From the human T2T-CHM13v2.0 reference genome, Homo sapiens: a DNA stretch of 64,000 nt. A program made the translations under genes and the position numbers. Below, piece by piece: positions 1 through 64,000 of this stretch. The notes beneath the pieces are model-generated. The model was given only the letters and a program-made list of their open reading frames with translations. It ran no database searches and was not told the DNA's origin. How positions within the stretch are numbered: position 1 is the first letter of the stretch; every line of letters starts with the position of its first letter. The stretch lies in assembly GCF_009914755.1 (NCBI RefSeq), contig NC_060944.1, one strand, 5' to 3'.

Positions 1-1986
1 CCCCCATGGCACAAGTTTACCTATATAACAAGTCTGCACACGTACCCATGAACTTAAAAGTTAAATTAAAAAAAGAAAATGGCATGAATAAAAGACTTCT
101 GAGCATAAGATTATATTCCATTATACTGAAAGTCTGGGGGGTAAGAGGAATGAAAATATGAGTTCAATGAAAAAAATTAATGTTTTAAATTTTCTAACTG
201 TTAAAGAATTGCTTTCCATATATTTTAAATAGATGCTTGTGGGTATCAAATTAGTATATTTCTACCCCAGTGATTATATATATTTTAAAAAATTATGTAG
301 CAGTTTAAAAAATTTACATGTTCACATAATGCATTGAGATTCATTTATGTTGTGTGTTGTTTGTTCTTTTTTATTGCTGAATTTTGTCCATTCTATGGCT
401 ATACAACAGGTTCATCCTTTCTCTTGTTCATGGAAATTTGGGTTATTTCCAGTTTGGGGCAATTATGAATGAAGCCCATACAAACATTTGTATAGAGGTA
501 TTTTTATGAACCTAAGTTTTCATTTCTCTTAAATAAATACCAGGAAGTGGTATTGCCGGGTTATGTGACCAGTGTATGTTTGTAAGAAACTGCCAAACTC
601 TTTTCCAAAGTCACAGTACCATTTTGCATTTTCATTAGTAATGCATGCACTACTCTCCTAAGAGTTCCACTTGCTCCACACACCTGTTAGCGTTTGGTAT
701 TGTAAATGCTTTTATTTTAGTCGTTCTAATAGATGTGCAGTGGTAAGACTGCATGCTATTTGGAGAAATGAAAGTAATTAGCCTACATTTGTGGAACTCT
801 AAGAATCTAAGCCACTTCAAATGTTGGTGGGAAGATTTTTCGTATTTTCCAACTTCTCCTAGGACAGCTTTCAAATCCAGTTGGTTCCTTGGTTTCTGAG
901 CCTGCTTGGGTAGGAGTTTCTCCAGAGCCCCATCATTGAACCTACTTTAAAAAAAAGTCTTCATAATTTCCATACTTTATTGTCCTTAAATCGTTAATTT
1001 TAAGTTTAATATTATTCCTTTTTTATTTTCCATGTCTGATTCTCTACCCACAATCTTTTTGTTTTCATTAGATTTTATTTGCCTTTCTTTTTCCAACTTG
1101 AAATGGATCATTGGTCAATTTCATTCATTTCTCATTTCCTATAATTTACTTCCATTTTTATTTTTAATTTGAGACATACCTCTTTCATCACTGCTTTCAT
1201 TGCACTTTAAGAAATTTATTTTAATTGACTAATAATAATTATTTATATTTATGTGCTACAATTTAATGTTTTGATGTATGTACACATTGCGGAATGGTTA
1301 TATCAGGGTAATTAACACATCCATCACCTCAGATACTTATCATTTTTTAAATTAGAACATTTCTGTAGCAATTCTGAAATGTACAATACATTGTTAACTA
1401 TGGTCACCATGCTATGCAATAGATCTCAGAGACTTCTTTCCTTTGTCTAACTGAAACTTTATCCCCTTAACCAACATCTTCCCTTTCCCCATACACTCCA
1501 CCCTGACCCCTGGCAACGGCCTCTGATAACCACCATCTACTCTCTACTTCTACAAGTTCAACTTTTTAGATTCCACATGTAAGTGAGACATGCAATATTT
1601 GTCTTTCTCTGCCTGGCTTGTTTCACTTAGCATAATGTTCTTCATCTTCATCCATGTTGTTGCAAATGACAGAATTTCCTTCTTTTTAAAGGCTGAATAG
1701 TAGTTCATTGTGTATGTATACCACTTTTTTACCCATTTATCCATTGCTGAACACTTAGGTTGATTCCATATCTTGGCTATTGTGAGTAATGCTGCAATGA
1801 ACATAGCAGTGCCAATATCTCTTCAACATACTGATTTCATTTCTTTTGGATATATACCCAAATATGGGATTGCTGGATTATGCAGTAATTCTACTTTTAG
1901 TATTTTTGAGGAAGCTCCACACTATTCTTCATAATGGCTGTACTAATTTATACTCCCACCAACAGTGTTCAAGAATTCCCTTTTCA

Positions 1987-2371
<385 letters not shown>

Positions 2372-2417
2372 TCATTGTGATTTTAATTTGCATTTCCCTG
2401 TTGATTAATGATGTTGA

Positions 2418-2789
<372 letters not shown>

Positions 2790-3945
2790 TAAGAAATGTC
2801 TATTCAAGTCCTTTGCCCATTTTTAAATTGAGTTGTTTTCTTACTATCAAGTAAATGGAGTGCCGTATATATTTTGAATATTAACCCCTCATCATAGTGT
2901 GGTTTGCAAATATTTTCTCTCACTCTATGAGTTGTCTCTTGACTCTGTTGATTATTTTCTTTGCTATGCAAACGCTTTGTAATTTAATGTAATCTCACTT
3001 GTCTAGTTTTACTTCTGTTTCTTGTGATTTTAGGGTCATATCCAAGAAATCATTGCCCACACCCATGTAATGGAGCTTTCCCCCTATGTTTTCTTCTCAG
3101 AGTTTTGTAGTTTCAGCCATTGCAGTTAGATCTTTTGTCCATTTTGAGTTGATTTTTTTAAATATATGCATATTTTGTATTTCAATAGCTTTTGGGGCAC
3201 AAATGGTTTTTGGTTACATGAATAGATTGTATAGTGGTGAAGTCTGAGATTTTAGTGCACCAGTCCCCAAGTAGTGTACATTGTACCCAATATGTAGTTT
3301 GTTTTATCCCTCTCTGCCCTCCTACACTCCGCCCTTCTGAGTCTCCAAAGTCCATCATACCACCTGTATACCTTTGCATACCCATAGGTTAACTCAACTT
3401 ATAAGCGAAAACATATGGTATTTGGTTTTCCATTCCTGAGTTTCTTAACTTAGAATAATGGCCTCCAGCTCCATCCAAGTTGCTGCAAAAGACATTATTT
3501 CATTATTTTTTATGGCTGAGTGGTGTATATATACCATGTTTTCTTTATCCATTGAGTTGATTTTTTTGCATGGTGTGCAATAAGGGTTCAATTTTATTTT
3601 TCTACATGTGGATTTCCAGTTTTCCCAAGACCATTTATCAGAGACAGTCTCCATTGTGTGTTCTTGGCACCTTTATCAAAAATCAGTTAACCATAAATGT
3701 ATAGATTTATTTCTGGGCTTTCTATTCTGTTCCATTGGTCAATGAATCTGTTTCTATGACAGTACCATGCTGTTTTGATTGCTACAGCTTTGTAGTATAT
3801 TTAAAATCAGGTAGTGTGATGCCTCCAGCTGTGTTCTTTTTGCTCAAGGTTGCTTGAGATTCTTGGGGTCTTTTGTGACTCCATACAAATTTTAGGATTT
3901 TTTAAATTTCTATAAGAAATGCAATTGGAATTTTGGTAGGGATTC

Positions 3946-5475
3946 TGAAGTTATACACTAACAAGTGGAATAACCTGGAAGAAATTGAGAAATTCCTAGA
4001 AGCATATAATCTACCAAAACTGAATCATGAAGAAACAGAAAAACTAAATAGATCAACAAGTAAGGAGATTTAATTGGTAATTAAAAGTCTCTTATCGAAG
4101 AAGAATCTAGGATCTGATGGCTTCATGACTTCATTCTACCAAACATTTAAAGAACTAATGCTAATCCTCCTCAAATGCTTCCAAAAAATTGAAGTGGAGG
4201 GAATTCTTTCAAACTCATTTTATGAGGCCAGCATTATTCTAATACCAAAGCCATGCAAAGACACTACAAGAAAAGAAAATTACAGGCCAATATCCATGAT
4301 GTACACAGAGGCAAAAATTCTCAAAAAAAAAAAAAGATCAGCAAATTGTATTCAACAGTACATTAAAAGGATCATTCACAGCCAAGCATGGTGGGTCACA
4401 CCTGTAATGCCAGCAATTTGGGAGGCCAAGGAGGGCAGATCACTTGAGGCTAGGCGTTCGAGACCAGCCTGGCCAACAGGGCAAAACCCTGTCTCTACTA
4501 AAAATACAAAAAAAATTAGCCAGGCATGGTGACACATCCCCATAATCCCAGCTACTTGAGAGGCTGAGGCACAAGAATTACTTGAACCTGGGTGGCAGAG
4601 GTTGCAGTGAACCAAGATCGTGCCGCTGCACTCTAGCCTGAGTGACAAAGCGAGACTCTGTCTCAAAATAAAAGAAAAAAATAGTATCATTTACCATGAT
4701 CAAGTGGGATTTATCCCTTGGATGCAAGGATGGTTCAACATATTCAAAGCAATCAATGTGGTGCACCATCTTAACAGAATTAGTGATATAAATAATATGA
4801 TCATCTCAGTAGATGCAGAAAATGCATTTGACAAAATTCAACATTTTTATGATAAAAAATCTCAACAAATTAGGTATAGAAGGAATGTACATCAACACAA
4901 TAAAGGCCAGATATGACAAGCCCACAGCTCTTATACCCAACAGTGAAAAGTTGAGTTTTTTCTCTGAGATCAGGAACAAGACGAGAATGCCAATTTCTAC
5001 CACTTTTAATCGACATAGTACTGAAAGTCCTGGCCAGAGCAATTAGCAAGAAAAATAAATAAAATTCATCCAAATAGGAAAGAAAGCGACGAAATTGCCT
5101 CTGTTTACTTATGACATGATCCTATATATAGAAAACCCTAAAGACTCCACACCAAAAAAACTGTTAGAACTGATAAAGCAATTTATTAAACTTTCAGGAT
5201 ACAAAATCAACATACAAAAATCAGCGGCATTTCTATACACTAACAACAAACTACCTGAAAAACAAATTAAAACAATCCCATTTACAATAGCATAAAAAAT
5301 ACTTAGGAGTAAATTTAACAAAGGATATGAAAGATCTGTACACTGAAAACTACAAAATATTAGTGAAAGAAATTGGAGAAGACATAAATAAATGAAAAGA
5401 TATTTCATATTCATATTTCATATGGATTAGAAGAATTAATATTGTTAAAATGCCCATACCACCCAGAACCTATCT
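3946..5475 (+). mobile_element. L1 ORF2 (RT region) segment, inverted relative to the adjacent L1 3' part
   Basis: Peptides [44 protein letters not shown] and [13 protein letters not shown]. Confidence 0.88.
4380..4680 (+). mobile_element. Alu inserted in L1 ORF2
   Basis: Alu dimer with an A-rich tail. Confidence 0.9.
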
Positions 5476-6271
5476 TTTTGCCCAGCTTCCCCAAATAGCA
5501 GAGGTTGCACTTTGCAGAAAACTGAGCAGCATTTTGCAATTGAAAGGTCTACAGATGGCCAGGAGCTGGGGGAGCAGTGTGAATTCCCAGGTTACAATAT
5601 TTAGGAACTACAGGTAAGGGCCCACTATGACTCTATTACATCTCGCTACCCTCTAGTTCTCCCCAGTTAGGCGCTTGCCCAGCCCCAGGCCCTGTTTCCA
5701 TGGCTGAGAGCTCCTAGCTCACACCCCTCCTCATCCCCATAGCATAGCATGTTCTGTTGCAAGGCTACTCAACCAGATATGTGCCTCTAGCCTCAGTTAC
5801 TAGGAAGCAGACCTTGAGGAGGACAACTAGCTCCATAAGTCACTTTAATACACCTTGCCCTAAGTTCAGGCTGAGTAAGTAAGTAAATTAGTAAGCCTCG
5901 TCCAAAGATATTTTCTTCTAAATGCTGCCTAGTCAGATATCTACATTCTGATACCGGAGAAGGATTGTCTCTAAATATTGAGTACAGAACACTCCGTACA
6001 TATCTCCATATTGTGCTGCTAAAATATTTTAAATCTTTTACATTTTTTGTCCTTTTGATCTGTCAATGATTGAGAAAGGTGTGTCAAGGGCCCTCAATAC
6101 AGCCATAGATTTCTCAATTTATGCCTATAATGATGTCAATGTTTGCTTTAATATATCCTGATTTGATTGGTTTAGGTAAATACAAATGTATTCCTGGTGA
6201 ACTGAGTCTTTTACCATTATCTAGCAAGCCATCCTTTATCCTTAAAGATAAAACTTCGTCTTAGAGTTTTC

Positions 6272-6563
6272 TTTTTTTTTTTCAGACAGTCTCTCACTGT
6301 CTTTCTCCCAGGGCGGAGCGCAGTGGCACGATCTTGGCTCACTCCAACCTCCCTCTCCTGGGTTCAAATGATTCTTGTGCCTCGGCCTCCCAAGGAGCTG
6401 GGATTATAGGCATGTGCCACCACACCTGTAATTTTTGTAATTTTAGTAGAGACGGGGTCTTTCCATGTTGCCTAGGCTGGTCTTGAACTCCTGGCCTCAA
6501 GCAATCTGCCTGCCTCGGCCTCCCAAAGTGTTGGGATTACAGGCGTGAGCCAATGTGCCCAGC
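6272..6563 (-). mobile_element. Alu
   Basis: Reverse dimer flanked by the TSD ttagagttttct. Confidence 0.9.
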
Positions 6564-7251
6564 CTTAGAGTTTTCTATTGCCTAATATTAATCAAACTAT
6601 ACTCTCTCTTCTTTGTTTGCATTTGCCTAGTCTTTTTTCCATTCTTTTGCGTTCAACCATTCTACTTATGTTTTAAGTTTATCCTTCAAATCGTGTAAAT
6701 CTACATTGTAAAAATCCAGTCCAGAAATTATTACCTATTAATTGACATTTATGGGCACTAATGACATATTTGGATTCATTTCTACAATTTTATTACAAGT
6801 TATCTACTCTCAGTCCTCATTATTCAGATTCTGTACTTGCCAATTTGCCTACTTGCTGAAATTTATTTATTACCCAAAAATCAATACTCATGATGCTTTT
6901 GTGGTCATTCAGGGATATGTGCAGAATGGCAAAAAATTTGAGTCCCCCAACGTACACATTCCCAGCTGAAGTCAAACAAGGCAACGCTCTGCTTGTTTAA
7001 GCTCTTCTACTACTATAAACAAGCTTCCTTTTTGCAGTCTACTTAGTGTCACATTTTTCACATTTTTGTGCTTTTTGTTGGTGAGTTTGCTGTTTAAAAT
7101 GGCTGCCAAGAATTACTAAAGTGCTGTCAAGTGTCCTAAGAGCAAGAGGCCTGCAATGTGCCTTACAAAGAAATTACTTGTGTCAGATAAGCTTGGTTCA
7201 GGCATGAGTTACAGGGCTTTCAGCCACAATTCAATGTTAATGAAACAATAA

Positions 7252-7906
<655 letters not shown>

Positions 7907-8758
7907 GTATGTAGAGTTTTATTTAATAATTAACCACACAGATTAAAAAATAGAAAGTAGCCAGCTTCCCAGAAGTCTTCTGTGTGCACCTTCTAATTAC
8001 CATCTCTGTCATGTGTCTTCAGACAGAAGCACATATAAAAACAAGGTTATGTATTGATCAAATGATGAAAATGTGTGGTCAGAGGCTTGCATTTTCCCTA
8101 GGAGCAATGGCTCAGTATTTGCTAATCCGGTGTTCACAGTGACTTTACAGAACATAACTACCCCCAAGTAATGGGAATCAACTGTATTTTTATTACTTTG
8201 GTGTACAAAGAACTTTGAGCTCTCCATGGCTTGCCACAACAAAAGACTTCCTAGGCAAATTGTCTACTGCTTTGTTCCAAGTGGGGGCTCTACTTGAGGC
8301 TGTGGGACCAAGACAAAAGAAGCAGCCTCTATGTGGATTAGGCCCCTTCTCCTGGCAGAGAGAAAGCACAAAGGAGCTGGCAGAAACTCACAGTGCAAAA
8401 CTCACTATGCATATGCTACATCTGCTCATACTCCAATAGGCAAAGCACAGCTGACAGCAAACCCAAAGTCAATGAGACAGAAATGTGTCTTCCTTCCACG
8501 GGCCGTTCTAAAATTGCAAGGTAATGGACAGGAGTGTCCTCTTAAAGGAAAGATGGAATGAATAGTTGTGAATAATAATATAACCCATCACTACTACTCC
8601 TGTTTTAATTTTTTGAAAATGTTTAGATACATATTATATGCTTGTTTAATTTAAAATATCAAACTTTACCTTGCTCAGGCTCTGCCCCTCCACACTGGGC
8701 CACTCAAAGATGCCCAACTTACCCTACTTGGGCTCCAACAGCCATATCAGGTTGCATT

Positions 8759-8880
8759 CGAGACCAGCCTGGCCAACATGGTGAAACCCCGTCTCTACTA
8801 AAAATGCAAAACTTAGCCGAGCGTGGTGGCGCACACCTGTAGTCCCAGCTACTAGGGAGGCTAAGGCAGGAGAATCGCTG
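8759..8880 (+). mobile_element. Internal Alu fragment truncated at both ends
   Basis: cgagaccagcctggccaacatgg...ggcaggagaatcgctg, with no head and no poly(A). Confidence 0.88.
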
Positions 8881-9076
8881 GATGCATTGATGCCCTCTTC
8901 ACCCTGCTTAGGCTCTGATTCCTGACACAAGACAGCTCTGTTCTGTGGAACCCCTCCTCACTATGCTTGGCCCAACTCCCCACAGCCGACCACTCTAACT
9001 TCTATGTATCCTCCTCATCTCCTTGGGCTCAGACCCTCCATGTCTGGCTACCCACCCCCATAGACACCCTCCTCAC

Positions 9077-9102
9077 CCTCCTTCAGTTCGGACAGTCCAC
9101 AT
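9077..9102 (-). CDS. WFDC8: WFDC8 first coding exon (26 nt, MWTVRTEG-G); the remaining exons lie left of the window
   Basis: The minus strand reads ATG TGG ACT GTC CGA ACT GAA GGA GG followed by the donor GTGAGG. MWTVRTEGG is the N-terminus of human WFDC8 as recalled, and the position is consistent with the neighbouring WFDC9 and WFDC10A. Confidence 0.9.
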
Positions 9103-9529
9103 CAGGCCTCTTCCCTATGGAGACAGCTTCCTCACTTTGCTCCAGCTCTAAGGCTCCTCCCTCATCTGCTCCCCTGCCTGGACACTCTGCTCACCCCACT
9201 CAGGCTCTCATTCTATGCCAGTCTGCTCCTCTAGCCCCAGGGGGATGCCTTTCTCAACATGGGCAGGCTGGTCTCCATGCTATGCTGCTTCTTGCCTCTT
9301 CACTGGGCATTCTCATCTACCCCTGGCTCCAGCACACCAGGCCAGCAGCCCTCCTACAGAGACACCCTCCTTGACCTGTTCCAGCTCTGATGCCCACACG
9401 GAGCCAGCCGTGGCTCCCTTCCCCTTGGGGCAAACACCTACCTTGCTAAATGTGCCTATCTAATGGCTTTAGGACTGACTAGTTCAGTTAGTAAAGAAAA
9501 GGAGACAAAACAAGGAAGAGCTACTTTTC

Positions 9530-11170
9530 CTTTTTGTAAAAATATGTATTGTGAAAAACACCACAAAAATAAAAATATGCATGAAACATTAATGTTCAGT
9601 CTAACGAACTATTACGAAGTGACCACTCATTAAACTATCACTGAAATCAAGTAAAAAATTTCCAACACTTTCTGCTCCTTTTTCATTCTTTTCCAGTCAC
9701 AACCCCTTCCTATGCTCTCGAAGGCAGCTAATGGTAGTGACTTTCTTTTTCATATTTTCAAGATCATATGTATTCCCCTAAATATGTTTTTGTTTTTGTC
9801 TGCTTCTGTTCTATATCAATGGAGTCACTTGGAATGTATTCTTTTGTGCCTGGCTTTTTGTGTTCAACATTATATTAATGAATTCCATCCACATTGTTTT
9901 GTGTAGCTGTATTTTGTCAATTTTCATTGCCATGCCATCTATTGTATGACTACACACATCTCTACTGAGTTGTTTATAGTTTGCAGCTGTTAAGAATAAA
10001 GCTGCTGTGTGTATACATAGCATGTATGTAATAACGTTCTGCACGTGTATCCCAGAACTTAAAGTATAATAAAAAACTAGGATTTTCTAAATAAAAATGT
10101 TATTTATATCAACATGTAATAAGTTTATTACGTTAAATGAATTAATAAATGTTTTTAAATGTCAAAAAAATTTTAAACAATTTACTCATGTAAAAAAAAG
10201 AATAAAGCTGCTATGAACACTCTGTGTGCATTTGCTGGAGCACGTGGGCAGGTGTTCTTGTAGGTTATACATTCAGCATAGGGAATGATGGGTTACAGGG
10301 TATGCATATCTTCAGCTTCTCAAGCTGATACCAAATTATTTCCCAAAGAGTTTGTACCAATTCACAGCCTTGCCATTGGTAGTTGAGAGTTCCTATTGTT
10401 CCATAACCATGCTGTATGTAGAACTGTCACAATCTTTTCATTTTTACCATCCTGCTACGAGTATGGAAATACATCACTGTGGACTTAATTTAAATTTCTT
10501 GACTACTAATGAGGTTGAGCACCTTTTTAGATCTTTATTAACCACTTGGCTATCCTCTCTTTGATTTTCTTTTCAAATGTTTTGCTCATTGTTCTCTGGG
10601 GTTTTCTGACTTTTTCTTGCTGATTTCTACTGGAGTCATGTCTTTCCTCAGTTATATGTATTATGAACATCTTCCAGGATCAAGGGTAATCTTCTAAAAC
10701 CCTTATTGGCTTGTCTTTTACCTTTTGAATGAAAGTTTTTATCACGTGCCCTTCCTACCCCAAAGACAGAATCAGGAATCCTTTTTCTATGTTCCTTTCC
10801 TACAATACAATAACTCGCTACAATACAATACAGTAACTCCAATATCTGAAGTCTTTGTGGACCTCTGCTGTTGGTTGTTTTTCTTGATTTTTTTCATCTT
10901 GTTTTCTTAAGATCTGTGTGATTTTTTTTATTGTGAGAGTACATATTTAATGGAAGTTTATGTATGTAACAATACTTTGTGGAATTTCTTGGATTCCTGT
11001 GTTTAAAGGAGAATTCTTCCGAATCAACTTGTCCTCAATTTTTCCCTAACAACTCATGCAATTTTGAATTAAATTCATAGCTTTAGATTTATCAGACCAT
11101 GCACATGTGCCAATTTTCCTACTCTGCTCTTATGAAAGGAAACAAGGTTGCAGTTACAAATTCTCAGAAT
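9530..11170 (-). mobile_element. Old L1ME/L1M fragments
   Basis: Typical reverse L1M 3' motifs (aataaagctgctatgaaca, gactactaatgaggttgagcacc). Confidence 0.65.
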
Positions 11171-11172
11171 AG

Positions 11173-11471
<299 letters not shown>

Positions 11472-12929
11472 CAGAGTAGTCTTTTTTCCTGTTTTGTTCA
11501 GAGCCAAAGCCAAGACAGGCAAGTTCCTTCACCACAGTTGTGCATGTGTGTGTTTCTGTTTCATCCATTTATTTCTGTTTCATCCATTTATTAAGGTGTC
11601 AGCATTTGGTGATCCTTGTGAGTGAGATTTCTGATCTGACTTTTCACATTGCTTAGGGCTTAGCTCTTTTTTCTTGCCCTTGCCAGGGGCCCACTAAAAT
11701 TCAAACTGCAGATTACCAGGCATTGGCAGATACTCCCAGGGAAGCCTCTAACTAAAGCACTTCCTTATCTCTCTGGAGTCAGACCTTCACATCATTTTTG
11801 GCTTTTAAGAATTCCTCTTTCTTGCCAACTGACTCATTGATTTAAAGAGTCATGCATTTTAAGTATTTTAGACAATATTTTGGGGGGGTGATTTACTGGG
11901 AATAGTTTCTAAGAGTCCTAGTTATGAATTTTTAATTATAAAATTACACACATCAAATACCCAATAAGTGAAACAGTACAAAGAACATATAAAGAAAAGG
12001 TAATAATTTCTAAGCCACATCTCTCCATTTCTAACTCCCTCAATATTAATAGCCTTGGTTGATAATTAATAACCAATTTTAATGGGCTGTTTTGTACCCT
12101 TACCATCTTTCTCTGCGTCCAAATATATACAATCATGTATGTATATGGGTTCTGATACTTGGAAAACAAAATGAAATTATGATGTATACATTCACTACTA
12201 CTGTACTTGCTTCTTTTCACTTAACTCTACCTCATGTAAGTCCATCCATATAAAAATGTAGATTGAAAATTGCCTTAAATAGATGCCCACACTCTGTTCA
12301 ACATCTCTGCTCTTAAATTACTGCTAGTCTTATGGAAATTGCAGAGTTGCTTAATTTGCATATCCCCAACTACTACTGATATTAATCTTCTTTGCTTTTT
12401 AAAGTTTTTTAGTTAAAAAATTTATAATTGACAAATAATTTTATATATATTAGTGTGATATTTTCATATACATATACTTATATTGTGAAATGATTAAATC
12501 AAGCTAATTAACATCTCCATCACCTCACATACCTATCTTTTTTTGTGACAAAAACATTTAAAACCTACTCTCAGCAATCTTCAAGTGCTTTTAATTATCG
12601 GCCATTTGAATTTTCTCTTTCGTGAACTGCTTGTGCAAATCTTTTTCTATTGAGATGTTTGTCATTTTCTCATCAATGTGTTTATTAGAAAAAATAACTT
12701 CTGGCTAGTCATATGTATTGCAAATATTTCCCTCAGCCTGTAGTTTGATTTTTATTTATTATGTGTTTTGTTCTATAAAAATTTAAAGAGTTATGTAATC
12801 AATAATGCTTATTAATTTTTCTTTATGTCTTACATTTCTTGCTTAAGAAGTTCTCTCCAATGCTAACATTTGAGATCATTCTCCTAATTTTTCTCCTAAG
12901 TTATTTATTTAAAAAAATCTAACACATAG

Positions 12930-14097
12930 GACAGAGATTTCTACTTTTCTGGGAAAATGAACTAGATGGACTTTTCTCTATTCCTCTGATGAAATTCAGC
13001 TAAAAATCCTGGACATTAAATACACAAGAAGATTCTGAAAGGTAATAAGGGCAAGGCAGACGAGCCAGAAACCTTAAGACCTGAAGAACAGCACGGCAGC
13101 GGGATTACTGAGTTTTCTTTTTGCCTCACATATTCAAGACTGGGTGCTAGAGAAGCTGGAAACCCAGAAACACAGAAACAGAGACAATAAAAGCCTCAAA
13201 AACAAAACAAAATGCAACACAACAAAAAACCAGCCTGCTCACTCTTGCCAAAGGACCAGGAAAGAGGCAGCCTAATAAGACGGAAAACATTGAACAATAA
13301 CCACTAGTATAGCCAAACACGTAGTTCCACCCCCATCAGAGCTGAGAGAGGAGCCTCAACTTCTGCCTTTACCAGGCTGAAAGGAGGAGCCCCAGTCTCC
13401 CTGCAAAGAGCCCAGACTTTGGTCACCACCAGACAGTAATGATGCTGCCTTCCCCCAATGCGTGTGCTGTCAGTGGAGGCCGTGTGGGGAGCAGAAGGAT
13501 ACTTCTATCCCTCTCTGCTAGAGAGGTATCAGTGGAACTTATTGAGGAGCTAGACCTCCCACCCCAGCCCAGAAGTAATGAGAGGAAACCACTCCCCCAA
13601 CTCAGTTGTCAACAAAGACTCAATGGGGAACCTGATTTCTACCCCCATCCGGCAGTAATGAGGTGGTGCTCCACTCTTCCCTGCTGGAAGGGTGACAGAA
13701 GAAATCAAGGTTTAAATGAGATCTAGAATCTCATAAAATAAAACCCAAAGTTTCCAACTTTCAATACAAAATTATTTGTTATATCAAAAACCAGAAAAAT
13801 CTCAAACAAAATGACAGAAGATTATTAATAGGTGCCAACACTGGGATGACAACGATGTTATAATTATATGATAAAAATTGTAAAGAGGTCATCATAAAGA
13901 AGCTTAAAGGAGCAATTATAAACAAACAAAGATATTAAAACAGAACGTCTCAGCAAAGAAATAGAAGATATAAAGAAGAAACAAATGGACATTTTAGAAA
14001 ATTTTAAAAGCGTATAACTGAAATACAAACTCAATGGATGAGCTTAACAGCCAAATAGAGAGTATAGAGGAATAATCTGTGAATTTGAAGATAGAAC
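12930..14097 (+). mobile_element. Old L1M 5' region and ORF1 remnant, cut off by the HERV-H LTR
   Basis: ORF1-like sequence, e.g. ctcagcaaagaaatagaagatataaagaag...ctcaatggatgagcttaacagc...gaatttgaagataga. Confidence 0.7.
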
Positions 14098-14509
14098 TTT
14101 CACTCACATCCGTGTGAAGAGACCACCAAACAGGCTTTGTGTGAGCAATAAAGCTTTTTAATCACCTGGATGCAGGCGGGCTGAGTCCGAAAAGAGAGTC
14201 AGCGAAGGGAGATAAGGGTGGGGCCATTTTATAAGATTTGGGTAGGTAAAGGAAAACTACAGTCAAAGAGGGGTTGTTCTCTGGCGGGCAGGAGTGGGGG
14301 TCACAATTTGCTCAGTAGGGGAGTTTTGAGCCAGGATGAGCCAGGAGAAGGAATTTCACAAGATAATGTCATCAGTTAAGGCAGGAACAGGCCATTTTCA
14401 CTTCTTTTGTGGTAGAATGTCATCAGTTGAGGCAGGAACAGGCCATCTGGATGTGTACGTGCAGGTCACAGGGGATATGATGGCTTAGCTTGGGCTCAGA
14501 GGCCTGACA
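14098..14509 (-). mobile_element. LTR7 (3' LTR of HERV-H)
   Basis: The minus strand begins TGTCAGGCCTCTGAGCCCAAGCTAAGCC and ends GTGAGTGAAA. It is preceded by the polypurine tract AAGAAGACAGGAA and contains ATTAAA at 14157-14162. Confidence 0.93.
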
Positions 14510-17500
14510 TTCCTGTCTTCTTATGTTAATAAGAAAAATAAAACAAAATAGTGGTAAAGTGTTGGGAAGGCGAAAATTTTTTGGGGTGGTATGGAGAGAT
14601 AATGGGCGATGTTTCTCAGGGCTGCTTCGAGCGGCATTAGGGGCGGCGTGGGAGCCTAGAGTAGGAGAGATTAAGCTGAAGGAAGATTTTGCGGTAAGGG
14701 GTGATATTGTGGGGTTGTTAGAAGAAACATTTAGAATTATTGGTGATGGCCTGGATACAGTTTTGTATGAATTGAAAAACTAAACGGAATAAGAGAAGGA
14801 GAAAAACAGGTATTAAAGGTCTAAGAATTGGAAGGACCCAGGCCATCTAATTAGAGAATCTCCTAATAAGGAGATTCAGCATAGTCCTGCCAGCAAAGAT
14901 TATTTATTTACTTTAAGAGTTAAGAGTGGCAGTTTGGAGATAGCACTAGGAGATATCAGCTGTGATGGCTTGGAGAAACAGTGTAAGCCGGCAGTGTAAA
15001 CATATTGTCTAGTCCTTTTTAAGTTAGTGGCTGAGCTTGGTGAGGTGTGTTTTTAAAAGACCTTTAGTCCGTTCTACTTTTCCTGAAGACTGAGGACTGT
15101 AAGGGATATAAAGGTTTCACTGAATACCAAGAGCCTGAAAAACTGCTTGGCTGATTTGACTAATAAAGGCTGGTCCGTTATCAGACTGTATAGAGGTGGG
15201 AAGACTAAACCAAGGAATTATGTCTGACAGAAGGGAAGAAATGGCTGCGGTGGCCTTCTCAGACCCTGTAGGCAAGGCCTCTACTTATCTAGTGAAAATG
15301 TCTACTTAGACTAAGAGGTATTTTTGTTTTCTGACTCAGGGAATGTTGAGTAAAGCCAATTTGCCAGTCCTGGGCAGGGGCAAATCTCTGAGCTTGATGT
15401 GTAGGGAAGGGAGGAGGCCTGAATAATCCCTGAGGAGTAGTAGAATAGCAGATAGAACACTGAGAAGTTATTTCCTTGAGGATAGATTTCCACGATGGAA
15501 AGGAAATGAGAGGTTCTAAGAGGCGGGCTAGTGGCTTGTACTATAGCATAGCCTGCCTTTGCTGGTGTGTGGTGATTAGGCCTGGTGGAACTACCATCAA
15601 TAAACCAAATGTGATCAGGGTGAGGAACAGGAAAGAAGGAAATATGGGGAAATGGGGTGAATGTCAGGTGGATCAGAGAGATACAGTCATGGGGGTCAGG
15701 TGTGGTATCAGGAATAATGTGGGAGGCCGGATTGAAGTCCGGGCCAGGAACAATGGTAATTGTGGGAGACTTAACAAAGAGTGAGTACAGCTGAAGGAGC
15801 CAGGGAGCAGAAAGTATATGTGTCAGGTGTGAGAAAGAAAATAGATTCTAGAAGTTATGAGAAGTGTAGAGAGTGAGTTGAGCATAGTTTGTGATTTTAA
15901 GGGCCTCTAAAAGTATTAGGGCGGCAGCAGCTGCTGCACGGAGACATGATGGCCAGCCTAAAACAGTAAGGTCAAGTTGTTTGGACAAAAAGCTACAGGG
16001 CGTGGTCCTGGTTCTTGTGTAAGAATTCTAACTGCACAGCCCTGCACTTAGGCTTTGGGTAATGAAAAGGGTTGGGATGAGTCAGGGAGAGCTAGGGTGT
16101 GGGCAGTCACTAAAGCTGTCTTCAAGGAACGGAAAGAGGAGTGGGGAAGGATTTAGGATCTATAGGGTCAGCTAGTTTTCCTTTTGTGAGTTTATGTAAT
16201 GGTTTTGTTAGGATGGCAAAACCAGGTATCTAAAGTCGAAAGTATCTAACCATGCCTAGGAAGGAAAGGAGTTGTTTTGTAGGTGTTGGGGTTTGAGAGA
16301 TCAGCTGAACACGATCGGCAGGGAGAGCACGTGTGTTTTTATGAGAATTACACTGAGATAGGTAACAGATGAGGAAGAAATTTGGGCTTGACTGAAGTAA
16401 TGGGGGCTATCTGTGAAGGCTTGCGGCAGTGCAGCCCAGGTAATTTGCTGAGCCTGGTGGGTGTCAGGGTCAGTTCAAGTGAACGCAAAGAGAGGCTGGG
16501 ATGAAGGGTGCAAAGGAATAGTAAAGAAAGCATGATTGAGATCCAGAACAGAATAACGGGTTGTGGAGGGAGGTATTGAGGATAGGAAAGTATATGGGTT
16601 TGGCACCATGGGGTGGATAGGCAAAACAATTTGGTTGATAAGGCGCAGATCCTGAACTAATCTGTAAGACTTGTTCAGGTTTTGGACAGGTAAAATGGAA
16701 TTGTAAGGAGAGTTTATAGGTTTTAGAAGCCTATGCTGTAGCAGGCGAGTGATAACAGGCTTTAATCCTTTTAAAGCATGCTGTGGGATGGGATATTGGC
16801 ATTGAGCAGGGTAAGGGTGATTAGGTTTTAATGGGATGGTAATGGGCATGTGATCGGTTGCCAGGGAAGGAGTAGAGATGTCCTATACTTGTGGGTTAAG
16901 ATGGGGGGATATGAGAGGAAGAGGCAAAGGAGGCTTTGGGTTGGGGAGAAGGGTGGCAATGAGATGTGGCTGTAGTCCAGGAATAGTCAGGGAAGCAGAT
17001 AATTTGGTTAAAATATCTCGGCCTAATAAGGGAACTGGGCACTTGGGGGTAACTAAAAAAGAGTGCTTAAAAAAATATTGTCTAAGTTGGCACCAGAGTT
17101 GGGGAGTTTTAAGAGGTTTAGAAGCCTGGCTGTCAATACCCACAGCAGTTATGGAGGCAAGGGAAACAGGCCCTTGAAAAGAAGGTAATGTGGAGTGGGT
17201 AGCCTCCATATTGATTAAGAAGGGGACGGACTTACCTTCCACTGTGAGATTTACCTAAAGCTCAGCGTCCATGATGGTCTATGGGGATTCCGAGGCGATC
17301 GGGCAGCATCAGTCTTCAGTCGCTAAGCCGAGAAGATCTGGGAAGGAGTCAGAGAGCCTTGGGCCAGAGTTCCAGGGGCTCTGGGAGTGGCTGCCAGGTG
17401 AGTTGAACAGTCTGATTTTCAGTGGGGTCCCGCACAGACGGGACACAGCTTAGGAGGAATCCTGGGCTACGGCATTCCTTGGCCTGGTGGCCAGATTTCT

Positions 17501-17996
17501 GGCACTTGTAGCAAGCTCCTGGGGGATGCAGGCCTGGAGGAATGCCTGGCCACTGCGGTTTGGGCATTTGGAAGTTCTTGTATGCTGGAGATGTGGCTGG
17601 GGTTTCTCTCAGAGTGGAGGCAAGGAATTGCAACTCAGAAATATGTTGTTACTTGGCTGCCTCTACTCTATTATTGTACACCTTGAAGGTGAGGTTAATT
17701 AAGTCCTGTGGTGGAGTTTGAGGGCCGGAATTTAATTTTTGGAGTTTTATTTAATGTCGGGAGCAGATTGGGTAATAAAATGTATATTAAGAATAAGACG
17801 GCCTTTTGACCTTTTAGGGTCTAGGCTGTAAAGCATCTCAGGGTTGCTGCCAAATGAGCCATGAACTGGGCTGGATTTTTATATTTGATGAAAAAGAGCC
17901 TAAACGCTATCTGATGTGGGATAAAGAAAAAGGAGCATTAACCTTGACTATGGCTTTAGCTCCAGCCACCTTTTTAAGAGTAAATTGCTGGGCAGG
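14510..17996 (-). mobile_element. HERV-H internal region, 5'-truncated (partial gag, pro and pol, all disrupted; no 5' LTR)
   Basis: Gag zinc knuckle CYKCQKSGHQAKEC (ORF 17349-17633). Degenerate protease FLINMEATHSTL...PLLGRDIL (16883-17242). RT motifs YRLVQDLRLIN and YSVLDLNHAFF (16475-16849). Confidence 0.92.
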
Positions 17997-18090
17997 AGAT
18001 CATGTATGGTTCTTCCAAGATTGCCAAGGTATCCTCCAACTCTCACTGGTGGTTTCGGGGCTCAATGCAGGAAATCATATTGCTGATTTT

Positions 18091-19711
18091 CTAGTCCAAC
18101 TTGCTGTTCTCTAGAAGAGAGAAGGGGTAGGAATTCAGTAGCCACACAATCTGGTAAAAACATATCCATTTAAGCATAACTAATCCTCCCAAACCCTGTG
18201 GGCAGGGATGTTTTTCTGTGGCTCAAGAGATGCCCACACAAGGATTCTCCCAGGATGTTTTAAGTTCAATGAGCAGAGACATAAATGCCAGATCTCCTAG
18301 GGTTTGGCTAAATCAAGCAGACCTACAAGAGGAGTGTGGGGAGTCTGGGGATAGGATGAAGAAGCAGAGGCCCCAGATTGGATTGGCTGGGACTGAGGAG
18401 GCATAGCATCCTGCTGTCTGTCTCCCCACAACCTAAGAGTCCATAATTTTTGAGAACTGGATGAAGAGGGAAAGGTGCTTCTTAGATCTTACCATCTTCA
18501 AGAAGCATGCAGACATTTCCGCAGAAGACATTACTGCATTAATGATGAATTTGAGATTCTGAGTGTAACTTGCAGAAGGTTCTGCCTATCAGTGAGAATC
18601 TGTGTGGCATTTCAGTTTTGGCTTTGATAAAATTGAGGAGTATATGAGCAGTAACACCCAGGAGGGTGTTTCTCACTATTATCAGCCCCTCCAATGCTCC
18701 AGGACCCACTCCATTGATTTCCCTTCTTCCTCTCCCCAGCGCAAGGATCTGGGTGGTTTTCTTTGTTGTTGTTGTTGTTGTTGTTGTTGGCTTCTGGAGT
18801 AAAGTTCCAGTCCCCAATCATCCTCCCTTCAACAACTCAGCTGCTATGACGTCACCTCTATGGAATTTAAACTCACAGAACCTGAGTTCAATTCTTAGAG
18901 CAACTAGTTCTGAGGCACTTTCTAGTCCCCCATTTTACAGGATGGGAAGAATTGAATCTCAAAGTAGGGAAAAAACTTTCCTTCCACCTTCACCTCTCCA
19001 CTTCTGGCTGAAATGGCCCTGAAAGACTCAGCTCTTCCCTACCCATATTCATCATGCAATATCTACTCACCACCTTACCTTCAATTCTTCTGAAGATTTC
19101 ACTTTTGTTATCCCAGTGGCTCCAAACTTCTCTCCATCAAGCATGCATTTTATTTCTCCTTTTTATGCCCAATGTTTTGAAATACTCAATCCTAATAAAA
19201 GGGCATGTTTCAAGAAATAATTAGTAGTCCTTTCCCAATTTGGTGTTCCTCTTTGGAACTCTTAACTGAGGACATAAACTCCTAAGTTTATGTCCTCCTC
19301 AGTTTATGAGCTAGGAACCCTCCATGCAGGCTCTGAACCTGGTGGAGCTCTTCCTTGGTAAGTGTCCTCCTAGACAAAAACTCAGTGAGGCCACCACTGT
19401 CCCCCAAACACAGATAAAAACATTGCATTACTTGCAGCATCAGGAGATCCTCAAGCCTGAGAATTAAACATTTAGTTTTCTTCAGGGATTCTGACTTTTT
19501 TAAAAAGCTGTGTTTTTATGTTGCCAGCCCCTGGCACCTCTCTGCAATAGGACTGTAAAAGTCTTTTTGTTTTCCACCCACTCTTCATTTTGAAGCCCAG
19601 CCAGAATACATACAGTAATCTGAAAATTCCATTACAGGAAAAAACTCTTTCTTTCCATTCTCCTGACACTGGCAGAACCACAATGCCAAGGAGTATCAGC
19701 AATTTGGACAT
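18091..19711 (-). pseudogene. Decayed three-exon WFDC-family gene (WFDC9/10-like; possibly the orthologue of rodent Wfdc16)
   Basis: Exon A (19711-19636) encodes MSKLLILLGIVVLPVSGEWKERVFS with a phase-1 donor T|GTAATG. Exon B (about 18655-18493) reads ...GRTFCKLHSESQIHH*CSNVFCGNVCMLLED with donor G|GTAAGA. Exon C (18110-18091) follows CTTCTCTCTTCTAG and encodes ENSKLD*. Confidence 0.8.
18763..18789. repeat. (TTG)n microsatellite
   Basis: About 9 units of ttg. Confidence 0.9.
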
Positions 19712-20239
19712 CTGAGTAAAGCTGGCAGGAGACTCAGGATTTTACCAGGCTCTGCTGGGGGTAGAAAAGGGTTCCAGATGAGGAGTTTGGAGAATGTGTG
19801 ACTCGACTCTCACTACCTTATCTGGTTCTGCCTCCTCCACTCCTCTGGCCATCACTCCCTGGGTGGGCACTGGCTTCTCACAAAGTACTTCCTTTTTCTT
19901 ATAGCTCATACACCTCTCATTGCAGAAATAAATTCTCCACACTTTTTTTTAATTTTTGAAATTTGAAAAATATACATTTGAAAAACAGAAAAGAACAAAG
20001 AGAAGTAATGAGATAGTAGTTATTCCTTACCTAGAGATAATAACTGTTGATAATTTACTACGTGTCCAGATTTTTTTACTGTATCAATACATATATCATC
20101 TGAATTTATATCTAATCTTTACCTCTACTCATATATAATCTATATATATGTGTTTTTCATCAAATATGCCTCAGATTATACATGCTGTTTCTAACTTTTT
20201 TCATTTAATCAAATATTGCAGAAATAATTTATTTTCTAT

Positions 20240-23720
<3,481 letters not shown>

Positions 23721-23784
23721 ACACTGATTATTTTATTTTTATCATTGTATTTTTATTTTTGGGATTTTGATTATTTTCTTTTTT

Positions 23785-26020
<2,236 letters not shown>

Positions 26021-26827
26021 TCAGCTCCCTAACTATTCTGTTGATGCAACAGCATCACTGGATGTCTCATATCTGAGATACTGCTGATCTGTTCTCCTCT
26101 TGGTTTGGGCACAAACCATGCAGATGGGACATTAGTGATGTTCCGATGATGCAGTGTCCCAGGTAGCAAAAGCAATAAGGCAGAGGTTGATCCGAGTGAG
26201 GGTAGGAATAGGGCATGGAGTGATGCTCTGGATTCTTGGCCTCTGCACTTAGCACAAAGGAGGAGTGTCTGGAGCAGACTGACAAGGAACAAAATAGTTC
26301 CAGGAGACAGGTGCCATGCTGCTGCTTATTTGGGTTGAAACACACCAGCCTAGATTAGTGTTTCTTTGAACAACTATTAATAATATTTGTTGCTTGGAAC
26401 AATAGTTGTTAGTTGTAACTAATAAATCTATTGCTTACCCCTGCTATACCCATGGGATACACCCCACCCCACCTTCATCTATCCATTACAAAAAAACTCC
26501 TGTGTTCCCACAGAAGTCAAAACAGATATTTCCCCCCCTGGGGAATGCTCCTGATAAAATCCACAGTACTGCAGATGGAGGGCTCCTAGACTTAAAAAGA
26601 CTCTTCAGGGCACTATGTGAAAATAGAAGAGATCCTCTGACTTGAGACAGAGCAAGAACCTATGGGGAAATTCTAGACTCCAGAAAAGAATCCAGACCTT
26701 TTATATCCATTATAAGAGGGAGCAAAAGGAAAAAAGAAAGTACAGAAATTCCAAATTGAACACCAAGTTCACAGTCCAGTGTGATGTCAGAACTGGGGAC
26801 CAGGCAGAGCACATGATGTCAAAGTAG

Positions 26828-27254
<427 letters not shown>

Positions 27255-28869
27255 CCAATCCTTTCCTGTTTCTCAAGGCCATGTTTACATTTAGCATGCC
27301 CCAGGGACCCTACTCTGAACCTCTCACCATCAACTTCCTCTCTACCCTCTCCCCTTAACTCATAGGTACTGACTGTGAGTCCCCTTATGCTTTGTTATCA
27401 TGCTCTACTCTGGACTCTACTTGTCTATATTATAAAACTTATAATGCTGAAAGGCATGTAGCTACCTTATCCATCTGTGCATGAATACCTAGTCCCTTTT
27501 CCTATAGAGAGGTATCAACCCAGGCACACAGTAGCAATTTTATAACCTCCTGTTGATTACTTAATGGAAGTTATTAAATTTTAAAATGAGCCTATTACAG
27601 GTTATGTGGATCCTGAAAGAGTAAATGACCACTAGTGGAAATGAAATCAACTAGGCAAAAAGGACAAATCTAATACTTCTTAAACCGAGGAATAGGTAAT
27701 AGTACCTTTGAGTACTGCTACTTTGAAGGCTATCCTTCCATGAAGGAAATTAAGGACAACTAGAGGAAACAGAGGAATGGTCTTAAGAAAGGAAAAAAGA
27801 GGGTAAGGATAAATGGAGAAGCAAGTTGAGGGCACCTGTGGATCAGTTATGGGGATATGCCCATATACGGGTGGTTGCTTCCTACAGATATTGGGTACAT
27901 GTAGAAGGGAGAGGTCTTTGGGGACCTGGTCGAGAAAAAGTGGCTATGTGATGAGTGGCAGGGATGGGAAGTCAGTGAAGAAGTCAAAGCTCTTGGACAG
28001 AAAGAAGAGTCAGGTACGTGGCTTTAATGAGGGAAGCTAAGGGTGCTGGAGATGGAGTAGTAGAAGCAGAAATCCTAGGTCTGCTTGATTGGAATATCAA
28101 GGCTGGGATATTCTCTCCCATGGAAGTGGGTCCAGGTGAAGCAAGGAGGTAACCCTGTCTCCCTCTCTTCCTTTCCCATCTCCCACTGATGGATCACAAG
28201 GCCAGGTAACCTTGGCCATTTACTTGTCAGTCCAGGCACATCTCTCTCTGGTCAATGTAGAAATCCATATATGAATCCATTTGGAAGTGCCTGAATAATA
28301 ATCCACCTGTTGGGATTGTGTCAGGGCAGGTAGGTATGTACAACAGGCTGAGGAACCTTGAGAATCTACCCTTTTCAAACTTAACAACCCTTCTAGACTC
28401 CAGAATCCATGGATTTAACTGCTTCTTAAGAAAGCGTCCTCTTTGTACTCTCCAAGTCCTGTGTTTGCTTAAACTCACTCCCTTTGCCTGATCTGCTCCT
28501 GCAGTCTCCCACAGGATCCACAATGTGCTGGCCTCTAGAGCTTCCCTATTTCCCCTTGGCCAAAATGAAATCTACTTTTATCATCCCAAACTCTAATGAA
28601 GTCATCCAGTGAAATCCATACTCATAGAACTCGAGATCCCAAAAGAGCCTGAGAGTTCCTCTAGACTCTCACCCATATCTTATCTCTCCCTGACTCTTAT
28701 TCTCTCTCTACTGTCAATCACTCACTCCAGTCGTCTTCTAGAGTCCTTCTTTAACCTTCTTTCCAACCTCTTGACCTTTCCACTATTACTAGTGTCATAG
28801 CTCATAAGTATCCAGACTTCACCATCTTCTCCCTTTTCTTCAGCACAAAGTGAATGCATTAAGAAATAA

Positions 28870-29241
<372 letters not shown>

Positions 29242-30157
29242 TGACCTGACGTTTTCTTTCGTTTTGCGGGGGAAATGTAAGTAAAAGTTCCTGGAAATTT
29301 CTCAGTTAATTCTTACAGGTCTGGAAGGTGGTCTGTAAGGAAGTCTTTGGATGAAGCTTGAAAAGGGTGCAATACTCATCAAAGCAGTGAGTTCAGCACC
29401 AGGCAGATTGAATGTACCACCTTCTCTCCCCTCTTCAGGTCCTATCCTTACCACCCATGTGGTCTCAGGGCTTGGGTCATCTAGTATGAATCACAGCAAA
29501 CCAGGGGTCATAGAAGTTAGAGGTTTATGATATTAAGTATATGTGCATCTCTTAGTGATGGGTGCCTCTTGGAATAGTGAGGAAGAAGGGAGGAAAAATG
29601 GAGAAGGCTGTGCCACACATAGACCAAAACAAGAAGGCCCTCTCTTTGAGGGGCCCTCCTCTAGCTCTGTCATTTCCCCATAGAGCAAAAAGCTTATGGA
29701 ACCAAGAGGATGCTCACCTGGAGACTGCACTGCCGCTTCTAGATTACCATGGGTAGCAAGTACCCAAGAACACCCTTTCCAAATGGCTCTAAGCCCATCT
29801 CCAGACCTGTGCAGGCTTTTCCTAAGATATATCTTCCAAAAAATGGACCTTGTCATTGGTGTGCATATACCTGAACCCAAGCATTGGCCAAGGGGCAACG
29901 GTTTGCAGGTACATGTGGAGAAAGCTTAGAATTGTGGGCTTTTGTGTCTACTAGACTGAGCTTTCTACCCATTCCTCCATATACTCCTCATTATTTTCTT
30001 TTTATGATTACAAAAGCAATCCATATTTATTGTAGAAAATTTTTCAAAAACTGAAAAACAATAAGAAGCAAATAGAAAATTACCAGCAATTTAATGACCC
30101 TGAAATTATCATGTTATCATTTTGGTGTATATGCTCCATGTAGTGCATCTCCATGGG

Positions 30158-30215
30158 GTGTGTGTGTCTCTGTGTGTGTCTGTGTGTGTGTCTGTGTATC
30201 TGTGTATGTGTGTGT
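30158..30215. repeat. Imperfect (TG)n microsatellite
   Basis: gtgtgtgtgtctctgtgtgtgtc... Confidence 0.85.
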
Positions 30216-30510
30216 GACCTACACACAACTAGGCATTCCCTAGTGGTGCCAAACAATCAATATCTTTTATGGGCCCTCCGTTAAACATCGCTGTACTCAC
30301 AAAGAAACATAAATCCAATTCTATAAATATTGGGAATTTTACTGATGGTAAAATTAAAATAGGAGGAGGAGGTTACATCACTATCATATGGTAACATTCC
30401 CTTAAAAATCATCTCTTTATCTTTCCTAAATATTCCACTGTCTTTGACTGCTATACCTCTCTCTCTTTTCTTTCACCAAGCCTCTCTCTTTGCTTTCCTT
30501 CTGGTAAAAG

Positions 30511-30513
<3 letters not shown>

Positions 30514-30556
<43 letters not shown>

Positions 30557-30770
30557 CCCCCTCCCTCCCTCCTTCCCTCCCTCCCTCTCTCTCTCTCTCT
30601 CCCTTTCTCTGTCTCTCCCTCTCTCTCTCTCTCTCTCCCTCTCTCTCTCTTTCTCCCTCTCTCTCCCTCTCTCTCTCTCTCTCTCCCTCTCTCTCTCTTT
30701 CTCCCTCTCTCTCCCTCTCTCCCCCTCTCTCTCCCTCTCTCCCTCTCTCCCTCTCTCTCCCTCTCTCTCT
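30514..30770. repeat. Complex (CT)n/(CCCT)n polypyrimidine tract, about 257 bp
   Basis: Almost purely C/T on the plus strand. Confidence 0.95.
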
Positions 30771-31514
30771 ACCCCTGAATCTGGCCTTTCTAAACACCCT
30801 CAACTTGTGTACCTGTATACTATACTGAGCTACACTAAAGTTTCTATATTTAGCCAAATCCAGCCCATCATACCAGCTCTTCCCCTGGTATATTCCTAGG
30901 AGTGGAGCTCGGTTCACGCTGTTTCACACTTTCCTTGGGAAACACTCTGTGTTCTTCTGCAAAGAGGAGTAGGCAATATGTTTTCAGATTCACAGACAAG
31001 CTTCTCCTTCCACCGTCTTGCTCCCACCCTATGCTAACCTGTTCACAAAGGTTAAGCAAGCAGTTGGAATTATGGAATCTCCCATCTGGTTTCCTAATCA
31101 TATTTTTACCATCAGTATCAGGCCCATACTCATGTTTCATCCCCACACTGCTCCTAGCCAGGTTCAGAACCTCTCTCTAGGGTCTCCTCCTCTGGTAACA
31201 AAAGAATGGGTTTACCATGTTTGTTTCTCATTAGCATAAGTGGTTATAAGATGCACCTCATTTGCTATAATTGAAGAAAAGACAAGTGTATTTCCACTCT
31301 CAGAGTCCAAGGCAGTCCCAAGTGTGACTTTTAATATGTCTCACACTTTCTGGGCTCTGAGAAGGGCAGGATGCTAGTGCTCAAATGACCACAACAATGA
31401 CAATTATAAACATCTCTGACATGAGACATGATGTATACAACTGATTGTACCTGTGTCCTGGGTTTATTTGCAATGCCTGCAAATGAATTCACCCTGTAGG
31501 GAGATTATTAAAAC

Positions 31515-31705
31515 TACCATGGATATGTTTGAACTGTTGTGAGAATTACCAAAATGTGAAACAGAGACATGAAGTGAGGACATGCTGTTGGCAAAATGGC
31601 ACGGGTAGACTTGTTCAATGCAGGTTGCCACAAACCTTCAATTTGTAAAAAATGCAATATCTGCGAAGCATAATAAAACAAGGTGCAATAAACGAGGTAT
31701 GCCTG
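31515..31705 (-). mobile_element. Tigger1 terminal fragment
   Basis: Ends aaacgaggtatgcctg-TA, the Tigger1 TIR. Confidence 0.85.
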
Positions 31706-31709
31706 TATA

Positions 31710-32791
31710 TCCGACTGATTGATGGTGCTGTTGAGTTCAACTGTGTCCTTACTAATTTTCTGCCTGCTGGATCCCATTCATAACTGAGGCATGTTGAAGT
31801 CTCCAACTACAGTAATGGATTCATCTATTTCTCCTTGCAGTTCCATCAGTTTCTGCCTCACATATAGTTTTTAAATGTATTTTTAAATGCACATTTGACT
31901 TTTTAAAATGTATATATTTAAATGTATATATTTTAAATATATATATTTAAGGTACACAATTTGATGATTTAATATACATATACACTGTGGAATAATCACC
32001 ACAATAATTTGTCTATCATCTCAGATAGTTACCATTTTCTTTCTCCCCTTTATTCCTTTCTTGCTTTTTTTCCTTTTTTTTTGGTGAGAATGCTTAAGAT
32101 ACATTATCTTACCAAAGTTCAACTATACAATAAAGTATTGTTAATTATAGTCACATTGCTATTCATCAGATCTCAAAAAAATATTGATTATGCACAACTA
32201 AAACTTCGTACCCCTTTGACAACTTCTCCCCACTTCTTCCTCCCTCCAGCTCCTGGTTATCACCACTCTACTATCTGTTTCAACGGGTTTGACTATATTA
32301 GATCCCACAAATAAGTGAGATCATGCGGCATTTGTCTTTCTGCATCTGGTTTGTTTTACTTAGCACAATGTCCTCCAGGTTCATTCTTGTTGTGTCACCT
32401 GATAGAGCTGTTATTTCTATCTTGGTGAAAGCTGAATAATAGTCTAGTGTGTATGTATGTGGGTGTGTGTTTACCATATTTTTTAAAATCCATGCATCCA
32501 TCAATGGACATTTAGTTTGCTTCCACATCTTGGCGTTTCTGCATAATGCTTAAATGAACATGGGCATGCAAATATCTCTTCAAGATCCTGTTTTCAATTC
32601 TCATCGATATATATCAAGAAGTAGGACTGCTGAATCACATGGTAGTTCTATGTTTAATTTTGTTTGGAACCTCTATGCTGTTTTCCAGAGCCACTACACC
32701 ATTTTCATTCCCACCAACAGTGCACAAGGTTCCCATTTCCCCATGTCCTTGCCAACACTTGTTATCTTCTGTTTTGTTTTTGTTTTATGGG

Positions 32792-32843
<52 letters not shown>

Positions 32844-35800
32844 TAGTGGTAGTCCTAATGTATGAGATGATATCTCATGGTGGTTGTGATTAGCATTTTC
32901 CTGATGATTAATAATTTTAAGCATTTTTCCAAATAAATGGCCATTTGTGTATCTTCTTTGGAGAAATGTCTGTTTAATCCTTTGCTCATTTTTAAAATTT
33001 GATTATTTATTATTCAGGGGGCTGTTATTGAGTTAAAGGAGTTTTAAAATATATTCTAGATATTAACCTCTTATCTAATATCTCTCTTGCAAATATTTTC
33101 TCCAATTTCATAAGTTTTTTAGTTTGACGTCACCCTATTTCTCTATTTCTGCTTTTGTTGCCTGTGCTTTGGTATCATATCTAAAAAGCCATTTCCCTTT
33201 TCAATGTCATGATTTTTTAATTGCTTTCTTCTGGGAGTTTTATAGATGTTTATAAAAAATTAACTTCTTTTTGAGTTAATTTTTGTGTATGGTATAAGGG
33301 TCCATACTAACAACATTTATTGAAGAAACTACCCTTTCCCCAATGTACAGTTTTGAAACTCTTATTAAAGATCATTAGACCTTGTATATGAGGGCTTATT
33401 TCTGGACTCTATATTCTGTTCTATCAGTCTACGTATCTGTTTTTATGTCAGTGTTATACTGTTTTGATTACTGTGACTTTGGAAATATGTTTTGAAATCA
33501 AGAAGTGTGATGCCTCTAGCTTTATTCTTCTTTCTCAAGATTGTTTTGGCTATTTGGAGTCTTTTAAGATTTCACATGAACTTTAGAATTTTTTTCCTAT
33601 TTCTACAATAAATGCCATTTGGATTTTGATAGGGTTTGCATTAAGTTCGTACATTATTTCGGGTAGTGTAAATATTTTTAACAATATTAAGTCTACCAAT
33701 CCTTGAACACAAGATATCTTTCCAATTGTTTTTCTCTCTTAATTTTGTTCAGCAATGTTTTGTAGTTTTCAGTGTACAAGTCATTGGTTAAGTTTATTCC
33801 TAACTATTGTAAATGCGATTTTAAAAAAAATCTATTTGGATTGTCCATTGTTACTATATAAATGCAACTGACTTTTGAGTGTTTATTTTGTTCTATTCTG
33901 CAACTTTACTGAATTTGCTAGTCTAATAATTTTTGATGGAGTCTTTTTATATACAGTTTTCTACATATAAGACCATGTCATCTGCAGAGATAATTTTACT
34001 ACTTCTTCTTTTCCAATTCAGATGCATTCTATTTATTTTCCTTGTCTAATTGCTCTGGATAAGACTTCCAGTACTATGTAGAATAAAAGTGCTGAGTTTG
34101 GACATCCTTGCCTTATTGCTGATCTTAGAAAAAAAAACTTTCAGTTTTTCACTATGGCATATGATATTAGTTATGGCTTTTCATGTATGAAATTTATGAT
34201 GTTGAGGAAATTCTTTCTATTCTTATTAATATATTGTTGAATGTTTTTATCATGGAAAGGTTATTTAATTTTGTCAAATACTTTTCCTATGTCTATTATG
34301 ATAGTCATGATTTTTTTCTTCATTCTATTAATATGGTGTATTACATTTATTGACTTGTGTGTATTGAACTATCTTTGCAACCCAGTGATAAATCCCACTT
34401 GGTTGTGGCATATAATCCTTTTAATGTGCTGTTAAAATCGGTTTACTAGTATTTTGGTAAGGACTTTTGCATCAATACTCACCAGGGATATGGGTTGTAG
34501 TCTTCTTTTCTTGTAGTATCTTTGTCTGGCATTGGTATCAGGGTAATGCTGGCCTCATATAATGAATTTGGAAGTTTTCTCTGATTCTGTTTTTTTGGAA
34601 GAAGTTGAGAAGGATTCATATTCCCTATTCTTTAAATGTTTGGTAGGATTATTCAGTAAAACCATCTGGTTCTGGGTTTTTCTTTGTTGAGAATTTTTTT
34701 CTTTGTTGGGAGATTGTATGTTTCTAAGAATTTATTCATTTCTTCTAGGTTAGCCAATTTAAATAAAAATTTCTGTGGCACCAGTTGTAATGTCTCCTCT
34801 TTCATTTCTCACTTATTTGAATGTTCTCTACTTTTTTCTTTTTTAGGCTGGCCAAGGATTTGTCCATTTTGTTTATCTTTTCAAAAATCCAATTCTTAGT
34901 TTTATTGACTTCATGTTTACTATTTTTCTATTCTCTATTTTGTTTATGTCTGTTCTGATTTTATCATTTTTGCTAACTGTGGGCTTAGTTTTTCTTCTTT
35001 TTCTAGTTCTTTGAGGTATAAAGTTAGGTTATTGATTTGAGCTCTTTGTACTTTTTTTTTTTTTTGGGACAGAGTCTTGGTCTGTCACCCAGACTGGGGT
35101 GCAGTGGCGTGATCTCAGCTCACTGCAAGCTCCGCCTCCCAGGTTCACACCATTCTCCTGCCTCAGCCTCCTGAGTAGCTAGGACTACAGGCACCTGCCA
35201 CCACGCCCAGCTAACTTTTTGTATTTTTAGTAGAGACAGGGTTTCGCCATGTTAGCCAGGATGGTCTCGATCTCCTGACCTCGTGATCCACCCACCTCGG
35301 CCTCCCAAAGTGCTGGGATTACAGGCATGAGCCACCGCGCCCGGCCTCTTTGTACTTTTTTAAATGTAGATGTTTATTACTATGAATTTCCCTCTTGGTA
35401 CTGCTTTTGCTGTATTCCATAAGTTTTGGTATGCTGTGTTTTCCTTTTCATTTGTCTTAAGGTATATTCTAATTGTATTTATTATTCCTCCTTGAAGCAA
35501 TGGTTGTTCAAGAGAATGTTATTTAATTTTCACATCTTTAAAAGTTTTCTAGTTTTGTTTCTGCTGTTGGTTTCTAGTTTCATTCTACTGTGGTCTGAAA
35601 AGACACTTGACATAATTTAAATCTTCTTAAATTTGTCAAAATTTGTTTTCTAATCTAACACGTAATCAATCTTGGAGAAAGATCTGTTTGCTCTTGAGAA
35701 GAATATGTATTCTGCTGTTGTTGGGTAGAATGTTCTGTATATGTCTGTTAGGTCCATCTGGTAAACAGTGTTGCTCCAGTTAGCTCTTTCTTTATTGATT

Positions 35801-37350
35801 ACCTGTCTGGAAATCCTATTCATCATTGAAAGTGAGCATTGAAGTGGCCTATTACAGGATTGCTATCAATTTCTCCTTTGAAATCTGTCAATATCTGCTT
35901 TATATATTTATATATTTATATTTAAGCTGATGTTGAGTGCACATGTCTTAACAATTGTTTATTCCTGTTGAATTGACCCTTTTATCATTATATAATGACT
36001 TCCTTTGTCTCTAGGGATAGTTTTTTATTAAAGTCTATTTTGTCTGATATAAGTATATCCACCCTTACTTTCATTTGATTATCATTTACATGAAATATAT
36101 TTTTCCGTCCCTTTACTTCTAGCCAATTTGAAGTGAGTCTATTTTAGACAGCATATTGATGGATCTTTTTTAGATAATTGTTCAGCCACTCTGTTTTTGG
36201 TTGGAGAATTTAATGCATTTACATTCAAGTTAATTACTGAAAGGTGAGAACTTATTCTGCCTGTGTTGTGGTTGTTTTATTCTTTTCCCTCTCTTTCTGT
36301 CTTCCATTGTTATTTGATGATTTCCTGTAGTGATTTGCTTTGACTCATTTCTCTTTATCTTTTATATCTATTGTAGGATATTTCCTTTGTGGTTAGCTCC
36401 CAGCTTGTGTAAAATATCTTGTAGTTATAACCACCTATTTTAAGTTGGTAACTTCAACTGCAAACGAAAACTTTACTTTGACTTCTCCCATAACCACCCA
36501 CTTTGAGTACCTGTAGTCAGGGTTTGCTTCTTTTTATATTGTGTGTTTATTAACAAATTTTTATCTTTTACTTTCATATTAAGGTTCAAAGTAATTCATG
36601 CATCACCTTCACAGTTTTACATTATTCTGTATTTATATATTTACCTTTCTCAATAAGGTTTATGCTTCCTTATGCTTTTGCATTGCTATTCAGTGCTTTT
36701 TCATTTAATTTGTTTTTGTTTGTTTGTTTGTTTTCTGAGACAAAGTCTTGCTCTGTCGCCCAGGCTGGACTGCAGTGGTGCGATCTCAGCTCACTGCAAA
36801 CTCTGTTTCCTGGGTTCAAGTGATTCTTTTGCCTCAGCCTCCAGAGTAGCTGAGATTACAGGCACCCACCATCATACCCAGCTAACTTTTGTGTTTTTTT
36901 TAGTAGAGATGAGGTTTCACCATGTTGGCCAGGCTGGTCTCAAACTCCTAACCTCAAGTAATCCTCCCACCTCAGCCTCCCAAAGTGCTGGGACTGTAGG
37001 TGTGAGCCACTGTGCCCAACCTTTCATTTCAATTTCAAGAACCCTCTAAAGATTTCTTATAAGGCAGGCTAGTGGTGACAAACTCCCCCAGTTTTTGTCT
37101 AGGAAATGTTTTATCAGTACTTTATTTTTAAAGGATAATTTTGCTAGGTATAGTAATCTTAGTTGGCAAGTTTTTTCTCACACTACTTTGATTATGTTGT
37201 CTTACTCCCTCCTGGCCTGCAAGTTATCTGCTGAGAAATCCACTGATAATTGTATGGGGGTTCCCTTATATGTGATGAGTTGCTTTTCTCTTGCTGCTTT
37301 CAGAATTCCTTCCTTAACCTAGGCTTTTAACAATTTGATTAAATGTATTT
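31710..37350 (-). mobile_element. L1M/L1MA elements (3'UTR through ORF2) with nested Alus (35052-35346 AluY-like; 36710-37020) and (TG)n at 32794-32840
   Basis: Long T-rich reverse L1 sequence with peptide WKQTKCPLMDAW. The AluY has the TSD ctctttgtacttttt. Confidence 0.82.
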
Positions 37351-37419
37351 CATTGGACAGGGTGATATGGAGGCCAGGGTCTTGGGTCTGTGTTGAGGAG
37401 TCTGGCTTTGCATGAGTAG

Positions 37420-37860
37420 ACAGGTCACAGATTGCCAAGTACTTGCCAAATCCCATTTTCTGTTCTTCTTGAGAAAACAGCTAGATTACATTTCCCAATC
37501 TCCTTTGCAAATATGTGGGACCATATGACTGTATTATGGTCAATGGAATGTGGATTAAAATAATAAACTTTGCTTCTAGGCCTAGCCCTTTAAAAGCTTC
37601 TGTGTGAGCCCCCATGATACCTTTCTTTCCCTATTGCTGGTTGAATGTAGAGGAACCAGTAGAGAAGCCCCTGCGAGATGACAGAGCTACAGATTTAAGG
37701 AGCTACATTCCTTGAATCATGGCAGGGATGACTGCCCACTGACCACCCTCAGTGAAATGCATTGTGAATGAGAATAACCTTTCATGGGTTAACTGTATTA
37801 CCCCATGAGGTTTGTAAAAATCTGCTTGAATATTTGCTCCAGCAATTAACCAAACTGGTT
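37420..37860. mobile_element. MLT1-type MaLR LTR
   Basis: tacatttcccaatctcctttgcaa...gaccatatgactg...ggtcaatggaatgtgg motifs. Confidence 0.6.
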
Positions 37861-38016
37861 CATACATGGGTCTAACTGGGAAGGCAGAACTGGGCACCTC
37901 TGCCCATGATTGAGTGGAAACAACTGTTGGGACTGCTGAGGATTGCAATGAGAGAAATTAAGTCATAGGGAGGAAGTTAAAAAAAAATATGCAGAGCCCT
38001 CAGGTTGATGTAGCAG

Positions 38017-38022
38017 TTTATT
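38017..38022 (-). terminator. WFDC9: WFDC9 poly(A) signal AATAAA
   Basis: The plus strand has tttatt about 150 nt past the stop codon. Confidence 0.75.
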
Positions 38023-38170
38023 TGACAAAAGCTTCAGGGTAAAGAGGTCAAGGAAATAGCAGAAAGGTTACCAGCTAGAGCCAGTGGGTGTCCCAAGAAG
38101 GAAGTAGGCAGCACTCTTCTTAGACCAGATGGTCATCCTTCAGCCCACAGTAGTGATCGGCCAATAGAAT

Positions 38171-38201
38171 CTAGGGGTTTAGCATTGATTTAAGGGGCTC
38201 T
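38171..38201 (-). CDS. WFDC9: WFDC9 coding exon 3 (EEPLKSMLNP-stop); full protein 89 aa
   Basis: Acceptor TTTTCTCTTCTAG, then A GAG CCC CTT AAA TCA ATG CTA AAC CCC TAG. The three exons total 91+148+31=270 nt. Confidence 0.93.
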
Positions 38202-38722
38202 CTAGAAGAGAAAAGTTAGTCAAAAGTCAAGAATCCTGGGATAAATCCATTTCTAAAATTAATAGCATCCTAGGCCCCAGATGAAAAAGGACAGCAATTC
38301 TTCTGCTAAATCAGAAGTTACCCACTTTTAAGCAATTTCCCCCAAGAAGTTTGCCAACTGAACAGACAGATAGATACCAGGTCTCCTTGGGCCTGGCTGA
38401 GAGTAGAGCGCCCATGGAGACGCCCAACTAAGGGGTTAGTAATTGGAACTTTGGATAAAGGAGGGATGTATGAACTGTTGGGTGATATGTTGAGGGAAGC
38501 AAAGGGAACTGAATAAGAGTGAAGAAAAAAGTAGAGGACCTCATGTTGGTGTCTTGGTTTATTTTGCAGTGAGGAGCAGCCTAGGTTTGGAGATAGGAGG
38601 ACATTGTCTTTTGCTGCCTATTTCTTTAACCAGGATTTGGGTGGCTGCGGTCTTTTGAATAGTCGGTAAGGACCAGTGATGAAGCATGCCCAGGCCCTAG
38701 CCTTCCCACCCCAACCAACTCA

Positions 38723-38911
<189 letters not shown>

Positions 38912-39129
38912 TCAGACAAGAAACCTTTTCTAAGCTTAACAATCCCTTCTGAAACTTGAGCTCCAAGCCACAAAGTATTTCTCTGCCTTCCAAGAAAATC
39001 CCTTCCTCAAATTATAACCAGTGTCTTGTCACAAGACCATCCTTGCATGGCCTGTGTTCCTCCATCTACATGTCCCTACAGCATTTCAGACTCTAAAGAT
39101 AGGACCTGGGACACCCTGACCATATATGA

Positions 39130-39561
<432 letters not shown>

Positions 39562-40041
39562 ATTTTTCTCCCCTTCTATTTGTTTCCCTGATGATGCCAC
39601 CTAAGAAGTCAGTCTCTCCATAAATTTTATTTCCCTGGCCCACAACCCTCCTGCTCAGTGTCTTTGTTGTCCACATTTTCTTATCATATGAACCCAAACT
39701 TTGACCCACTAAGGAGCCTTTATTTGTCTTTTCCATTTTTCATGTTCTAAAAGACTCTTCCCCTCCAACTAAATTAACGTGTTAAATATTACCCTTTTGG
39801 CATTCATCAAAGGCTCACCCAACTGAGGCACAAAGGTTCTGAAAATATGGGCTTGGAGGGAAGCTCTGTGTTGGTTTTTCCTCTACTGGTCTGATATTGG
39901 AAAATATTATTTCCTGCTAGCTGATGGAATATAGACAAAAGATACGTTCCCTTTTCACATACCTAGTGTTGCTTTCAGAGCTGAAAGAGAAAACTTAAAG
40001 GAATTGGGAATATCTAACCTAATCTTGCTTGAATATCTCTA

Positions 40042-40371
<330 letters not shown>

Positions 40372-41979
40372 TTATTCTTTCCCTTTCTAGTACCCAGTAG
40401 CATACCAACCAACTCCCAGGCTAGCCAGTGACTTCCCCAGGTTTCTTCTCATCTCATATTACATACCCCTTCCTTTGCAAAATTATTTCTTATTAAAATG
40501 AATTTCTCCTGTCTGATTAAAAACAATAAATCCTCAGATTATATAATATGTAAAATTAAAAATACAAAGAGGAAATAAACAAGCATTAGCAATTCCACCA
40601 TCTAGAGATAATCAATATATGTCTATACTTTTATGTTGTAGTCATTATTTTTATGAAATTGGACACATCAAGTGTCCTGATATTTTATTTTGAAGCATAT
40701 GAAACATGATGATGTAAAGAAGTTTTAGTGAAGATCCTAAGACAAAAGGCACTAAAGCAATTTAAGAGGGAATTACAGATAGATAACAGGACTTGAGAAA
40801 AGATGATGGCCAAGAACTGTTAGGGGACTCAAAACTTTAATGCACTAAGATGGTCCAAAGTTGGAGGAATTGTAGAGAAGATTTTGAAGGAAATTTTATT
40901 GGTAAAAAGCTTTGCTCGTGAAAGCCGGAATGCTGCCTCCTAATTCCAAGTTGAGAGAAAAGGTTTTATGAATACGACTCATTGAGCTTGCTATGTGATC
41001 CTAGAAGTCTATGGGAACACAGTAGACTTGAATCATGACTGAAGACTTTAAAGGGTGACTTTAAATCTGGCCAAAGCGGCCTGTAGTAGCAGAGAAGAGG
41101 GCTCTAATTTGTGAAGTATCTGAACTGCAAATGGCCAGACGACATTTCATGTTTCCAATGAACCCTTGAAATCTCCCACGAAAGAGTCAAGACCAGAAGC
41201 ACAGAACCAGCTCATGATAGTATCTATTACACAAGAACTTTCCTACTACTCTTATTGGTCCGTCCTCCCTCTACTCCCTAGGAGACAGAAACTTGCTTTA
41301 GTCCAGAGTGGGTGGAGGAATAGAATTACAAAGAGCCAGAGTGGGGGTGGTGGGAGGCGGGGGAGAGAGATTCACCACATCCTGTTCCATAACTGGAGCT
41401 TCTGAGGGAGGGAGGAATCCATAGTTCTGAACAATTTATGTAGTTGTGACTAATTTCATGGGCCTGCACATTTTACTTATTATATTGAGAAGATGTTTCA
41501 TGACTGGAGAATCACATAAAATTTGTGGAGACCTACCTAAATTTTCCTGAAGAAGCAAGGAAATAAACTAACAATTCTGAATGAAATATACAGGGGAGGC
41601 AAAAATATGCTCACATCATACAAGTCATGACAAGAATTCAGTCATACTTATTACTATCATTTCCTCATATCATCAAGACCTGAATAGTTTCAATTTCTTC
41701 TCGTTATAAAAATGTCCTGATGAACCTCCTTATAGTTAAAGCTTTGGTACATATATTGTTATTTTTATAGCATGAGTTAATGAAGAAAGATTTCTAGGCA
41801 AAAGACATTGTCTTTCCCAGGCTTTGGATAATTGCCGCCACATTTCTCTCACTAAGGGTTAGGTTACATTTCCACCTACCGGATATCAAATGCATGTCCC
41901 TCCACCCCTTGTTCTACTCTAGGCTATACAAAGGTAATTTTCATCACCACACTATTTGCTGATGGGTATTTTAAGAGGA

Positions 41980-42600
41980 AAGAACATGGGCCCCAGAGTC
42001 AGATAGGCTTGAATTAGAATCCCAACCCCACCAACTCCTAGCCGTGGAGCCTGGGCCAGCCACATAATCCCCAGAGCCTGGTTTTCCCCATCCATATTAC
42101 AGAAAAAAATATCAATACTCATCTCATCTCATAGGGTCACTGGGAAGATTAAATAATATGTATGAAACACTAAGCATAGGACCTGGAATATAGTATATAC
42201 TTCATAAATGTTAACTGTCAGCATTAAGCTCAGAATATCCTCCTCTGGATATTTGAAAACTATTTTCAATTACAATTTTTTTCTTTTTACTTTTTTTTTT
42301 ACACTTAGCATTTTAATCTGTTTAGATTCTATGCCTCTGTGTGTGGAGGGAGACAGGGGGAGTTCATTCACTCAATAAGTACTTATTAAGTGCCTAACTA
42401 TATTCCAAGTTCTGGGTATTGGAATATATTCCAAGTTCTGGGTATTGGAATATAGTGGTGAACAAAACAGACAAAAATCCTCCCATTTATACAGCTGGCA
42501 TTCTAGTTAAACAAGATAAGGAAATGCATAGATGGTAATCAGTGGTAAGGAGAAAAATAAGGAAATGGAAGAAAATAAAATAGCCTTCAGCTGAGTGACA
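41980..42600. mobile_element. MIR (about 41980-42215) and L2 3' end (about 42360-42600)
   Basis: MIR core (gagtcagataggcttgaattagaatccc...gaagattaaataa) and L2 tail (ttcattcactcaataagtacttattaagtgcc). Confidence 0.65.
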
Positions 42601-43101
42601 GCTGAGGGGTAAGGGAAACTAGAGTATGGGAACAGCAGAAAAATCTTAATAAAAAGGAATAGATAGACATTTTCTTAACACTGTAAAAATTTAACTATTG
42701 CAATCCAAAATCCAGCATTCCACATTATAAAACTGAAAGTACTCCCATTAAAATTAGAAATAGGAAAAAAAGATATGCACTATTAAGACTACTTTTTAAC
42801 ATTATTTTCAAGTGTTTAAGCCACTATAATTAGAAAAGAGAAAAATTTGAACTATAAATAATAGAAGAGTGGAAGAGGAACCTAATTACAATGGAAACTT
42901 CCCAGCCTTCTCCCATCTACCCCCCTCATTCTCTATTGCTCTACTTTTCTAGAACCAAATAGGAAGGAAAATAAGAGTCAAAGAAAAGGATAAAATTCTG
43001 ACATGAATTGCATCATTGCATGAACAAGGCAGTGATTTTCCCTCTGCCTGAAAGTCTTTATATTTGTTCAGAAATTTTCAATGAAGCAAAAGAGATTTCT
43101 T

Positions 43102-43385
43102 TGTGCTGTCCAATGTGGTAGCCACTAGCCACTTATGACTGTTCAAACTCATTAAATTAAATCAAAATTCAGTTTCCAGTCATTTCAAGTATTCAATGGT
43201 CACATGTAGTTAGTGGCTATTGTCCCCAAAGTCTTTCTCTGATGCTTCTCATTCCATTTATACATAGGACGATGGGAATAGTCTACATCAACCTTTGACT
43301 TCTTGTGTGTCCTATTTAACATTCCTTATTTCTCAGGCGCGGAGCCTTTCCATCATCACAGAAAGTTCTACTGAACAATGCTGCT
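43102..43385. mobile_element. MER3-like hAT element, interrupted by an insert of about 115 bp
   Basis: gctgtccaatgtggtagccactagccac...gtggctatt [insert] ccatcatcacagaaagttctactgaacaatgctg. Confidence 0.7.
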
Positions 43386-44688
43386 CTAGATGAATCCACC
43401 AAAATGACTCTGCTCAAAAGCAGAGGTAATACTAGAAAAATTTTAAAGCTGCCAAATTTTTCAGAGGAGACTTTGAAAATGTATTCTCCTCTTAGCTTCT
43501 GTGAAATTTGGAAGGTGAAAAATACAAGTTTTAGGCACATGTCATTAGATGTATTGACTTTTAGACAAATCACTTTTAAGAGATTCGAGCAGAGGCAAAA
43601 GCAGCAACATCTTAGCTTGGCAACTTCATCAAGTCATGCTTAGGTAAGCTGGCAGAGACACAGGTTCTTAATGGAGAAGCTTGGAGAGCAGGAATAAGCA
43701 TCTAAGAGTAGAACCCCCACACACACAAATATCTGATCTGATCTACAATTTAAGGGCTTCTCTTCTCCTTTCGTTTCTCTCCCTAATCTCCTGCTCTTGC
43801 TAGCTAGCAATGGCAAGATACTCATTCCTTGAGCCTGAGTCCTTGAGAACCTCAGAGTGTTCTTCTGATTATGTGAATATACCAGCACATGGCAAGACAG
43901 GTGAACCATGAAGATACTCTGTTATCTGCTTACAGCCAGGGATGTGAGGGATGAGGTAAGTGGGTGAAAGTGGGCATAGATTGCAGTAGGCCTCTGGATT
44001 CCTGGTACCAACCCTTTGCATAAAGAAGGAGGAATACTGATATACAGTGACAGGAACACCATAAATCCAAAGCATTGGATTCCATGAGGCTGTTTCTTTG
44101 TATTCCAAAATACCACCCTAGACCCAAGTTTTCCAGAGCTTTGAAATCTGTTCATTCACACGGCCTCATTCTTACTCTAGTTTTCTTTCTTTCTTTCTTT
44201 CCCCTTGCCCTTTAAAGGTGTTCAGGAATCTGAGGATGCCTAGTCTCCTGTTTTGCACACCCTCAAGTGTACTAAATGATCCCAGACAAAAGAAACATCA
44301 TTATGCCCAGGCTGGGTACTTCTCAACTTCTCATATACAGAGTGCTGTGAATTTTTTGGTCATCCTGAGACAAACTGCAGGACAATTCAAAGATCCCCCA
44401 GGATCAGAAAGACACAGAACTACTGCTCTCCACCAATCTGGCTTTCCAGATAATGTTAAAGAGGACAGAGTGCTGGATTTAGTGTCAGGAATGCTGAAAT
44501 CTTTAGTTTCTGTCCCTTTTACCTATGGAACCTCAGACAGCTCATGTCACCCCCTCTCAATTTTCTTATTTGAACAAAAGAAACAATAATCCCTACCTCA
44601 CAGGAATAGTGACACCATCTGGGCTAGGAATTAATCCAAGCAAGCCACAAATAGAAGCTCATGTCTCAAGACCTTTATCCCCACCTAC

Positions 44689-44782
44689 CTCTGAAGGTGT
44701 CTGCATTGAGTGTCTGTAGTAACTGGCTGACAGCTCTTTTGTCTGGCCTTTTATTATGAAGTTGTTTGAAGTGGGGCTCGAA
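44689..44782 (-). other. WFDC9: WFDC9 5'UTR non-coding exon (94 nt)
   Basis: Strong acceptor TTTTTCTGCTCTTCTGCCCCCAG and donor AG|GTAGGT in unique sequence upstream of the ATG exon. This agrees with the recalled 5-exon WFDC9 model. Confidence 0.7.
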
Positions 44783-44973
44783 CTGGGGGCAGAAGAGCAG
44801 AAAAACAATGTTCAAAGGCCAGGAACTTAATGGTGATTTTGGTTGTGACCGATTTTTAATTTCTACCCAGAAACTACATGTTGGCTGTATCACAGATTCT
44901 TTCCTTTGATATTCACCCATCCAGATGTACTCAATTTTCTAAGGTGCAGGTGGGATCCTCTGAAAAGCTGGGA

Positions 44974-44988
44974 AGAACATTGTGTACC
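44974..44988. promoter_or_regulatory. Consensus androgen/glucocorticoid response element
   Basis: AGAACA-TTG-TGTACC, whose reverse complement is GGTACA-CAA-TGTTCT, an exact match to the classical consensus. Function is untested. Confidence 0.5.
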
Positions 44989-45541
44989 TGGATTGCAGCT
45001 CAGGCCACCCCCAGCAGACCCAAAGTACATGTTCCCAAAGTCTCTCAAATACATCTCAGTCCATTCATATGTAGGAAGTTGGGAACAGTCTACATTGACC
45101 TTTGACCTCTTGTCTGTCCTATTTAACATTCTATCTTTCTCAGTATTGATTCTCTTTTACCAATAAAATCATAACAAGATCTCCCACCAAATGCCCTCTG
45201 ACTTTTATGTAGCTAAAAAGAGACTGAATAGGAAGAATTTTAGAAAAAGTAGATGACCACCTAACAAATGAAGGAAGCGACGTGACCAAATCCAGCACCA
45301 AGTTCTTGCCATGAGCTTGTTGGTTGAGGTGCAGAGGGATTTGTTCACCAAATGTCAGGGAAGGGCATTATATTGGGCACACAATACACATGATTTGGAG
45401 ATCACTAGCTCATGAGAAAAGAGAACAGTCAAGTGGGCAGGAGGCAGGGACTTCCAAGGGGTAAACCTTCTCTCAAAGCCTGTCTGCAGGAATATTATAC
45501 GCAGTGACAGGAGATGTCAATATAAAATTCTTCCTAGGATA

Positions 45542-48500
45542 CAGGCATACCTCGGAGATATTGCAGGTTCAGTTTCAGGCTACCATAAAAAAGGTAATAT
45601 TGCAATAAAGTGAGCCAAGTGCACTTTTTTGGTTTCCCAGTGCATATGAAAAGTATGTTTTCCTGAAGTCTTTTATTTATATATTTATTTAAACTAGAAA
45701 ATGAAATATTTAATAGTTGAAAGTTGTTTCTCTGAAAAAGCTAGTAAAATTTGCAAACTTCTGATACAAATCTGTATATGTTTCAGTATACAACTGTACC
45801 TCTTTCATATTCTAAACAGTTTCTAATAGTTTTCTTATGATGAATTTCATTATTACTTATTAAAATATTAAAAAGGTATGTTTACACTATGCTGTAGTCT
45901 GTCAAGTGTTCAATAGCATTATGTATAAAAAATAATGTGCATACCATAATTTTAAAATACTTTACTACTAAAAATTGCTAATGATTATCTGAGCCTTCAA
46001 CAAGTCATCATCTTTTTGCTGGTGGAGGGTCTTCCCTCAATGTTGATGGTTGTTGACTGATCAGGGTGGTGGTTGCTGAGGGTTGGGGTAGCTGTGGCAA
46101 TTTATTAAAATAAGAACAATGATGTTTGCCACATCAATTGATTGATCCTTTCAAGAAAGATTTCTCCATAGCATGCAACGCTGCTTGATAGCATTTTATA
46201 CACAATAGAATTTCTTTCAAAATTTCGGTCAATCCTCTCAAACTGTGCTGCTGGTTTATCTAAGTTTATGCAATATTCTGAATCCTTTGTCATCATTCCA
46301 ACAATGTTCACAGCATCTTCACCAGGAGCAGATTCCATTCAAAGAAACCACTTTCTTTGCTCATCTATAAGAAGCAACTCCTCATCCACTCAAGTTTTCT
46401 CATGAGATTGCAGCAATTCAGTCAGATCTTCAGGCTGCACTTCTAATTCTCACTGTTGCTATTTTCATCACATTTGCAGTGACTTCCTCCACTGAAGTCT
46501 TGAAACCCTCAGTCATTTATAAGGATTGGAATCAACTTCTTCCAGACTCCTGTTAATACTGCCATGTTGACCTCCTTCCATGAATCATGGTATGTAGAAT
46601 AGTGAATCCTTTCCAGGAATTTTTTAATTTACTTTGCCCAGATCCATCAGGGAAATTACTATCTATGGTAGCTATAGCCTTCCAAAATGTATGTTTTAAA
46701 TAATTTTGACTTGAAAGTCAAAATTATCTCTTGGTCCATGGGCTGAAGAATGAATGTTGTTAGCAGGCATGAAAACATTGATCTCTTCATATAGCTCCAT
46801 CAGAGCTCTTGAGTGACCAAAATCTTTTTTTCTGAGCCGTAGGCCTCAACAGTGGGCTTAAAATATTCAGTATACCATGCTGTCACACAGTCTTTGCTGT
46901 TTCATTTATAGAGCAGAGCAAGAGCAGAGTTAGCATAGTTTGTAAGGGCTCTAAGATTTTTGAAATGATAAATGAGCTTTGGCTCATTATTACTTTAAGT
47001 CACCAGCTGCATTGGCCCCTAGCAAGAAAGTCAGTCTGTCTTTTGAAGTTTTGAAGCCAGGCATTGACTTCTATCTATGAAAGTTCTAGATGGCATCTTC
47101 TTCCAATATAAGGCTGTTGTGTCTTCATTGAAAATCTGATGTCTATTGTAGCCACCTTCATCAATTACAGTTGACCCTTGAACAAAATGGGAGTTAGGGG
47201 TACTGAACTCCTGCACAGTTAAAAATCTATGTATAGGCCAAGTGCAGTGGCTCACGCCTGTAATCCCAGCACTTTGGGAGGCCAAAGCAGGCAGATCACA
47301 AGGTCAGAATTTCGAGACCAGCCTGGCCAATATGGTGAAACCCCATCTCTACTAAAAATACAAAAATTAGCCTGGCATGGTGGCAGGCACCAGTAGGCCC
47401 AGCTACTCAGAAGGCTGAGGCAGGAGAATCACTTGGACCCAGGTGGCAGAGGTTGCAGTGAGCACAGATTGTGCCACTGCACTCTAGCCTGGGTGACAGA
47501 GCGAGACTCCATCTCAAAAAAAATTTAAAAAGAAAATCCATGTATAACTTTTGACTTCTCAAAAACCCAACTACTAATAGCCCACTGTTTTATTTTTAAT
47601 TTTAGAGACAGGGTCTTGCTATGTTCCCTAGGCTTGTCTCAAACTCCCCGCTCCAAGCGATCCTCCTTCCTCATCCTCCCGAGTAGCTAGGACTACAGAC
47701 ACACACCACCATGCCTGAAATATTCTTTTTATTGAGATGGGGTCTCACTATGTTCCCCAGGCTGGTCTCAAACTACTGGCTCAAACAATCTTCCCCCACT
47801 CAACCTCCTGAGTAGCTGAAAGTATAGGTGTGCACCATCATGCCTGACTAATAGCCTACTGTTGACCAGAAGCCTTACTAATAACATAAACATTTGATTA
47901 ACACATATTTTGTATGCTATATGTATTTTGTGTACCATTTACTCTTACCAGAAAGTAAGCTAGAGAAAAAATGTTATTAAGAAAATCATAAGGAAGAAAA
48001 ACATATTTACTATTTATTAAATGGAAGTGGATCATCATAAAGTTCCTTGAGGATGTATAATGAACCCGCACAGTTCAAATCTGTGTTGTTAAAGGGCCAA
48101 CAGTATCTTAGCTAGATCTTCTGGATAACTTGCTGTGTAGCTTCTCCATCAGCACTTGCTACTTCACATTGCCCTTTTGTGTTTTAGAGAGGGCTTCTTT
48201 CCTTAACCCTCATGAACCAACCTCTGCTAGCTTCAAACTTTTCTGCTGCAGCTTCCTCACCTCTCTCAGCCTTCATAAAATTGAAGAGTTGGGGTCTTTC
48301 TCTGGATGAGGTTTTGGCTTAAGGGAATGTTGTGGCTGGTTTGATCTTCTGTCTAGATCACTAAAACCTTCTCCATATCAGCAATAGAGCTGTTTTGCTT
48401 TCTTATCGTTCCTGTGTTCCCGGAGTAGAACTTTTAATTTCCATCAATAACTTTTCCTTTGCATTCACAACTTGGCTGTTTGGTACAAGAGGCCTAGCTT

Positions 48501-49036
48501 TCAGCCTATCTCAGCTGTTAACATGCCTTCCTCACTAAGATTAATTATTTTTCTAGTTTTTTATTTAAAGTGAGAAATGTGGGACTCTTCCTTTCACTTG
48601 AACATTTAGAGTCTGTTGCGGGGTTATTAATTGGCCCAATTTCAATATTGTTGTGTCTCAGGGAATAAAGGGGCTGAGAAGAGGGAGCAAGACTGGCAAA
48701 TGACCAGTCAGAGCACACACACATTTATTGTTCGCCATGTCCTATGGGCACAGCTGGTGGCACTCCAAAGCAATTACAATAGTAACAACAAAAATCATTG
48801 ATCATAGATCACCTTACAGATATAATGATAAGAATAATAATAATAAAGTTTGAAACATTTTGAGAATTACTAAAATGTGACACAAAGACATAAGTGAGAA
48901 CATGCTGTTGGAAAAATAGTGCCAAAAGATTTGCTCAATGCAGGGTTGCTGCAAACCTTCAATTTGTAAAACATGCAACATCCATAAAGCAAAAATTAAT
49001 TAATAAAGCAAAGTGTAATAAAATGAGATATGCCTG
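45542..49036 (-). mobile_element. Near full-length Tigger1 with both TIRs, TA target duplications and nested insertions
   Basis: TA-caggcatacctcggagatattgc ... gagatatgcctg-TA. Transposase peptides include [14 protein letters not shown] and IFNEDTTALYWKKMPSRTFI. Confidence 0.9.
47168..48103. mobile_element. Tigger2-family element nested in Tigger1, itself carrying Alus (47236-47530 plus strand; about 47590-47848 minus strand)
   Basis: TA-cagttgacccttgaacaa ... tgttgttaaagggccaacag-TA, with the Tigger1 sequence resuming across the insert. Confidence 0.8.
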
Positions 49037-49694
49037 TATGTTGAGTGCACTGAGGGGCAGGAAGTATATGTCTGGACTCCAGGGACTTGGCTGAGGAAGG
49101 TGGACCAGTACAGATACAAAGAGCTTTGGAACCAAGGTAAAAAGGTGTGGGAACAAACTGAAGGAAATTTTGACAGGGACTGAAAATGGTGCCAAACCTA
49201 GAGTGATTGAATTATGGATTTCTAAGATATTTATTTATATGGCAGCAAAATGATGTTCCATGCATGACGATCATAGTCTTTTGCTCTGTGTGGCCCAGCT
49301 GCTGGAGAGCTGAGGAGCACAGTCACTAATGAGTAGCCCAGGAGTGCCAAGGACTCCTGCCACTCATGATTCTGGATCAAGCTATGCAGAATTTAGGACA
49401 ATCTGTATACTCTTCTATTTTAGTTAAGAATTTCCCAGTGCAGTATCTGAAATACTGTATCCAATAATTCTATATCTAGCAAAGCTATCCTTTCCTGATG
49501 AAGGTAAAATAAAGACATTCCCAGAAAAACAAAGACTGAGAGAATTTGTTGCTACCAGGTCTGCCTTTCAAGAAATACTAGAGAAAAGCTTTAAAGCTAA
49601 AAAGAAAAGACATCAGGTAGTAATGAGATCTACATTAAGAAACAAAGAGAACAGATAAAAGTAATTATGTAGGTAAATATAAAATCTGATATTA

Positions 49695-50100
<406 letters not shown>

Positions 50101-50379
50101 GGAAAGAAAAATAGCACAAAAGAGGGAGGAAGGCAGGCATGTAAGTATAGTTATGATCATCCAGTTTAAATACTTTGTAAGTATTTTTAAGTATGAGAGC
50201 CATGGATTATTAAGTAGCGTTATTTGTTTTTCAGACATATGGGATTTGCTTTTGGTATTGATTTTCTATTTTCCTGCATTTTCAAAAGAAAATATTGTAT
50301 GGCATTAGTCATTTGGAATTTTTTAGGCTTTCTTTGTAATCTAAGTCATTGTAACTAAGTACTCAAACCTGCTCAATTG

Positions 50380-50664
50380 GGCCGGGTGTGATGGCTCACA
50401 CCAGCACTTTTGGAGGCAGAGGTGGGTGGATTGCTTGAGGCCAGGAGTTCAAGACCAGCCTGGCCAACATGGAGAAACCCCGTCTCCACTAAAATTACAA
50501 AAATTAGCTGGGTGCGGTGGCACACACCTGTAATCCCAGCTATTCGGGAGGCTGAGGCATGAGAATCACTTGAACCCAGGAGGCAGAGATTGCAGTGAGC
50601 CAAGAGAGCACCGCTGTACTCCAGCCTGGGTGATAGAGTGATACTCTGTCTCAAACAAAAAAAA
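50380..50664 (+). mobile_element. AluS
   Basis: Forward dimer. Confidence 0.88.
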
Positions 50665-51479
50665 CTGCTCAATCTACAACTTTGTATAGATAATTTATTT
50701 TCATTTATTGAGGCCATTTTGTGTGTATGTGTGTGTGTACACATATATACAATTGTTAAGGTTTCTTGATCTGTTTTTCTTTACCAGTATAAAATATTCT
50801 TGTCTAAATTGTGTCATGTCCTCTATGTTGAATGTTAATTATATTATGATATTTAAATTGTTATATCATCTTTCTTTTTAATTCATATTTGGTGGGGCAT
50901 CCTTTTTTATTCCTTTATTTTAAATTACTTGTTTACTTTTGGGAAATTACACATTGTTGAATCATTTAAAAATTTTAATCTGAGAATCTCTGTCTTTTAA
51001 TAAATGTCTCTAACCCATTTACCTTTAATAAATATTCTTATAGAAAACAATCTTATGTTAGGGCCTATCTCTGGCATCTTATTTCATATTTTTAATTTAT
51101 CATGCTTTTTAAATATTTGTTTTTATTTCTCTCTTCAGACATCTATTGGATGAATGAAATATCTTCTACTATTTTAAAAGCCATTATTGTATTCTGATCC
51201 CTTAGAGGATTTTTTATTTAAGCCCACATTACTTTTCCACATAGACTTAAAGATTTCTAAAACTTCTAAGTTTTCCTAAAACAAGACAGCTCTTTCAGTA
51301 TGCTAACTGTTCCCTTTAGTTTACCTTCTGACCTTGATATTTTCTAGACAGTTTTTAGTTCATGATTATAATAGATATTGGTGTTCTCTTATTCTATCTC
51401 TTCCTTCCACTTTCTTCTTAATCCCTAAATTTTTAGACAACACCAAACTTTATGAATTGACTTCTCACTATGCAAAATT

Positions 51480-52036
51480 GTTGACATGGCAGGCCTGCAG
51501 TTGCTATCTTTAAAAGTCCTGCTTACAAGGTTGGCTCTTGGTTGGCATCCATAAGCCTGAATTTTGAGAAAGTTCCCATTGTTCTCAGAACAAACAAGTA
51601 TGGCTCACTGTGCCTCAACCATTTGTACAAACAACTTGGTTTATGGTAGATATCTGCTTTTATTTTGGGAGTCTGGAATTTTGGTACATGCTAGGCAGAA
51701 GCTGCTATATGACCAGCCCCCAATAGAAACCTTGGACACTGTGTTTGTCTCTCATGAGCTTCCCTGGTAGACAACACTTCACACATGTTGTCACAACTGA
51801 TCGATGGGGGAATTCAGCATGCCCTGTGTGGCTCCACTGGTCATTGGGAAAAGACACTTGGAAGCATGCACCTGATTTCTTCTGGACTTTGCCCCTTGCA
51901 CCTTTTCCCTTTGTTGACTTTGCTTTGTAGTCTTTCACTGTAATAAATCATAGCTGCAAGAAAAACCATGTGCTGAGTCCTGTGAGTCCTCCTAGTAAAG
52001 CACTGAACCTGGGGATAGCGTTGGGAATCCCCAGCA
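51480..52036 (+). mobile_element. MER21-type ERV LTR
   Basis: cctgcttacaaggttggc...gagcttccctggtagacaacacttcacacatg...ctgagtcctgtgagtcctcctagt. Confidence 0.7.
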
Positions 52037-53418
52037 TATTCACTTATATTGCCCATATACTTTTGTATAGTGGTTCTAGATTTATTTTCCTAGTGGAGCA
52101 CATCCTTCAAGCAGGCTTTCAAAAAGGGTCTTTGTGTGGTAAGCATTCTGATGTTTCATATGTCTTAGAACAATTTTATTGTGCCCTCATAGTTCAGGAT
52201 GTAAATTTTCACTTGAAAAGTTTTTACCTTAAACATCTTGAAAATGCTACTCTATTGATTTCTTGTCCTATTGTCACTATTTGAAAGTCTAATCTCAGTC
52301 TGATTATTCTTCTTCTTTGGGTGATCTAATCTTTCTCTATAGAATATTTTAAAATTTATTTGTATTTGATGTTCCTACATTTTATAATGTGGCTAGATAT
52401 GCAAGTTTTCTTTCTCTATTCTTTTATGATCATTTCCAGTCTGAGATCTTTAATAGTTCTTTCATTTGGGGCAACTTCAATGCATTGTTTCATTAAATAT
52501 TTTTTAACCTGCTAAATCTTTTTCTTTTAGAACTACTATTTGGATGTTTACACTTATACCTCTCGCTTCCACATACCTTAATCTTCCTTTTTATTTTGAA
52601 ACAATCTTAAAGTAGCAGAAAAACTGAAAGTACAGTAAAAATAACTTCTTTTCCCTGAAACATTTGAGAGTCAGTTACTTAATGGTGCCCAATCACCCCC
52701 AATGCTGTCATGTACATTTTCTCTAAAGAAAGACAAGTTCTTCTACATAAACACAACATAGCCATCAAAATCTGGAAATAAATGATGCCAATATCTACTC
52801 TAATCTATTTACATATATTAATTATGTCTATTTTATGCATGATTTTAATTAATTCTGTATTATTTGCTATCAGTCATTCAGTGTGAGTGCAGAAACATTT
52901 CATGTAAATGTGATGTTCACTGCTAGGTTTGATTTGAAGGCCAAAAGGAAGCATAGGTTTGTTATTCTCATCCCATTAACCAGCTCAACTTGATGGGGGA
53001 GGTGATGCAAACCTAAACAGATTTGTATTGTCAAACCTAAAACAGTTTAGGTTAAGTTAAGCTAAGTGTGCATGTTTGAGAAATGGCTCAGGAGTGAGGG
53101 GGAAACTAATGGATGGGACCAGCTGATAATCTAGCTATGAAGATCTGGGTAAAACACCCAGAGAGAAATTCAGAGGAGCCCAAGCTGACACATTTCATTA
53201 TAATGGTCATACAGTTATTCACCAAGAAAAACAAAATTAGGCCAGGAAAATAGCAAACAGATGGAAGCTTCAAGGATTTGGGGATTGTTACAAAGATCCC
53301 AAAATTAATCTGGATGTTGTTGCATCTTTATTTCAGATGGCACATCAAGCAACTCCTCTTATTCTTTTCTGTTTGTGCAGAAAAACCAGATCTGTGGTGT
53401 AGGTTTTGGATGTTTTTA

Positions 53419-53700
53419 GGCCAGGCGTGGTGGCTCATGCCTGTAATCCTAACACTTTGGGAGGCCGAGGCAGGTGGACCACCTGAGGTCAGGAGTGGCC
53501 AACATGGTAAAAATCCGTCTCTACTGAAAATACAAAAGTTAGCCAGGTGTGGTGGCGGGCACCTGTAATCCCAGCTACTCAGGAGGTTGAGGCAGGAGAA
53601 TCACTTTAACTCAGGGGGCGGAGGTTGCAGTGAGCCGAGATCATGCCACTTCACTCCAGCCTGGGCAACAAGAGAGAAACTCCATCTCAAAAAAAAAAAA
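53419..53700 (+). mobile_element. AluS
   Basis: Forward dimer with poly(A). Confidence 0.9.
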
Positions 53701-57652
<3,952 letters not shown>

Positions 57653-57798
57653 GAATTATAAAGGATATCACAAAGGATACAGAGGAAGAGGTGCATAAGG
57701 TGAGATATGGGGAAAGGCTAGAGAGCTTCCATGCCCTCCATGAGCATGCTGCTCTCCAACAACCTCTAAGTGTTCAGTGGTAGCCACCTGGAAGCTCT
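57653..57798. mobile_element. ERV1-class (MER4/MER34-like) LTR fragment
   Basis: aaaggatacagaggaagaggtgcataaggtgagatatggggaaagg...gagcttccatgccctcc. Confidence 0.6.
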
Positions 57799-59766
57799 GA
57801 CTTATATATTTTAATTTGAAATTTCTGTTCAGTTTTGAGTAATTGTCTTTTTTTAGACTAATTTCTAATTATTTCCATTATAGTCTGAAACTATGTCCTT
57901 TGTGATGTAATTCTTTAAAATTTTGTTCAGACTTTTTTTATAGCCTAATGTATAGTCACTTTTTGTACATGTTTTATTTGTGCTTGAGAAAAATGTGTTC
58001 CTCTAGTTTTTCTATGCAGACTTCTGTATATTTTAATTAAGTCAAGCTTATTAATCATAATGTTCAAATTACCCATCTCTTTACTAAATTTACTACTCTA
58101 TCAATAATTTGAATGTATAAAGTATAGACCTTCTATATACCCATAAATCTTTCCCCTTATAAATGTCAGTACTTGAGCCTGCCACAATGTTGACTAGACT
58201 GCTTTAACAGAAAGCCTCCATCACATAATAACTGAAATACAATATACTTTTTATTTCTTGCTCAAATAATAATTCAAAATGAGTATTCTAAAACAATGGG
58301 TATCCTTTTTTCATGTGATAAAAGAAGTCAAGGACCCAGGCTCCTTTCACCTTTTGGCTTCACTAGGCTCTAGAACCTTGTTGTCATCTATACTGAGCTG
58401 GTGGAAAAGAAAAAGAGTGTGAAAGAGACTTGCCATCTTCTTAGGGTCTTGACCTAGTAGTGACAAGTCTGTTAGCCAAAATATTTACATTGTGGCACTG
58501 GCTGCAAGATGCTTGGGTAAGGAAAATGCAGCTTCTATTTGAGATGATGATTCTCCTCTATATAACCCCTCTTTGCTAGGATAGTTATGACAGTGTCCAG
58601 TCTCTAAATTGTTCATTTATGAGTGGACAAAAAGAAAAACTAGGAAAGAGAGAGCCTTTGGGAAGGGTCAAATACCACTCTGTAAACTATAGGTACAAAT
58701 ATCAGAATTTTTGAATTATAAAGGATATCGCAAAGGATACAGAGGAAGGTGCATAAGGTGAGATATGGGGGAAAGGCTAGAGAGCTTCCTTTGAATGTAA
58801 ATTACAACTGTGGACTGAAGGAGTCTGCATTAGGAGTTCAGAATGTCAGAAAGAGGTTCAAATCTTTAGAAGATTATCATCATCAGAGGAAGAGGGTGAT
58901 CTTCTTCCCAGCTTGCATGCCTACTGGGAGTCCAGTGACCCTAGGTTGTCCCCTCTTTCTCCTGTTAGGGAAGAAGAAACATCTTCACTTCTGAGAGTTC
59001 ATTTCCTTCATGATATTCAAGGTCAGTGACCACCTCCTCCTGGACAGCCTGCCAAGCCTTTGACTGATAGGTCTCTCCCCCTGTCTGAGCTCTAAGATAT
59101 TTACTATGTTTCTCCACTAGCCCTTCTGTCCCATGCCCTACAATAGTCTCTCTTTCTGTGTGTTTATGTGTGTTTAAATTTGTATATGTATATCTGTGTA
59201 TGTGTTTATATACATTTATATATGAAACAGCTACTTACTCTTTCACTCAGGAATTCTAGCTCTCTTAGTCTAAAGAAATCAAAGATTTATAAATAAAAAT
59301 AATATGACATTCTCTAGATTATTAGTAATTAGTACAATACAAATACTTGATTATTAGCATTTGAGAGCTGTGCAATTATGAAAATCCACATTTTGAGAAA
59401 TACTTACATGATTAAATAAGGGTGGCAAAAATAGATAACAAAAGTTGTTTATATTAAAAGGATTGTTTATATTAAATATGGAGAGAAACTAAAAGATAAT
59501 GCAATGAAACATCAGTTAATTCTAAGCAACTCTTTTTAACAATATATTTTTTCTTTTCTTTTTTCCATAAAACATTTTGTAATTAGAAAGCAGAAATAAA
59601 TGATATCTTTCATTCTATCGGCAAGAACACAAGACTGGTTATGTGAAAGGAGGAGGCGTCATTCCTGCGGAAGCCCTATCCCACATGACGAACGACAAGG
59701 CCAGGGGCAAGCAAAAAGAGGAAGGACTCTCTTGCTCTGCTCCGACTTGGCCAGTAGAGGCAGTGA

Positions 59767-59970
<204 letters not shown>

Positions 59971-60833
59971 TGATGGGCTGCTGGATGGGTGAGGGGGAAT
60001 TGGGTAGGGGGAATGGAGGGCCTGTGTCCAGTCTGAGTAGGACCTAGGAGTTGGAAACTCTCTGCATATCCAGCTCTGACCACAATGTTGTGTAGACTCT
60101 GGACTGTCCCTAAACCATGGCCCTCCAGCCCCTTAGCTGGCCCTGGGAATAGTAATGGGAATGAAGAAGAAACCTGCATATTTTGCTGTTCCTTCTCAAT
60201 ACTTAGAGAGAAATGGCACATCCCATAGTGAAAGGCGCACCAGGGCTGAGAATCCAGTGGGGAAAGCAAGACAATTATTATTTGATTTATGCACATTTGT
60301 GAGGAGTAAAGATTCAGAAGTGGTTATGACGGTAGGTGTAGGTGTAGAATGGGTATAAGTGTAGGGAAATAGGACATAAGACAAGCAAAAGTTGGGGTAC
60401 ACAGAGCCAAGTTAAGGTTATCATCAAAGGGGCAAGGAGAGTGGTGGTGGAAAGGGAACTAAAGAAGGGGCAGGAAGACTAGAGACAGTGACAGTGAGCA
60501 GAAGAGAGGGAGAGACAAGAGGCATGTTGATCCTCATCTCTGAATTCTACTATTCAGAGACTAGGAGAGAGTTTGAAAGATGTCTCATGCTTCTTTGAGC
60601 TCTCAGGATCAGACTGTAGATTCTTTGGTGGTGACTTCACCAAGGCCATGACTAGTAAGGGAGATGGAGTTCTGATTGCTGGTGTGTGGAGAAGGTCCAG
60701 GAAGCCCAGGCATTGTGGTCTAATGGGGTAAGGTGTACAGTGGAGAGACAGGATTTAAAATATGACCAATCACTAGGATTTGGTGATGGGCAGGAAGGTA
60801 GTTCTATGAAGAAGGAATCCAGGAGTATCATGA

Positions 60834-61079
<246 letters not shown>

Positions 61080-61231
61080 GTGGGAGAGTGGGCTGGGATG
61101 TGCATCCTGCTTCCCAACTCCTCTATCCAAGACTGTGCCCACATCCGAAGCACAAGGACCTCAAGTCACCAGCATAAGAACATCAACAGGAATGCCGCCC
61201 TCTCTACTGTCTGAACCCCTTGTCCCTGTCA

Positions 61232-61237
61232 AATAAA
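61232..61237 (+). terminator. WFDC10A: WFDC10A poly(A) signal AATAAA
   Basis: AATAAA lies about 153 nt after the stop codon. Confidence 0.8.
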
Positions 61238-61263
61238 CCAGAACAAATGCCCAGGGATCCTAC

Positions 61264-61330
61264 CTCTTTTGCTGCCACTACAGATGATCATTGAGAGCTC
61301 ACTGTGGCCCCTACAGATGCCCCACTTGTC
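61264..61330 (-). other. WFDC9: Probable WFDC9 first (non-coding) exon, just beyond the WFDC10A 3' end; TSS approximate
   Basis: Donor AG|GTAGGA at 61263. The recalled annotation has WFDC9 spanning WFDC10A. The left boundary comes from the sequence and the right boundary is estimated. Confidence 0.55.
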
Positions 61331-62621
61331 TTGCGTCCTGGTGTTCAATTTCTCTCCCTGGCTATGCTTCTCTACCCTCCCTCTCCCTCTTTGGCCCACG
61401 TATCCCTGCCAGCCCTCAGGATGCCCAGCCCCTTGCTGTTTTGCTCACTGAACCAGTACTCCCAGGGGGAGGAACTGCTCATGTGCAGCATCTCCTGATG
61501 CTAAGGAGAACATTTCTCACCCTGGAGTCAGAAGGACCCATTAAGCATGAGATGGGTGGCAGTTAGAACCCGAGATAAAGAGTGGGAGGCCCCCAAGCAC
61601 TGCTTTGGTCTCCTTAGCCTTGGTGCACCGCCATCCTATGCTCCCCAATCTCTCTGTAAGGTTCAGATTACTGTCTATCATTAGGATAATGAGTCCCAGG
61701 AAGTCCAGCAAGCCCAAGGCCACAAGAGAGTGAGAGGATATGATGTGACTGGAAGAGGGTGTTTCCTCTAGGATCACTTTTTCCTCACTTCTCTCCATTA
61801 CCTGAGACCAGAGGCATCCTAGTGAGAGTGAGTGCCTGCACCAACCCCAAAGCTCCTCCTATCCAGCACCCACCAATATGGCTACTCCTCTGATGGGACC
61901 CATTTTGGGCCTCAGGATCTGACACTCCAGCACCTTCCATTAACTGAATAGTCCTTATCTTTCCCAAGCCCTCTTCCTTAGGGGCTGGTTCATTCTCTTT
62001 TCTTTAGATCAAGAGGAACACTAAGGGATGTGGAACAGGTGGTTCATGCTGCTGTTGCTAAGGAGTAATTGGCACAGAGTGGCTATGGGTCTTCCCTGTC
62101 ATCCTACTGTGAGTTGGTGGAAATTAATCAGTGTGGTACAGAATCTCCCACTCTGCAATCGCAACTCCTCTGAAATGATCCTGGGGCTAGATCCAGGGTT
62201 GGGTCACATGTAGCTAACTGGGACATGAAGCCAAATGTGAAGAGGTTTCAGGAGGATAGGCCATGCCCAGAGGCAGGTGTGCAGTGTTATGCTCCAGTCT
62301 AGTGCTTCTTGCTGGGCCATTCAATGAAAGAGACATCAGAGAAGAAAACTTCCTTCATCAGACCAGAGGCTGTGAGCCACCTCTGAGGCATCACCGGGCT
62401 CTGGGTATCTCAGGCTTGTCTTCACCTTTCTCAAGAGCTTCCCTTGGACAAGGAGGTCTTAGGAAAGAGATCATGATCAACCATCAACACAGACACCATC
62501 AGATGTACTCTGTGGGCTGTAAGGGCATGATCTCCAAGAGACCTTATTTGGTGTTTCCTTGGATAGCCTCCCTTACCAAGCATCCTCTCAAGCCACCCCC
62601 AAACATGCCTACTAGACACTA

Positions 62622-64000
<1,379 letters not shown>

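What the first reader, a model, noticed from the sequence alone, without database searches (positions are those of the whole stretch)
18091..19711. Hidden three-exon WFDC-family pseudogene between WFDC8 and WFDC9
Seen in the sequence, minus strand: (A) an open signal-peptide exon, MSKLLILLGIVVLPVSGEWKERVFS, ending at a phase-1 GT like WFDC9 and WFDC10A, with TATAAGAA about 185 nt upstream (19896-19903). (B) A WAP exon whose tail G-RTF-C-KLHSE-S-QIHH*-CS-NVF-C-GNV-C-M aligns without gaps to WFDC10[28 protein letters not shown]. Three Cys are replaced (GGC, TCT and AGT, each one base from a Cys codon), there is an in-frame TAA at 18539-18541, and the first Cys (KPKLKC) is out of frame, with 20 nt instead of 24 nt to the next Cys position. 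The donor G|GTAAGA is intact but no clean acceptor AG was found. (C) A third exon after CTCTTCTAG|AGA, the same junction sequence as WFDC9 exon 3, reading ENSKLD*. Inference: this is an unprocessed, possibly unitary pseudogene. From memory, mouse Wfdc16 lies between Wfdc8 and Wfdc9 and has similar motifs. I do not recall a human annotation here but cannot check.
Basis: partly seen in the sequence, partly recalled or inferred. Interest (0 to 1): 0.8.

Follow-up and report, generated by a model that had tools for sequence, protein, structure and literature searches.

The report
Decayed WFDC pseudogene between WFDC8 and WFDC9
This is the broken, unannotated remnant of a small secreted WAP-domain (protease-inhibitor-like) gene between human WFDC8 and WFDC9, probably what is left in people of the gene that mice still have as Wfdc16; it records a gene loss and is otherwise ordinary.

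Summary
On the minus strand at 19936-18091 lies a three-exon relic laid out like WFDC9.

- **Promoter and 5'UTR:** homologous to WFDC9's.
- **Exon A (19711-19636):** starts at an ATG, looks like a signal peptide, and ends in phase 1.
- **Exon B (18621-18493):** a WAP exon.
- **Exon C:** its acceptor matches WFDC9 exon 3 over 13 bases.

Exon B is the only WAP-like hit in the window besides WFDC9 and WFDC10A. A WFDC10A-type exon-2 HMM scores it 21.2 bits; the next best place scores 4.8. An ungapped 83-nt match to WFDC10A exon 2 has 52 of 83 identities and was reached by 0 of 1000 shuffles.

The gene is dead. It has an in-frame TAA at 18541-18539, only 4 of 8 Cys in frame, and no Pfam WAP hit.

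The ~60% identity to its paralogues, non-coding DNA included, points to an old family member rather than a recent copy. Papers place mouse Wfdc16 in this same interval and report it lost in primates.

I could not obtain a Wfdc16 sequence, so orthology rests on position alone (about 0.6). RefSeq annotates nothing here. The two papers most likely to mention it, Clauss 2005 and Hurle 2007, were not readable. Interest is low to moderate.

The parts
19712..19936 (-). Promoter and 5'UTR remnant, including the TATA-like TATAAGAA at 19903-19896 and an acceptor-like ...CCCCAG|CAG near 19757 that aligns with the acceptor of the WFDC9 ATG exon
   Evidence: Sensitive blastn: WFDC9 40490-40259 matches 19936-19710, 59.6% over 240 columns, E 6.4e-5 in the 2.7-kb locus. 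TATA position read.
19636..19711 (-). Exon A: ATG plus a signal-peptide-like 25 codons plus 1 base (phase 1), followed by donor GTAATG at 19635-19630
   Evidence: It is 1 of 7 among 2424 ATGs that pass a hydrophobic-start plus phase-1-donor filter; two of the others are WFDC9 and WFDC10A. It ranks 3 of 2150 ORFs with a WFDC11-type signal-exon HMM, but E is only 0.22. Nucleotide similarity of its coding part to WFDC9 exon 1 is not significant (46 of 500 shuffles reach it).
19103..19278 (-). Intron-1 blocks shared with intron 1 of WFDC9, and partly with intron 1 of WFDC10A and WFDC10B
   Evidence: WFDC9 39834-39789 matches 19278-19232, and 39757-39676 matches 19187-19103 (E 1e-3). WFDC10A 60260-60314 and WFDC10B (L003 1883-1833) match 19237-19181. 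No other copy in the human genome by DNA search.
18493..18621 (-). Exon B: WAP-domain exon relic (129 nt against 148/149 nt in WFDC9/WFDC10A). The solidly homologous part is 18588-18506 (Cys2 position to Cys8-Met). The 5' third is too decayed to reconstruct.
   Evidence: tblastn with WFDC10A, E 7.8e-5. Family proteins reach up to 36.2 bits, 50-54% identity over 23-26 residues. HMM 21.2 bits, E 1.5e-5, third in the window. Ungapped 83-nt match to WFDC10A exon 2 with 52 of 83 identical, z 9.3, reached by 0 of 1000 shuffles. Acceptor AAG at 18624-18622 aligned to the paralogues' acceptors.
18539..18541 (-). In-frame TAA between the Cys4 and Cys5 positions of the WAP domain
18584..18586 (-). GGC at the Cys2 position. 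The other lost Cys codons are TCT 18556-18554 (Cys4) and AGT 18535-18533 (Cys6). Each is one base from a Cys codon.
   Evidence: Translation with the alignment. The codons retained are TGC at 18574, 18538, 18523 and 18511.
18607..18609 (-). TGC (KPKLKC) in another frame, the candidate for the original Cys1. It lies 20 nt before the GGC codon, where the paralogues have 24 nt.
   Evidence: (ORF 18589..18672). An alternative in-frame reading with a two-codon insertion is also possible (alignment to P0128).
18487..18492 (-). Donor GTAAGA after exon B (phase 1). If it is not spliced, the frame runs G-K-I and stops at TAA 18481-18479.
   Evidence: The read-through end resembles the end of the second WAP domain of P0090.
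18111..18309 (-). 3' part of intron 2, homologous to WFDC9 intron 2 up to the acceptor TCTCTTCTAG
   Evidence: WFDC9 38398-38199 matches 18309-18108, 62.5% over 216 columns, E 1.2e-6. This is the best non-repeat match of the WFDC9 unit among 80 masked 2.7-kb chunks.
18091..18110 (-). Exon C: reads (E)NSKLD then TAG in the frame carried over from exon B. Only the junction is homologous to WFDC9 exon 3.
   Evidence: Exon 3 and the 3'UTR of WFDC9 show no significant similarity to 18110-17900 (604 of 1000 shuffles reach the score). NCBI masks a repeat at 17999-17286, 111 nt downstream (hub table).

Best explanation
This is a non-functional, unprocessed pseudogene of a single-WAP-domain gene of the WFDC9/WFDC10/WFDC11 subfamily. 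It was once a small secreted epididymal-type protein with a signal-peptide exon, a WAP four-disulfide-core exon and a short 3' exon. In the human lineage it has lost the ability to make that fold: a nonsense codon sits inside the domain and four of the eight cysteines are gone. The divergence from all human paralogues is old, so it is a separate family member rather than a recent copy. It sits where mouse has Wfdc16. It is therefore most likely the unitary remnant of the WFDC16 orthologue, which was lost in primates.

Shown: the homology, the gene structure and the lesions.

Inferred: orthology to Wfdc16 (from position only), loss of function, and that the ancestor was secreted and epididymal.
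For: - Structure: four same-strand, collinear non-coding matches to the WFDC9 unit, covering promoter/5'UTR, two intron-1 blocks, and intron 2 plus acceptor.
- Control: among 80 repeat-masked 2.7-kb chunks of the window on both strands, the candidate chunk has the top score (42.5 bits) and is the only one with 3 HSPs of 30 bits or more.
- Paralogues: of five human paralogue units tested, only WFDC9 gives three collinear HSPs at E <= 0.05.
- WAP exon.
- Frame: exon A (76 nt, phase 1), exon B (129 nt) and exon C form one frame from ATG to TAG, with a single internal TAA.
- Lesions: TAA at 18541-18539; GGC, TCT and AGT at Cys positions.
- Selection: mismatches to WFDC10A are spread evenly over codon positions, 11, 10 and 10 of 27, 28 and 28.
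- Not a recent duplicate: about 60-63% identity to paralogues, and only a self-match in the human genome by DNA search.
- Position: mouse order is Wfdc8, Wfdc6b, Wfdc16, Wfdc9 (PMC11665854, passages). [quoted passage not shown]
- Side evidence: a bear 'WFDC9' model (P0090) carries a second WAP domain with no intact human counterpart. Its best human hit is WFDC10A exon 2, at 24.9 bits and 36% identity. Its end (E-x-G-R-I, stop) matches the human read-through E-D-G-K-I-TAA, and it has E where human has TAA.
Against: - No Wfdc16 sequence was available, so orthology is untested at sequence level. None of the 120 listed of 193 family hits was named WFDC16.
- The coding tail is most similar to WFDC10A orthologues (up to 36.2 bits). 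It is less similar to the bear second domain (23.1 bits), which is not what simple orthology to that domain predicts.
- The exon A coding sequence is not significantly similar to WFDC9 or WFDC10A exon 1. It ranks only 17 of 2150 ORFs with an all-family signal-exon HMM.
- Exon C has no coding similarity to WFDC9 exon 3.
- Pfam WAP gives no hit at E <= 10.
- The first protein search with exon B found only the window's own ORF.
- No expression or cross-species DNA data could be consulted.
Confidence: 0.6

Rival explanations
1. It is a dead, ancient tandem duplicate of a WFDC9/WFDC10-type gene that is not the orthologue of Wfdc16. For example, a copy that died early in Euarchontoglires or primates, with rodent Wfdc16 arising separately.
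For: The exon B tail is closest to WFDC10A orthologues across mammals, at 50-54% identity over 23-26 residues. The non-coding parts are closest to WFDC9. No sequence link to any protein named WFDC16 was obtained. Gene gain and loss in this locus is common (abstract and passages of PMC7556508; PMC11665854).
Against: It needs two independent events in the same short interval. The roughly 60% identity to every human paralogue means the copy is at least as old as the split of WFDC9 from WFDC10A, which score the same against each other (score 21 in both comparisons). A gene of that age in this interval is expected to be shared with rodents.
Confidence: 0.28
2. The locus is still used. It would be transcribed from its retained promoter in the male tract and make either a non-coding RNA or a short secreted peptide of about 52 residues that ends at the TAA.
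For: The TATA-like box, ATG, signal-peptide-like start, both donors and both acceptors are all still present, and the three exons keep one frame. The TAA lies 46 nt before the exon B/C junction. That is inside the 50-55-nt limit at which nonsense-mediated decay is usually not triggered; this rule is established knowledge and was not tested here.
Against: No transcript is annotated here by RefSeq (hub table). The peptide would lack the WAP fold (4 of 8 Cys; no Pfam hit). One stop in 74 codons is not unusual by chance; my estimate is about 0.14 for one or none, from 3 stop codons in 64. The acceptor AAG is weak.
Confidence: 0.07
3. It is a chance resemblance, not a gene relic.
For: Each of exon A and exon C is individually non-significant.
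Against: Exon B is an outlier in window-wide scans and in shuffles (0 of 1000). Four collinear non-coding matches to WFDC9 lie on the same strand and in the right order.
Confidence: 0.02

Closest known systems
Human WFDC9 (window 38000-40300, minus strand; same orientation, 18 kb upstream on that strand)
   Same: Same strand and the same three-coding-exon layout. The signal exon ends in phase 1. Promoter/5'UTR, intron 1 and intron 2 are homologous. The exon 3 acceptor TCTCTTCTAG|AGA is identical.
   Different: WFDC9 is intact, with 8 Cys and 6 residues between Cys4 and Cys5. The relic has the 5-residue spacing of WFDC10A, an exon B of 129 nt against 148 nt, phase 1 rather than phase 2 at the second junction, a nonsense codon and four lost Cys.
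Human WFDC10A and its mammalian orthologues
   Same: This is the closest coding match: ungapped from the Cys2 position to Cys8-Met, 52 of 83 nt and 10 of 23 residues with human WFDC10A. Orthologues reach 54% identity. Cys spacing is the same.
   Different: The signal exon is unrelated. WFDC10A ends within exon 2 and lies on the other strand, 40 kb away. Non-coding similarity is limited to one intron-1 block.
Mouse/rat Wfdc16
   Same: It occupies the same interval, between Wfdc8/Wfdc6b and Wfdc9 (PMC11665854). It is reported absent from primates (PMC6842137).
   Different: Functional in rodents: it is part of the five-gene deletion that makes male mice infertile.
Second WAP domain of the Ursus americanus 'WFDC9' gene model (P0090, residues 107-160)
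   Same: It is a WAP exon joined to WFDC9 in a carnivore and has no intact human counterpart. It has the same Cys4-Cys5 spacing, a K-P-x-L motif before Cys1, E where human has TAA, and an end of E-x-G-R/K-I followed by a stop.
   Different: Only 23.1 bits and 32% identity to the relic, less than WFDC10A orthologues give. Its genomic position in the bear was not seen. That it represents WFDC16 is my inference.

Membership tests
WAP four-disulfide core domain (Pfam PF00095) | Eight cysteines in the conserved spacing | tested here: not met
   Only 4 of 8 are in frame (TGC at 18574, 18538, 18523 and 18511). GGC, TCT and AGT stand at three Cys positions, and the Cys1 candidate is out of frame.
WAP four-disulfide core domain (Pfam PF00095) | Match to the Pfam WAP profile at or above the gathering score (20.8 bits) | tested here: not met
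   No WAP hit at E <= 10 for exon B read with X at the TAA. WFDC10A exon 2 scores 27.9 bits. WFDC9 exon 2 scores 14.4 bits, itself below the cut-off.
WAP four-disulfide core domain (descent from a WAP exon) | Significant sequence homology to WAP exons of family members | tested here: met
   tblastn E 7.8e-5. HMM 21.2 bits, E 1.5e-5, against 4.8 bits for the next best place. 52 of 83 nt ungapped, reached by 0 of 1000 shuffles.
WFDC9/10/11 subfamily gene architecture | Signal-peptide exon ending in phase 1, then a WAP exon, then a short 3' exon, on one strand within about 2 kb | tested here: met
   Exon A is 76 nt and phase 1, against 91 nt and phase 1 in WFDC9 and WFDC10A. Splice signals are present at all four sites, and a single frame runs through A+B+C. 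Non-coding homology to WFDC9 is collinear.
Unprocessed pseudogene | Introns retained, promoter region retained, and at least one disabling lesion | tested here: met
   Introns of 1014 nt and 382 nt are homologous to WFDC9 introns. In-frame TAA and Cys losses are present.
Unitary pseudogene / orthologue of Wfdc16 | Conserved position relative to flanking orthologues | tested here: met
   The human relic lies between WFDC8 (ends at 9139) and WFDC9 (from 38000), per the hub table. The mouse order is Wfdc8, Wfdc6b, Wfdc16, Wfdc9 (PMC11665854). The orientation of mouse Wfdc16 was not seen.
Unitary pseudogene / orthologue of Wfdc16 | Best sequence match to Wfdc16 rather than to other family members | not testable with these tools
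   No Wfdc16 sequence was returned by any search, and no mammalian genomes other than the human one are held.
Unitary pseudogene / orthologue of Wfdc16 | No functional copy elsewhere in the human genome | tested here: inconclusive
   A DNA search of the T2T genome with 18080-19950 found only the locus itself, so there is no close copy. A diverged functional copy cannot be excluded by that search, but no such human WFDC gene is listed in PMC11665854 or PMC11408880.

The most novel reading that the evidence does not exclude
The locus is not fully dead. Its retained promoter, signal-peptide exon and splice sites would drive an epididymis-restricted transcript that escapes nonsense-mediated decay, because the TAA lies 46 nt from the last junction. 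That transcript would yield a roughly 52-residue secreted, cysteine-poor peptide derived from a WAP gene, or a regulatory RNA for the neighbouring WFDC9.
Probability: 0.05. Interest if true: 0.5.

Novelty: new member of a known kind. Interest (0 to 1): 0.3.

Why it matters
The telomeric WFDC cluster is a fast-evolving, male-fertility-related locus. Deleting Wfdc16 to Wfdc13 makes male mice infertile (PMC11665854). A mapped human remnant of the one gene in that block with no human counterpart would do three things:
- turn 'absent in primates' into a datable loss, through the TAA and the Cys substitutions;
- help interpret mouse-human differences in this contraceptive-target locus;
- fill a gap in pseudogene annotation.

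It does not change how WFDC proteins are understood.

Tried and rejected
- **Exon B protein search:** exon B, read with X at the TAA, against 5.8 billion proteins returned only the window's own ORF.
- **P0025 group:** I suspected the 119-130-residue P0025/32/38/64 proteins were Wfdc16, because their start resembles exon A. One search named P0025's relatives as rodent Wfdc10/WFDC10A, so I dropped this.
- **Family-wide named search:** 18-sequence alignment, 193 hits, best 120 listed. No name contained WFDC16.
- **WFDC11-like proteins (P0031, P0028, P0027):** they resemble exon A weakly (20.8 bits) but gave no exon B match of 17 bits or more.
- **ESM Atlas lookup:** the bear second domain returned only generic WAP clusters, all below 0.9.
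- **Blastn thresholds:** with a strict E-value cut-off the weak collinear matches vanish. They appear only with -evalue 10, so all controls were run at that setting.
- **35-bit match of the WFDC9 unit at 30111-29990:** AT-rich and not collinear; rejected as a second relic.
- **Reconstructing the 5' third of exon B:** three incompatible alignments remain. They are a frameshift after the TGC at 18609, an in-frame two-codon insertion, and a 21-nt deletion. None could be preferred.
- **Papers not held:** Clauss 2002, Clauss 2005, Hurle 2007 and Ferreira 2013.
Full report
**What is in the sequence**

- An ATG at 19711 opens a frame that reads a hydrophobic, signal-peptide-like start for 25 codons. 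One more base follows, then GTAATG. That is a phase-1 donor, as in WFDC9 and WFDC10A, whose first coding exons are both 91 nt.
- TATAAGAA lies at 19903-19896, 185 nt upstream of the ATG.
- About 1 kb downstream, the frame containing 18574-18506 reads a WAP-domain tail with an in-frame TAA at 18541-18539.
- That tail carries GGC (18586-18584), TCT (18556-18554) and AGT (18535-18533) at three cysteine positions.
- A TGC at 18609-18607 sits in another frame. It is 20 nt before the GGC, where the paralogues have 24 nt.
- The exon ends G|GTAAGA at 18493|18492.
- A third exon begins after TCTCTTCTAG|AGA at 18110. This junction is identical to that of WFDC9 exon 3.

**Is it more than chance?**

Exon B clearly is.

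- Human WFDC10A hits 18574-18506 at E 7.8e-5 in the window.
- A profile of the WFDC9 and WFDC10A WAP exons retrieved 78 proteins from a 1.84-billion-protein library. Two named searches added more, for 195 family proteins in all.
- Searched with these 195 proteins over the whole window, 179 hits fall at this spot, the best at 36.2 bits. No other place outside the known exons shows such a pile-up.
- An HMM built from 74 WFDC10A-type exon-2 peptides was run over 1278 six-frame tiles. It scored WFDC10A 89.3 bits, WFDC9 27.4, the candidate 21.2 (E 1.5e-5) and the next best place 4.8.
- At DNA level an ungapped 83-nt alignment to WFDC10A exon 2 (60985-61067 against 18588-18506) has 52 identities. 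Its score of 21 was reached by 0 of 1000 shuffles, and equals the score of WFDC9 against WFDC10A.

**The gene around it**

A sensitive blastn of the WFDC9 three-exon unit against the candidate locus gave four same-strand, collinear matches:

| WFDC9 | Candidate | Region | Note |
|---|---|---|---|
| 40490-40259 | 19936-19710 | promoter/5'UTR | ends at the candidate's ATG |
| 39834-39789 | 19278-19232 | intron 1 | |
| 39757-39676 | 19187-19103 | intron 1 | |
| 38398-38199 | 18309-18108 | 3' part of intron 2 | runs into the acceptor |

As a control, the WFDC9 unit was compared with 80 repeat-masked 2.7-kb chunks of the window on both strands. The candidate chunk had the top score (42.5 bits) and was the only one with three HSPs of 30 bits or more. 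The WFDC10A chunk scored 41.1.

I also fetched WFDC11, WFDC10B and WFDC13 from the held human genome. Of the five paralogue units, only WFDC9 gave three collinear matches at E <= 0.05.

These weak matches appear only when blastn is run with a permissive E-value setting. All comparisons and controls used the same setting.

**Exons A and C are weaker**

- The coding part of exon A is not significantly similar to exon 1 of WFDC9 (46 of 500 shuffles reach the score) or of WFDC10A (356 of 500).
- With a signal-exon HMM from 143 family proteins, its ORF ranks 17 of 2150.
- With an HMM from 19 WFDC11-type signal exons, it ranks third, after the two true signal exons, but E is only 0.22.
- Its support is mainly positional. 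Of 2424 ATGs in the window, 7 are followed by a hydrophobic start and a phase-1 donor. Two of these are WFDC9 and WFDC10A, and one is this ATG, which sits exactly where the promoter homology ends.
- Exon C has only its acceptor in common with WFDC9 exon 3. The rest is not similar (604 of 1000 shuffles reach the score).

With exon B taken as 18621-18493 (129 nt), exons A, B and C form one frame from the ATG to the TAG at 18093-18091. The TAA is the only stop inside.

The 5' third of exon B cannot be reconstructed. Three incompatible alignments exist:
- a frameshift after the out-of-frame TGC;
- an in-frame two-codon insertion;
- a 21-nt deletion.

If the GTAAGA donor is not used, the frame ends four codons later at TAA 18481-18479.

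**What it is**

It is a dead gene.

- The WAP fold needs eight cysteines, and four are left in frame.
- Pfam's WAP model gives no hit at E <= 10. WFDC10A exon 2 scores 27.9 bits; WFDC9 exon 2 scores 14.4 bits, itself below the cut-off.
- Mismatches to WFDC10A are spread evenly over the three codon positions: 11, 10 and 10.
- Introns and promoter are retained, so it is an unprocessed pseudogene.
- Identity to every paralogue is about 60%, in coding and non-coding parts alike, and the human genome holds no closer copy. It is therefore an old, separate member of the WFDC9/10/11 subfamily, not a recent duplicate.

**Is it WFDC16?**

Papers were seen as passages only.

- PMC11665854 gives the mouse order Wfdc8, Wfdc6b, Wfdc16, Wfdc9, Wfdc10, and lists no human WFDC16.
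[quoted passage not shown] Its two held supplements contain no occurrence of the name.

So position fits. Sequence could not be tested.

- No search returned a protein named WFDC16 (in one search only the best 120 of 193 were listed).
- One lead is a black-bear 'WFDC9' model, P0090, which carries a second WAP domain. Its best match in the human genome is WFDC10A exon 2 at only 24.9 bits and 36% identity. Bears therefore have a WAP exon next to WFDC9 that humans lack in intact form.
- That domain aligns to the relic at 23.1 bits. It has E where human has TAA, and its end (E-x-G-R-I, stop) matches the human read-through E-D-G-K-I-TAA.
- Against this lead, WFDC10A orthologues match the relic better, at up to 36.2 bits, and I did not see where the bear exon lies.

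I put orthology to Wfdc16 at about 0.6, and an unrelated ancient dead duplicate at about 0.28.

**Is it known?**

- RefSeq (hub table) has nothing between WFDC8 and WFDC9.
- Full-text searches found no mention of a human WFDC16 pseudogene:
  - 'wfdc16': 7 papers.
  - 'WFDC locus' with 'pseudogene' and 'WFDC9': 0 papers.
  - 'WFDC15' with 'pseudogene': 7 papers.
  - 'unitary pseudogene' with 'Wfdc': 3 papers.
  - 'WFDC8', 'WFDC9' and 'pseudogene': 2 papers.
  - Searches found nothing further.
- The papers most likely to mention it are not held: Clauss 2005, Hurle 2007, Clauss 2002 and Ferreira 2013.
- PMC2831891 says its locus figure, drawn after Clauss and Hurle, shows pseudogenes as grey arrows. 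From memory, unverified, Clauss 2005 introduced WFDC15 and WFDC16.

Prior description is therefore possible. I rate the finding as a new, unannotated member of a known kind, with that caveat.

**Verdict**

The finding is ordinary in kind and useful for annotation and for dating a primate gene loss in a fertility-related cluster. Interest is 0.3.

Noticed in passing
window 46357-46095, minus strand (inside the long 5' intron of WFDC9): Two adjacent weak WAP-like stretches. 46357-46262 resembles the C-terminal half of rat WFDC9 (28.1 bits, 41% of 32 residues, one stop). 46223-46095 resembles the start and 'HHCSYF' part of WFDC10B-type proteins (27.3 bits). They are in the wrong order for one exon, so this may be chance or a scrambled relic.
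   Followed up: partly
window 62278-62502, plus strand (1.2 kb downstream of WFDC10A exon 2): This stretch translates to a sequence 52% identical over 75 alignment columns to the C-terminal extension of a 142-residue WFDC10A-like protein (P0188; 75.1 bits, E 2.7e-19). It suggests a conserved alternative 3' exon or read-through of WFDC10A in other species.
   Followed up: no
window 61077-61085, plus strand: The WFDC10A stop codon TGA is followed directly by GTGGGA. This lies at the position of the exon-2 donors of WFDC9 and the relic, and looks like a vestigial donor of an ancestral three-exon gene.
   Followed up: no
window 19181-19278 (relic), 39676-39834 (WFDC9), 60260-60314 (WFDC10A); L003 1833-1883 (WFDC10B): A short intron-1 block is shared by four paralogues and has no other close copy in the human genome. 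It may be a conserved regulatory element of this subfamily.
   Followed up: partly
window about 19757 (relic) and 40301 (WFDC9), minus strand: The acceptor that joins the upstream non-coding exons of WFDC9 to its ATG exon (…TCTAG|CAG) aligns with a similar …CCCCAG|CAG upstream of the relic's ATG.
   Followed up: no
P0090 (Ursus americanus 'protein WFDC9', 160 aa): This gene model fuses WFDC9 exons 1-2, a piece matching human WFDC9 intron 2 (38395-38327, 57% of 23 residues) and a second WAP domain with no intact human counterpart.
   Followed up: partly
window 18763-18789, minus strand (intron 1 of the relic): A (CAA)n microsatellite of about nine units.
   Followed up: no
window 17286-17999: A 714-nt stretch masked by NCBI begins 111 nt after the exon C acceptor. 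It has no other copy in the window and is not an Alu. The only ATTAAA signals downstream of exon C (17755, 17736) lie inside it, so the original 3' end of the gene may have been disrupted.
   Followed up: partly
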